A DNA stretch of 64,000 nt. It comes from Oopsacas minuta (Eukaryota > Animalia > Porifera). Positions within the stretch are counted from its first letter, which is position 1. The number at the start of each line of letters is the position of its first letter. Where the stretch lies: contig JAKMXF010000299.1 in assembly GCA_024704765.1 (NCBI GenBank), forward strand, positions 124,001 through 188,000, written 5' to 3'. Of the stretch, positions 1-64,000 are shown piece by piece. A model generated the notes under the pieces. The model saw only the letters and a list, made by a program, of their open reading frames with translations, was not told where the DNA came from and searched no databases. Both the position numbers and the translations under genes were made by a program.

Positions 1-547
1 GGCTGTGAAGAATACGTGTATACAGATGGGTCATGTCTGTCTAACGGAATAACAGCTGATGCTAAAGCAGGTGTAGGAGTATATTGGAGAGAGGAATCTG
101 AGTATAATATTAGTAATAAGTTGGATAATGGAGTACAGACTAACGCTAGAGCAGAACTAGTTGCAATCAAAACTGCACTAGAACAAGGAATACACAAGGT
201 AATACGACTTCCAACCATGGATAATAATCCTTACAAAAATATTTACTCAGGGACTCTTAACTTTATTAATATTATCCATTTGTTCCAAACAGGGTATCAG
301 ATCTCTTGAGGTTAGAAGTGATAGTAAGTACGCGATTAAGTCTTGCAGCATTTGGCTTAAAAAGTGGTATAACAACGGTTGGAAATTATCCAGTAAAGAT
401 GACGTGTGTCATCAAGATGTCCTCATAGAGATAAAACAATTAATTAACAGATATGATGAAGTACGTTGGACACATGTACCTGCACACAAAGGTTATTTTG
501 GTAATGAGATGGCGGATAAGCTAGCCAAGCACGGAGCGCAGAATTAG
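1..547 (+). CDS. RNASEH1: Ribonuclease H1, 5' partial; exons <1..198 and 293..547
   Basis: YTDGSC, TNARAEL, RSDSKY and HVPAHKGYFGNEMADKLAK give the full D-E-D-D catalytic set after removing GT-AG intron 199..292; stop TAG at 545-547. Confidence 0.9.
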
Positions 548-683
548 AAATTACCCTTCATTAATTTGTGAACAGAATTGTGTTTATTGAGTTATTTAAT
601 GACGGAGATGATTCTGAGATTATTTATTTATTTGTTTGTTGTATTATGATATTAATTGTTTATAATTATTATACACATTAGCT

Positions 684-1457
684 ATGGATACTGGAAATAG
701 AGGAGTTGTACAGACAATTGTCAACGTGTTACAACGCACATCTGGTAGAGATAAAATAGCTCGTATAATACAGTACGGAGGATTATTTATTGCTTGGCTA
801 ATTGATAAATACAATCTCCCTCAGCACTTCGTTAAGAAGATTATACGTGTGATGATCAGAAGAGAAAGTTTAAGTAATGCTGTACGTGCTATGTCGAGTA
901 GTGCTGGTAACGCGCGTAAAGTATTCAGACTATTCGGTTATATCGAGCAGCTACGAAGCGCGGTATCTGCCCTGTCATTAATTGACCCTAACAAGATGCT
1001 ACTCGTATCTTCTGCTAAGTTATGTGCAGCTGGTTACCTATTCTGTGACAATTTAGTGTGGGTTAATAGTGTAAATATTATCTCATTAAATGCTGATAAA
1101 TGGAAGAAATATGAATACAGATTCTGGCTCACACAAATAGCTCTCAATTCCCTTAGAGATTTCTATGAATGGTGTTTGATAGGTATTCGCGAAATCGAGC
1201 GTATAAATTCCGCGAGAACAGGCGAAGTTATCCCACTAGAACCTAAACCTATCCACACTCGTTTGCTCAGTATCTGCTCTCTAAATAAAGATCTCATCAT
1301 GGACTCTATAACCAATATCATGGACCTGACTATACCCCTGACGAAGTTAGGTTACACCCACATACCAGAGCATATGATCGGTCTGATAGGACTCATAACG
1401 TCTATACTGAGATTAATTCCTATTATATCTCCTATCTACAAACTGCCATACTCATAG
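684..1457 (+). CDS. PEX11: Peroxisomal membrane protein PEX11, single exon
   Basis: GRDKIARIIQY N-terminal motif, ARKVFRL, and a C-terminal hydrophobic segment (MIGLIGLITSIL) typical of PEX11. Confidence 0.9.
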   Translation: MDTGNRGVVQTIVNVLQRTSGRDKIARIIQYGGLFIAWLIDKYNLPQHFVKKIIRVMIRRESLSNAVRAMSSSAGNARKVFRLFGYIEQLRSAVSALSLIDPNKMLLVSSAKLCAAGYLFCDNLVWVNSVNIISLNADKWKKYEYRFWLTQIALNSLRDFYEWCLIGIREIERINSARTGEVIPLEPKPIHTRLLSICSLNKDLIMDSITNIMDLTIPLTKLGYTHIPEHMIGLIGLITSILRLIPIISPIYKLPYS

Positions 1458-1533
1458 ATTTAACATATAACTTTATTAGTGAGGGATAAAATATGGAATC
1501 CTTTCATAGTTTGCGATTTTGTACGCATATAGA

Positions 1534-4500
1534 TTATATTAAATTGTTTTGTATATATTGTGCGATTTGATGAAGTATTTCCTTATTGCTAGTTTCGAGT
1601 GCTTCTAGTCTCAAGTAGATTCCATCTTCTGTAAGCCCCTTCTTGAATTCACCTTTCTCAATTTCACTTCCTTCTTTTATTTCAACTAGAAACTCTATTA
1701 AACACAAATATTCTGACTCTAGTTTCACTGCTTTGTCTTCTATCATATCCTCACTATCACTATATTTTCTCTTACACCCTACTACTTGATTATCTTCTTC
1801 CATTGATAAGCTCTCTCTCATCTTCTTTATCCTCTTCTTCCTCCTCTGATTCGCCCACGTATTCCTATACGCAATACATATATACTTGCTACCTTCATAT
1901 ACCTCTATCTCTAGCTGTAAGCTCTCAAACACATCCATTAGCACTTTATCTATCTTCATTGTAGCTCCTTCTTCCTATAGATCAACATACAAATAAGTAA
2001 TTGAGTATTTTGGTTATTATAATCAGTTGATTGAATACCTTGTATAATTGTATAAATAAAGGTTTTTGTACTGAGGGCGTTATCAATGGTACCCAGCTTT
2101 TGAAATGCAGATCAAACGACCAGGCTATCGCCCATCTTCTCGTCTTGCCTTGTATAAACTCAGTTTGGGTTATTTTAGGTACTTTCTCGGCTTCTAACAC
2201 CTTCAGTAGAATAGCTACATGACATTTCTTCCCTAACATGGATGAGAACCATGTCACTCTGTTTCTGAGTAGTAAACTTTCTTCGATTATCTTCTTCACA
2301 AACTTTAGTTCGCCTCCCTCTGTTACACATTCCTCCAGCATACATTCCTGCCGTGATGTGTTGTTGCTAGGGCGGTGACTTGTCCGATCTTCTGGTGCTA
2401 AATAAAGTATATACATATTTAATTAAATTTTAATTACAGATTTATTAGCAAAAAATGAGTTTTCTTTCCTCTTCAAAACCCATAACAGATATCAAAGTTG
2501 TCTCCAACAAGACAGAGTTACCAGCTGGCTATCAGCTGTTAGAATACTCAGCTGATGGACAGAAAGTACAGTTATGGGAGGGTAGACATTATCTCAGCGT
2601 CAGTAAGAGGTACCTGTGTTTCTCAAGGCAAAACTTTGATATAGGTAAGCTATTTGTGTAAATTAATATCCAACCAACTCGTAAACATGTGCGGTTAGAA
2701 ATTGTTCTCTATCAATATACACTTTATAAACGGTTGAAATGACTTCAAATTCCATGATAGAATTTATTCCCATTATACTATGCTCAGCTCCCCTTGGTAT
2801 TACGCTTGTTTGTTGCTTCGCTTGCTGTTGCTGGTACAAATTTTTAACGAAACAAGTTGAAAGAGCATCTGCAAGACCAAATTTCAGACAACAGACAGTT
2901 GCAATTGTTCCACCAGAGCTAATATTCACGGTATCGGATGTACCTGGTTATTCTAATTCCATCATATTGCCTCTACCTAGTTATGAACAAACACAAAATA
3001 CAAATTCTATTGTATTAGCACCAGACACGGATTTTCCCCCTTCTTACGAAGATATATCTAAAGTATAAATAGCTATATATTATAATAATAATAATAATTT
3101 TGTTATATCATTCACTTTATATGATTAAATATTAATATTATAACACCTTATTCTTAGGTTGTATTGAGACCGCGGGTACTGAGGGCTTCACGTTAATAGA
3201 TGACAACCCTCCTTTGGATAAACAAGTAGTCATAACTGACATAAAAATACAGAGTAATACCATGCAACTGGTTGAAGGATTCACTCACGTAGATCAGACA
3301 TTTGACGATGCACAACCGGCTCTAAAGAAGCACAATTTACTACTCAAGTACAGCAAAAGAACACTCGTAAAGCAAGCAGTAACTCAGATTATATTTGTAG
3401 ATTCAGGACAGCTTGGCAGTGTAAGATATTAATCATCTATTAATTAACAGTTATCTTATGTTAGAACTATATGACAGGTTCCTCCTAAATTCAACATACT
3501 CCCGAGTATAAATGGTTACAGCCTGTGTTTCATGCTATCTCCTATCAATAATACTGTAACTACAGCTCCCAAATATAACGTAAAGACAGTAGAACAACAA
3601 CTTAAGGTATGTACACACCTAATAATACATTACACAATTTATATTATTTTGAATAGGAACTTGAAATGAACTCTGGAGCCCAAATGAACCAATCTAATCC
3701 AATAGAGAAGGTTAATCCTATGGAGTTTATAGAAAGATTACCATTCAAGACAAGTGAGTTGCTTGGCTTTAAAGGCATGAACGAGTACAACTCTATTTTA
3801 AATAATAAGATACGTGTAATGACGGAGGATGAGATAGAGTCTAAATTCACTTTTGACTTCTCAAAAGAGAGAAAGATTGTAGAAGCAGCTATCTAGTTTT
3901 ATACAGATTTGTGATTAACTTTTGTGACTATTTATGATTGTTGTTGATGATGATTTAGCATAATGCATTAATATTTATTTTGAATACTTAACTCGGATCT
4001 AATTTAATTCTCTTAGCAAAATGGCTAGCCAGTTAGTTGCCACTTCTACTGAGACCGCACCAGACCAATCATTCATTTTTACACCTATAACTGCAACCAA
4101 TGAGGACATACTCAGTGAGAAAAGTACAGCCGAATTGTTGAATAAGTGGGGCTTAACACATAGCCTATTCAAATCAACTTTCTCTTTTGACAAACTTTAT
4201 AAAGAGTATCAATCGGAGAAGATTGTTAGAGACTTTTTCACGGATTCTAGCAACTTCATGTTCTTCCATTCCCCACCTGGAAAGTCTATTAATTTGAATG
4301 TAGATACTCTAAAGATAATTCCTATGACCTGTACTGTAACTAACATGGACTTTTTCGACAGACTTTACGTAGAATCTAGCGCAGAGGGACCTGGCCTGGT
4401 TAAGAAAAGTGGAAATATTTGTGGTTGTTTTGAAGAAATGTTCTATGGAATGTATATTGGAGATGAGCTTAGAAAAATGTTCGTATCAGATGAATCAGAT

Positions 4501-6657
4501 CAATTAGGTATATTCTCTGAATCTGAGATGGATGAGTTCATTTATAATCTCTTAAAACTAGTATGTTTGGGTGGTACAGTTAACCAATATGAAGATACAC
4601 TACAACCTTATCTTGAGGTTGTATTGCAGTTATATAGGAATCTCATTACAGTAGTGAAAGACCCCATAAGTGAAGAAATCCGCACTAGCTCATTAGTTTA
4701 CACTGTTACTGGGTATAATCAGGACAAACTCATATTCCCGAGCAACCACGTACACCCACAGAATGTATGTTATGCTATAATTGATCCGGCAAAGAGGCGC
4801 TTAACTACTTTTTACCATATATGGAATTAATTTCTATTATTCATAAACATTATCACTTATTAATCCTTGTATATTGTAATTTTATCAATTAGTGCTTAGC
4901 TTGTATTATGAAGCTAAAATGGGGTATACTGAGTGCTGGTAAAATTTCGCATGATTTCGTATCTGCTCTGAAAGCGCTTCCGTCAGCAGAACACCAGGTG
5001 GTGGCAGTGGCCGCGAGAAATGAGAAGTCTGCTCAAGAATTCGCGACTTTTCACACAATTCCTAAGTTCTACGGTGGTTACCAGAGCTTGTATGCAGATG
5101 AAGAAGTACAAATAGTGTATATCGGTAAGTTTATCACTTTAACTTCACCAATAAACAAGCATATTATTATAACTTGTATTCTAGGAGTTACTAATCCACA
5201 ACACCTAGAATGTGTGAAACAAGCGTTAGTTCATAAGAAGCATGTCTTATGTGAGAAACCCCTAGGTATAAACTGTAGAGAAGTAGAAGAGATGGTTACA
5301 ACAGCTAGTGCTAATAAAGTATTCTTTATGGAAGCAGTATGGACTAGATTTATACCCAGCACTAATGCATTAAGAGAAGAGTTAATTAGCGGTAGTATAG
5401 GGGAGATACGGTATATACATGCTGAATTTGGTATTCATCCTATACCTTTGCCTGCTAGAATGAGTGATCCTGATTTAGGGGGTGGATCAATACTAGACCT
5501 TGGTGTGTATGTGGTTAATCTAACTAGCATGGTAATGGGTAATAAACGTCCGTCTAAGATTAGTGTATCTGGATCAAGAAATGATAAGGGAGTAGATGAG
5601 TCAGCGTATTTCACTTTAGAGTATCCTGGAGACGTTGTAGCTCAATTGGCATGTAGTGCTGTAGTACAAATGAATAATACTCTAAGTGTGTACGGCTCAA
5701 AAGGATATCTGCGGCTGGCAACACCTTTCCATGCCTCAGACAAGCTAGAGACCAGTGATGGAGTAAGAGAATTCCCCTTTCCACAATCTGATGCCAAATA
5801 TAACTTCAGAAATTCAGTAGCTCTATGCTATGAAGCAGTACACTGTAGAGAATGCATTATGCAAGGAAAGACAGAGAGTCCAATAATGCCATTAGAAGAT
5901 AGCTGGGTTGTGTGTGGTATACTGGATGAAGCAAGGAAACAATTAAGTGTCAAATATCCCCAGGACATATAGTAGCTCTATTTTATTATTTGTACTATTA
6001 ATAGTTTATTTCTTACCTGTTTTCTCCTTTATGCTTGAATAAAATGGAGGGTTACACATAACAAAATTGAATTTAACATCTCTCCATTCCTTGCCCAAGA
6101 TAGTTAACAATAAATTACTGTTTATTTCTACTGGCTTGGCTAGCTTTATGTTATCTTCTAGATTGTTGTTTAGGATTATCTTTTCTGCTATCTGTAATGA
6201 GGTAGTTGCTATTTCAGTACCTACGTAATAGGAAGCATACACATGTACACGAAAATAACATAACAATAAGATAATTACCGTAAAATCTCCAATTATTCAT
6301 CCTTACCCCAAGCAGGGGGTAAATACAAGAAGCTCCCACCCCTATATCCAGTCCTATGACCTCTGGACCCTTAGGTACCTCCCCCTCATCCTCAGACAAC
6401 AGGTCCTCTATCCAATGTAGATAGTTCAATCGTAGAGGTATTGTAGGTACCAAATGTTCCTCATCAATGTCCCATTTCAAATTGAAATCCTGAGCTAACA
6501 ATGCTTTAGTAAGCTCTTTTACTGCTTTGTTGTTTGAGAAATCAATTGTGCCATATTCTGTTGTCCTCTGAAAAATATAAGGCTGTAGTGATGGATAGCT
6601 TCTTGATAGCTGTAGAAAGTCTGCAGGATTTTTCCAATACTTATTACGTGGGTGCAT
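1534..6657 (-). CDS. METTL16: U6 snRNA/mRNA m6A methyltransferase METTL16; exons 6657..6279, 6220..6017, 2397..2039, 1974..1534
   Basis: MHPRN start, LVPTIPLRLNYLHWIEDLL, GLDIGVGASCIYPLLG, MCNPPFY, TEGGELKFV and QGKTRRWAIAWSF. All three GT-AG junctions are phase-compatible; intron 2 spans 2398..6016. Confidence 0.93.
2455..3896 (+). CDS. MVB12: ESCRT-I subunit MVB12 (MABP + UMA domains); exons 2455..2644, 3158..3420, 3478..3606, 3657..3896
   Basis: PITDIKVV..LPAGY..SADG..LWEG..RYLCFSR matches the MABP domain, continued by VVITDIKI and AVTQI..VPPKF. C-terminal LPF...EIESKFTFDFSKER is UMA-like. Splice phases are consistent. Confidence 0.8.
2739..3068 (+). CDS. Orphan 109-aa single-pass membrane protein with Cys-rich juxtamembrane segment and LPSY/PPSY (PY) motifs, nested in MVB12 intron 1
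   Basis: Hydrophobic FIPIILCSAPLGITLVCCFACCCWY followed by a basic stop-transfer (KFLTK), then LPSYEQ and PPSYEDI. Lies wholly within intron 2645..3157. Confidence 0.65.
   Translation: MTSNSMIEFIPIILCSAPLGITLVCCFACCCWYKFLTKQVERASARPNFRQQTVAIVPPELIFTVSDVPGYSNSIILPLPSYEQTQNTNSIVLAPDTDFPPSYEDISKV
4021..4830 (+). CDS. CFAP300: Cilia- and flagella-associated protein 300 (C11orf70), single exon
   Basis: LLNKWGL, FSFDK.Y..YQSE..V.DFF, MDFFDRLY, ELRKM, FIYNLLKLVCLGG.VNQYED.L.PYL, HPQN.CY.IIDP.KR....FYH. Confidence 0.9.
   Translation: MASQLVATSTETAPDQSFIFTPITATNEDILSEKSTAELLNKWGLTHSLFKSTFSFDKLYKEYQSEKIVRDFFTDSSNFMFFHSPPGKSINLNVDTLKIIPMTCTVTNMDFFDRLYVESSAEGPGLVKKSGNICGCFEEMFYGMYIGDELRKMFVSDESDQLGIFSESEMDEFIYNLLKLVCLGGTVNQYEDTLQPYLEVVLQLYRNLITVVKDPISEEIRTSSLVYTVTGYNQDKLIFPSNHVHPQNVCYAIIDPAKRRLTTFYHIWN
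4908..5972 (+). CDS. DHDH: Trans-1,2-dihydrobenzene-1,2-diol dehydrogenase (Gfo/Idh/MocA family); one 60-nt intron at 5125..5184
   Basis: KWGILSAGKISHDF, KHVLCEKP, FFMEAVWTRF, GGGSILDLGVY. Removing gtaagt...ctag restores IVYIGVTNPQH. Confidence 0.92.
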   Translation: MKLKWGILSAGKISHDFVSALKALPSAEHQVVAVAARNEKSAQEFATFHTIPKFYGGYQSLYADEEVQIVYIGKFITLTSPINKHIIITCILGVTNPQHLECVKQALVHKKHVLCEKPLGINCREVEEMVTTASANKVFFMEAVWTRFIPSTNALREELISGSIGEIRYIHAEFGIHPIPLPARMSDPDLGGGSILDLGVYVVNLTSMVMGNKRPSKISVSGSRNDKGVDESAYFTLEYPGDVVAQLACSAVVQMNNTLSVYGSKGYLRLATPFHASDKLETSDGVREFPFPQSDAKYNFRNSVALCYEAVHCRECIMQGKTESPIMPLEDSWVVCGILDEARKQLSVKYPQDI

Positions 6658-6806
6658 TTGGATACAGCTAAGCGCGATATTGCATAATTATAATTTTGTA
6701 ATTTTAACCACGAATCATTTTAAGTATTAAGGTGAATTTAATTAGTGAAGGTCATTCCACCTCGATTATATAAAGTAAATGATCCCTGCAGAATATTATA
6801 AGAAAT

Positions 6807-7556
6807 ATGACTGACAGTTTGGAAAGCACTATTTGTCTGTTTGACGTGGATGGTACTCTTACGCCATCTAGGAATCCTGCTACCCAAGAGATGTTGCAAT
6901 ATCTTAACGAGCTAAAGGGTAAGGTAGCACTTGCCTGGGTAAGCGGGTCAGATTTGGTTAAAATATCAGATCAATTAGATGGAAGAGAAAATACAATTTC
7001 TCTCTTCAAATATTGCTTCGCAGAAAATGGCTTAGTAGCTTTTAAGGAGGGTAATTTAATAAGCAAGCAGGATATAGTAAAACATATGGGAGATAAAAAT
7101 GTTAAAGAATTCGTCAATTTCTGTTTGAAGTATATAGCGGATATTGATATACCGAAAAAGCGCGGAACATTCATTGAACTGAGGACAGGATTAATAAATT
7201 TATGTCCTGTCGGTCGAAACTGTTCTCAAGAGGAGAGAGAAGAATTCTCCGATTTTGATATGGAACATAAAGTCCGTGAAAAGTTCGTTGAAGTTCTAAA
7301 GAAAGAATTTGCTCATATGAAATTGAGGTTTGTAATCGGAGGTCAGATTAGTATTGACGTGTTCCCTGAGGGATGGGATAAAACATTCTGTCTAAACATT
7401 CTCGAGAAGGAAGGAGTGAAAACTATCCACTTCTTCGGGGATAGAGCCTATCCCGGGGGTAATGATTATGAAGCTTATATGGATGACAGGACTATAGGTC
7501 ATAAAGTTAAAAATCCTGATGAGACAATTCAACTACTCAAACAGTTATTCCCTTGA
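6807..7556 (+). CDS. PMM2: Phosphomannomutase, single exon
   Basis: CLFDVDGTLT HAD motif, KRGTFIELRTGLINLCPVGR, GGQISIDVFPEGWDKTFCL. Confidence 0.95.
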   Translation: MTDSLESTICLFDVDGTLTPSRNPATQEMLQYLNELKGKVALAWVSGSDLVKISDQLDGRENTISLFKYCFAENGLVAFKEGNLISKQDIVKHMGDKNVKEFVNFCLKYIADIDIPKKRGTFIELRTGLINLCPVGRNCSQEEREEFSDFDMEHKVREKFVEVLKKEFAHMKLRFVIGGQISIDVFPEGWDKTFCLNILEKEGVKTIHFFGDRAYPGGNDYEAYMDDRTIGHKVKNPDETIQLLKQLFP

Positions 7557-7704
7557 TTCTTACTCAGGGATCATATTTGCAACATTTTGAGTTATCTAGT
7601 TGTTTGTTTGTTGTGTGTAATTATTTAATGTGAGTGTATCCAGAATTCTAAATAGTTGTTTACAAAACAACTTGTGTACATAACTTATTTTTTAGAATAA
7701 ACAA

Positions 7705-8358
7705 ATGGAAGAGATAAAAGACATTTTATCTAATTCCAAAGAGAAATCAAACCCAGGAAAAAGTGAGGTTCTTCAACAATTTGTGCTTACACAATCAAAG
7801 GAGAACACCTACTGTAAAGAAGCTAATATAATTCTCCTCAAAATGTACACATTATTCCCAGAATGTCATCACAATCTAACAGTATGTCTAATTCTACTGA
7901 AGGCTCTAGCTGCACTGCCTGAAACAGATTTCGTATTGTGTAAATCACTAATCCCACACAATAAACATAACGACTCTGGTATCGCTAGAATATTCAAAAT
8001 GCACCAATTCTTGGAGAGATGCCAGTTCAATGAGTTCTGGCTCTACCTCAAAGAGAATGAAGACATTATAAAGGGGGTAACAGGCTTTAAGGAGTCCATA
8101 CTTACCTATATTAAAGGTGTCATAAAGCTAACCTATAAGAGTTTACATAGAGATATGTTATCTAAACTCTTATATACTAAGGGTAAGGAATTGGATCAGC
8201 TGATTGCTAAAGAAGGATGGAAACTCAAAGAAAATGGAACTGTTGAAGTGAGAAGTTCAGCTGATTTTGCTGCTATAGCAAGCAAGCAGTATTCTTCATT
8301 CAAAGAGTTCTCAGTACAAAGTATTTCTAATTCGTTATACTTGGATATGAATCAGTGA
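7705..8358 (+). CDS. EIF3K: Eukaryotic translation initiation factor 3 subunit K
   Basis: TQSKENTY..EAN...LKMY, ILLKALAALPETDFVLCK and LERCQFNEFW match eIF3k. Confidence 0.9.
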   Translation: MEEIKDILSNSKEKSNPGKSEVLQQFVLTQSKENTYCKEANIILLKMYTLFPECHHNLTVCLILLKALAALPETDFVLCKSLIPHNKHNDSGIARIFKMHQFLERCQFNEFWLYLKENEDIIKGVTGFKESILTYIKGVIKLTYKSLHRDMLSKLLYTKGKELDQLIAKEGWKLKENGTVEVRSSADFAAIASKQYSSFKEFSVQSISNSLYLDMNQ

Positions 8359-8672
8359 ATTGTATTATTATTGTTTAGATTAATAGTCAGATAATATTTG
8401 TTTATTAAAATTGAGAATAACAATTTTAATAAAGTAGAAATTGTAATAATAAGAAGGAAAATTATATTTTGACTACTATATATGACTTATTTAATTTCTC
8501 CATTCTTATTGTGAGTCTACACTGATGTAAGGTGTTGTATTAGGGAATTATATTTAATTAGAATTTATCAATAAATATATTTGTATTATTAAGACTTTCT
8601 AAATATATATTGAGATATTATCTGAATACAACTTCCTATATTGAACCGAACCTTTAGCTTCTGTACTGCATA

Positions 8673-8819
8673 CAGTGGTGTTCGCCTAGCATATCATATT
8701 TTGCACGAATTTCCCTTGCTAATACGCTATTAGAGGAATTATTTCCGATACAAAATGGACTCTAAATCCTTGAAAAAACTTGCTATTAGGCGAATAGCTA
8801 ATAGCCAAACGTCACTTGT
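8673..8819. mobile_element. Possible degenerate TA-flanked MITE
   Basis: TA|CAGTGGTGTTCGCCTAGC on the left and GCTAATAGCCAAACGTCACTTG|TA on the right are imperfect inverted ends beginning CAGT/CAAGT. Confidence 0.3.
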
Positions 8820-9032
8820 AAATATAGAACGTTCTAATACAAATCCTATAGTTTGTAACTCATTATGTTATTTTGCATAATTTGCATTATTTATGAGAAC
8901 TATCACATAATTATACTACAGTTTTACGAGCATGTTTGATGTATAATTTACTACTAGAACCAAGTTATGTTCTTGGTATAACAAGTGGGGTAGACAAACA
9001 CGGATGTTCTAGTCACAACCAATTTATGCTTT

Positions 9033-11194
9033 ATGGAAAATACACCTGTCAAAGATAACGAGTCAAGTCCTAGCTCTTCAACAAAACTTATAAATACTCC
9101 AGACAACAACAACAACAAAAACAACCCTATAAATAATCCAGAAAACAAAAGTAAACTCAGTTTTTGTAGCGAAATTGAACGTATCTATTCTGAATCTACA
9201 GGAAAGAATACGCTAGCAGATACGAATTTAATTCCTGAAAGCCATCTTCTTAGAAAGTTTGTTTCACTGCATTCACCTGATTGTTTGCTAGTAAAGATGT
9301 ATCTACAACAATTTTCTATATCTCTCTTGAAACAAGGCTCACCCTATGGTGCTGAGGTTACACTACAATATCAAGAATGGACATTCTTTGACTATCTTGA
9401 AGCAGGTCACATACCTCCTTATTTATTCAATTATATCGGAAGATCTGACCTCACTCTATACGAAGGTTGTGTTATTGTCAAGCTAGTCAACTGCAGATTT
9501 CAAAAGTGAGTATTTATTATTGATTATTTGTATTAATATATACTACCATTGTTTGCTATATTATGCAAAATTTTAGAGCTGCAATCGCGAAAACTGACAC
9601 CTCACCTCCAGACACCTGTACACACTACCTCCTATTGAGACCTACCCCTGAGATAATAACCCATCAGACAAACCTAATGCTCTTGCAATCATCAAATCTA
9701 CACACACAACATCCCTATACTATAAGACATAGAGCATTGCAGATAGAATCTGCTTTAACACAAAAAATATCACCTCCTCTATGTCTTGATACCTCAATTG
9801 ATGTGTTAATAACCGCAAACTATAACCAATTCCAACGTTTCAAGTATAATCATCCGCGATTAAAGCGATTGCGATGTAAATTCGCGAAATTTAACACTCA
9901 AACCAAGCAATCGATCAAACAATGCACATCAAGTGAATTAAGATTAGTAGACTACTTATCCAATACAGCTTACTTACAAGGTTGTAGAAAGTCGCAGAAA
10001 TACTCGTTGCTAGGTTCATCCTTAAAAGAATGTATATCACTCAAATCCTCTACAAGTGTACTGAGTAAAATCGCAATTTCTCGTCCAGAGAGAGCGATAG
10101 AAACCGCGATTAATCATCAGCTGCAGAGAAGAGGATCTTACTCAGATCAATCCAGCCAACATTACCAAACTATGTCACAGCTTAACTTTAATCCTAATAA
10201 AATAGCGAAATCTCACATCAGCTTACAGAATCCTAAAGAAATGAGGAGACCTTCATTTTCTCTCGAAAATCCTCGTCTCTACCATTATTCCAATTCATCA
10301 CATCCCGAGGCTATTCCGCAATTTCGCAATTACTCCGCTTCAACACCTGGTACTCCACCTGTTGAACCTTTCACACCTTTAGAAGAGCAGCGATATTCTC
10401 AAATAAATCCTCTCGAATCTTCACATTTGATAGAAAGCGCCCCTGCCAACTCAATGAGTACATTACACACACATAGAAACAGTTTTCATACTCCTTCTAG
10501 TATGACCTCATCTGAAATGCATCTCCGGGGCAACCAACAGGCTTCATTGGAATGCCCGACAGATTCTGGGATGAATGACACATATTTTTCGCGGCAAAAT
10601 TCACATCTATGCGAACACGACAAACAATTACAATCAAACATACAGACATTACCGAAATTCTCAAACACCTTCCCTAATAAAATACAACCTCAGAATCAGT
10701 TTGTGGCTAACAACACAAACAAATTTTCTCACAAATTTTTTCCAGCACAACAACAGTCTAACTATCCAGGAGCACCTTACCAGACCAATAACAGGATACC
10801 TCATAACATTATAACCCCCAATCATTCTCAATTTCCTATGGAAAATACTATGAAGAATTTCACAGGTAGTAAGCGACATTTAGACCCTATTAATCACATT
10901 GGTCCTCAGACCAAACGGTTCTCCGCTTCGCCTGCTTCAAACTTACCCATCTCATCCAACCAAACTAGTAGCATGCAATACCAGAAAGATGTACTCCACA
11001 GCAATCACATTATCCGTGGTCCACATCAACAGCTCCCTAACTACGTGTCAGGGCGTAAATTGTCTGCGAATATTTACCATAACTACTCAAACCAAATGCC
11101 AACACACGATTTTACCGCTTTCAATCATGTGCCTATACAAAACTCTGATTTTCACACGAACACACAGCCCCCGGTGGAACAAAGTGAACACTGA
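9033..11194 (+). CDS. SUPT20H: SAGA subunit Spt20 homolog; exons 9033..9505 and 9577..11194
   Basis: LQYQEWTFFDYLEAGHIPPYL....LYEGCVIVKLVNCR and HYLLLRPTPE..IESAL....SPPLCLD.SIDV form the Spt20 domain, followed by a long Q/S/N/P-rich tail. Confidence 0.85.
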
Positions 11195-11708
11195 TTGACT
11201 GCTGCTCCAGGATATATTTAATGTAACGTGGACATATGTCCAACAATGTTCCGTCTCCATCAATCTATCTATCAACTGATAAGCGAGAATTCACCATTTA
11301 ATATTTATATCGATTGCAAAGGAACACTTTTACTAGTTTATTTGATTGTAACCTCTATATTGAAATTTTATTCAGAAATGAGGACAAATGACAATATAAA
11401 CAGTTAATTTCCATCTTTTTACACTTTTTAATTATTCTATTTCCTAGAGTAACTAAACTATAGAAATATCAGATAATTACCCTCGCGATTTAACATTGTT
11501 CAATTTGTCAACTTTTATTATGTTCGACACTCGCTTGTTTGAAGCCAAATTGGCTTTGGCTGACGCCATACAAATGCTATTAGTAAGAGAATAGTAAGCA
11601 TAATACATTATTGTGGTCAGTAATTCTAGTACAAATTCTGTGAATTCTAAGTTGACATATTCGGTCCCTATTTATCTGTTATACAAGAAGAATCGCGAAA
11701 TTCTTCAC

Positions 11709-14700
11709 ATGAGCGGTGCTGACTACCTAATACAACTGGAAACTCTCCTAAACGAGTTCTTCTCTGCTGACAGTACAAATCAACGCAAGAATGAGATACA
11801 CCAAATGTTGGCTGCATTCAGTCAGCAACTCAATGCTTGGCACCTCTGTTCCTATTTCTTAGTACATACAGAGAATACACACGTAATGATGTTTGCTCTT
11901 AATGATTACGAGCGATTAGCTAACTCTATGTGGCCAGGTGAGTTGGCTTATTCTTAAAATGTTATAGTGGTGTTATATATTCTGAGTAGGTATACCTGTA
12001 CAAGGAAGGAAGGAATTGAGACAGGGATTATTGCAAACTCTTAAATCTAGACACAAACAGCTGCCTAGTTTTATCACAATAAAATGGTGTAGATTCTTTG
12101 TCCTGGTAGCTCGTACTGATTGGCCACAGGACTACACAGACTTCTTTGATCAGGTTTACGACCTGATACAATCTCATGAATACTCTCATATAGGTCTAAC
12201 TTTACTGTTAGTATCCTCAGAAGAGCTAGCTAACCCTAGGTATTATACCATGTTAATTATACACATACCATTAGTACTTAACTACTCCTTATAGATCTGA
12301 CGTCATCAATACACAGCGGAGAGCTGTGTTACGTACTCAGATGCTACAACAAGCTCCTAAATCTATCCGTCTCATATCTACACTCCTACAGGGTTACGCA
12401 AAGCAGACAGAGATGGAGCAAGCAGCTGGGTTAAACAAAAACTCATTCTCTACAAACAACAGAAGTACTGATGATATACACAAACAAATTATGACATCAC
12501 TGAACTGTTTTGCTCATTTCTTCACCTGGATACCTCTTAACCAGGCGCCTATATACGGAGATCTCCTTGAGACTTTGTTCTATTTCGCATCACTAAGTAT
12601 TGAGGGATCACGAGAAGCTTCTAACCAACATGAACAACAAGGTCTTGCGGCAATTCACACGCTGTATGAGCTAGTAGCATTGGGTGGAATTCCGCAGAAC
12701 TATGATGAGTTCTTAGCTCATATATTTACTCTAACCTGTAAATTAATGGTTAAGATTATTAACATGACAGGAGGGCTTAGTAAGCTTGATGATAAGTACC
12801 TTGAAAGGTGTGAAAATTATTCATATGTACCTAATTACTAGTCTACAACATTCTTTTGACTTATATTACTTAGGTTTTCAGAATATTTAAGGCTTTTCGT
12901 TAACAATCATCTGAAAAGAGTTTTGAATAATCCTCTATTCTTAGTATCAGATTTTCTCGATCTATTGCTCAAATACACATTCATACAGCCTCAGATGGAT
13001 TCATACTACCAAACATTCGAAATTTGGCACGTATTTTTCGATTTTATATCTCTACTCGAGACATCTCAAATTGAGAAGTATGCTGACCAAGATTCAGACA
13101 ATATTCTAAAGTAATACTTAGCATAATGTTTGTATGGAAATTCAGTATTTTATTTTGTTTATAGATATGAGGGTTTATTGAAATCTCTGTTGGAGAATGT
13201 TCTAACTAAAATGCAGTTCTCTTTGAATCAGGAAGAGTTACAGGATTTGGATGATGATTTTGGAGATAACGGCGACGTTACAGAATGGCAGACGTTTATA
13301 TTACAAAGTATTGAGGTTCTCGCGAAAATAACAGAGCTTATTCCTGAAGCTTGTTTCCAACTGATATGTCCACTCTTCACAACGTATTGCACGAATTTCG
13401 CGAAATTAAGCGAATATATTGAAGATATAGATGGAGTTAGGGTATTAGACTTTACAGAACATGAACATTGGCAAAGGTTGAATGCTCTTCTTAAAGATAT
13501 GAGATCTATCATACAAACATTAGGTAATTTATCCAATACGATTAGCTTATATTTTAATATTTACATTGTTGTTATAGGGAGATTAGCAGAGCATTTTTGT
13601 GATGGACTATTTGAGGTTCGTTTCCAAGATACTAGCTATTTAACTCAACAGCTGATTGGTATGATTAAATTCTGTTTAACAGAGAGAATACATGTTCTAG
13701 AATTTGAAACTCCCGAACTATTCTTACCTCAATTCATACAGATAGAAGCTGGAGTATTTAGTACTTTGAAAGCTTATATACCTTGGTTTTCTCAATATTA
13801 CGGCCATTTGAAGGGACAGCATTTAGATTTAGCTCCATTAGTTGAGAGCGTTGAAGATATTGTAGATGTGTGCTCTACTGTAATTCTACAAGATCATCCT
13901 CCCTTGGTACAGCAGTGTGCTACAGATCTATTATTATCCCTGGTCCATACTGTACGATTACCGTTTTTATTGTCAATGAAATCTTACCGGAATCTTGTCA
14001 TAGCTGGTTGTCAGAAAATAGTTCAGCTAGATCCAAAATCTAACCGTTTGTTTTATAAGATATTTATATGTGGGTATTTAATGCCATGGCCTGATTGCTC
14101 AGAAAAAGAACAACAGTGGGATCAGCGAAAAGATGAATTCAACAACTTTGCAACAGCATTTACCATGGATTATACCAATCTATCAACTAATATGGATCTT
14201 ATGAACAATAAGGAAATGCAAGTAAGTTATTCATCATAGCGTATTTGACTGTACATTTTATTTATTTTGGCTCTAGTTACAAGCTAAAGAAACTATTAAT
14301 CACACATTGAAAGTGCTTACAGAATGGTGCATTGAAATTCGTGAGCACAACAAACGTATACGTACAATACTCTACGATTCATTAGACCCATGCATAGACG
14401 CTGCAATGCATTTCTTCCCTATTTATATACACCAGCCAGATGTTCTGCAAGTTATCCTCAAATTTTTTTTAAGTCTAATTGATAGTTTAGCTGCACAAAT
14501 GGGCTCTCAGCGCTGTGAGAGGATTACACAATTTCTAATGACACTACTTACGAAGGAGCAAATAGAGAATAGTATAAGAGAGGAAAATAGCATAGGATCT
14601 CTTGTGATTGAGAGCTTTATCGATATTCTTATTTGTCTATCTAAATCACAGAATACGACAACTACAACGTTTCTACCACACATAATAACGTTTGTATTAG

Positions 14701-15317
14701 AACAGGTATATCCTCCCGTTACAAAACAAGGTACTACAAATATTAAAATGTCTCTATTCTCTCTGTTCAGTTCTATCTTACTGTATAATTGGAAATCTTT
14801 CTTTCCTTATAATATTCTACAAGTTAGTGATCCAGAATCAGAGATAATTCAGAATAAGGATCAATTTTCGGCTATAATGAATATTCTATGTGCATTCTTC
14901 ACTGAATCAGATGTTACTCTGTTTAGAGAGAACCTACTGGCATTGACAGAGGTACACAATAAAAATAAACTTTTTCATAAATATATTTTCTTACAGAATA
15001 TGCGAGACACATTTTGCAGTGTATTTTTACAAGTTTTAGTACAAAAGTCCCATGAATTGCTACATGATGAAATTACAAATCTTATGTATAACATGGCTTT
15101 TGCTGATTTTGATTCTTTTTTCGCTTCTTTCTTACCAAATTTCCTTGAAAATTGCGAAAACCTTACCTCACAACAGAAAACTGACCTTTTAAACAATTTC
15201 CAGACAGACCAAGATCTGCCAACTTTCACACAAAACTTGCGACAACTTTGCACTGACCTACGAATCTACTTAATTGTCAATTCAGCCACTACAAACAGTT
15301 CAGTGAATTTAACATAG
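11709..15317 (+). CDS. XPO6: Exportin-6, multi-exon (about 7 exons)
   Basis: N-terminus LETLLNEFFS..STNQRKNEI..ML..FSQQ..AW and VMMFAL..YE.L.N.MW; C-terminus DLPTFTQNLRQLCTDLR. Junctions restore ELANPR, YLRLFVNNHLKR and TLGRLAEHF. Confidence 0.92.
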
Positions 15318-15490
15318 AAGAATATTTCTAGCTCTCTCACTATATATTTTGTTGTTTGTTTGAAATATATATGAATATTTGCTGTTTTTATTTCTGATAA
15401 CTGTTTATACTATCAGAATTTATATCAAGTAAAGAAAGTTAATATTTATGTGTTATTTACTAAATACAACAAGAAGAATACACAAATGTT

Positions 15491-15796
15491 CTAGAATCTT
15501 CCTCTCGGGAAGACAGCTGTTAAACTCTCGCCTGTAACTCCAAACGATTCCCTCAGAGATTGGAATATAATATTCCAGCACACGAATACAATGGAAGAAG
15601 CAACCAAGCCAATACCACAGGCAAATAGCCATCTCTTTAGCATAGGATCTGGTGATGGATCTTTTGTAATAAGAGCAGGCTTTATGAACCATAACACGCC
15701 CACTAACCACATCAAAGGCATGCAGAAGCAACCTGCTATAAAGTATTTTTTAGCTATTTTAGCTTGCTCTTTTGGCTGTGCTTTAGAAAGATCCAT
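15491..15796 (-). CDS. PSENEN: Gamma-secretase subunit PEN-2
   Basis: 101 aa; MDL.K......KYFIAGC..MPLMWLV..LWF and a C-terminal G...PRG. Confidence 0.92.
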   Translation of the reverse strand: MDLSKAQPKEQAKIAKKYFIAGCFCMPLMWLVGVLWFIKPALITKDPSPDPMLKRWLFACGIGLVASSIVFVCWNIIFQSLRESFGVTGESLTAVFPRGRF

Positions 15797-15912
15797 CTCT
15801 ACACAGAAGTGCTATAATATTGCCTGATACACATAGCTGTAGTTATTATATTCAATTCATGGTTGAATTAGATCCTTACTATACCAGTATTCATCTCATT
15901 TAATTAGCTATA

Positions 15913-18769
15913 ATGTCAGGAGAATGTGTGAAGGTAATTGTACGCTGTCGACCTGTGAATGAGCGAGAAACAAACCTGAAATCTGCAGTGGTGATAGATA
16001 TAGCTCCAGACGGGGGTCAGGTACAGATTATGAAGCCGGCAAAGATTCGTAGCCCCGGGAATTCTGGTGAACCGAAATCTTTCAAATTCGACGCTGCATA
16101 CGCTATGGACTCACAGACTGAACTGATTTACGAAGAGATGGGATTACCTCTAGTCGCTAGCATTCTGGAGGGATATAACGGGACTGTATTTGCGTATGGA
16201 CAGACTGGATGTGGTAAATCTTACACAATGTCTGGACCAAGCGAGCCTGAAACACAAAAAGGTGAATAGTATAACTCAATTTATAATTACACATTATTAT
16301 TATTAACTTGTTTGTAGGAATAATACCTCGCGCTTTTCAACACATATTCGATGAGATTTCAGTATCTGAAGGGAGTCACTATTTGATACAAGCTACTTAC
16401 CTAGAGATTTATAACGAAGAAGTAAGAGACCTGCTAGGAATAGATGTAAAGGCTAAACTAGACTTGAAAGAACACACAAATAGAGGAGTATATGTACACG
16501 GATTATCAGCACATAGGGTTGCTAGTATACAGGTTGGTACCTTTGTCATTTAATCACATTATAAGCTGTAATTATGAGTGAATGATGACCCGTGAACATC
16601 GTTACGTCACGACTCGCCAATGTCTTGCATTGTACGTTAATGTAATCGTGCAAAGTAATCAATACAAGTCGATATAATTCATAATCTCAGTTAATTATGT
16701 TCTAATTATGAGCAGATATATTACGTCATTATAGGATTTGGAGAGGTTGATGGATCAAGGTGGTAAAAACCGCAGCGTGGGTGCTACTCTAATGAACCCA
16801 GATTCAAGTCGTTCCCATTCTATTTTCGCGGTTGTTGTCGAGATAGCAGACGATACTGGGGTTAGATCTGGTAAGTTAAATTTAGTAGATTTAGCTGGAT
16901 CAGAAAGACAATCAAAGACAGGATCTACAGGTGAGAGATTCCGCGAGGCTACGCGAATTAATCTCTCTCTATCCGCGCTTGGCAATGTTATATCTGCGCT
17001 TGTTGATGGGAAATCTAAACACATTCCCTACAGAGATAGTAAGCTAACTCGGTTACTACAGAGTAGTCTAGGTAAGTTAGATTACTATGTATACTATGTA
17101 TGGTATTAAACTGAATATATAGGAGGAAATACAAAGACCTTAATGGTAGCTTGCATAAGCCCAGCTGACAATAACTATGAAGAGACTTTGTCTACATTAA
17201 GATATGCTAATAGAGCTAAGAACATTAAGAACAAGCCTAAAATAAATGAGGATCCTAAAGATGCCCTTATAAGGCAATATCAAGAGGAGATTATGAGGCT
17301 CAAACAAATGATAGAGGGGGGAGGAGATATGGGAGTAGGTATACAGGAAGGTTTTGAGGATAGATTAGAGGAGGAGAGGGCTCGTTTGAAGAGAGAATAT
17401 GAAGAAGAGATGAATGCTTTGAATGATAAGTTTAAAGCAGAGCATGAAAGCTCTGAGAGACTCCAACAGGAACTTGATCAGCTGCAACACAATTATAATA
17501 CAGAATTGAGTAACCTTGCTAACAATGCTATTTATACTGTTAAGGGAGAGAATGCTGTGAGTCCGGTTAATAATGGTGAAGTAGATGTCAATACTGTCAT
17601 GTCACAACTGACAGAATTACAAAAACAAATGATAGGAGGAGAGAATAAGAAAGATGATACTCTCAAGAAACAGCTGACAGAGCGAAAGAGGAAAGCTAAG
17701 AAAAGAAGTGACAAAATGAGCATTGAAGCTACTGAGTATACTGATTGGGATTCTGAGCAAGTTATTGAAGGTAAATGCCAACTCCAGTTATATCGAAGCC
17801 TGAAATTGTACGAATATGCTCCCAAACATAAATTATCACAGTTCCTTGAGCTTCAATATAACGGGAGGTGACTGTATTAATCTCTAATTATCTTTATTTC
17901 TCACAGGAGTATTTCAGTCTGTGACAGATGAAGTATCACATCAAAGGAACAGGGTATCAAAACTTAAAACAAAGCTCAACACAGCTCACGAGGAGATCTC
18001 AGATCTACAGGAAGAATTTGAACAAGAGAGATCTGATTACTTAGAATCAGTACGAGACATGAGTTCACAACTCAGACTACAGAGGTTGATAATGGATAGA
18101 TTAGCATCTTGTATACGTAGAGATTGTAATTACTATAATGTAGATAATGTTCTAGCTAATTCTAGGTTTAACGAGGGCAAAGGTCAGTTGATTATAATCA
18201 GCTGTAAATATGTGAAGAATGTATACGTATTAATATAATGTTGTTTAGGTGACTGGGAGCTACCACCCCTCTTGTTAGAAAAGCTAATCCTCCCTAAGAC
18301 TAATGGCGTAGCAGATGAGTATAGTGAAATAATTCCAACAGCTTTTGATTCCCCTACAGATACTCATCTGCTAGACCAGCTCAATCGGAGTGAATCACCC
18401 ACAGAAAATTTCAAACCAAAGAGAGCGAATCAGCTTGTGATGGAAGCTACAAGTTATATTGAAAATTTTAAAGATTATAAATCCCTGAATGATCTACGTA
18501 TGCCAGGCTCACCTAAATTAATTGCTGGGTCGGCTGGCCTTCATGCATCGCGAAATAAATCTATTTCTGCTGCGAAAATTCACGGAATTGATGTACCGAT
18601 TGGTGAAGTTGTATATTCAAGAAAACCTTATAAATTAGAAGCATTACATTTACCAATATCTAACTCTGCTAACGACTTTTCAACCCTCTCCCATTCCCCA
18701 GACGATCTGATAGAGAATCTCCCGATAATCCAAAAGAAGTTCAATAAAAGTACTCTAAATCCTCTCTGA
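15913..18769 (+). CDS. KIF17: Kinesin-2 family motor, KIF17/OSM-3-like, multi-exon
   Basis: [22 protein letters not shown]-loop, [13 protein letters not shown], neck [28 protein letters not shown], and tail RRDCNY typical of KIF17. Confidence 0.9.
17775..17874. mobile_element. MITE family A copy in a KIF17 intron
   Basis: ATGCCAACTCCAGTTATATCGAAGC ... GCTTCAATATAACGGGAGGTGACTG|TA; same terminal inverted repeat (TIR) as the 25141 and 62896 copies. Confidence 0.75.
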
Positions 18770-18909
18770 ACTAGTTTACCATATTTGCAAACTCGTCACT
18801 TACTCCTGAGTTATTATATTAGCACTTTCTCCATTCCCTTAAACTTAAAAGATTTATGATATTCAATTCTTATTTCTTTATTTAGTTCGACAAAGAACCT
18901 CACTCTATA

Positions 18910-19099
18910 CAGTGAAACCTCGTTAATACGAGCAGTCGAGCACCAACTGACGGTCAAAATTTCTTCGCCTTATCCTGAGTTCGTATTAACCGGATTAATA
19001 CCAATTGGATATCCATTGTATGGAATTTATTTGCATAGATATGTGTCAGTCATATCAGTAAATTCGATTAACCGTGTTTGTATTAACGAAGTTCCACTG
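18910..19099. mobile_element. Tc1/mariner (pogo/Tigger-like) MITE, family C, 190 bp
   Basis: TA|CAGTGAAACCTCGTTAATAC ... GTATTAACGAAGTTCCACTG|TA: about 20-bp TIRs with a TA target-site duplication. Confidence 0.85.
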
Positions 19100-19226
19100 T
19101 ATCTAGAATTCTGTAGCATATTTAATCACCACCTTTGAGCAAACAATTTACTCAAACCTTGCTATACACTTTTGGTACACAAATTACAAATTCGTAAATA
19201 TTTTCCAATAGAAGGACATCTAGCCA

Positions 19227-21303
19227 ATGACAGATAACAAATTGAACATGAACAATCAAGATGTAATATCAAGTGTATTAGATGACACCGATGAAGTGAC
19301 GAATGATTTTGATGAAGATGTAACCGAGGATAATGCCGTATTGGAAATCAGCCCTGACAAAAGGTAGGTGCGATAATTTAATTATATATGTTGTGCAACT
19401 CATACAAGTAACACTTGATTAATTTGCTTATTTGATCAGTATATCAATTTGATTATTTGGCTATTCATTGATAGGTATTCTAAATAATTCTGCTTTTGCA
19501 AGCTAGATAATATGTTTATTGACTTAAACCACTGCTATAGTAAATTAATCTAAAATTAACATCTTAAAGTCCACAGATATGCACAATTGTTGAAACTAGA
19601 CTACTTGCCGATTTTAGAGACTGGCACAAATATTACTTGTTATTATAGCATTGAAATTAATCATGTGATAATTATTTGGCAATTCTAAGTTTGAAAAAAT
19701 GGGCTGAACAACATCGGGTACAGTTATAAATAGATTGTTGTCACAAGCGTATCTATAAAATACTCTAAAAATCTTTCATTCTTAATAAATTGGAATGTTA
19801 CAAGTTGAATTTTTTCCCATTACTCACCCCGTTAGGTGGCAGAAACACGCACAGATCGTTAATCAGAGTGACGTGCCAGGAATTGACTCCACCCATCTTG
19901 GCATGGACACACTAGAAGGTGTTGAAGTTGTATGGAATGAAGTCAACATTTCGCAGGGAAAATTCGCGAAACAAGAGAAAGAAAAGTTAATGTCAATGTT
20001 CCTAAGCCTCAAGAAAATCCAACACGTTAACGTAGTGAAGCTACATGACACTTGGCATGCAAAGGATAAGAACTGCTTAGTATTCATAACTGAGTATATG
20101 ACGTCAGGATCATTACGGCCATTCCTTGAGAGAGCCAAGAAGAACAAAACAAGCAATTACTTTAAAACATGGAAACACTGGTGTCGACAGATACTGTGGG
20201 CGTTATCATACTTCCATCAATGCGAGCCTCCAATAGTACATAACAATTTGACTTGCGATAATATTTACATACAACATAACGGTCTATTGAAAATAGGGTG
20301 TGTAGATCCAGATACTATTAGACTGAACGTTAAAACATTCAATCCTGATTATTCTAGTTTGCATTACGCAGCTCCTGAGTACACATCTACTGAACCAATG
20401 TCTCCACACGTAGGGGGGGATATATACGCATTTGGTATCTGCGCTTTGGAGATGATAAAACAGGGATTAGTATCTGATCAATCATCTGGTATTATAAGCG
20501 AGCAGCAGATAAGCGAGTTAATAGATTCTATTGATAATGAGCAACAGCGGGAGTTCATTCGTCGCTGTTGTGCTGAAGACCCAACTAAACGCCCCACATC
20601 CCAAGAGGCTCTCCTACACCCCGCACTATTTGAAGTACATCCTCTAAAACTATTCGCAGCTCACAAATACATAGAATATCTACGTGGTGATAAAGAAGGG
20701 TCTCTAAAGCAGGTTAACCAAATTAATCATCTAATCAAGAATTCTGATAAAGTATACGCAGTAGTTTACAACACAGATAACCAAATAAAGCGTAATTTTA
20801 AACTAGATGACATCATGAAGAATATAAATGTACAAATGGATATACACAAGTATCTTGAGGATATAAGGGAAGGTCATTATCCACTTATTTATCTAGAAAA
20901 TGTATTATTCAGATTGAAAGGGTTAACTCTTAAGAAAATGGTATCCAGTGTTGATATAGGTCCAGATCTTATGAATAATTTAGCTAAACAAACACAGAAA
21001 ACTATGTCAGACGAAGCACAAGAATCTGATTTAGAAACGAGACGAGCAGCTGACGTCACTTGCGAATTATTTATAAATTCAACTGATGTAAGATCAATTC
21101 TTATTGATATTAAATTCGAGAATATGCGTCGAGAGCTTTGTACACATCTTAAATCAGGAGATACTCACGATGGATTGGTTATTGACCTTGTAGAAAATGG
21201 GTTTATAAACACACTGGATTCTGAATTGCTATCAAAAGCTATTGAGAAATCTCTCAAGCTTACTCCAACCTTACAAAACGAACCCTTAATACATCGCCCT
21301 TAG
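19227..21303 (+). CDS. NRBP1: Nuclear receptor-binding protein (NRBP pseudokinase); exons 19227..19363 and 19836..21303
   Basis: Acidic N-terminus, VLEISPDKR|WQK...VPGIDSTHLGMDTLEGVEVVWNEV, FITEYMTSGSL, HNNLTCDNIYIQHNGLLKIG. Confidence 0.93.
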
Positions 21304-21489
21304 TTACTGGTTACTATGTATGTCTACATACTTATTTGAGTTGTTAATAATTCTAATAATACTTTTATACTAATATTAAATATTATATTGATTGTTCAAG
21401 TGCAAACTTTGTTGATTAAAAATGCTAACAAATGCTATGAGAGAATTCATTAATGATAATTTGGGTAATATGTAATAAGTGTGTATAAG

Positions 21490-22122
21490 ATGGCAGAAAT
21501 AGAAGTTCTAGAAAGTGGCTTTGAGAATTTGAGTGCGACAGAGTTGATGTCAAAGAAGAGCGGAATTGAAGGAGAAATTCACGAATTATTACAGGGTCTA
21601 GACGCTCAAGGGGGTGTCGGTATGAAAGGGAGTCTAATCGATTCAGAAAAGTTTCCTAGAAATGATATAGACTTATACGCAGTGAGGAGTGCCAGACAGA
21701 GAGTTATACGACTTAGAAATGACCATAAATCTGTAATGAAAGAGATAGAGAACAAACTACATGAACTACATGCTGAATCTAAGCTAAATAAACTATTACA
21801 GACAGACACACAAACTATCACTAGGGATACAGGGGGTAATAAGGAAATATTAGAGAAGACATTTGCTCGTATCTCAATGGTATCATATGGATCTCCAGCA
21901 GATAAAGCTGAATTAAAAAACGGAGATTTACTAATCGAGTTTGGTAGTGTGAATATCACTAATTTTAGTGGAATAGGTGATATAGGAAGAGTTGTACAGC
22001 ATTCTGAAGGAGCAAGAGTATCTGTACAGGTATTGAGAGGAGAGAAGAGGGTAGGATTGAGTCTAGAGCCCAAGCGATGGAGCGGGAGAGGACTACTAGG
22101 ATGCATGGTGAACCCTATTTAA
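21490..22122 (+). CDS. PSMD9: 26S proteasome assembly chaperone p27 (PSMD9/Nas2)
   Basis: GVGMKGSLIDSEKFPRNDIDLYAVRSARQ, PDZ-like GSPADKAEL, and PKRWSGRGLLGC. Confidence 0.95.
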   Translation: MAEIEVLESGFENLSATELMSKKSGIEGEIHELLQGLDAQGGVGMKGSLIDSEKFPRNDIDLYAVRSARQRVIRLRNDHKSVMKEIENKLHELHAESKLNKLLQTDTQTITRDTGGNKEILEKTFARISMVSYGSPADKAELKNGDLLIEFGSVNITNFSGIGDIGRVVQHSEGARVSVQVLRGEKRVGLSLEPKRWSGRGLLGCMVNPI

Positions 22123-23253
22123 TTATTTTATGTTGCATGTTTCATATATTATTAAACTGAATTTGTCCTAAACGTGATAGACATTTGAACAGACAGCAAT
22201 TAATATAAACACCTAAAAAGGAAATTAAAATCTAAATTACTTTTAGCTGACTGTTCACGGCTGATTGATTATTACCACACAATATTTTAATTATAACGCT
22301 ATTACGAGTAATATCGTAGTGGTTTCTTGTCACAGTGAATTTCATAGTGAGTTGTCAATCAAATCAAAGCTCTTAAATTAATTTCAATTTGACAGTCTAC
22401 ACTTATCTCTTAATTAAACTGTGTTATAATTGTATCTGTCAGGTAGACAGGTGATTTGAAAGTTTGATGATTTGTAGAATTTCTTTCAAATCAATAACCC
22501 AATTCCCACAATTATAAACCAGTTTATGAGATGTGTTATTACTTGCTTAGCATATCAGAGTCCGATATTTGAAAAATATACGATATGAATGCAAAAAATG
22601 TTTGTTATAATTTGATTTTAATAGACTTCATTTACACGTACATGAGAATAAATAATCATTCGTAAAGATGCGATAAGAGATGGGTTTTCTATTTGGTTTA
22701 AAGTTTAATCAATTGAACAGGGTTACAGTAAATTGGTGAAATATTTGCACCATTATCCAAGTTATCTTATCAGTTGCTTATTACCTCCCCCAGTTTATGC
22801 AAACCCGGTAAGAATATACATTTCTATCAAGGTTTAAACATTACAAAATAAATATTATTTATAAATAACTTGACCCAATGATATCTGATGTGTTATGCTG
22901 AGAATAGATGGATAAACAACTATATTTAGCTCTACTTATCATAATAACAATACAAGTATTCTCATCAAATTGTTAATCATAGTTATTTCTCAGAGGAAGT
23001 TCCTAAGTGGGTGTTAAATATTTTAAATAAACTAATCATAACTACTGGCCGCACGCCCAGAAAGTAGACAATATTTGTGAAAATTATTTAATTCATAAAA
23101 GTGATAGAAAATTAATTAAATAACATAATCGATATCTGTAAAAATAGCAAACCAAGTAATAATGTATTATGAGTAAACAGATATAATTTCCTAGCCATTG
23201 TATGAAATCTGCCAGTTTACTGATCGTTTGATCGAAAGACAGGAAGTTGTTAG

Positions 23254-23778
23254 TTACAGATACATCTCATCTGTATCTGCGAGTTGTTTCTTGAGCTTTG
23301 TACGTCTGTTCTGAAACCAAGTTTTTATTTGGGCCTCATTCAGACTAAGTTCTCTAGCAAGAGAGAGACGGTCAGCTAAACACAAATATTTGTGTGAAGA
23401 GAAGCAAGACTCCAGACGTTCAGTTTGATCCTGAGTAAACACAGTCCTAGTTTTACGTTTACGTCCTGTTACGTCATACATGGCCCCAGTTCTCATGTAA
23501 TAAGACATTGGATTCATCGTTATAGGCTGAGCATACACTAGATTGCCCTGCATGCCCAAAGGATTTGTGTAGATATAATTGCGCTTAATTGGCATCCGTA
23601 GATTATTGTTGTTGATGTTCTGATATATTTCATGAGAAGGAGAATCGTCATCAGAAAACCTAGGTCGTTTAGCAGGTTGACGGTCAAGTGGAGAACTACA
23701 ATTTGAATTGGGAGTTCTAGGACGATCGCTTAGCAAATTTTCTATCAAGAAAATACTAGATTTCCAACTGTTGGACAT
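23254..23778 (-). CDS. NK-like (Bar/Bsh-type) homeobox transcription factor with N-terminal EH1 motif, single exon
   Basis: Homeodomain RKRKTRTVFTQDQ...YL...DR..LA..L.L.E.QIKTWFQNRRTKLKKQ (KTW signature of the Bar/Bsh group); FLIENLL Groucho-binding EH1 motif just after the ATG at 23778. Confidence 0.85.
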   Translation of the reverse strand: MSNSWKSSIFLIENLLSDRPRTPNSNCSSPLDRQPAKRPRFSDDDSPSHEIYQNINNNNLRMPIKRNYIYTNPLGMQGNLVYAQPITMNPMSYYMRTGAMYDVTGRKRKTRTVFTQDQTERLESCFSSHKYLCLADRLSLARELSLNEAQIKTWFQNRRTKLKKQLADTDEMYL

Positions 23779-24493
23779 TATTGCAAGAAATATGTTGAGA
23801 TTTTGTATTGTAAATGCAAGTTGTAAGTTGAGATCTATTTCAAATGATAACTCCTTATATACAAAATCTGAGTCAGTAAAGATCTTATGTAAAGCCATGT
23901 CAATACTTCTGTGAAACGAAAACGTCACTTCACTGTTACATTTTTAATCATATTGATTACATTTGACAGTTTGTGAAGCTTGATAAAACTGTTAAAATTT
24001 TATTTTGAGTGACAGTATTGCTGTAGCCAAAATAATAAGTGTTTATTTGTATACAACAAGTAGGTGAAGTGTAGCTCTTCAAATGCTGTATATGCTAGCA
24101 AGTCATATTTTAATCAAACAGGTAATATTCAATTAAATAATTTAGCATGATGCCACCTAGAAGCCCTGCTTTATTGCTCATTGATTGGATAAATCCTTTC
24201 ATTTCCCTCTTCAGAGCGCTTAATGACACTAAATTGTCCGCGAAAAGCAACAAATACAATCACCATCATACAATTTAATACAAATTAAATTCAATATACG
24301 TATATTATAAGTGTTGAATACATATCTGTATAATATTAAGCTTATTATTATTATTATAAGCTCATTAATCTAATTCAAAACTATACAAATACACTCAAAA
24401 AGAAAATATCAACCATTAACTTACATTCTATTACATACTAATACACTCCACAATTTCGTTAGCTTTTCAAGGCTGTTTTGGTTTATTCCCATT

Positions 24494-29489
<4,996 letters not shown>

Positions 29490-29931
29490 TTATGTCCTGA
29501 ATAATCGTGAAATTGGTGTCTACTGTATTTGTTTTCTCTATATTAAAAGTCAGGTTCATATATCTACATCTGTATACAGCTAAAACACTATAGAATAACT
29601 TCTAATTTTGTGGGATTATTTTCAATATATTGTAAGACTAGGGGTATTTCTCTCTTGTAAATTCTAATGATGTTTACCCGTATGGGCTGAATACTGTGCA
29701 TACAGTACAATGGATTGGATTTGTAATATCTCGAGTCGAATCGCTTCAAATTCTTTGCAATATAAACGGCTTCATGGTCTCACATTAGGCGAAATCTATG
29801 ATAACCCTGAGCTAATCTACATCTTATATTTACTCTATATGGTTGCGAATTGTAAGAACATTTAATTCAACAAATAACTATTCGATTTTATATGTAAAAT
29901 AGCAAACTAATACTAAAATAGGAAATTTTAC

Positions 29932-30684
29932 TTATCTTCGTCGCTTTTTTATTTTATTTGTCAATTTCAATTCTTTCCTCTCTTTGATATGCTTCTTCCT
30001 CTTCTCCTGTTTATCATGTATCTGCTTTTCTTGAAGCCCAATTCGTTCACTCAATCTTTGTTTGGAAACTTTCTTCCGCTTTTGAACTTGTTTCCATGAC
30101 TTGTGTAACTTTTTAACATCATCTTTTTGCTTTTTACCTTCTACTCTACTCATAGCACGATTCCACTGTTCAGTCTCGATTATTTCCTCTGCTTTTGATG
30201 GATCACTAACTTGTAAACTCTTCAATTCTCTCTGTTTCTTCTCCGCTTCAATGAATAACTTGGAATAGTTTTTCTTTTTAGGAATAATATCTGCTAAGTC
30301 TACATTAGCTTTGAAAGTCAGCTGACTGAATTGGACATCTTTATTGATTTTAGTTTCACTTGGTTTCTTGGCTATCTTTGGTGTCTTTTTATGTTTCTTT
30401 GTTTTAGAACTACTTTTCTGTGATTCTTTTTCTCGAATTTTTCTTTTAGTATCTGCACGTGAACCTTTCAAATCAGATAATTTGGACTGATACTTTTCCC
30501 ATAATTTATCTGGAGATAAATTAACGATCTCATTAATGTCGGTTACAGCTGGCTTCTCATTTTTCAGCTCCTTTCCTTTATCAATTTCCATATCACTCTC
30601 AGAATCATCATGCAACTTGGGAAGTGGGATCATTGTTAAAATATTCGAAAAGTAAGCGAAATGTTTGTCTAAATTTACAACCAT
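29932..30684 (-). CDS. SURF6: Surfeit locus protein 6 / Rrp14-like nucleolar protein
   Basis: N-terminal F..IL..IP (Rrp14-like); C-terminal W..AM.R.EG.K.KDD.K.L.KS...K.K....ER....KQ.KR...I..RK. Confidence 0.85.
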   Translation of the reverse strand: MVVNLDKHFAYFSNILTMIPLPKLHDDSESDMEIDKGKELKNEKPAVTDINEIVNLSPDKLWEKYQSKLSDLKGSRADTKRKIREKESQKSSSKTKKHKKTPKIAKKPSETKINKDVQFSQLTFKANVDLADIIPKKKNYSKLFIEAEKKQRELKSLQVSDPSKAEEIIETEQWNRAMSRVEGKKQKDDVKKLHKSWKQVQKRKKVSKQRLSERIGLQEKQIHDKQEKRKKHIKERKELKLTNKIKKRRR

Positions 30685-31029
30685 ACCTGTATGTTACAGA
30701 AAAAAAATCTTGAATAAAATCAATAATATGATTTTATTACAAACTGCAACATTGAGTATGTTAATGAGCCGTGATATGTACTATTAATAGACAGTAATTA
30801 ATTACATTGATAAGGACACATTATGTGTTGTAACGCCTATTTAAAAACCACAATATAGATGTGGTATGTACCATTAAATGTGCAGAAATGGTATTACCAT
30901 ACATATTAACATAATGATGTTCAAAGAAAAGATAATATCTTGTTTACATAGTCCGCATTGCAAGATATAATTCGAAGATGGCAATTGACATGGGTGATAG
31001 TTCTGATTTACATCATGTTTACTGTAGAT

Positions 31030-33733
31030 TTATAGAAATTTTGTCTTTTTAGTGATAGACACTTCCATAGGCATCTCGTCGTAGTTGAGTGAGTTCGCAC
31101 GTTTGCGGTTTTGTTCACTTATCTGTACACTTGATGGTATTTGGGGTCGTGACCGTAGCGTTAAGATCTGTTCTGGCACAGGGCTAGAAGGCTTCTGAGT
31201 GTTGTAACCACAGTTCGGACAAGGAGAGGAGGGCTGAGAACATTTCTGATCATCATAATCTCCAGTCGCTGAAGCAGGTCTGTCTGGATATTGTTGTGAC
31301 TCCTTCTTAAATTTTCTGTATTTCTTGCTCTTATTTACTAATTCTCGTCTTTCTACAATCTTTCCATACTCTATACCTTGTTCTAGGCCTCTTCCGTATA
31401 TATTAATTGCCTCTAAATAACACAAATATTACGTATAAATAATTAATAATAATAATAATTACGAATATTTAAATGTTTATAGAATTCTCAGTAAATGCCT
31501 TTACTAAATCATAGATTGGATATTTCTGGTATGATATCTGTTTTAGCTTGAAGCTGGTATCTACTAGCACATATCCTTTATACACCTTAATATTAGGAGA
31601 AATAATCTGTATTGGTAACTGATCTAGAATAGCAGTTAAGTTGTAGCCATTTGAGATTAGTTTATTGAACGATTTGACAAAGAAAGGATCATACAAGAGT
31701 CTGTTTACCAATTCAAATAATTTATTGATGTTACCGAGTATTGGATTAGCTGTTAACATTCGCAGATTGTGATGAAAACTAATCACATGAGGCTGGAGGT
31801 ATAACGAATCTTCATAGTTAGTTAAATTAACCGAAGAAGATATTTCCATAGCAAGGATGAATTTCATCGCAGGGATAAATTTGTTTGATTCATTAACTTT
31901 AATATCAATGGTTAAATTCAATGATATTCCTATTACGTCATTATAGAATGCTATACCAGGAGGAGACCCAATTGCAGCGTAGATAGTAAGATTCTTGTTA
32001 GGATAGTAACGGTATAGCGGTGGGATAAGATATTCATAGAAATTAGTGTTCAAAAGATGTAACAGTTTACTAGTTATAGCTGTGTTGGGAAGATTATACG
32101 GAGAAATAGTAAGACTCAGCAAATCAGCCTTGTAATAAGCCCAGATAGCGGAATTAATAGTGTAGTTAGATACCCATACATATAGCATATTGTCCAAGTC
32201 TTGCTGTAGTGAAGGTAATTTAGCTGGTGAATGAGGATAAACTGCTGTGTTACGAACTAAGCTAATTGTACCGTTACATTGTATTTCCATATAATTATTC
32301 GTGAATGCAGGATCGTATAGTAAATGGAGGTCAATTAAGTTTGAATATCCTGCCATTTCTAAGTGTAACACTAGATCCATTGAGTTAAGAACCTGTTCAA
32401 TAATAGAAGGCAACGTTCTATGTATTTCCTTAACGATTAGATTCTTTCCCCATGAAACAAGCAAATCAATAATATTCAATAACCAAATCTCTGGTGTATC
32501 CCCGATGAACTTTATGTGTAACTTGCTAACACTAATTACTGATTTCAAACTTCCATCTTCTAGTTCAAAATCTCCAGTCGCATTACGCTTGAGTTTGAAT
32601 GAAACCGCACAATCAAGATTGACAATATCTACTTGTACTTTCGGGTTACCGCTTATAGGTATAGGAATTAGAGTAACAATCATTTTCCCTTTCAATAAAG
32701 CGTTAGTTTCAAGATTAACTGACATTTTAAGCAAGATACTCAATCCAGATTCTTCACTAGGCTGAATAGAGAATTCACTCATATTAATCGTGTGTATTTT
32801 AACATCATGTAGAGTTATATTCAAATCATAATCAACGAAGAGATGAGTTTCTTTCAACTTAAAAGGACCAATATCTGGGAACTTAATGCTAGGAGCTATT
32901 TCACTTATCTTCTGCGTGATATCTGATATCTCGTAGAAACCACTCTTAGTGACGAGTAATCCCAAGCCTGGAGCTTCTCCACAGTAGTAACGGGAAATAA
33001 GAAAGCACTCAACAAGCAAGAGGATAAAATACATAACAATAAATGGTATTCAAATCAGCTACATGCTATATGTATAGGAGAGTTCCTATCAGTTCGAGAG
33101 AAGAACAGCTCTATCACAGATTAGAACTCATGATTAGGCTGAAATCATAAAGTTACATCATGCGGTCGTACTAGTACACTTCTATTATTACTCTAAAATT
33201 ATGTCATAATATATTAATTGTAAACAAACCTTCATAAAATGAAGTTAGTGAACTAGCTGTCTGGTGAAATAACGGCCAGAGATGTAATGACTTTTGAATG
33301 TCATTTGGAGTCCTCTTTCTCTCCTCTAAAGTATGACGTAATCATAATAATTTGAGTAATGAGTATGAACTTTGAACCTACCTGCTACTATTGATGAAAG
33401 GTTCATAGCTACACGCTGAAACGAAGTCCATAGATTCCTAATAGCAACCCCCTTCATTGTACTTAATTGCTGTCTTTCATAAGAACCTAATTCATCTTCC
33501 TGCATACTCTGTGTGTTGCCAGATATGTCAGTTTGTTCACTGAATGTATTAGTAGGCTGTCCTTCCAATTCTGTAGAAAATATATTAGAAGAAGGAGTAT
33601 CTAATCCTTGTATAGTGAGAGGGGAATAGAAAGAAGACTGAAAATCGAATGAATGTGGTATTTGTGCATCAGGTATTGAGAATTGAAACCCAGGGAATAA
33701 AGCTTGATTTGGTGACGGTCCTGAATGCGCCAT
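31030..33733 (-). CDS. HAPSTR1: HAPSTR1/C16orf72 (DUF4588) homolog; exons 33733..33382, 33325..33230, 31412..31030
   Basis: The spliced product gives RNLWTSFQRVAMNL...LHLWPLFHQTASSLTSFYEEAINIYGRGLEQGIEYGK...KKYRK and a C-terminal RKR...KKTKFL. These match the twin LWxxFQxxA repeats, the following GIxxG helix and the terminal NLS I recall for human C16orf72. Both junctions are phase 1 and in frame. Confidence 0.75.
31469..33034 (-). CDS. Secreted LBP/BPI/PLTP (TULIP) family protein, intronless, nested on the same strand in HAPSTR1 intron 2
   Basis: Signal peptide, PGLGLLVTKSG..I.FPD, MLYVWVSNYTINSAIWAYYKADLL and LNTNFY..LIPPLY..YPN give the two-barrel BPI pattern; 521 aa. Confidence 0.85.
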   Translation of the reverse strand: MYFILLLVECFLISRYYCGEAPGLGLLVTKSGFYEISDITQKISEIAPSIKFPDIGPFKLKETHLFVDYDLNITLHDVKIHTINMSEFSIQPSEESGLSILLKMSVNLETNALLKGKMIVTLIPIPISGNPKVQVDIVNLDCAVSFKLKRNATGDFELEDGSLKSVISVSKLHIKFIGDTPEIWLLNIIDLLVSWGKNLIVKEIHRTLPSIIEQVLNSMDLVLHLEMAGYSNLIDLHLLYDPAFTNNYMEIQCNGTISLVRNTAVYPHSPAKLPSLQQDLDNMLYVWVSNYTINSAIWAYYKADLLSLTISPYNLPNTAITSKLLHLLNTNFYEYLIPPLYRYYPNKNLTIYAAIGSPPGIAFYNDVIGISLNLTIDIKVNESNKFIPAMKFILAMEISSSVNLTNYEDSLYLQPHVISFHHNLRMLTANPILGNINKLFELVNRLLYDPFFVKSFNKLISNGYNLTAILDQLPIQIISPNIKVYKGYVLVDTSFKLKQISYQKYPIYDLVKAFTENSINI

Positions 33734-34452
33734 TTTGACTTCTAAAGAGCTAAATTATTTATGTAATGTATGGTTAATGTTGGCTTGTCAACTACTACAG
33801 TAATGCTGCTCCGCTAGCACATTCCAAACAAAATAATTAATTTAATAGATAGAGAATTATGCTGATTAATCCATGACCAGATATTGTGAGAAAATTGAGG
33901 ATAATTCTGGTGAGGAAGATTCCCTTTTATACGTAAAATAGTGCAAGGCAATAATATAATATTAACTAGCACAGTATTGCATAATTATATGAATTATACA
34001 ATCTTGAAATACTAAGAATTACAAGAGTCGCAGACGGTAATCATGAAAGTAGATTGAAACTACAAATTGTCCGTTGAAGCAAACAATTACGTACTAAATA
34101 TAGAATGCTGTATAATATTATATAATAATAGATACATAAAATGTATTATAGGAACTCCGCGGACGGTCATTCCTCGCCCCTGTAAGGGGCTACAATATTC
34201 TCTTATTCGTATATATCCAGAGCTTGATATTATTCCAAGGAATTCCGTGTTTAGAAATATACGTATTCGTAACTGCGTAGCATGAATGGATATAGCACCT
34301 ATATGCTGTGCAGATAAAGTTTGTAAGAGGTCACCTATAGCACTGAATTATTAAACAAACTTTTAAAACATATGTATGGGAGATGTAGAGCACTGCACTT
34401 GTCTGGAGAGCAATTAAACCATCGTATTTCTAAATAATTTCGTTAATTAAGG

Positions 34453-35115
34453 CTAATTGCAATAGTAATGAGACTTAATTATACCCTCTACTATTCCTCG
34501 GCAAATTTCCAACCCAGTATGGTAACAGTCCTGATCCATTGGTATGCACAAATCCCCTAGGCCAAACAGCACAGCATTTTTAGCTCCCAAATATAGCTTA
34601 TTTTTGAAATGTTGATAGGCACGAGTTCTACGATCAGTCCTGGGGTCTCTTCTATGCATACTCACTAACTTGTTATTAATATCCTCACTCATACACAAGT
34701 CTATCATCGGTTCTACCCAAACAGATTCATGCAAGATCCTCACATCTCCAATCAACGCTACCTCAAGCATTAGTTCACTTATCCTATCCTTGAAGCAGGT
34801 TACTATAGGAATAGTACGTCTAGATAATTCCTTGAAATAACAGCTGGTGGTTTTGATATCTGTTAGGGGATATTGTTCGGTTGTAATAGCATTTGAGTTT
34901 GATAGGAGAATACATTTTGTGTTTAAGTCTTGCTGTAAATGAGTTGTATGGCTGCATAGTGATTCGAGTATGTCATTTGTTATATAACGTGGGTTAATGA
35001 CGATAGATGTAATGCCAGTATTTGCATCAGAAAGGTGTGAAATTTCGATGGAAGGAGAACAGGAAAATGAACGAAACCGCGGTTTAAAAACAGGCTGACT
35101 CATTAATCGTATCAT
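34453..35115 (-). CDS. Divergent crotonase/enoyl-CoA hydratase-fold protein with possible mitochondrial presequence
   Basis: GITSIVIN, IPIVTCFKD...LEVALIGDVRIL...EP.IDLC and AKNAVLFGLGDLCIP align by eye with ECH motifs KPVIAAV.G...GGGCELAM.CD, QPEILIG and A.DA...GLV. N-terminus MIRLMSQPVFKPRFRSFS is Arg-rich and acid-free. Confidence 0.55.
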   Translation of the reverse strand: MIRLMSQPVFKPRFRSFSCSPSIEISHLSDANTGITSIVINPRYITNDILESLCSHTTHLQQDLNTKCILLSNSNAITTEQYPLTDIKTTSCYFKELSRRTIPIVTCFKDRISELMLEVALIGDVRILHESVWVEPMIDLCMSEDINNKLVSMHRRDPRTDRRTRAYQHFKNKLYLGAKNAVLFGLGDLCIPMDQDCYHTGLEICRGIVEGIIKSHYYCN

Positions 35116-35283
35116 ATAGCTAGTTTTACGATTCGAATTATAATTATCGGAAAGAGGCAATGATTATTCAGCCCTTATAAATAAGAAATAAAATATACAA
35201 AATTACCTCAATAATCTGAAAACTACATAAATCATGGAATCTTTGAGAAGTGTCCATGGTATAACAAGCCAATTAAAATCAAA

Positions 35284-36425
<1,142 letters not shown>

Positions 36426-37460
36426 TTGGCAGCTGTAATTAATCTACGTTACTGAAATATGAGAAATGTAGCTTATAATCTATTGTATATCATTCATATA
36501 AGCCTAATTGGTTTGTACAGCAAGTACTTGTACAATATTATTCTTATATTGATAGAGGCGAACCAAGGTTAGATAATTTATGGAGTGTTTGTATAAAGTG
36601 AGACATGATATGCCAAAAATAGAAATTCTACGATGGCATACTATGTCAACAAAAGTGAACAGTTAGTCCATGAAGCAAATGTAAATGATATACGTACGAT
36701 ATATGCCATTTCTGTGTGGAATTTTAATTATAGCAAACGTCACGAATAATAGTGCAGACATCTGAAAAATCTGATCCCCATATTATGGATTGTTTTTTAC
36801 CAATAAGGTAGCGTAAATTGTATAATCATGTTCCTAATACAATTAGAAAGTGGATGACATTAATCACACATTAGGAACATTATTATGTACTACAAAAGTA
36901 GGCAATAATGAAACAAATTGTTTTGCTTCATCATCAAAGAATAAAGTATGTTTGCAATCTTTTTGTGAAAAAATAGGCATGCTTGCCAACTTTTCCGGGA
37001 TCTCTGGATTTACATGATATCCAGGGAAATATTGGCTAGTTCTCGCTAATTTCTGACAATATAGTGAAAAAATCATATTATTTGCGTATAAATTAGAATT
37101 CCAGTGTTATTTAAAAGGTTAGTAAGTATGAAGGGGGCCCTGAGAGACACAAGGAAAAGCAATAAATGTAGGCATAATTATTTGTTATATTGCACCAAAA
37201 ATAATTCAATACAACATTTACAATAATAAATGTTAAAGTATAATTTCAAAGATAATATATTACTGGCATTAAGATGTGCTCTTTGATTGTTTGATAAACA
37301 TTCAGTTGAAAAAAGTTGAAAATTATGTTCAGTATATTCAAGACGTAAAAGTAGAGTATTGGATGGATAGATAGATAGATAGATCATGCAATCCAAAAAC
37401 GAAAGGGTATAGATGGGTTTATTAAGTTAAAACTAGGAAGGTGTGATATTTCGCGATATA

Positions 37461-40400
37461 TCAGTTGGTTTGATACCATACATTGTGAGGCCGTATAGCG
37501 AGTGGTGATATTATATGTGCTTGATTTGCTTTGACAGTTAGTAACACTGGTTGTATGATTTGTTGTGTGTTGGATGGATCTATAGGAACTGGAGAATTGG
37601 GTGGAGGTGAATGAGTTGGTGTAAGTGACTGAGTTATTTGCATAATGTCTTGAAACTGATTGCTGAATTTATGTTGCTTCTTTTCAGTGCTTGGTTTAGG
37701 AATGACAAATTTAAATGTACCATCTGTATTAGGCGACATGTTACCCGATTTATTACTGTGTTGACTTTGCAGATCTCTCCGCATGAGAGAAATACGAAAT
37801 GGAGATGCAAGGGTGTATGGCTCCGTGGGATATAATCTGTATTGGGGTGTAGGAGCTTTACACATTTCCATACTAACATTCTCTGAACCTGGTGTTGCTT
37901 TTTGTGAAAATGGAACAGCGCGTCTAGACCTGTATGTACCGAAATTAGGGTACTCTCGTCTGTAATCAGATCCATTAGACTTAATCGGAGAATCTACATA
38001 AGTTAAAATACTAAAAATATTAATTGCAAATTCCCTAAATTTGCTAAAATATAAAAAACTACTTGTAGCAGATACTTACAGGATAGTGTCGGGTATTGCG
38101 GAGGAGATGTCATAGAAGTAAAGCCTTGCTTAGAAGTAGCAGATATTAACTGTGTATTAGAATTACAGATAGGTATACCGTAAGGAGAAGTCACACAAGG
38201 ATTGAATACAGGGCTAATACCTAGAACATCTTCTTGGTCTCTTTTCTGAGTAGGTTGTGTTATGAGATAACCTGTAGGATTGTAGCTACGTGAGAGAGAT
38301 TCTTGTGCAGATGTTGCTCTCTCCTACAAAGTGTATATACCATGATTATTAACCTTAGTTTTTGTCGTACTTAGAAATGTAAGAAGCTAGAAAATGACGA
38401 AATAGAATTATTTTAAATAAATTCGAATTTGCATGAATTAAAGTCTGTTCACATTTTCGCCGTGCAAGTGAGGACAGGTTCACTCCGAGTTGTACTGCCG
38501 AAATGTCTACGTTTTTTCTTGTAATTATTGAACATGAGACATCCTCCAACAGCTGTCATGCAGCATAAGGTAAATATACGCAGCAATAACAAGATAGGAG
38601 AAAGAGGAGGCTAACATTGTTCCAATATTTACTTCATAAGTTTTGGAAATTAAAGTGAGAAAAGTTTGAAAACATATTGGTTACAGGAATCGATAAATTT
38701 CCGGACTTTATTAGCACATTTATTGATTAATTTTAAACTATGAAATCGGCCTTCACCGAATCAAATCAGTAGAAAATATCGTTGTTACAGGCTGACCAGA
38801 GAGAAATAATTAAGCATGATTCCATTCAGTGTAAACAGCAAAGTAAATCGGGTTAGACCTTACATTCAAGTTTGTTAACAACCACCTTATGCTAAATCTA
38901 ATGAATAAACTTACATAGCAAAAGTAAGTGGTTGAAAGTCAAAGTCATTGGTATCATTGTTAAATTCATTGTCCATCACTGTTAGAGCAAAAAATTTGCA
39001 TACTTCCGTATGTAAAATTAATTCTATATATATCTTAGTCAGTGAATGCTAGGAAGGCTTCGAATAAGCCAGATAGCATAAAGTCTGCATTGGTCTATCT
39101 TCAGTAGACAGACACATATTTCCAGTTCCTCCAATTATTATAAGATTTCTAGAACAATAGCTCATTATAGAGCGTTTTCTTTCACAAGAAATTGTAACTT
39201 ATTTATCCACGGCAATTGGTCTATGTGGTCTCTAGCGCCCAATTAGTAACTGTCTGTGATCAAATAATTCTCAAAAGCAATTAAACTCGTCCACTTAAAC
39301 TCAATTAACGTATCTTACACAAAACTAACTTAAATATTTACTGGGTTGCATTATTTATTAGAGAATCATATGTTCTTTTGGGATGTTTTGTTCTCTGTGA
39401 CGTAACAAGAATGCAATTAGAACAAAGAGTCAAATATGTACTTACCAATTGTATAGTGGTCCAATCGAAAACGTAGTCATAACAGAAGCCGATATTGTGA
39501 AAGAGATTTCTGAAAAGTTGTCTCATGTATATGTAATCTGGCTTATCTTGGAATTTCAGGCCGCGACAGAAATTCAAATAATCGCAGAATTCAACTAAAA
39601 TAGGACGATATAAATTATTGATAGACACTTAAACATTTTAAAAAGATACAAAACTCACAAGGAAAACCTTTGCAAAGAGATTCTATCGCAGTTGACAACT
39701 TCTTCTCAGATATTTTTTCATATTTTTGCTTTTTCGTAGCAGCCTTTAAACCTTGCCAGGGAAGAGATCCGAGATTAAAATACATCATAACATAGCCTAG
39801 AGATTCCAGATCATCTCGTCGACTCTGTTCTATTGGCAGTTAATTATAATCAAAATTGCTACATAAATCGTATTTCTACTTACCAATGCCATTATGTGTA
39901 TTGAGGCTTGCATAACGAGCTGTTCCAGTCAAATTCTTATTATCCTTATAAGGAATATGTTGATTCGTTTTAGGATCACGGAACTTCTTTGCCAAACCAA
40001 AGTCTATTATGTATACAATACTACTCTTCTTGCCTAACCCCATTAGAAAATTATCTGGCTTGATATCTCGATGTATAAAATTCTTACTGTGAATATATTC
40101 TATCCTCGATACCTACATAATTACTGAATTAAAGCTAATCTAAATTCCAAAGCTAATAATCATTAATTAAGCTCATTAAATAAAGTTCAAACCACATGGT
40201 ACGCAAGACTAAATGCTCCTTTAAAAGTGTTAGAATTATAGTAGAAATATTTATTCGGTAATGCCATGAAGAAGTGAGATTCGTAGCAGTGTTAAAGTTA
40301 GCTCAATTCAGCAGCAAACACATTATATTTCGCAAAAAGCTAACCTCAAAAATATCCAGTTGTATAAATAAGAACTTGTGTTAATATTAATATCCTGTAT

Positions 40401-41719
40401 AAAATTGATGGCGAGAATCAGATTTGTAAATTTACAGAGAAATAGAACAACAGTTTTCTTGGCTACTTCATGAATAATTTCAGTATTATCGCATTTTGGC
40501 TATCTTTTCCCATCACGATCACTTTGCCAGTGAAAGTGTAATTAAATAGAATAAATTAGTATTTTACTAGCGTGTCTGTATATATATCCAACCCGAAATT
40601 ACCTAACGAACCATCTGGTCAGCCAAAAGTAGTACAGTCTTTATTGTGAATTTTCTATTGCAAAAGTTTAACAGATCTTCTAAGCTCGGACCTAGCAGTT
40701 CCATCACCAGAATATTGTATTCCCCTTCTGTGCCACACCAGTGGATGCTTGGAATTCCAACTATGTAAATGAGAAATCTATAATTTAATGTTTACGAGAA
40801 ATATATTGTAAACGTAGATTTCACATCTAATTGCTAACAAATTAGAAATATGCTTCGATCAGTTAAAAATCAGTTTCGAGATGCAACTAACGTCGCCAAT
40901 AACTTCAATTCAGAAGTCACCTGGAAATCCAATATAATTAATTGCTCGTTATTCAAAGTATTTAAGTTACCTCCTCCTTGCATCATTCTGTAGTATTTGC
41001 CTTCTAACATAAGTTGGGGGTGCCTGGCTCTTGTGCCCTCAAGTTTGATCGCTACTTCTTCATTCGTAATTGTATGTATCCCTTAAAAAACATAAGAAAA
41101 TAAGGAATCGAGTGATTGTATTAAATTTCAATAATATATTGTTAATATTGGCAAACTATGTGTTTAAGTAAAGGAAGCGGTTAGACAAGGTTCTAATTAT
41201 CAAAGGATAATTTTCGCCTGTAATACGCATTCCATAACTCCTTTATCATCAAGATATTCTACCACAATACAACATAATCTCCCAGTAATATCACAAATTA
41301 ATGGCATAAGCAGTATAATGAAACATAGTGGGAGAGGGTATAGTAAGATAAACTGAATTGTCTGAATACACTCAGGACCACATTTCAAGTCACATAAGGA
41401 AAAAGTTGCAAGATACAAATCTAATACGGAGAAGCTAGATTTCGATATGAGGAGCTATTAAATACTATGATGATTTATCAATTCTATACTCATCTCTGAT
41501 AATTTGACTTGTTTATGAGTTCTAAACAAATAAATAAGTCAAGTTCGGGAGAATATATATATATAAAGGTGTGAAAACTGTCTACAAATGAATACAACAA
41601 CTTTACTTACCTAGATAAATGTCTCCGAAAGATCCACTTCCAATTTTCCTCCCCAGTCGGTATTTACCTTGTCCGACTAGAAATTCTCCCCCATTTTTCA
41701 GTGAATTTCTTGTTTCCAT
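37461..41719 (-). CDS. CSNK1D: Casein kinase I delta/epsilon-like with long Ser/Pro/Thr-rich tail; possible alternative last exon at 37052..36864
   Basis: [72 protein letters not shown]. Tail exons 38323..38080 and 37993..37461 join in frame. Confidence 0.92.
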
Positions 41720-42168
41720 TCTGAATATATTTGTTCTGAGTTTGTGTCGATTGTGTCGGCTAAGACCTGCGAAATATACAGAATATGTACTTGCTATCAA
41801 ATTCGAAATATGCGCCAAATTGACTTGAGCAGCGATTTATACTAGTGTGATGCCTATTCATCATACAGCGTGACTTTACATGTTAGTCCATTCAATGTAC
41901 ATGGAATATGTTCAAGCCACTATTCCTATTGTGTATTCTACTCAAATTATGATGAGATACGGCGTTGCATTATAATAAGAGGGAACTTACTACCTGTCTA
42001 TGTAAAGCAAAGTTGTGAAAATCGTTTCGCTATTTAAGGCGCTGACTACATTCTGAAGAACTAGCATTCTTACAGCATTATGAAATAATTATTTGCTAGG
42101 TATTCTGTATGTACATAATTGGTTAAAATATGTGTATTGATTATTCACAGTTTTCGCTTTGATTTAGC

Positions 42169-44619
42169 ATGTCGATAGGAAAGAGTTTTGTACGACCGTC
42201 CGACCTAGCTACACTAGAGGAAGAGAGACAGGGTATTAGTCTTGAGGTTGGACAGGTTATTTCTTATAATCCAAACAAGCATTTATCTATTCAACATCAA
42301 CAACAATCTCTACCAATTACAGCTTATAAATCAGATATTCTATATCTCATTTCTAAATTCCAAGTTGTTATAATAGTGGGAGAAGCTGGTTCTGGTAAGA
42401 GTACACAGATACCTCAGTTTTTGTTAGAAGGAGGGTGGAGTCAATCTGACAAGATAATTGGAGTAACGCAACCTAGGAGAGTAGGTGTTGTTACTTTAGC
42501 TCAGCGAATTGCAGAGGAACTTGGTTGCAATATTGGTAAGATTGTGTTTCGATTTTAGAATTAGAAATCTCGTATTTCCCTGAATAAGCGCTGGGGGCTC
42601 TAGAGGAGCTAGAGACGGCCCAATACTTGTGAAATAAAATTTATAGCAAATAAGATCTTTTGTTGAAATTTACACCACATTTGACTATACAACATATTTG
42701 GATATAATTATTTTCCCAAAATATTTTTGTATTTTCAAAAATTGAGAAATATTTAGACGAAAAATGTACACGAAAATAATAACGCCCTGGGCGAATATTC
42801 AGAGCAATACGGTAAGTACAGCATGTAAATTGTAATATATACCATGGATGATGTTTAATATTTCCTAGGTGAGACGGTTGGCTACAGAATCCAGTATGAC
42901 AGCTACGTCACATATGGACGTACCAGAATAAAACTCCTAACAGACACATCCTTACTACAGGAGCTAATGAGAGATCCTCTACTATCCAACTACTCTGTTA
43001 TAATGTTAGATGACGTACATGAGAGATCTATATACACAGAAATACTGATATCTCTGTTGAGAAAGATTATAAAACTTAGAAAGGATCTACGATTAATTAT
43101 TACGTCATCAACATTAGAAGCTAATAGATTCAAATCATTCTTTGAACTGCATACAGATGGTAAGAAGGAGAACTGTGCTGTGTATGGGATAAAAGGTCGT
43201 GTGTGTAATGTTGATATTTTATATACAAAAATGCCAGTAGCAGACTACATAAAGGGTACAGCTGAATTGATACTGGAAATACATAGAAAACAAACTCCAG
43301 GTGATGTACTCGCATTTCTAACAGATGAACAAGAGATCCGTACAGTGGAGGATATGATAAATGAGTCAGAAAACGCGAAAAATCGATCTAACTTGAGTAT
43401 TGAAGTGCATCCCCTATACGCTTCACTACCTGCATCAGAACAGATTAAAGTATTCAAACCTTCACTTGATCGCGGTAGTGTAAGAAAGGTAATTCTATCT
43501 ACAAATATAGCAGAGAGCTCAGTCACTATCCCTGGTGTAGTATATGTTATAGATTGCGGTTTTGTAAAGATGAATGTATACCATCCACCTTCAGACACGG
43601 AATTCGTTGCTACGGTACCCATATCGCGGAATTCAGCAGATCAAAGGGCAGGTCGTGCTGGTCGTATTCGCTCAGGCAAAGCCTTTAGACTTTACACCAA
43701 ACAATCATTTGACAGTTTAACGAAACAAACACAACCTGAGATATTACGTGTGAATTTAGCTCCCGTCATACTCAGCCTAAAAGCCCTGGGTGTAGACAAT
43801 ATTGTAAGGTTTCCCTTTCTAACCAGACCTCCAGCTCTGCATCTAGCCAGAGGGTTAGAACTATTGTTCGGATTAGGTGTATTGGATAAGGAGGGATCTC
43901 TTGTAAAACCACTAGGCTTACGTATGGCAGAAATGGCTCTACACCCAACTCTAAGCAAAATACTATTCTCTTCCTGTGAGCTAGAGTGCTCAGAAGAGAT
44001 TGTCTCCATAGTATCACTATTGCTAGTTAGGAATGTACTATTAAGACCGCCTAACAAAACATATGACGCAGCCCGTGCTCATGGAAAGTTCCAGAACGAT
44101 GGAGGAGATATTTTAACAATGTTAAATGCGTATATTGCATTTTGTGAACAAGGAAAGAAGATAGAATGGTGTAAAGAGCAGTATTTGAATTGGAAAGCAT
44201 TGAACCATGCATGTAGGATCAGAGAAACGTTAGTTAATGTGTTAGAAATGTTTGGTGTGGGGTTAAAAAGCGCGAGAGGAGATGACACGATAGTACGGCA
44301 ATGTATTTATTCAGGATTATTCCCGAATCTAGCCAAATTGGTAGCAGGGGGTGTGTACCAATCAGTACGCTGTGAAGGTGTGAGAATGTCATTACACCCT
44401 TCCAGCTGTTTTGCACGTGAAACTAAACGACCAGCTTGGATCGTCTTCCATGAGATGATTCGGCCTAATCAGCTGATTTATATTAACAAAATAACACCTG
44501 TAGAGTTTGATTGGATACAAGAAATGACGTCACATTACTATGACTATGGAACTGAGAGAGAAATCCAAGAAATTAGGTGTAAAAAGTCGCGATTAGGCGA
44601 ATCATTTGAAATTTTGTGA
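42169..44619 (+). CDS. DHX35: DEAH-box RNA helicase DHX35 with altered motifs; exons 42169..42535 and 42869..44619
   Basis: N-terminal F.RP...EERQ...YNP...LSI..Q.Q.LP, GEAGSGKSTQIPQ, TQPRR, STNIAESS.TIPG, QRAGRAGR, then HA2 and OB folds. Confidence 0.9.
42570..42812. mobile_element. MITE family D (CCGTATT-type TIR) in the DHX35 intron
   Basis: TCGTATTTCCCTGAATAAGCGC ... GCGAATATTCAGAGCAATACGG|TA imperfect inverted ends. Confidence 0.6.
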
Positions 44620-44692
44620 TATAATAATATTTTCCATTCAATTACCTTACTGACTAATTAGCATACTTACATAATTAGGTTGCTAAGAACAG

Positions 44693-46281
44693 ATGTCATC
44701 TATTAGCGATAATAGTGAAGATACAGATGAATTCATACTGGGGATACGTAAGGAATTGGAACAGCGAGATATATCAGAAGATTATACGTTTACAACTTTA
44801 ATACAAGGAGCGAGACATAACGAGGTCCCAATTGATGAAGAACAACCTCTTGGCAGCATGAGAAGGACATTCTCTACTCCGAAAAAAGGTATACAATATA
44901 CGAATGATGATGACATTGACAAGTTGTTATACGGGCACAGTAGTAGCAATAATAGGTCATTAGAAAGTTATCTAACAGATGATGAGTATGAGCTAGAGTC
45001 ACGTGATCAGAAAGATGTTGATTTCAATCAAACACCCATGACTCATAGCTCACAGCATGGAATAGTCGGAAAAGATCAACTATTATCCTACCAACAACTC
45101 GGTACATCACCTCCTGATGTTTTTATGACGCCAATGCATTTCATACAAACACCAGCTAGCAACTGGAATGAAAAAGAAATACAAAATTTAAAGAATAAAA
45201 TTAACAGACAAACTCTAACTCATAAATCAGAACTGGATGAACATCTAAGTCGAGAAAGAAACGCTCAATTCAAACTCGAAAAATCACACGATGAAAACCA
45301 ATGTCTTATGAAGAGCATGAAAACTCAACTTTCTACCCTGCAGCAGAAAATACGAGAAATGCAATCAGAAAAGGTTCAATTAGCTTCTGAATACAAACAA
45401 CAAAATTTACCCAAAGATGATGTGAACAAATTTAAAGAAATAGCTGGGCATTACAAATGCATTGCAAAAGAACAGGGCACAAAAGTTCTGAATTTACAGG
45501 AATTAATCCATGGTCTGAATGCGGATATTAACCAGTTGAATATTCGCATTTCTGACAAGGACAAAGAATTGAATGATATGAAAGAAAATCTGAAGGATCA
45601 GGCAAGGGAATTCGCGGTTCAGAAAATGCGGAAAGAAAGTGAAGCTCAGGAAAATTTGAATAAATCACAGAAGCTTCATCACAGAGAAAAGGTGTTATCA
45701 GTCGCAAAATTACAAGAAGATCTCTCACAGACTCATAACGAGGAAATACACCAGCTCAAGAACACCCTACTAGATGATAAGAATCGCGCTTTATCACGCC
45801 TTGATGACAGTCTTAACCAGAAATTAACTAAAGCTGAAGAACACTCAAAGAAACTCGAAAAAGAATTGAAATATTCAGCAAAGAAAGTAGAGGAGAAAGA
45901 TGATGCCATAAAGGTCATGGAAAGTCAGCACAAAAAAGAGGTAGTAAACTTCAAAATGTTTATGTATCTCAATTATTCATATGATTAATTGTCACCTAGG
46001 TGCAGCAACTAAACTCTGAAATATACAGACTCCAATCTAACATTCACAAATCATCAAAAGATTTGACACAAAACAAAGCTCAGGTAGTAGCAAAAGTTCG
46101 TCAAGACACCGAAGAGCAAACTCTATACAGGATACAATTAGCTGTTGAATCAAATCAAAAAAGTCTCCAAACTGAAATAAATAAACTTAAAACTAATCTG
46201 AAGCGTACTACAGATAAACTAGCCATTCTACGTGACCAGAACCAAGAATTTGTGAAGAGAGATAAGGAGAAACGATCATAG
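44693..46281 (+). CDS. Uncharacterised coiled-coil protein; exons 44693..45940 and 46000..46281
   Basis: Long ORF with acidic/disordered N-terminus and heptad-rich E/K/Q/L C-terminal two-thirds; 59-nt GT-AG intron in phase 0. Confidence 0.8.
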
Positions 46282-46424
46282 GAATATACTCCCTCCCATT
46301 ACTACCATTTATAACCCAACATTTATCACTACTACCATATACTTATTATTTTTATCAAATTTTCCAATATAATACCTTGCATAAGCCATAAGTAATCGAA
46401 TTGCCAAATTATCATAGCTATAAA

Positions 46425-48773
46425 ATGTCTGATTGCGAATCATTTGAATCAGAATTTCAATCAATTACTCCACTACTCTGCAATCCTACAGAAGAACTAT
46501 TTGATGACACAATTCCATTACATAATGATAATCTAAGGGAAGGAGAGAGACCTATATGCTCTCAAATCGGACAAGAAAACAAATTTGAAGAACTGGTAGA
46601 AATACAATTATCGAATTCAATTGAATCTAAACAGATAGCAAATCCTACAGCTGATAAACCGAAACGTAAATTCCTAAAGAAAGGCGAGGGAATAGCTAGA
46701 TTTAACCCAGGAGCTAAGCTTAAAAATAAGCCTGTTAACATCTCCAGACAAAATTCCTCCAAAGATGAACCCATGAAGCGCATAATCGCCAACGAACCTT
46801 CGCAAGTAAAACGTAAACCAGTTCATAAAAGGATCCCTCAAATAATACAAGCTTCTGAGCCTAAAGAGAAGAGACCTAATAACTTTCTATCTCCTATCCC
46901 ATTCACACCCCCTTCTAATACAAATGGTACACCTCTAAATACGAAAGCGTTTGAATTCCAAACTCCTCCTCTATCAACAGAATGTCGACCAAAGCACTTA
47001 TCCTTCCTAACAGCTGATGACCAGCTGACTGACTATCAATCCGATCTATACCGTGTGCCCAGTGATGATTCAGTTATACTAGGCTTCATGAAAAATGAAA
47101 GAGAGCAACAGGAAGATCTGAAGGAATTCGAAGCTCTAGAAGCACTCATAGAAGCTCATGTCAATGGTCAAACTAGTATAGACCTGAGTATAGGTGCTCC
47201 AATGGATAGTCCTGCTTTCCATGCTCTGGGAAAGAAGGCTCAAGAACATTTTACGAAGAGAAAGAACTCTAATCTAGATACGCACATCCATAGTCCTATA
47301 TCTGCTACTAGCAGTACAGCTGATCAGAATCCATTAGATGTAGCAATAGCTGAGGATGAGGATTGGGATGTATACTTTGGAGACGAGATAGTGACGAAGC
47401 AATTTGATGTACATCAAGATCTACACCAAGACCTACAAGATATACCTGATACATCCAATAGCTTGAAACAGGTAAACGAAAAGGAAGTAAGAATCTTGAC
47501 AAGTGACGTAGACAATCTTATTAAAGAGAGAGTTGAAGAACTAGAGAGTGAGATCAGTGAATATCAGAGACTTAATGTTGTCATGAAGAAACAGGAAGAG
47601 GAAAGGAAACATTTACAAAATGATTATAAACAAAAGTTGGATGGATTCGAGGAATTTAAGAGATTAGAGTTAGAGAGGATGGATAAAGATTTCCAAACTC
47701 AAATGGCAGCTGTCAAAAGAGAAAGACAGCGATTAGAACAATACAAACAAACTTACCATTCTTCTGAGTCAAAATTATTGAAACAAGAAATTGAGATGAT
47801 CCGCGAGCAACTAAATGAATCACAAAACACAATTCGAGAGAAAGATTCTAAGAACAGAATTCAAGTACTTCGTTTGAAGGATAATATCCGTCAGGTTGAG
47901 CATGAACGAGACGAGTTGAAGGAACAAATTACATTAATGGAATCTCTACGGTTAAAACAATGGGAAACGACAAGTAACCAACCTCAGATCAAACAACCTA
48001 CACAAACTAATCATCAATTTGAGAGTATCGTCTCTCTCCCAGACGATGATAAAATAGAATACGAAGATGAAACAACACAGATATTCTCTGAATCAAGTTC
48101 ATCAATAGATAGTAATGAACAAAGTGAAATTAGTATAATTGAGAATACAACAGAAAATAGAGATAACTTTGATATCTGTAGATCATATGCCAATTCTACA
48201 GCTATTCCAGGAATTGTTGATAAGCTCAGTGAGAGACTATTGCCTGATAATTCAACCGAAATTATATATTTCAATAACAGTCGTAAAGTAATTTCTCCAA
48301 ACGGCAAACTAGTCACTTTATATCTTTCTAACGGGGATATTAAAACTACTACACAAGAGAAAACAGTGTATTTCCACGCGGAAAATAGTACAAAATGTAC
48401 AAAGTTAAAAAACGGACAAGAAATATACGAATACTCAACTGGACAAATAGAAACAACATATCCAGACGGTTCTAGAGAGATCATATTCCCAGATGATAAC
48501 AAGGCTCATATATTCCCAGATGGATCTGAAAAGCTATCTTGCAAGGATGGGACTATACAGAAGAAATCAGCTGATGGAAGCACCACTGTAATATGGCATC
48601 CTGATGGATACGTTGATACTCTCACTAAAGAGTTTAAGAAGCGAGAATTTGCTGACGGAACTTGTAAAATCGTGTTTAAAGATGGGATGAATGAGACCAG
48701 ATATCCAGGAGGTAGAGTGCGAATCAAGACACCTGAAGGCAAAATTATTCATGATGGTATTATTGAGAAATAA
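46425..48773 (+). CDS. CENPJ: Centriolar protein CPAP/SAS-4 (centromere protein J), single exon
   Basis: KRKFLKKGEGIARF, EQQEDLKEFEALE, central coiled coil, and C-terminal TCP/G-box repeats (NGDIK, PDGS, YPGGRVRIK). Confidence 0.92.
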   Translation: MSDCESFESEFQSITPLLCNPTEELFDDTIPLHNDNLREGERPICSQIGQENKFEELVEIQLSNSIESKQIANPTADKPKRKFLKKGEGIARFNPGAKLKNKPVNISRQNSSKDEPMKRIIANEPSQVKRKPVHKRIPQIIQASEPKEKRPNNFLSPIPFTPPSNTNGTPLNTKAFEFQTPPLSTECRPKHLSFLTADDQLTDYQSDLYRVPSDDSVILGFMKNEREQQEDLKEFEALEALIEAHVNGQTSIDLSIGAPMDSPAFHALGKKAQEHFTKRKNSNLDTHIHSPISATSSTADQNPLDVAIAEDEDWDVYFGDEIVTKQFDVHQDLHQDLQDIPDTSNSLKQVNEKEVRILTSDVDNLIKERVEELESEISEYQRLNVVMKKQEEERKHLQNDYKQKLDGFEEFKRLELERMDKDFQTQMAAVKRERQRLEQYKQTYHSSESKLLKQEIEMIREQLNESQNTIREKDSKNRIQVLRLKDNIRQVEHERDELKEQITLMESLRLKQWETTSNQPQIKQPTQTNHQFESIVSLPDDDKIEYEDETTQIFSESSSSIDSNEQSEISIIENTTENRDNFDICRSYANSTAIPGIVDKLSERLLPDNSTEIIYFNNSRKVISPNGKLVTLYLSNGDIKTTTQEKTVYFHAENSTKCTKLKNGQEIYEYSTGQIETTYPDGSREIIFPDDNKAHIFPDGSEKLSCKDGTIQKKSADGSTTVIWHPDGYVDTLTKEFKKREFADGTCKIVFKDGMNETRYPGGRVRIKTPEGKIIHDGIIEK

Positions 48774-50122
48774 CACTGTTAATTACAAGTGAACAGTATG
48801 TACTTATTGATTGCAGTTCTAAATTCTTATCTATCAAAGAGAGTTTCACACCTCGTTTTTGCATGCGTAGCCATTAGTAAATTATACATTGCAGTTATCG
48901 GACAAAAGTATTTTCCTTTAGCGTGTTAATAGCCAGAGGGAGGATAGCTAGAATAGTTTAGTCATTGTACATAGATTTAAATCAATATCCTCCTACTGTA
49001 TTTTATAAACTGGATTAAGTTTCTTATTCAATAATTGTCTGATTACCCAGCAGGTGGATATATTAATTAATTAATTCGATATTATTCGATATTGACACGC
49101 CCTTAACTCCATGTAGTAAACAGTACATAATGCAGGTTGGTGCATAATTCTACAAAGCTGGTATTTTGGAGGTTTTTCAGTAATCGAGACAAAACAACAG
49201 TTAATTTGTAAGTTATGTGCTATATATATTGCTTACAAGTCCTTTTACATTAGACAGCAAACTTCAATACATTTTACTAATTCTAGTAGAATTGCACTAT
49301 TGGAGCATTGTATAGTTTACTTAAATTACGTTACATGCTCGATAAAACGTTTGCATTTCCTACTTCCTGGGAAGACAAGTAGCTTATGGCTTGATTAATT
49401 TGATTATGTCTATGCAAAATCACATTATTTAACCTTATACATATTGATAATATCATAGAGTATTTCTTTCAAGTGTAGAATATTATCAGCACCGCATTGG
49501 GATTCAATTTTGTTCAATATAGAACCTTGCTTACGCACATACACACAACATACAAGTGTGTCTTAAGATTGAAATGTCAGTGTTACACAACCATTGGTAT
49601 GCCATAGTTTAGATATATAAGTATGATTTGGATGTTGCAATATTTTAAATATTTTTGAATTTATTAATATAAGCCATTTTTGGCTACTGAATGTGAAATA
49701 TTTGATTTCCAAGTATATATAGAGCAATTCCTGAAATATCACGTTCATAGTATGCCAAGAGTAATAACAATATCTCTCATTACTGATAAAGTTAGACGTG
49801 TTAGATTCCTTAAATCTCTGCGAAATTTAAATATACATATCCTCAAGTGAAAATTAATAATCCCTCAATCTGCAATAATTTTAATTCCGGATTTATCCCA
49901 TTAATTATTCCACTCAATTATTCTGTTGCTAAATTTGATGAATTAATTATCAATTTATTTCAATGCATATGCTACTGTAACGCGATTGAATCATTTTCTC
50001 TTTAAAGTACAGACTTCAACCTGTCTACTATATAAGAGCAGATCAGGTTTGGTGGAATAGAATACGTGAGGGAGATTTAACTTGTATTTGTCTGTATATT
50101 TCCTTGTTTATTTGCGATAATT

Positions 50123-53100
50123 ATGACTACAAAACCGAAAAAACGATTTAGTATAACCTTTGATAAGAAGAGTGATATGGCAGCTGCGAACGTGACGTCA
50201 CCAACTCAAATCAATGACATCGCGCTTGTACGTCCTTCCAACTTTACAATACAAAAGCTCATTAAATCTCAATCTAAATGTCATCCAAATAATACGTCTG
50301 TGACGGTGCCAGACATTCCACCGGGGCCTATACCTCTACCTATACATTTATATGACGGTCTGGTTAAGAGGAGCTGGTTATGGAAATGGACAAATTATAT
50401 TCAAGGTTATCAGAAACGTTGGTTCGTATTAGACGAAGGTACTCTATCTTACTATAGATCGAAGGAGGAGATATCGCATAGCTGTAGAGGAACAATTAAT
50501 CTATCTGGAGCTTATATTGAAACGATGAACAGGACTTATTTCGTTGTCCGTAATGGTACAAGCCAAGTTTTCCATCTGAAGGCATCGAGTGAAAACGAAA
50601 AGCAAGAATGGGTTACAGTACTAAATGCAGCAAAGAGTCGTGTGAGTTTATTTACTAAATATCTAACAATACCATTTTATTCTCATAAATATATACATGT
50701 AGGCAATCAGGATATCTGATATCATTGAAGAAGATGTTACTCCGAATCGGTACAGAGAGATTGAGAGCGAACCTCTAGAAGAAAACCCCCTTGATAATCT
50801 CCAAGTGAAGCTACTGGATCTACAGAACAATTATGAGAGTCTTCAAAGAAAAGGACAGCAATTATCACAGGTTATCAATACAGGAGATACATTGGAGCAT
50901 CTTAGCCCTGTGTTGAAAGAGAAGTTCACTCTATACTCTCTTACAGCCAGATCGTTACTCCAGAAAGCTAACGAGTACTATGAAACTGCTACTGAGATGT
51001 TTAGCAAGTAAGTTGAAACGTGTCAGAAATTCCTTAGTTTTATGCTTAACTGCTTAGAAATAAATACCACATGGAAATATTAAAATTTACACGAATAACT
51101 GTATGTACATAGCTGGCTATATTTCTGTGAATACTTAAAGTTCCATGTCGAAAATAAACTAATAGATTGTTCATTGATTCGTAAGATGACTCTATAGTTA
51201 CCAAGAGTTAGGCCATAAGCATTGGGCATGGCATATAGTTAAATAGCTTGTAAATGTAATATGAGACTTCACATATTTATGATAGCATAATATTCATATG
51301 GAAATTCAATGGGGTTAACTTTGAATTCATCTGGAGTGGAATTGTAACGACGTATAAGATAAGTTATTTAAATCCAATAGTGTCACTAGATGGAATTAAT
51401 TAATAATAATAATAATAATAGGGATAGGACAATCCTTTATAAGTTGTAATTTATATAACTTTGAAATAATTTATATTCGTATTTCAGGTGTCAAATAGCA
51501 TATTTGCAAGACTTACGACAAAGAGAAGAACTGGCTAACGAAATAGAATCTCTAGCTACTCAACTTGTTGAGGTAGAAAAGCGATGTCTAAATAAAGATC
51601 AAGATCATCCCATGGACGACAGTTTAAGCGGTAGTGGCTCAGCTGAACCAATATCAGTCATGACTAACACTGATTCTAACTCTAAACACTCAGCACCCAC
51701 TTATAAGAAATATGTAAAAGAGGATAATTCAGATGATGATGATGATGATGATGAGTTTGTTGATACGTTAAGGTAATTATTATAGCGTTTTAACTGATAC
51801 TTTAATTAAGTTTAACTCCCGTCATATCAAATACGTATATATGGAAATCCCCGCATATATCGAAGTCTGAATTGTACAAATATGGTCCCAAACCTAAGTA
51901 CCAAAACATGAATTTCACAGGTTCTATCGAAGTAATTATCGCGGTCCCTTGAGCTTGGATATAACAGGAGTTGAATGTAATCATATATATATGCATATAT
52001 AGTTACATCCCTGAAAAAGAGAATGATCATCAACTACTCCCACCTTACGGAGAAGATGGTTGGAAAGATAGTATACCGACAGGATTAGAATCATATGCAG
52101 ATAGTAATGGGCTAAGCTCTGATGAAGGATCTATACATTTCTATCAACCAGGACCTGAAGGTCTAGACAGACATCTTAAGACCCCTGAGGAGCCTACATT
52201 GAATTTCATGCAAAACCCAAATCCAGCTCCAACTCTTGCGAACAGAAGACAGTCTATTACACCAAAACCAAATGTCAAGTAAGTACAGTGAAAACCTCTA
52301 CAGACGGGGTAGGATTTTTCGGCTTCCCTGACATCCGGTTTATAGAGATTACACTGAATTTCTAAGTGCTAATAAATTATTTGAAAAATTTATATGACTC
52401 TTATATTGTATGTAGAATGAGCTATTGGGGAATCTTAAGAAACTGTATTGGAAAAGATCTCTCCAAGATTCCAATGCCAGTACATTTTAATGAACCTCTC
52501 TCATTCTTACAGAGAATGGTAGAAGAATTTGAGTACAGTAGAATACTTGATACAGCAGCTACAATAAAGGATCCGTTAGAACAGCTCTGTTTCGTAGCAG
52601 GCTTTACTGTAAGCTCTTACAGTACTACAATCAATAGAACTACAAAACCGTTTAACCCTCTGTTAGGAGAAACATACGAGTGTGATCGTAGACACGAGAT
52701 GGGATGGAGAGTATTGATGGAACAGGTATACACTTATTCTCATTAAAAGTACAGAGCATTATTCGGCTTCCCTGGTACCTCATTTGTGGAGGTTACGTTG
52801 TATAGCCAAATTTTGCTTAATTAAATAACTCTAATTAAATTTCCTCAATGTTTCGTGTAGGTATCTCACCATCCCCCAGCACTCGCCGTGCATGCAGAAC
52901 ACAAGGATTGGGTACATTGGCAAGATTTCACAGCCTCAAGCAAATTCCGCGGGAAATATCTAACCATTATCCCTCATGGTGTGGGTCATCTCGCATTCTA
53001 TAACACAGGGAACCATTATACCTGGAGAAAGGTTACAACTACTGTACATAACATTATTGTAGGGAAGCTATGGATAGATCAACATGGAGAGATGGAAATT

Positions 53101-53792
53101 ATTAACCATAAAACAAGGGATAGATGTGTTTTGAAATATATCGCATACAGGTTCGTTTTTTGGTGGATAATAATTATAAACAGAAATTATATATTTGTAT
53201 TTTTAGTTATTTTTCTCGCGAAAAACATAGAAGAGTTACTGGTACGGTTTACGACGCGAATAAAGTGAAGAAATTCGTTCTACGCGGTTTTTGGGATGAA
53301 TTAATGGAGTATGCTCCTGTAACCATAGGTCTTGATGGGGAACAAATAATCGGTGATTATCAAAACTGTTGGACACGAGCAGAACTAAATCTACACGAAA
53401 CTATGTATAATTTCTCACATTTTAATATGCAGCTAAATGAAATGGAACAAGGGATAGCGCCAACCGATTCAAGATTACGACCTGACCAGAGGAAAATGGA
53501 AGATGGAGATTTTGACAAAGCTAATCAAGTAAAAGCTTTACTCGAAGAGAAGCAAAGAGCAAAACGTCGCGAGAGAGAAGCTCTTGCTCTAAAGGCTCTG
53601 CAACATGAACAGAAAGGAGAATTCGAAGAAGCAAAAAAATGCCGAGAGGAGTCTGAATACAAACCATACTGGTTCGAGAAAGATTTCGATCCTTGCACAA
53701 ACACGCTTGTTCACACCTATAAGGGCGGGTATTGGGAGGCCAAAGAGTCTTGTGGATTCAATAATATCAAGACACCAGATATATATTTATAG
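50123..53792 (+). CDS. OSBP: Oxysterol-binding protein (PH, FFAT-like and ORD domains), multi-exon
   Basis: PH domain WLWKWTNYIQGYQKRWFVL...LSYYRS; acidic tract + EFVDT; ORD GKDLSKIPMPV.FNEPLSFLQR, EQVSHHPP and DSRLRPDQR.ME.G. Confidence 0.93.
51808..51977. mobile_element. MITE family A copy (about 170 bp) in an OSBP intron
   Basis: AAGTTTAACTCCCGTCATATCAAA ... GCTTGGATATAACAGGAGTTGAATG|TA; internal segment resembles the 17775 copy (TGAATTGTACAAATATGGTCCCAAAC). Confidence 0.7.
52286..52356. mobile_element. MITE family B copy (71 bp) in an OSBP intron
   Basis: TA|CAGTGAAAACCTCTACAGACGG ... CCGGTTTATAGAGATTACACTG. Confidence 0.7.
52752..52800. mobile_element. Truncated MITE family B copy in an OSBP intron
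   Basis: TTCGGCTTCCCTGGTACCTCATTTGTGGAGGTTACGTTG|TA shares the family B core and right TIR. Confidence 0.55.
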
Positions 53793-54152
53793 CCAGCCAT
53801 CCAATACAAACCTATCTAAGTACTTTATATTACAATAGTTTGGTAATGGCAATGGAAGGCAATAAAGCACTGAAGTTCAAGTCTATCTTTGGTGTATATA
53901 TTTGACAGTCACTGAGCTAGTAGTTGTGATAATTTTGATCAGTAAGTATACATTTTGTTGATCTATTAAATTGTTTTACGAGTATACATATATTAATATA
54001 CATACGGTCCATGCCTGTTGTTGTAATGATTCGTCATTTTCATACACTATATATCAATTGTTTAGCTAATAGCAAGGATTGTATGCAATTATTCACCAGA
54101 ATATGATATATATTGGCATATTAATTAACTTGTACTGTCAGTAAGTTCAAAA

Positions 54153-54793
54153 TTAGAATTTATTATCAAGGATAAAGCATTCAATACTATTTGCTATGTC
54201 CACTTTATTTACCATTTCAAAGGCTTGTTTAAGTATATTCAAGGCTAATGATAGTCTTTTGATAGAGATCTATAGAAATCGATATTATCTTCCATTTCTT
54301 GTAATTCTGAGTTAGGAATTATATCCTCAAAACATGTTTTTATTGTGTTGAACACATCTGCATCAATATCACTAGTTCTCTCTAGAAGAAATGAGCGGAG
54401 TTTCGGTCAGCATCCATGGTTTTCGGTTGTCCATTTTCCTGTGAGTTTACAATATCTTTGTAAAATAATTCATCCAAATTCTTCAATTCTGCATCTGAGG
54501 TTAAAATATCTTCAATTTCTTCTGATAAAACGCATTTATTACAACATTCTAAGTATTCACTTAATAATTTTAAACATAGTCTATGTTCTTTAGATAATAA
54601 TTGCATCATTTTTAGACTTGCTAAACTTTGCTTCTCAAAACGTTCTCCCACTCTCTTGCATTTATCCTGAATAAAAGGCTAATCTCCTCAGATCCTTTCT
54701 GTCTAGTTTGTCCACTAATTGGATTAGTTTGATATTTAGACCGATTTTAGCTTGTAAAGTACCAATATGACTCGGGTAAGATAGACTAGCCAT
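54153..54793 (-). pseudogene. Tandem death-effector-domain (cFLIP-short/caspase-8 prodomain-like) ORF interrupted by 3-4 frame slips; pseudogene or mis-assembled gene
   Basis: Successive frames read MASL...LIQLVDKLDRKDLRRLAFY / ...SLKMMQLLSK...LKLLSEYL...EEIEDIL / KLRSFLLE...FNTIKTCFEDIIPNSELQEMEDNIDFYRSL / LALNILKQAFEMVNKVDIA. These are two DED-like helical repeats. The 641-nt span becomes a multiple of 3 with either repair model. Confidence 0.6.
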
Positions 54794-55140
54794 TGTATAA
54801 TTGTAAACTAGAAATCCCATTAGTCGTAAATAATATTGCGATTATTCTCTACTCTAAATTCATTGGTTGAAACTCTCCGTATTTTTGTATAATTTATTCC
54901 GATTATCATCACGTATTCTTGAGCATATCATCATACTTCTGGTGAACTTCGGACTGTGGAAACAGAGTGAAAATATATAGAGCGAATTCGTAGATCCCAA
55001 CCAGAACCTGGCGTCTCGCCAGGTTCTGGTGGTTGTGAAGAATCATATAATGGCTGAGATTTCAATTTTCACCCCAGAAAAACCGGAGACTCACGGGTAA
55101 GGAGTGAGAGTTGGCATCTCTGCGAATTCCTAATCCAATA

Positions 55141-55217
55141 CAAATGAACCTCCACAAACGTTGAAACGGGGTAGCATTTTTGGGGTCCCTGGCATCTCGT
55201 TTGTGGAGGTTACACTG
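55141..55217. mobile_element. MITE family B copy (77 bp)
   Basis: TA|CAAATGAACCTCCACAAACG ... CGTTTGTGGAGGTTACACTG|TA. Confidence 0.8.
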
Positions 55218-55252
55218 TAATTGACATTTCAACTATTTCTAAAAACAGCGTG

Positions 55253-56041
55253 ATGGCTGCATATGGTGGAATATGCAGTAGCTGCAAAGTAAGACGATCT
55301 AATCCTGGTTACAAATGGTGTGTTGAATGTTACAATTACAGCAAAAATAAACTTCCTTCTATACAATGCAAGAATTGTGGCAAACCTCCAAATCCTGGCT
55401 TTGACCTCTGTGAAAATTGCTATCGTAAAGGATTAGAAGCAAACGGGCCTCTTCAAATATCCTGTATTTTGTGCAATAAATCTTGGGCAGAGCCAAATGC
55501 AGATTTATGTAGACAATGTTTGGATTTATTTGCCAACGAAACAGGACCTCAATTAACACAGCAATCGTGTAATAAGTGTACCATAAACATAGCTACTCCG
55601 GGATTCCCTATGTGCGAGGGTTGTCACAGTCGGGAGCAGTTACAGAGGATATATCCATACTATCAACCTTATGCTAACGGTTATGCATCAATGCAAATGC
55701 CTTACCCTATCCCTCAATACACGAGACCTGCACATCACCAGCAATTACCACCAATGACTTACACTCAGGCATATCCCTATCAAAATACAGAGGTTCCAGC
55801 TGCCCAAGATAAAGATGTCAAAAGTCTACTAGACATGGGATCTACACACGTTAATACAAAAGAGAAAAAAGAGAAGGAAGATCGACCGTCTTCCGGTGAA
55901 GCTAGTGACTACCATTGCATATGTCCTCAATGCTATAGCGACACAAGTAGAATTGATCTGTTCTACTGTGTGCATTGTTTTGATAATGTTGTAGAAGGAA
56001 AGGATATCTGTAGAGATTGTACAACAGAGAAGATAAAATAA
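55253..56041 (+). CDS. Orphan Cys-rich protein with four CxxC-x10/11-CxxC repeats, a Y/P/Q-rich linker and a C-terminal Cys cluster
   Basis: Single-exon 262-aa ORF; repeats CSSC..NPGYKWCVEC, CKNC..NPGFDLCENC, CILC..EPNADLCRQC and CNKC..TPGFPMCEGC. Confidence 0.85.
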   Translation: MAAYGGICSSCKVRRSNPGYKWCVECYNYSKNKLPSIQCKNCGKPPNPGFDLCENCYRKGLEANGPLQISCILCNKSWAEPNADLCRQCLDLFANETGPQLTQQSCNKCTINIATPGFPMCEGCHSREQLQRIYPYYQPYANGYASMQMPYPIPQYTRPAHHQQLPPMTYTQAYPYQNTEVPAAQDKDVKSLLDMGSTHVNTKEKKEKEDRPSSGEASDYHCICPQCYSDTSRIDLFYCVHCFDNVVEGKDICRDCTTEKIK

Positions 56042-56177
56042 TATATTACTATTTACAGCGAATTGAGAGTTGCTTTTTCCTGTTTAAACAGAATAATCCT
56101 ACGTATATACTTATGTATTTTCTATTATTTTTTGCTAAATATTAATATTAGAAAACATATTTTTAACATTTTCCAGT

Positions 56178-59100
56178 ATGCCTAAAATTTCTAAGCCAGA
56201 TAAGGCAACAGTAGGACGAAGTAGAAAAGTGACGATTATAAGTCCAAAGAAAAATACGGGAAGGAAATCAATAAAACGTAAGAAAAAGAAAACATTAAAG
56301 ATATCTGGAAAATCTCTCACTTCTATACAAACTGTTGTAACCGGTACAGTTGAACCTTGCACTCTACCCCCTTCAGTGCAAGGACCCTTGAGGGGAACAT
56401 TGGTATTTACTATTGGACAATTAGATTGGAGACTGCCAATAAACCCACCAGAAAGTCTAGCAATCAGGTAGGGAATATCATACAAAATTTCCATGACCAA
56501 CCCTTATTTAATCAACATTCTTTCTTGTAGATTGCGTTGGTGGGGAGAGTCTTGTCACAAGATACTCTACCCTCCAATAATTCACGAAGGACAGATAATA
56601 CAATCTATCAATACAAACCCAATATGCAGTAAGTTAATACAAACAATATTGCGATATATTATACACACATTATTGATCTTTTGGTCTTTTTTCTTGTACC
56701 TGTTGATTGAGTAGGAACCACTGGTAAGTACAAGGGAGTATCGGTATCAAACAGCCAGTTATACCAAATGTTATTATGAAAAAGTACCATAAGAATTGTA
56801 CGAGTGTTAGATCTTGTAGAAATTCTATCATCTTTGTATAAATCTAATCACAAATATTAATACATTAATACTGTTGTATTCATTTGGGTGGATTTGATAT
56901 ATTCGAATTTGATGTATATTTTATATATAATATAAATACTAGTATATACTAAAATCTCTTTTTCTTATACTTGTTACGATATCCAAATTTCCCTCTCCTC
57001 CTAGCTATCTGTAGTTTAGTGAATCTAGTCTTATTATAACGCTGAAATTCTGCGTCAGCTAATAGCTCTTCTACCATTGTACTTTTTCTAGCTTTTTTAG
57101 GCAATCTGCTAGAATAGAATTCTCCTGGTCCTTCTATTAGCCTTCCTATCTGGAAGAACTTCGGTCTTTTCTTCTTTCCCCTCTTTTCGTTGTAGTAGCG
57201 CTTCGGATCTAATGAACCTCTCATTTCTAGGACTTTCAGTTCATTTTCTAGCTCCTCAGTCATTTCTGGTGCTCGCATCTCATGCCAACCTTATACATGT
57301 GAAAAAACGTATAAATTAATGCTACTAATCCCTGAAATAATTATACATAATCTATCAAAAATCTTAAGAGAAATTTAGCTCCCTTTTTTCAAATTTGTTT
57401 AGCTCCAATGGAATATATGTATATCTTAATACAAATTTTCATTGAATATAATTACCTTTCCCTGTTTTTTGTTGCCTTTCTTCTCTTCTCTGTCTTTTCA
57501 GTTTATATTTACTCACTCTTAGAGGGGGTACATACTCTTTCTGCATAAAATCCGGAGTAATTATACTCTTCTTTAGAATAGAATCACCGTTATTTTCGTG
57601 TTCACCATCACTCATCAATTGCAATCTCTCAAAAGCTTGCTCAGCTTCACTTGGGTCGTAACTAATTAGATTTGGGATTTCTAAGTTGTACTGGATGTTT
57701 GGTACTTCTAGAAACTTCGTCTTCTCTGACAAACCTGGACCTAACTCCATTACTATCAAGATAAACATAATTAAATTGTGTTTTAAAAGCTTGAAATTTG
57801 TCATTTATTATTTGCTAAATATTTAGTGAATTATTCCAACAATTTGTTAAGTTTTCTTGGCATTTTCGGCTGCATCTTTTTCTCTATGTAACTGTCTCTT
57901 TCCTTGTCCTCTTACTCGGAGTTTGCCAGCCTTCTCTCTCTCACTGAAAAACCAATCTCTAGTATCGTAATGCTCATCGTAGTAAAATCCCATAGCTCTC
58001 ATTTTCAAGAGCAAGTTGTCCAGCTTCTTGAAAGGAGGGTAGAACTTCTCAAGCTCCATCTCCCAAGGACGACGTGCGAATAACCGCGAAATTCTCAAAT
58101 CTTGATTAGGTCTTACCACCTCTCCGAAAATGATTTTTCTCAGACGAGACATACGTAAGTTGTATTGTTGAAGTGATCTCGACATATTATCTAATTCTCT
58201 AAAAATATTTTGCATATTTTCAACTAACTTAGCAACCAAAATTATTAATAATTATTCTAATTATGTGTAATCTATTTCTATATAGAAATATTTAAGTGAT
58301 ATATTATTTATGAAGCAGTCCCCTTTATAGGAGGGTATTTAGGTTTTTTCTTTTTAACATCCTCCAATGGTTCATCCCCCTCATCATCTTCCTTGCTGCC
58401 TGTCACGAATTCCCTTTTGATTTCATCCGAAGTGAAGAAAGCACTGCTCACGTCTGGATAAGTGAATTTCCCTTCTGCAAGCAAAACATAAGCTACTTTC
58501 TTATCTGGGAATTTATGTTTCTTAGTTTGAAAAGATCCTTTTGGTATAATTTCCAATGTTTGACCTAATAACAACACACTAAGATTTTAAACAAAACCTA
58601 TATATTAAACGTACCAACCTAATTTTATCATTGTATTAACTTTCTTGACTTTCAGTCCGTATATCTGTTCCAAATAATTCTTAATCTCAAACTTTGAGAA
58701 CTTCATATCAACATGGAATACAACTACATTATCCGCAACAGGTCTATACGGTCTCACCATATATATATTCTGTTCTGGCATTAGGATAAACTTTGATAGT
58801 CTGTACGTAAGATCATATGGATCTGAATTTTCATCAGTTTTTTGTTGGTACTTTCGAGTTATAGGTTTAGCCACACAACTCAATAGAAACTTATTATTCT
58901 GTCTAAGTACTTGCAACATACTTTTCTAGGCACAAACTATGCTATCAAATCAGGACCAAAACAGTTTAAAACGTATCTACAAGATACAGGCTCACTAATG
59001 CTCGATGCACTAGAAGATCAGGGAAAAGTAAAGAAACTAATTGCACAAGGAAGTATTGTTAATATTGAGACATTACTAGAGAAGGTAAGCTTACATCCAC

Positions 59101-62100
59101 AAAATATTACAATATTATCCAGCAAACAGTTTAAGCTAAAAACCTAATAGTCATCTTTTCTTCGAGGTCGATATCTGTTAGAGCCTCTCTGAATTCTGCG
59201 TTTGAGATTTTACCGTTTCCAGCTTTATCTCCTTCTCGCAGGGTTTTCTCTGCGATAGCTACTGTCTGTTCCATAGAGACATGTTGTCCTACCATACAGG
59301 TTAAGACATGTACTAAATCTGACTTAGTTATTTGATCAGAATTTGATACATCATAACATTTAAATATGAAGTCTATTTTCGCATCTGTGATGTTTGTTCG
59401 ATCCTCAGTTTTGCTTTTTTTTGCACTCTGGAAACAGGCTAGGGTAAGCACGAACTGATGGAAGTTGATACTATCGCACTGGGGACCTCCCTTCAATTCG
59501 AAGAAGGACTGAATTATCCTCGTTCCTAACGGATTCAACGCTAACTCTGGTATCAATTGTAAATCTTTCATCTGTAGATATCCTTTGTCTTCCTTGTCTA
59601 ATGCATTGAATCGTCTGTGTAGCCGTTTTATTTGATGATGTGTAAATCCAGTTTCTTTGTGCAATTCATCTAAGTTCTCTGTAGTAAGAATACTTGGACT
59701 ATTCCCCATTTTATTCAATTTAATTCAGAATAATCTATTTATACTCATAAGGCTGTGGCTCAGGTTTCTAGGCATATAAATTTATAAGTATTATAATTGT
59801 CTATTCTATTAATTACGTATGTCTTATGGTGTAAAAATTGGAGCATTTATGATCACGCGTTGTATTTCTAGGATGTGATAACAGATGTTGTCCCTCTCTA
59901 TGACAACAAAAGGAGACAAATAGCTAACTTAAGAATTAGGGCTAAACTCACAATGATTGGTAAGGCACTATTATATGCAGAGTGTAAACTCCACCGGGAA
60001 ACGGCGTAGCAATTTCCGCGTCCCTGTCACCCCGTCTGTGGATGTTACACTGTACAATATGTTATCCGTATATAGGTGTGCTTCAGAGAGATCCTGATAC
60101 AAATGAAGATTTCAATATGATTCCTACTGCATTAAATAACGATTTTCCAATACCTATACTAACCAAACCTATACCCTCAAAACTGCTGAGAATATCACGA
60201 CCAGATCCAGACCTAGTCCTCTCTCCTGAGAAGGAGAGAAGTTTCGAAGATTCGCCAGAATTTATTAAACCCAAAAAATACACACACACAATCATCCCCA
60301 AGCCAAAAATGAAACCTTTCTGTGAACCGGAGAGTGTAGAAACTCTCATTGGAAATACAATCAAAGGTAATACATTCAAATAATTATACACATATAATAT
60401 TACTAAAATTGCTCAAGAACACCTGAATAGTAAATATTCCTAAAAATTGATAGCTTCCATAGGAAAGTAAAAGTAACTTGAATTAAGTCAATCTTCACTA
60501 GAACATTTAGGTTTTTGTCTGCGTTTGAACAGAGAATTTGTTTCTGAAAGAGGTTTTAAAGAAATCGTATCTTTAAGTCGCATTTCAGATAGAGATAATT
60601 CCAACATTGCAGGCCAGCCTTGTTTCGATTCACTGAGCAGAGAACCGCTAGTTAACGGGGTAAGAGGAACTTCTCTATGCTTATCGAGCCAAGGATCACA
60701 CAGCACTTGCTCGACCGTGTATCTTGATTTAGGATCAATTCTTAATAGACTTTGTATTACGTCTTTTGCGCCCTTTGAAATGTGTTGCCAATCGTCTGTA
60801 GGAAAATTGTATTGACCTTGTTTGATACGAGATTGCATACCAATCGAAAAGTTCCTCTCTGAACGAGGATAGAAAGGAGGATACCCACATAACATGATAT
60901 ATGTAATTACACCTACAGACCACATATCACATGCTTTATCGTATCTCGCTGCTGTTAACACCTCTGGAGCTACATAGTAAGGTGTATAGCAAGGTGAAGT
61001 AAGATTCGATTCTCTGTAATTCTTTGAGAAACCGAAATCTGCCAATTTTAAGATTGAATTTTCGTCTTTAGTTGCGAATAAGAAATTTTCAGGCTTGACA
61101 TCTCTATGAGCAATACCATTCTGATGTAAGAACCTAATTGCTAAGCATATTTGCCTTGTCATTAGTGCAGCTTCTCTCTCCGTAAAATGTTCTTTTTCTT
61201 TAATTCTATCAAATAATTCTCCTCCCAACATCTTTTCCATTACTATGTACATCTTGCTTTGGTTTTCGTATACGTCAATTAGTTGGACGATGTTATTATG
61301 TTGACAAACTTGTGAGTGAATCATTGCCTCATTTCTCGCTTTTTTTGACACATTCAAAACCTTTACAGCTCTCTCTGTTTGAGAATTCAGTTCTATACAT
61401 TTGTACACTTTCCCACTGAGGCCAACGCCCAGCTCTATTTTAGTCAATTCGTACTTATCAGTTATTGGATGTGTTTTTATTTGAACTTCAGGCAGGTTGG
61501 AGGACTCAAATTTTGGAGGTAGATTAGCCATATCTAATATTTAAATACGAATATGAATTACAGAGTAAATTAAAAATTAGAATATTTCGTCCATCCAAAT
61601 TAGCTATATATGTTCATTTTATTATTTACAGGAACAGGGAATGGAGAATTTGGCAGAGATGAGATTTTGGAATCTCCATTTGAACCTAAAGATAAACTCA
61701 AACAATACGACAGAGCTTCTAATACAGCTCCAATTATTGATCCAATCATTGGTATTTATAACATTCAAATTTATAAGGTAAGAAATGATTACACTTGTTT
61801 ACTAGGTTTATTGCTATCACAAGATCCGCTACATACCGATGGATTTGTGCCAGGGGAGTATAACCAGTTCTTAGAGGAGAGTCTAGTTAAGGACTCCTCC
61901 CTTATAGAAGATATACTATATTTAAACGGATCCACAGCAGCAAGAAATGACAGGATATTGAATGAATTAGAAATGTAAGTTAGTATATTTTATTAGACTA
62001 CATAACATATTTACCAAATGGTTGTTAGGGAATTTGGTGGAGATATTGATTTTACAGGGCAGAATTTACAAAATTACACTACACAAGAAGAAATACCAAT

Positions 62101-64000
62101 ACAAGATAAGGGAAATATACGGAAAGAAACACCTATTATAACCGATCATCTGGGACTTAATCCAGATGAATCAGATCTAAGCTACGCCTCAATAAGAGAC
62201 AGATTAGGATCAGAGAGAATAGCAGAGCTTGAGAGAGTATACGCAGTAAAAATATATATTGAAAAGCTAATATTTAATTCACAGCAGCTAGATCTGATTA
62301 TCAAGCAAACATCTCCGTCACAATTATCAAGAATATACAGGTAATACATTTGAAACCATTGAGTAGATATTTAACTAATTGAACCTATCTATATAGGAGT
62401 ACATATATTGTAGAGTATCAATTGGACACTACAGGAGGTGAGAAGAGGTCTAGAAGACCGGAAGAGAGTACACGAGTTATTACCAGGAAGATGGATGGAG
62501 ACGGTAACATCATATTTAATCATAGGACTGTTATGCCTATATGCTTAACAGGGGGAGTTATAAAGAAATGGTGGAGCAATATACTGGAGTTCAAAATATA
62601 TAAAAAGAATTTGGGACAGAAAAAAGCAATTAATCTAGGTATCTATGTATATATTAGAACCTCCGTCGAATTTGTATTTACAGCTTTCTACGTTAGGAGT
62701 TTCTGTGATTAATCTCAAGAGTGTGTTAGAATCACAAAACCTGAATATGACGTCATCTTTGGATGTACAGATACCTACACATTTACAGAGAGAGCAATAC
62801 CCGAGTCATTTAGACGTTATCATAGAGTTAGCTAGCGAACCTCTTAGAGCTCATCGTAAGCCAAAACAAATAGATAATACAGGTTTGTAGTACTACAGTC
62901 AGCTCCCGTTATATCGAAGCTCAAAAGACCGCGAAATTTCTATTTACTATGCAGATTTGATATAACCGGTTAACAATATGTTACTTTGATAGTACGGGAT
63001 CATATTTGGACCATTTCAGACTTCGATATAACTGGGAGTTGACTGTATTATAATATTTCAATAAATAGATGGAATAATTTTCAGTGAAACAAAAGAGAAA
63101 CATGTAACATTCGCGTGTTCCCCTTCACATACAGAAGAGCCTTATAACTCTTCAGATCAACAAGAAAGTTCTCAATCAGATAACGATATACCAATTACCT
63201 CAGGAAGTGATCCTTTAAGACTTAACCTATTGCTCCTCGTTACAGATGGTAGTGAAATATCTGTAAGTAGCAAACAGTGTCCTTGGAGAGGAGTTAACCC
63301 TTATTTAGTGGCCAAACTTTTCTGTGCTGACCCAGCACCACAGAGTAGTGTGCATTGGGAGAATGGAGCTCCTAAATTCGCATTCAGGTTCTTTCCAAAT
63401 TTTATTATAATGTCATCACTAAAATATTTTACACTGTTTATTATAGACAATTATTTCCTATACAACTAACACACAATATTCTAACTACACGACTATGTAA
63501 TAAGGTTGTAGTGATAGAAGTATGGCATAAAGAAACTAATAGAAACAAACCAAGTGATGAGCTTATTGGACTCGTACAGCTGTCACTACATCAGTTCTAT
63601 ATTAACTTTACTCACCCAGAGAATGTAGCACAATCTCTACAGGTATTTGCAATTAGATTATTTTGCACATAAATTCAAATATATAAGTGTGTAAATATAC
63701 GTATAATGGGTTGAACTTATCCATGGTTCGAATTTACCACGAAACATGATGTCGAATTAAATGAAGTTTCTGTCTCTTGTATATTCTAATTTACCCAATA
63801 TTCTAGGGCCAATACCCAGTAGTAAGTGAAAATGGATGCTACTCCATAACTGACCCATTAACTGGTAGAAATCGCGGCTACATATCCGCGCTCCTGGCAT
63901 TGGGATCATTAGAACAAATCGAAGCTTTAGAACAAAACATCACAGAAGGCGCATACTCAATTAAAACAGCAGCTAGCACGAAACAAAATACTTATCAAGT
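56178..64000 (+). CDS. C2CD3: C2 domain-containing protein 3 (centriole elongation/ciliogenesis), 3' partial; hosts five antisense genes
   Basis: LPPSVQGPLRG.L......W...PP...IR|LRWWGE, then TNYAIKSGPKQFKTYLQD after intron 56629..58929, and later NPYLVAKLF, VVIEVW...LIGLVQLSLHQFY and LLALGSLEQIEAL all match C2CD3. Confidence 0.9.
56949..57750 (-). CDS. DNTTIP2: Fcf2/DNTTIP2 pre-rRNA processing protein; exons 57750..57456 and 57289..56949
   Basis: KTGK|GWHEMRAPEMTEELENELKVLEMRGSLDPKRYY...PKFFQIG...FYSSRLPKK.RK.TMVEELLAD.EF.RYNK (Fcf2 domain). Confidence 0.9.
57847..58185 (-). CDS. MRPS33: Mitochondrial ribosomal protein S33
   Basis: MSRSLQQYNLRMSRL...IFGEVVRP, F...PWE, LL.KMR.MG.Y.DEH.D. Confidence 0.9.
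   Translation of the reverse strand: MSRSLQQYNLRMSRLRKIIFGEVVRPNQDLRISRLFARRPWEMELEKFYPPFKKLDNLLLKMRAMGFYYDEHYDTRDWFFSEREKAGKLRVRGQGKRQLHREKDAAENAKKT
58308..58919 (-). CDS. MRPL23: Mitochondrial ribosomal protein L23; exons 58919..58619 and 58564..58308
   Basis: NVVVFHVDMKFSKFEIKNYLEQIYGLKVKKVNT and K.PDKKVAYV. Confidence 0.9.
59131..59709 (-). CDS. CHP1: Calcineurin B homologous protein (EF-hand, N-myristoylated MG start)
   Basis: MGNSPS.L...ETGF...QI.RL..RF..LDK, IPELALNPLG.RII.SFF, EF-hands and C-terminal EEKMTIRFL. Confidence 0.92.
   Translation of the reverse strand: MGNSPSILTTENLDELHKETGFTHHQIKRLHRRFNALDKEDKGYLQMKDLQLIPELALNPLGTRIIQSFFELKGGPQCDSINFHQFVLTLACFQSAKKSKTEDRTNITDAKIDFIFKCYDVSNSDQITKSDLVHVLTCMVGQHVSMEQTVAIAEKTLREGDKAGNGKISNAEFREALTDIDLEEKMTIRFLA
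59980..60052. mobile_element. MITE family B copy in a C2CD3 intron
   Basis: GAGTGTAAACTCCAC ... CCCCGTCTGTGGATGTTACACTG|TA with the shared core GGCGTAGCAATTTCCGCGTCCCTG. Confidence 0.7.
60488..61531 (-). CDS. MAPKAPK2: MAP kinase-activated protein kinase 2/3-like, intronless, nested in C2CD3 intron 60367..61631
   Basis: LGVGLSGKV, GGELFDRI, HRDVKPENFL, DFGF, LTSPCYTPYYVAPEVL, YDKACDMWS.GVI.YI.LCGYPPFY, VPLTPL and a C-terminal KRR NLS. Confidence 0.92.
   Translation of the reverse strand: MANLPPKFESSNLPEVQIKTHPITDKYELTKIELGVGLSGKVYKCIELNSQTERAVKVLNVSKKARNEAMIHSQVCQHNNIVQLIDVYENQSKMYIVMEKMLGGELFDRIKEKEHFTEREAALMTRQICLAIRFLHQNGIAHRDVKPENFLFATKDENSILKLADFGFSKNYRESNLTSPCYTPYYVAPEVLTAARYDKACDMWSVGVITYIMLCGYPPFYPRSERNFSIGMQSRIKQGQYNFPTDDWQHISKGAKDVIQSLLRIDPKSRYTVEQVLCDPWLDKHREVPLTPLTSGSLLSESKQGWPAMLELSLSEMRLKDTISLKPLSETNSLFKRRQKPKCSSED
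62896..63045. mobile_element. MITE family A copy (150 bp) in a C2CD3 intron
   Basis: TA|CAGTCAGCTCCCGTTATATCGAAG ... CTTCGATATAACTGGGAGTTGACTG|TA. Confidence 0.88.

What the first reader, a model, noticed from the sequence alone, without database searches (positions are those of the whole stretch)
2645..3157. Russian-doll gene: PPxY membrane protein nested on the same strand in an ESCRT-I (MVB12) intron, itself inside METTL16
Seen: MVB12 intron 1 (513 bp) contains a 109-codon ORF with one TM helix, a CCxxCCC cluster, LPSY and PPSY motifs and a terminal YEDI. Established: PPxY/LPxY motifs bind WW domains of Nedd4-family ligases, which ubiquitinate cargo for ESCRT sorting; juxtamembrane Cys clusters are typical palmitoylation sites; YxxPhi is an endocytic signal. 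Inference: a Nedd4 adaptor or cargo is co-transcribed with an ESCRT-I subunit of the same pathway. Also seen: the MVB12 exon-1 donor (2645, phase 1) is in frame with the AG at 2759-2760 inside this ORF. A 116-nt alternative intron would give a 165-aa MVB12(1-63)-TM-PY chimera, although a half MABP domain may not fold.
Basis: partly seen in the sequence, partly recalled or inferred. Interest (0 to 1): 0.8.

Follow-up and report, generated by a model that had tools for sequence, protein, structure and literature searches.

The report
Unannotated PY-tail membrane gene in MVB12 intron
A small, previously unannotated gene for a single-pass membrane protein with a conserved PPxY tail really does sit inside the first intron of the glass sponge's ESCRT-I gene MVB12, which itself lies inside an intron of METTL16. 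It is a real gene of a restricted lineage, but nothing shows that it works together with its host.

Summary
The window is Oopsacas minuta (glass sponge) contig JAKMXF010000299.1.

**Observation confirmed:**
- MVB12 intron 1 is 2645-3157 (513 bp). RNA contigs confirm its junction.
- It holds a same-strand 109-codon ORF (2739-3068): one hydrophobic helix, a CCxxCCC cluster, LPSY, PPSY and YEDI.
- An RNA junction 2397|6017 on the minus strand confirms that METTL16 spans MVB12, so the triple nesting is real.

**The ORF is a real gene, missing from the GenBank annotation:**
- Two other hexactinellid-like assemblies carry a same-strand ORF (139 and 116 aa) in the same intron.
- Both have the same build: helix, Cys-rich juxtamembrane stretch, and a C-terminal D[FL]PP[ST]YED.
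- Between them pN is 0.26 and pS 0.52 (p = 8e-5).
- Two haplotype contigs differ by 2 synonymous sites in the ORF, against about 18 events in the intron flanks.
- A discrete RNA contig covers 2743-3170.

**Limits on the reading:**
- Two further assemblies have a 61-nt intron and no ORF. One of them branches inside the carrier clade, so the gene was lost there.
- Only the C-terminal PPxY is conserved; LPSY is not.
- No junction supports the proposed MVB12-TM-PY chimera.
- RNA does not show co-transcription with MVB12.
- No homologue was found outside this locus.
- The Nedd4-adaptor or cargo function is inferred from motifs only.
- Earlier notes from this scan report other small PY-tail membrane genes in this genome.

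The parts
2739..3068 (+). Nested ORF of 109 codons plus stop. A second in-frame ATG lies at 2754.
   Evidence: An upstream in-frame stop lies 4 codons before the ATG. Orthologous ORFs occupy the same intron in L002 and L003.
2757..2837 (+). Hydrophobic helix (residues 7-33), read as a signal-anchor or transmembrane segment. It includes the CCFACCC cluster at 2811-2831.
   Evidence: Maximum Kyte-Doolittle 19-residue window is 2.34. AlphaFold models a helix at residues 5-44, pLDDT 75-88, and the rest is disordered.
2973..2984 (+). LPSY motif, specific to O. minuta.
   Evidence: It aligns with MRSY and MHSN in the relatives.
3030..3056 (+). Conserved C-terminal block DFPPSYEDI: PPxY overlapping YxxPhi.
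   Evidence: D, PP, Y, E and D are invariant in three species. The block is also conserved at the DNA level.
2645..3157 (+). MVB12 intron 1, 513 bp, GT..AG.
   Evidence: RNA contig junction, depth 2646. The orthologous intron is 727 bp in L002, 782 bp in L003 and 61 bp in L004 and L007.
2743..3170 (.). RNA contig of run X4 covering the ORF and its 3' flank. The library is unstranded.
   Evidence: record 23, depth 270. An adapter lies directly before 2743. Bin arithmetic shows no other laid contig in 2705-2879.
3124..3129 (+). ATTAAA, a candidate poly(A) signal for the nested gene.
   Evidence: This is sequence only and has not been tested.
2708..2714 (+). TCTATCA, shared with a 30-nt conserved block upstream of the ORF in L002 and L003. 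Candidate promoter element.
   Evidence: Weak: the motif is short.
2455..2644 (+). MVB12 exon 1.
   Evidence: Pfam PF10240, 4e-10.
3158..3420 (+). MVB12 exon 2. Exons 3 (3478-3606) and 4 (3657-3896) follow.
   Evidence: Pfam PF10240, 3e-11. The exon lengths sum to the annotated 273-aa product.
2398..6016 (-). METTL16 intron of 3619 bp holding MVB12, CFAP300 and a GFO/IDH-type oxidoreductase gene.
   Evidence: RNA junction 2397|6017, CT..AC on the + strand. Pfam PF05971 hits on both sides. The gene order is the same in every complete related locus.

Best explanation
Positions 2739-3068 are a real protein-coding gene restricted to a hexactinellid lineage. The O. minuta annotation missed it. It is nested on the same strand in intron 1 of MVB12.

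**Shown**
- The ORF, its position and its strand are kept in three species.
- It evolves under purifying selection.
- RNA covers it.

**Inferred: the product**
- It is a small type-III membrane protein (N-terminus out, C-terminus in).
- Its helix ends in a Cys-rich, probably palmitoylated, stretch.
- Its disordered cytosolic tail ends in a composite PPxY/YxxPhi signal.

**Inferred: the mechanism**
- The PPxY recruits a WW-HECT (Nedd4-family) ligase.
- The protein, or a partner it binds in the membrane, is then ubiquitinated and sorted to endosomes or multivesicular bodies.
- The overlapping YxxPhi offers clathrin-adaptor sorting as an alternative.

**Inferred: expression and origin**
- It most likely has its own transcript, starting near 2743 or a little upstream and ending near the host acceptor.
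- It was probably inserted between the branch site and the acceptor of an ancestral intron of about 60 nt.
- Its presence in an ESCRT-I gene is more likely coincidence than functional coupling.
For: **Conservation**
- ORFs lie in the same intron and on the same strand in L002 (139 aa) and L003 (116 aa), with the same build and the C-terminal D[FL]PP[ST]YED.
- The Om-L003 tblastn match has E = 0.008-0.015 in a small database.

**Selection**
- L002 vs L003: pN 0.262, pS 0.520, Fisher p = 8e-5, dN/dS 0.36-0.47, and an excess of third-position changes.
- All indels are in frame, including a 45-nt unit present three times in L002 and once in L003.
- Haplotype contigs L003 and L008: 2 synonymous differences in 351 nt of ORF, against about 18 events in 430 nt of intron flanks, p = 0.001.

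**Start codon and chance**
- Each species has an ATG with a purine at -3. In-frame stops lie 3-4 codons upstream in two of the three.
- An ORF this long arises in 0.1% of shuffles.

**RNA**
- Contig 2743-3170 has depth 270, similar to the METTL16 exons at 364-570.

**Structure and class**
- One helix, then a disordered tail.
- The nearest Atlas clusters are small single-pass proteins: MLANA, TMEM52B and PRR7/WBP-1-like.

**Background**
- Established knowledge: PY motifs of membrane adaptors bind the WW domains of NEDD4-like ligases (PMC12720080, PMC7342019, PMC6913780).
- Nested genes are common in glass sponges and are under-called in the O. minuta annotation (PMC10282587).
Against: - The RNA evidence is contigs from one unstranded library. 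Its depth is only about 10% of the host junction contig, so intron retention could supply part of it. The contig also runs 13 nt past the host acceptor.
- The read-laying tool warns that holes in contig coverage prove nothing.
- No homologue was found outside this locus, and there is no family match.
- Identity between O. minuta and the relatives is only 21-24%.
- The gene is dispensable in at least one close relative (L004).
- Topology, palmitoylation and WW binding are untested.
- The presence of a Nedd4-type ligase in O. minuta was not checked here.
Confidence: 0.7

Rival explanations
1. The ORF is an alternative last exon of MVB12. Splicing from the exon-1 donor to an AG just inside the ORF (2759-2760) would give a chimera of MVB12 residues 1-63 with the helix and PY tail. 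There would be no separate gene.
For: In all three species an AG whose G is the first base of an ORF codon lies within the first 8 codons. A phase-1 splice from exon 1 would therefore be in frame and free of stops: Om 2759-2760, L002 8245-8246, L003 8503-8504 and 8509-8510. The ORF is on the host's strand.
Against: - No such junction appears among the RNA contigs, while 2644|3158 is present.
- The RNA contig begins at 2743, upstream of that AG.
- Every species keeps an ATG with a good context, and two have stops just upstream.
- L002 and L003 share a conserved non-coding block upstream of the ATG.
- Such AGs are expected by chance at about this rate.
- Half a MABP domain is unlikely to fold.
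Confidence: 0.1
2. It is a real gene, but the hydrophobic N-terminus is a cleaved signal peptide, or the tail faces the lumen or outside. The PPxY would then never meet cytosolic WW domains, and the product would be a secreted or ecto-peptide.
For: The hydrophobic stretch starts within 4-12 residues of the N-terminus. The tails of L002 and L003 carry N-x-T sequons in the DEQYTINNTT unit.
Against: - The hydrophobic run is about 25-28 residues, long for a signal peptide h-region.
- The N-terminal flanks are neutral or acidic, and in O. minuta the C-terminal flank is strongly basic. This favours N-out, C-in.
- The sequons are absent from O. minuta.
- The best conserved element is a cytosolic-type linear motif.
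Confidence: 0.1
3. It is not a functional gene. The ORF is a remnant of an inserted sequence, kept open by chance or by constraint on the intron's DNA, and the RNA signal is retained host intron.
For: Its depth is about one tenth of the host junction contig, and the contig crosses the acceptor. There are no homologues elsewhere. The gene is lost in L004 and absent in L007.
Against: - Open frames are kept in three species at 21-53% protein identity.
- pN is well below pS.
- Haplotype differences avoid the ORF and are synonymous within it.
- Indels are in frame.
- Chance gives an ORF this long in 0.1% of shuffles.
Confidence: 0.07

Closest known systems
Small single-pass PY-motif membrane proteins such as MLANA/MART-1, PMEPA1, PRR7 and the WBP1/VOPP1 group
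   Same: About 100-140 residues, with a very short N-terminal part, one helix and a disordered tail ending in PPxY. MLANA, TMEM52B and PRR7/WBP-1-like clusters are the nearest by language-model features, at 0.82-0.91.
   Different: There is no sequence or profile match. It has no Cys-rich ectodomain of the WBP1 or Shisa type. The Atlas scores are leads only. The resemblance is one of class, not of descent.
Ndfip1/2, Bsd2, TMEM127 and Commissureless (membrane adaptors of Nedd4-family ligases)
   Same: These are membrane proteins whose PY motifs recruit and activate WW-HECT ligases to send partners to endosomal degradation (PMC12720080, PMC7342019, PMC6913780). The proposed mechanism here is the same.
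   Different: Ndfip has three helices and TMEM127 four, and both have several PY motifs. Here there is one helix and only one conserved PY. There is no homology, and no partner or ligase has been identified.
Nested genes of glass sponges (Aphrocallistes vastus genome paper, PMC10282587)
   Same: A whole gene lies inside the intron of another, in a compact hexactinellid genome with conserved microsynteny. That paper counts 2432 nested genes in A. vastus and only 83 in the O. minuta annotation, which it attributes to the annotation method.
   Different: Here the nesting has three levels. The innermost gene is on the host's strand, is unannotated, and is present or absent depending on the species.

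Membership tests
Nested (intronic) gene | The whole gene lies within one intron of a host gene, and that intron's splicing is documented. | tested here: met
   Junction 2644|3158 in RNA contigs. The ORF at 2739-3068 lies inside it.
Nested (intronic) gene | It has its own transcript, with its own 5' and 3' ends. | tested here: inconclusive
   A discrete contig covers 2743-3170 with an adapter at its 5' side, and no laid contig covers 2705-2742. But the data are contigs only and unstranded, and the contig crosses the host acceptor.
Protein-coding gene under selection | The open frame is kept in orthologous position, with dN below dS. | tested here: met
PY-motif ligand of WW-HECT (Nedd4-family) ligases | A (L/P)PxY motif conserved among orthologues. 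| tested here: met
   PP[ST]Y is invariant in three species. LPSY is not conserved.
PY-motif ligand of WW-HECT (Nedd4-family) ligases | The motif faces the cytosol. | not testable with these tools
   Inferred only, from the charge distribution around the helix.
PY-motif ligand of WW-HECT (Nedd4-family) ligases | Physical binding to a WW domain, and a ligase present in the organism. | not tested
Notes and paper look-ups found nothing.
WBP-1/VOPP1 (PF11669), Shisa (PF13908), MLANA (PF14991) | A match to the family profile. | tested here: not met
   No Pfam family for the O. minuta protein at E up to 10. The relatives give only scattered chance-level hits.
Ndfip/Bsd2 (PF10176) | Three transmembrane helices after the PY motifs. 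| tested here: not met
   A single helix, which lies before the PY motif.
MVB12 (host gene) | MABP/MVB12 profile match. | tested here: met
   PF10240 hits exon 1 and exon 2.
METTL16 (outer host) | Methyltransf_10 profile on both sides of the 3619-bp intron, and a splice joining them. | tested here: met
   PF05971 hits. RNA junction 2397|6017.

The most novel reading that the evidence does not exclude
The nested PY-tail gene and its host MVB12 are functionally coupled. Either the choice between host transcription with splicing and polyadenylation inside intron 1 sets the ratio of an ESCRT-I subunit to a Nedd4 adaptor or cargo. Or a rare in-frame splice makes a membrane-anchored chimera of half a MABP domain with the PY tail. 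In-frame AGs just inside the ORF exist in all three species.
Probability: 0.1. Interest if true: 0.65.

Novelty: new member of a known kind. Interest (0 to 1): 0.4.

Why it matters
- It adds a real, selected gene that the O. minuta annotation lacks. It also shows concretely how nested genes are missed there: METTL16 is split into two gene models, and CFAP300 is fused to its neighbour.
- It gives a clean case of gain and loss of an intronic gene among close glass-sponge genomes.
- Other notes of this scan report further small PY-tail membrane genes in this genome. If those hold up, glass sponges may use many fast-evolving PY-tail proteins to steer membrane proteins into the ubiquitin/ESCRT route. 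That could bear on membrane turnover in a syncytial animal.
- The location inside an ESCRT-I gene is suggestive, but probably coincidental.

Tried and rejected
**Searches on the ORF that found nothing**
- Pfam and NCBIfam scans: nothing.
- Word-index protein search: nothing, and the exact sequence is not in the 15-billion-protein collection.
- phmmer against 1.8 billion representatives: one hit at E = 8.6e-4 to a 1391-aa tandem-repeat protein matched in 15 stretches. Rejected as compositional.
- Profile of the three orthologues: it returns only the two relatives themselves.
- tblastn for paralogues in the window and in all loci: none.

**Readings considered and rejected or left open**
- Chimera junction 2644|2761: not seen.
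- Leader addition at AG 2697-2698: no contig starts there, and no laid contig covers 2705-2742. Trans-spliced leaders are only weakly documented in glass sponges: 4% of long reads in A. vastus.
- Splicing of the 54-nt intron-like segment 2645-2698: it would stop the MVB12 frame at TGA 2740-2742, overlapping the ATG. This overlap is not conserved in L002, so it was treated as coincidence.

**Look-ups that gave nothing**
- Paper search for the sample accessions, to name the species behind the ENA assemblies: nothing.
- Findings look-up by sequence: blank.

**Constraints respected**
- The joined MVB12 and METTL16 proteins were not searched.
Full report
**Source and layout**

An exact-sequence look-up of neighbouring proteins placed the window on a 1,453,459-bp NCBI contig, JAKMXF010000299.1 of assembly GCA_024704765.1. 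The genome paper names JAKMXF as the Oopsacas minuta whole-genome project (PMC10280926). Window coordinate equals L001 coordinate minus 9317.

The deposited annotation in this stretch:
- MVB12 is called as a 273-aa gene at 2455-3896.
- METTL16 is split into two gene models, 1534-2416 and 6006-6657, both on the minus strand.
- CFAP300 is fused to the following GFO/IDH-type oxidoreductase as one 587-aa product.
- Nothing is called in MVB12 intron 1.

The ORF's product is absent from the 15-billion-protein collection.

**Check of the observation**

- Exon 1 (2455-2644, phase 1) and exon 2 (3158-3420) each hit Pfam PF10240 (MVB12).
- The four exon lengths (190, 263, 129 and 240 nt) add up to the annotated 273 codons plus stop.
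- The intron 2645-3157 is 513 bp. Other introns confirmed here are 58 and 64 nt.
- The ORF 2739-3068 has a hydrophobic stretch at residues 7-33, CCFACCC at 25-31, LPSY at 79-82, PPSY at 100-103 and YEDI at 103-106.
- An ATG-ORF this long arose in 19 of 20000 dinucleotide-preserving shuffles of the intron.

**RNA evidence**

Four runs from one sample hold the stretch. When laid on 1480-6700, three behave as DNA: collinear contigs with Nextera-type ends. The fourth, X4, behaves as RNA: very uneven depth, TruSeq adapter ends and splice joints.

X4 shows these junctions:
- 2644|3158, GT..AG, depth 2646. This is MVB12 intron 1.
- 2397|6017, CT..AC on the + strand, depth 434. This is a 3619-bp METTL16 intron that contains MVB12, CFAP300 and the oxidoreductase gene.
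- Two small METTL16 introns.

So all three levels of the nest are real. No 2644|2761 junction is listed.

One X4 contig (record 23, depth 270) covers 2743-3170 without a break.
- It is directly preceded by adapter letters.
- The value for bin 2705-2879 (211.3) equals 269.9 x 137/175. That contig is therefore the only laid X4 contig in the bin, and 2705-2742 is uncovered.
- This looks like a discrete RNA that nearly coincides with the ORF and its 3' flank, not an evenly retained intron.
- ATTAAA at 3124-3129 is a possible poly(A) signal.

The caveats are serious:
- These are contigs only.
- The library is unstranded (TopHat was run as fr-unstranded).
- The tool warns that holes prove nothing.
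- The depth is about one tenth of the host junction contig.
- The contig runs 13 nt into host exon 2.

I read the RNA evidence as supportive but not decisive.

**Conservation**

CFAP300 lies 125 bp downstream of MVB12. It has five close relatives (64-74% identity) on long ENA contigs. Fetching their loci showed the same gene order throughout, including METTL16 exons on both sides of the MVB12-CFAP300-oxidoreductase block.

MVB12 intron 1 in the relatives:

| Locus | Intron 1 length | Same-strand ORF |
|---|---|---|
| L002 | 727 bp | 139 aa (8240-8659) |
| L003 | 782 bp | 116 aa (8498-8848) |
| L004 | 61 nt | none |
| L007 | 61 nt | none |
| L005 | unknown: contig ends inside exon 2 | unknown |

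The ORFs in L002 and L003 share the O. minuta build:
- a short N-terminus;
- a helix of about 25 residues (maximum hydropathy 2.9 and 2.1);
- several Cys at and after the helix end;
- a C-terminal DLPPTYED (L002) or DLPPSYED (L003), against DFPPSYED in O. minuta.

Overall identity to O. minuta is only 21-24%. The tblastn match covers residues 50-107 (E = 0.008-0.015 in a small database). The C-terminal block is also conserved at the DNA level. The O. minuta LPSY aligns with MRSY and MHSN, so it is not a conserved PY motif.

**Selection**

L002 against L003 (109 aligned codons, 53% identity):
- pN 0.262 and pS 0.520, Fisher p = 8e-5.
- dN/dS 0.36-0.47 by three methods.
- Differences by codon position are 31, 27 and 46.
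- Indels are in frame, including a 45-nt unit (DEQYTINNTTPPDIG) present three times in L002 and once in L003.
- The intron flanks of the two species are only about 59% identical, with many gaps. MVB12 exon 1 is 87% identical.

The profile search found the L003 protein again on a second contig of the same assembly, L008, which is 98.4-98.9% identical. I take it to be the other haplotype. The two contigs differ as follows:
- 2 sites in the 351-nt ORF, both synonymous because the proteins are identical.
- About 18 events in 430 nt of intron flanks, including a 33-nt indel.
- Fisher p = 0.001, or 0.005 for SNPs alone.

Each species has an ATG with a purine at -3. O. minuta and L002 have in-frame stops 4 and 3 codons upstream. 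I take the ORF to be a real gene under purifying selection.

**Gain and loss**

A maximum-likelihood tree was built from four concatenated single-exon neighbours: PEX11, CFAP300, PMM and CSN8 (1026 columns).
- It gives ((L002,L003)76,L004)100.
- O. minuta and L005 fall outside that clade, and L007 sits on the longest branch.
- The tree has no outgroup root.
- L004, which lacks the gene, sits inside a clade whose other members carry it, as does the more distant O. minuta. The simplest reading is one gain followed by a loss in L004.
- L007 either predates the gain or lost the gene as well.

The short L004 intron keeps the TTATCCAAC element that follows the donor in the three long introns. This fits an insertion, and a later deletion, between the branch region and the acceptor. 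MVB12 does not need the nested gene.

**What the protein is**

AlphaFold on the three-sequence alignment gives one helix (residues 5-44, pLDDT 75-88) and a disordered remainder.

No family was found:
- Pfam and NCBIfam give nothing.
- The word search gives nothing.
- phmmer over 1.8 billion representatives gives only a compositional hit to a repeat protein.
- The profile search returns only the two orthologues.

By language-model features, the nearest Atlas clusters are other small single-pass proteins: an arthropod orphan cluster, MLANA, TMEM52B, Myc target 1 and a PRR7/WBP-1-like cluster. This resemblance is a lead about class, not evidence of descent.

**Mechanism (inferred)**
- The neutral or acidic N-terminal flank, and in O. 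minuta the basic C-terminal flank, suggest N-out, C-in insertion. The tail would then be cytosolic.
- The conserved PPxY would bind WW domains of Nedd4-type HECT ligases, as in Ndfip, TMEM127 and Commissureless (PMC12720080, PMC7342019, PMC6913780).
- This would lead to ubiquitination and ESCRT-dependent sorting of the protein or of a membrane partner.
- The Y of PPxY also starts YED[I/V/A], a possible YxxPhi signal.
- The Cys run at the cytosolic end of the helix is a typical palmitoylation context.
- None of this was testable here, and I could not check for a Nedd4-type ligase in O. minuta.

**Relation to the host**

Same-strand nesting means host transcription runs through the nested gene, so its poly(A) signal must mostly be ignored or outrun by splicing.
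The contig boundary at 2743, the conserved ATGs, and a conserved 30-nt block upstream of the ORF in L002 and L003 (sharing TCTATCA with O. minuta at 2708-2714) point instead to a separate promoter.
- The chimera idea cannot be fully excluded. In-frame AGs lie just inside the ORF in all three species. But such AGs are expected by chance, and no junction supports them.
- Other, unchecked notes of this scan report several further small PY-tail membrane genes in this genome, one also nested on the same strand.
- Glass-sponge genomes are known to be rich in nested genes that the O. minuta annotation under-calls (PMC10282587).

Both points make a chance landing in an ESCRT-I intron more likely than a designed pairing.

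**Verdict**
- The gene is real, unannotated and restricted to a lineage.
- The PY-adaptor or cargo reading is plausible but rests on one conserved motif.
- Co-transcription and the chimera are unsupported.
- Interest is moderate.

Noticed in passing
window 1534-2416, 6006-6657 and 4021-5972: The deposited annotation splits METTL16 into two gene models, although an RNA junction 2397|6017 joins them. It also fuses CFAP300 with the downstream GFO/IDH-type oxidoreductase into one 587-aa product.
   Followed up: partly
L002 8360-8500: The nested ORF of L002 carries a 45-nt in-frame unit (DEQYTINNTTPPDIG) three times in tandem. L003 has it once. O. minuta has no clear copy.
   Followed up: partly
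L002 about 8190-8220; L003 about 8455-8485; window 2708-2714: L002 and L003 share a roughly 30-nt GC-richer block about 30-40 nt upstream of the nested ATG. Its TCTATCA core, a GATA-type site on the other strand, is also upstream of the O. minuta ATG. It is a possible promoter element.
   Followed up: no
window 2645-2742: The first 54 nt of the intron (GT at 2645 to AG at 2697-2698) look like a complete short intron. If it were spliced, the MVB12 frame would stop at TGA 2740-2742, overlapping the nested ATG at 2739-2741. The overlap is not conserved in L002.
   Followed up: partly
L005 1588-3942; L007 10900-14953: The GFO/IDH-type oxidoreductase gene next to CFAP300 is tandemly duplicated in these two assemblies. 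It is single in O. minuta, L002, L003 and L004.
   Followed up: no
L005 position 1: This 66-kb contig ends inside MVB12 exon 2, so intron 1 of that species could not be read. The break lies right next to the variable intron.
   Followed up: no
window 3057-3065: The O. minuta protein ends in -SKV, which resembles a class I PDZ ligand. The relatives end differently.
   Followed up: no
window 4975: Runs X2, X3 and X4 read A where the assembly and X1 have C. All runs come from one sample, so this is an allele or an assembly difference.
   Followed up: no
window 3096-3112; L002 about 8690-8705; L003 about 8885-8900: A short T-rich element (ACTTTTGGTTAAT in L002 and L003, AATTTTGTTATAT in O. minuta) lies about 30-45 nt after the nested stop codon in all three species. 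It is a possible 3' UTR or processing signal.
   Followed up: no

What the first reader, a model, noticed from the sequence alone, without database searches (positions are those of the whole stretch)
54153..54793. Hidden tandem-DED (cFLIP-short/vFLIP-like) gene broken only by single-base frame slips
Seen: the ORF track shows only an 89-aa piece, but consecutive frames carry two DED-like repeats, including LALNILKQAFEMVNKVDIA, which resembles caspase-8 DED2 LDILKRVCAQINKSLL. Adding one base at each of four short runs (gga/ata, aaa/agt, gac/ccg, aaa/aga) yields a continuous 214-aa ORF with no in-frame stop. An alternative three-slip repair gives 213 aa. No caspase or death domain follows. I saw no frameshift in any other gene of the window. 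Established: DED-only tandem proteins (cFLIP-S, vFLIPs) regulate DISC/caspase-8 and NF-kB. Inference: a recently inactivated allele, local long-read homopolymer errors or, least likely, slippage/recoding-dependent expression.
Basis: partly seen in the sequence, partly recalled or inferred. Interest (0 to 1): 0.75.

Follow-up and report, generated by a model that had tools for sequence, protein, structure and literature searches.

The report
Frame-broken DED-like gene, glass sponge
The glass sponge Oopsacas minuta has a small gene for a protein with two death-effector-like domains that six related proteins from other assemblies keep intact at exactly 214 codons, but this copy is one base short at four places: either a very young dead gene or a local assembly error.

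Summary
On the minus strand of 54153-54793, five segments in shifting frames line up without gaps against six intact proteins. All six are exactly 214 aa and come from unnamed ENA assemblies, presumably other glass sponges. The four-slip reading is right and the three-slip alternative is wrong. Each break is a codon with only two bases left, in or beside a short mononucleotide run.

With X at the breaks the copy is 214 aa and 64-69% identical to the relatives. It has no in-frame stop. Its lineage-specific changes are no more numerous and no less conservative than those of an intact relative, so there is no sign of decay apart from the four breaks.

DED identity is probable but not proven:
- Pfam DED hits lie below threshold in all five relatives scanned (best E 0.0012) and in one window piece (E 0.023).
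- Protein-language-model neighbours are DED clusters for the whole protein and for its N-terminal half.
- AlphaFold failed (pLDDT 41), and there were no PDB hits.

The FLIP likeness is one of architecture only.

The cause of the breaks is unresolved. I lean slightly to a local assembly error (about 50%) over a real recent inactivation (about 40%). Recoding is very unlikely. No independent O. minuta data were reachable. Other first-stage notes on this genome report similar single-base homopolymer losses; I did not test them.

The parts
54674..54793 (-). Coding segment 1, aa 1-40, from the ATG; start of the N-terminal DED-like domain
   Evidence: Aligns to aa 1-40 of P0001-P0005. The start matches the relatives' MA(S/T) start.
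54672..54673 (-). Break 1: codon 41 with two bases left, inside a T4 run
   Evidence: context GCCTTTTATTC; frame change 2 to 1.
54639..54671 (-). Coding segment 2, aa 42-52 (FRINAREWENV), in a third frame
   Evidence: Matches the invariant FRINEREWESV of the relatives. This decides for four breaks rather than three.
54637..54638 (-). Break 2: codon 53 with two bases left, inside a T4 run
   Evidence: context ACGTTTTGAG.
54406..54636 (-). Coding segment 3, aa 54-130: rest of the N-terminal domain plus linker
   Evidence: tblastn E 4e-36 to P0001. Lies within the 98-aa open piece.
54404..54405 (-). Break 3: codon 131 with two bases left (context GACCGAAAC)
54257..54403 (-). Coding segment 4, aa 132-180: first two thirds of the C-terminal DED-like domain
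   Evidence: The open piece holding it (54248-54406) hits Pfam DED at E 0.023, profile positions 2-48 of 82. Aligns to the relatives.
54255..54256 (-). Break 4: codon 181 with two bases left, beside an A4 run
   Evidence: context TCAAAAGACT.
54153..54254 (-). Coding segment 5, aa 182-214, and the stop codon (54153-54155): end of the C-terminal DED-like domain
   Evidence: tblastn E 7e-10. In the relatives the Pfam DED match runs to aa 208.

Best explanation
Window 54153-54793 (minus strand) is the single Oopsacas minuta copy of an intronless 214-codon gene. Six proteins from other assemblies, very probably other glass sponges, keep it intact and well conserved. The protein is predicted to be all-helical, with two halves of about 90 residues. 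The C-terminal half is a probable death effector domain and the N-terminal half a possible one, and nothing else is attached. That is the build of FLIP-short, the viral FLIPs and the caspase-8 prodomain. By inference only, it would join or cap the DED assemblies formed by the sponge's own FADD-like and DED-caspase proteins, both of which are present in this genome. In this assembly the frame is lost at four codons. Each is one base short and lies in or beside a short A, T or C run. The copy shows no other sign of decay: no stop, no length change, no excess or harsher amino-acid changes. I therefore think a local error of the hybrid Illumina/PacBio assembly is slightly the likeliest cause, which would mean the animal has an intact, working gene. 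Shown here: orthology, the four breaks and the lack of other decay. Inferred: DED fold, function and cause of the breaks.
For: Orthology: an exhaustive HMMER search with the 98-aa piece found one cluster in 1.84 billion representatives, a 214-aa protein. The word search then gave five 214-aa proteins and a sixth by cluster look-up. Their alignment with the X read-through is gapless, at 64-69% identity. No decay: 126 of 166 columns invariant in P0001-P0004 are kept, against 124 of 170 in the intact P0005. There are 18 O. minuta-specific changes with mean BLOSUM62 +0.67, against 22 with +0.77 for P0005. The terminal branch is 0.33 against 0.36-0.38. All four breaks are one-base shortfalls at short runs. 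DED: Pfam PF01335 matches 5 of 5 relatives scanned, best E 0.0012, covering profile positions 2-79 of 82 at aa 134-208, and one window piece at E 0.023. The genome's own FADD-like and DED-caspase genes score only 21.8 and 19.2 bits. The ESM Atlas top neighbours are DED clusters for the whole protein (0.89, 174 shared features) and for aa 1-122 (0.88). Partners exist: a FADD-like gene on C3, and a DED next to caspase exons on C45. Canu-corrected PacBio reads went into the hybrid SPAdes assembly.
Against: The assembly graph is Illumina-based, built in 'careful' mode, polished with Pilon, at 186x. Uncorrected one-base errors should therefore be rare. The flanking genes are clean. My spot check of apparent frame changes in CCT and myosin genes found only normal introns of about 50-60 nt. 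No independent O. minuta reads or transcripts could be reached. DED evidence stays below Pfam's 35.9-bit threshold. AlphaFold gave pLDDT 41, Foldseek gave nothing, and the family profile found no DED in PDB. hhalign to sponge FADD-like DEDs was not significant.
Confidence: 0.5

Rival explanations
1. The four shortfalls are real in the animal's DNA. The gene is a very young pseudogene, or a null allele fixed or common in the isolated cave population. It may have been hit in one mutagenic repair event, or by repeated slippage at short runs.
For: The sequence comes from a polished, high-coverage, Illumina-based assembly. Neighbouring genes and the conserved genes I sampled show no such errors. 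O. minuta is reported to have lost many genes and to come from an isolated population. No public gene model from this locus appeared in the two length-limited word searches, while the neighbouring gene's protein is in NCBI.
Against: Four independent frame-breaking hits should come with many neutral substitutions, and probably stops. None is seen: no stop in 210 codons, 18 conservative lineage-specific changes against 22 in an intact relative, and no longer branch. All four events are of one kind, a one-base shortfall at a short run. Mismatch-repair genes are present, four MutS and three MutL matches, so no special mutator is indicated.
Confidence: 0.4
2. The shortfalls are real and the mRNA is still decoded into the 214-aa protein, through four -1 ribosomal frameshifts, transcriptional slippage, or insertional editing at the short runs.
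For: All four shifts go the same way and lie at or beside A or T runs. At break 4 the A4 run would allow a lysine tRNA to re-pair one base back. Other notes report programmed frameshifts in this genome's retroelements and antizyme (not tested by me).
Against: Six relatives encode the protein in one uninterrupted frame, so the sites are not conserved recoding signals. None of the four sites is a canonical X XXY YYZ heptamer, as read from the sequence. Runs of 3-4 bases are far shorter than known slippage tracts (established knowledge). Four events in series would give a negligible yield.
Confidence: 0.02
3. The family is real and conserved, but it is not a DED protein. It is a lineage-specific helical protein whose weak DED signals are noise. 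This rival concerns identity, not the cause of the breaks.
For: All DED scores are below threshold. A second unrelated Pfam family (Chp1-like PIN) scores similarly in 4 of 5 relatives. There were no PDB sequence hits to any DED. The AlphaFold models are unconfident. Atlas scores under 0.9 are leads only.
Against: The DED match covers nearly the whole profile at the same place in every relative. All ten best Atlas neighbours with a Pfam family belong to the death-fold clan, both for the whole protein and for the N-terminal half. The genome's bona fide FADD-like DED scores hardly better against Pfam. The helix pattern fits two six-helix units.
Confidence: 0.2

Closest known systems
cFLIP-short / cFLIP-R and viral FLIPs (MC159, KSHV K13): tandem-DED-only regulators of the FADD-caspase-8 complex
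   Same: Similar size (about 200-220 aa). Two DED-like halves and nothing else. The partners exist in the same genome, a FADD-like gene and a DED-caspase.
   Different: No detectable sequence similarity to any FLIP, caspase-8 or FADD chain in PDB, or to the sponge's own DEDs. To my knowledge cFLIP arose from caspase-8 within vertebrates, so any likeness would be convergent. The RxDL motif is only loosely kept (K-V-D-I here, N-E-V-D/E-I in the relatives). Function not tested.
Caspase-8/-10 prodomain (tandem DED)
   Same: Two DEDs in tandem at about the same spacing.
   Different: No caspase domain follows, here or in the relatives, which all end at residue 214. The O. minuta DED-caspase locus on C45 is a different gene with no BLAST similarity.
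Unnamed DED-only proteins of about 196-209 aa in cnidarians and echinoderms (ESM Atlas clusters)
   Same: Nearest language-model neighbours (0.88-0.89). Similar length. PF01335 is carried by 51-100% of the members of the three nearest clusters.
   Different: No alignment or E-value links them. The exhaustive HMMER search with the N-terminal piece found nothing outside the 214-aa cluster.
FADD (DED plus death domain)
   Same: One DED of similar divergence from the Pfam model. About 200 aa.
   Different: FADD's second half is a death domain. The sponge FADD-like gene (L001 1489-2109) is a separate locus with its own relatives P0008 and P0009. hhalign found no significant match to either half.

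Membership tests
214-aa protein family in ENA assemblies (P0001-P0005, P0007) | Colinear, gapless alignment over all 214 positions with significant similarity | tested here: met
   tblastn E 4e-36, 2e-35 and 7e-10. The X read-through is 214 aa at 64-69% identity, and 104 of 122 columns invariant in all five aligned relatives are kept.
214-aa protein family in ENA assemblies (P0001-P0005, P0007) | One uninterrupted reading frame | tested here: not met
   Four two-base codon remnants at 54672-73, 54637-38, 54404-05 and 54255-56.
Death effector domain (Pfam PF01335) | Score at or above the curated cut-off of 35.9 bits | tested here: not met
   15.4 bits for the window piece. 16 bits for P0001, and a best E of 0.0012 among the five relatives.
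Death effector domain (Pfam PF01335) | Six-helix death-fold bundle | tested here: inconclusive
   AlphaFold2 gave mean pLDDT 41 with one and with ten sequences. The models are all-helical, but no tertiary fold can be trusted. Foldseek found no match.
Death effector domain (Pfam PF01335) | RxDL-type motif in helix 6 and a hydrophobic patch on helix 2 | tested here: inconclusive
   Read by eye. The C-terminal domain has K-V-D-I here and N-E-V-D/E-I in the relatives. The N-terminal domain has N-(R/K)-(W/C)-V-L. F/L-rich stretches lie where helix 2 would be. No structure-based register is available.
FLIP-type tandem-DED regulators (cFLIP-S, vFLIP) | Two DEDs in tandem and no other domain | tested here: inconclusive
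   The C-terminal DED is probable. The N-terminal one rests on Atlas neighbours and an internal hhalign at E 0.06. No further domain.
FLIP-type tandem-DED regulators (cFLIP-S, vFLIP) | Detectable homology to caspase-8 or FLIP DEDs | tested here: not met
   The family profile against PDB found no DED chain at E up to 10. No BLAST or hhalign similarity to the sponge DED-caspase or FADD-like loci.
FLIP-type tandem-DED regulators (cFLIP-S, vFLIP) | Binds FADD or caspase-8 and modulates caspase activation | not testable with these tools
   Needs binding or cell-death assays.
Programmed -1 frameshift / recoding site | Frameshift conserved in relatives, with a slippery heptamer and a downstream stimulator | tested here: not met
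   All six relatives are uninterrupted 214-aa proteins. No X XXY YYZ heptamer at any of the four sites (sequence).

The most novel reading that the evidence does not exclude
Glass sponges have their own FLIP-like decoy: a tandem-DED-only protein that arose independently of vertebrate cFLIP and the viral FLIPs and tunes the ancient FADD/DED-caspase complex. Oopsacas minuta has been caught just after switching it off, by four one-base losses at short runs.
Probability: 0.2. Interest if true: 0.55.

Novelty: new member of a known kind. Interest (0 to 1): 0.35.

Why it matters
If the DED reading holds, glass sponges carry a conserved DED-only protein that I did not find described. It would sit beside the FADD-like and DED-caspase genes of one of the earliest-branching animal groups. 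That would make the regulation of the ancestral death-inducing complex testable, not just its presence, and would be a case of FLIP-like architecture arising outside vertebrates and viruses. The locus also matters for annotation. No public protein from it turned up in my two length-limited searches, and the four breaks mark either a genuine fresh gene loss in a genome known for losses or a patch of uncorrected indels. Either way, users of this assembly should know about it.

Tried and rejected
- Pfam and PDB searches of the separate pieces gave only one weak DED hit.
- The word search with the 98-aa piece was blank because of its length window.
- A paralogue search by DNA and by protein in the genome found none, so this is not a dead duplicate of an intact copy.
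I could therefore get no DNA of the relatives, no synteny, no dN/dS, and no read-based contigs of O. minuta.
- The metagenome scan for related loci was blank.
- AlphaFold2 was run twice, on a single sequence and on a 10-row alignment, and both gave pLDDT 41. Foldseek on that model was meaningless, so I did not run the VIA searches.
- hhalign of each half against three sponge FADD-like DEDs and death domains was not significant. Half against half gave E 0.06.
- A naive scan for abutting open frames across the window was too noisy to use. The candidates I looked at were ordinary exons with short introns.
- In the CCT and myosin-head searches I picked out two apparent frame changes by eye. Both were normal introns.
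- A caspase copy at the start of contig C7 does change frame, but it proves nothing either way.
- The idea that mismatch repair is lost was dropped: four MutS and three MutL matches are present.
- Tiny introns at the breaks were rejected. There is no room, and the total length equals the relatives' 214 codons.
- The X-joined read-through was built only inside scripts.

Full report
Setting. The window is G000:C299:124001-188000 of a 61,460,524-base genome in 365 contigs. Earlier notes of this scan name it as the glass sponge Oopsacas minuta. That fits the published assembly of 365 eukaryotic super-scaffolds (PMC10280926). The window has about 35% G+C and holds animal genes with short introns. 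The locus lies between the 3' end of an OSBP-like gene, whose plus-strand stop is at 53792, and a head-to-head gene for a cysteine-rich zinc-ribbon protein at 55253-56041.

The observation. Translating the minus strand of 54100-54900 in three frames shows consecutive open pieces in shifting frames, with windows of only 14-22 nt in which each frame change can happen. This is unusual. In mononucleotide shuffles of the window, only 39 of 31,680 start positions can be read over 640 nt with three or fewer switches. The locus is single-copy by DNA and by protein search of the whole genome.

Relatives.
- The length-limited word search with the 98-aa piece was blank.
- The exhaustive HMMER search against 1.84 billion representatives then gave exactly one hit, P0001: 214 aa, E 1.6e-25, 62% identity.
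- Searching with P0001 gave five proteins, all of 214 aa. All come from ENA assemblies with contigs of 200-690 kb, and they are 64-97% identical to P0001. A sixth protein, P0007, sits in one of their 90% clusters.
- None carries a name, and none is the O. minuta sequence.
- I take them for other glass sponges because earlier notes speak of several glass-sponge genomes in these collections. I could not verify that.
- Their alignment has no gaps, and 124 of 214 columns are invariant.

Anatomy of the broken copy. tblastn of the relatives against the window gives a colinear path through five segments. Exact coordinates come:
- aa 1-40 at 54674-54793
- aa 42-52 at 54639-54671
- aa 54-130 at 54406-54636
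- aa 132-180 at 54257-54403
- aa 182-214 at 54156-54254, with the stop at 54153-54155

Codons 41, 53, 131 and 181 each have only two bases left. The first two lie inside T4 runs, the third in GACCGAAAC, and the fourth beside an A4 run. With X at those four places the product is exactly 214 aa. The three-slip, 213-aa alternative is wrong, because it would skip the short segment FRINAREWENV, which matches the relatives' invariant FRINEREWESV.

No other decay.
- The read-through is 64-69% identical to the relatives, without gaps or in-frame stops.
- It keeps 126 of 166 columns invariant in P0001-P0004, while the intact P0005 keeps 124 of 170.
- On a three-lineage parsimony count, 18 changes are specific to O. 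minuta, with mean BLOSUM62 +0.67. For P0005 the figures are 22 and +0.77.
- In a maximum-likelihood tree its terminal branch is 0.33, against 0.36-0.38 for P0005.

Selection on the protein therefore acted along essentially the whole O. minuta branch.

What the protein is.
- Pfam's DED model matches aa 134-208 of all five relatives scanned. The best E-value is 0.0012, over profile positions 2-79 of 82.
- It also matches the window piece that holds the first two thirds of that domain, at E 0.023.
- All these scores are below the 35.9-bit threshold. However, the genome's own FADD-like protein (L001 1489-2109) and the DED of its DED-caspase locus on C45 reach only 21.8 and 19.2 bits. Glass-sponge DEDs in general are thus far from the model.
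- The ESM Atlas puts DED clusters first for the whole protein (0.89, 174 shared features) and for aa 1-122 alone (0.88). Every one of the ten best neighbours that carries a Pfam family is from the death-fold clan. These are leads only.
- hhalign of the two halves against each other aligns equivalent C-terminal helices at E 0.06.

Tests that failed or were negative:
- AlphaFold2 gave pLDDT 41 twice, and Foldseek gave nothing.
- The family profile found no DED chain in PDB.
- hhalign against the three sponge FADD-like DEDs was not significant.
- BLAST against the FADD-like and DED-caspase loci found nothing.

I conclude that the C-terminal DED is probable and the N-terminal one possible. 'FLIP-like' describes the build, not descent or a shown function. 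A role as a DED-only partner or cap of FADD/DED-caspase assemblies is inference. It rests on the established behaviour of tandem-DED proteins and on the reported sponge DISC of Amphimedon (PMC13012725).

Cause of the breaks. Three readings are open.

(a) Local assembly error. All four events are one-base shortfalls at short runs, which is the typical residue of long-read consensus, and nothing else in the gene has decayed. Canu-corrected PacBio reads were assembled together with Illumina reads. Other first-stage notes on this genome report the same pattern in other genes: single-base homopolymer losses in otherwise intact genes. I did not test those notes.

(b) Real, very recent inactivation. 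The assembly is SPAdes-based and Pilon-polished at 186x. The flanking genes are intact. The two apparent frame changes I picked out among the CCT and myosin matches were ordinary introns of about 50-60 nt. On the other hand, four independent hits would normally come with dozens of neutral substitutions and probably stops, and none is visible. A special mutator is not indicated, since MutS and MutL homologues are present.

(c) Recoding. The relatives are uninterrupted, the sites are not canonical slippery heptamers, and the runs are too short.

I put these at about 0.5, 0.4 and 0.02. The collection holds the neighbouring gene's protein only from NCBI. The metagenome scan was blank.

Annotation status. 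Neither the pieces nor a spliced model of this locus appeared in the protein collection within 54-171 aa or 118-374 aa, while the neighbouring gene's protein is there from NCBI. The locus therefore seems to be unannotated in the public record, as far as these length-limited searches can show.

Rules observed. The gene is a host gene, not a toxin or a virus. The read-through was made only inside scripts, with X at each break, and was kept in /scratch. 

Verdict. This is a real, previously hidden gene of a conserved family so far seen only in a handful of assemblies, with a probable tandem-DED build. Whether the animal's own gene is broken remains open, and a simple read-mapping or PCR test would decide it.

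Noticed in passing
window 55253-56041 (+): The head-to-head neighbour encodes a 262-aa cysteine-rich protein made of repeated CxxC zinc-ribbon modules. Its Pfam hits are only weak (DZR_2 at E 4e-4, DZR, ZZ_ADA2). The exact protein is in NCBI/UniRef as a single-member cluster.
   Followed up: partly
L009 (G000:C45:26500-33500): This is the DED-caspase locus. A proline-rich N-terminus is followed by a DED split by an intron (L009 about 1700-2230), with caspase exons about 2.8 kb downstream. Between them lies a 276-aa same-strand ORF (L009 3534-4364) that looks by eye like an unrelated enzyme gene, possibly nested. Neither the gene model nor that ORF was checked.
   Followed up: no
L001 1489-2109 (G000:C3): A FADD-like 206-aa ORF with a weak Pfam DED hit (E 2e-4) and an R-H-D-L motif, followed by a C-terminal half that looks death-domain-like by eye. 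It has two relatives in ENA assemblies, P0008 (which carries PF01335) and P0009.
   Followed up: partly
whole window: Long A/T runs are scarce for a 65% A+T sequence. There are 140 runs of 5, 43 of 6 and only 5 of 7 or more. My own back-of-envelope expectation from base composition is roughly 210, 70 and 33. Whether the cause is dense coding, a mutational bias or the assembly is open.
   Followed up: no
L006 (G000:C7:1-1500), around 690-710: A caspase-family copy at the very start of contig C7 changes frame between two adjacent Pfam matches, with no room for an intron. The change fits one missing base near short G/A runs. It could be a pseudogene of this expanded family or an error at a contig end.
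   Followed up: partly
G000, genome-wide: The caspase domain (PF00656) gives 46 matches, including a tandem cluster on C288 at 461-476 kb. This points to a large caspase expansion beside very few DED genes.
   Followed up: no
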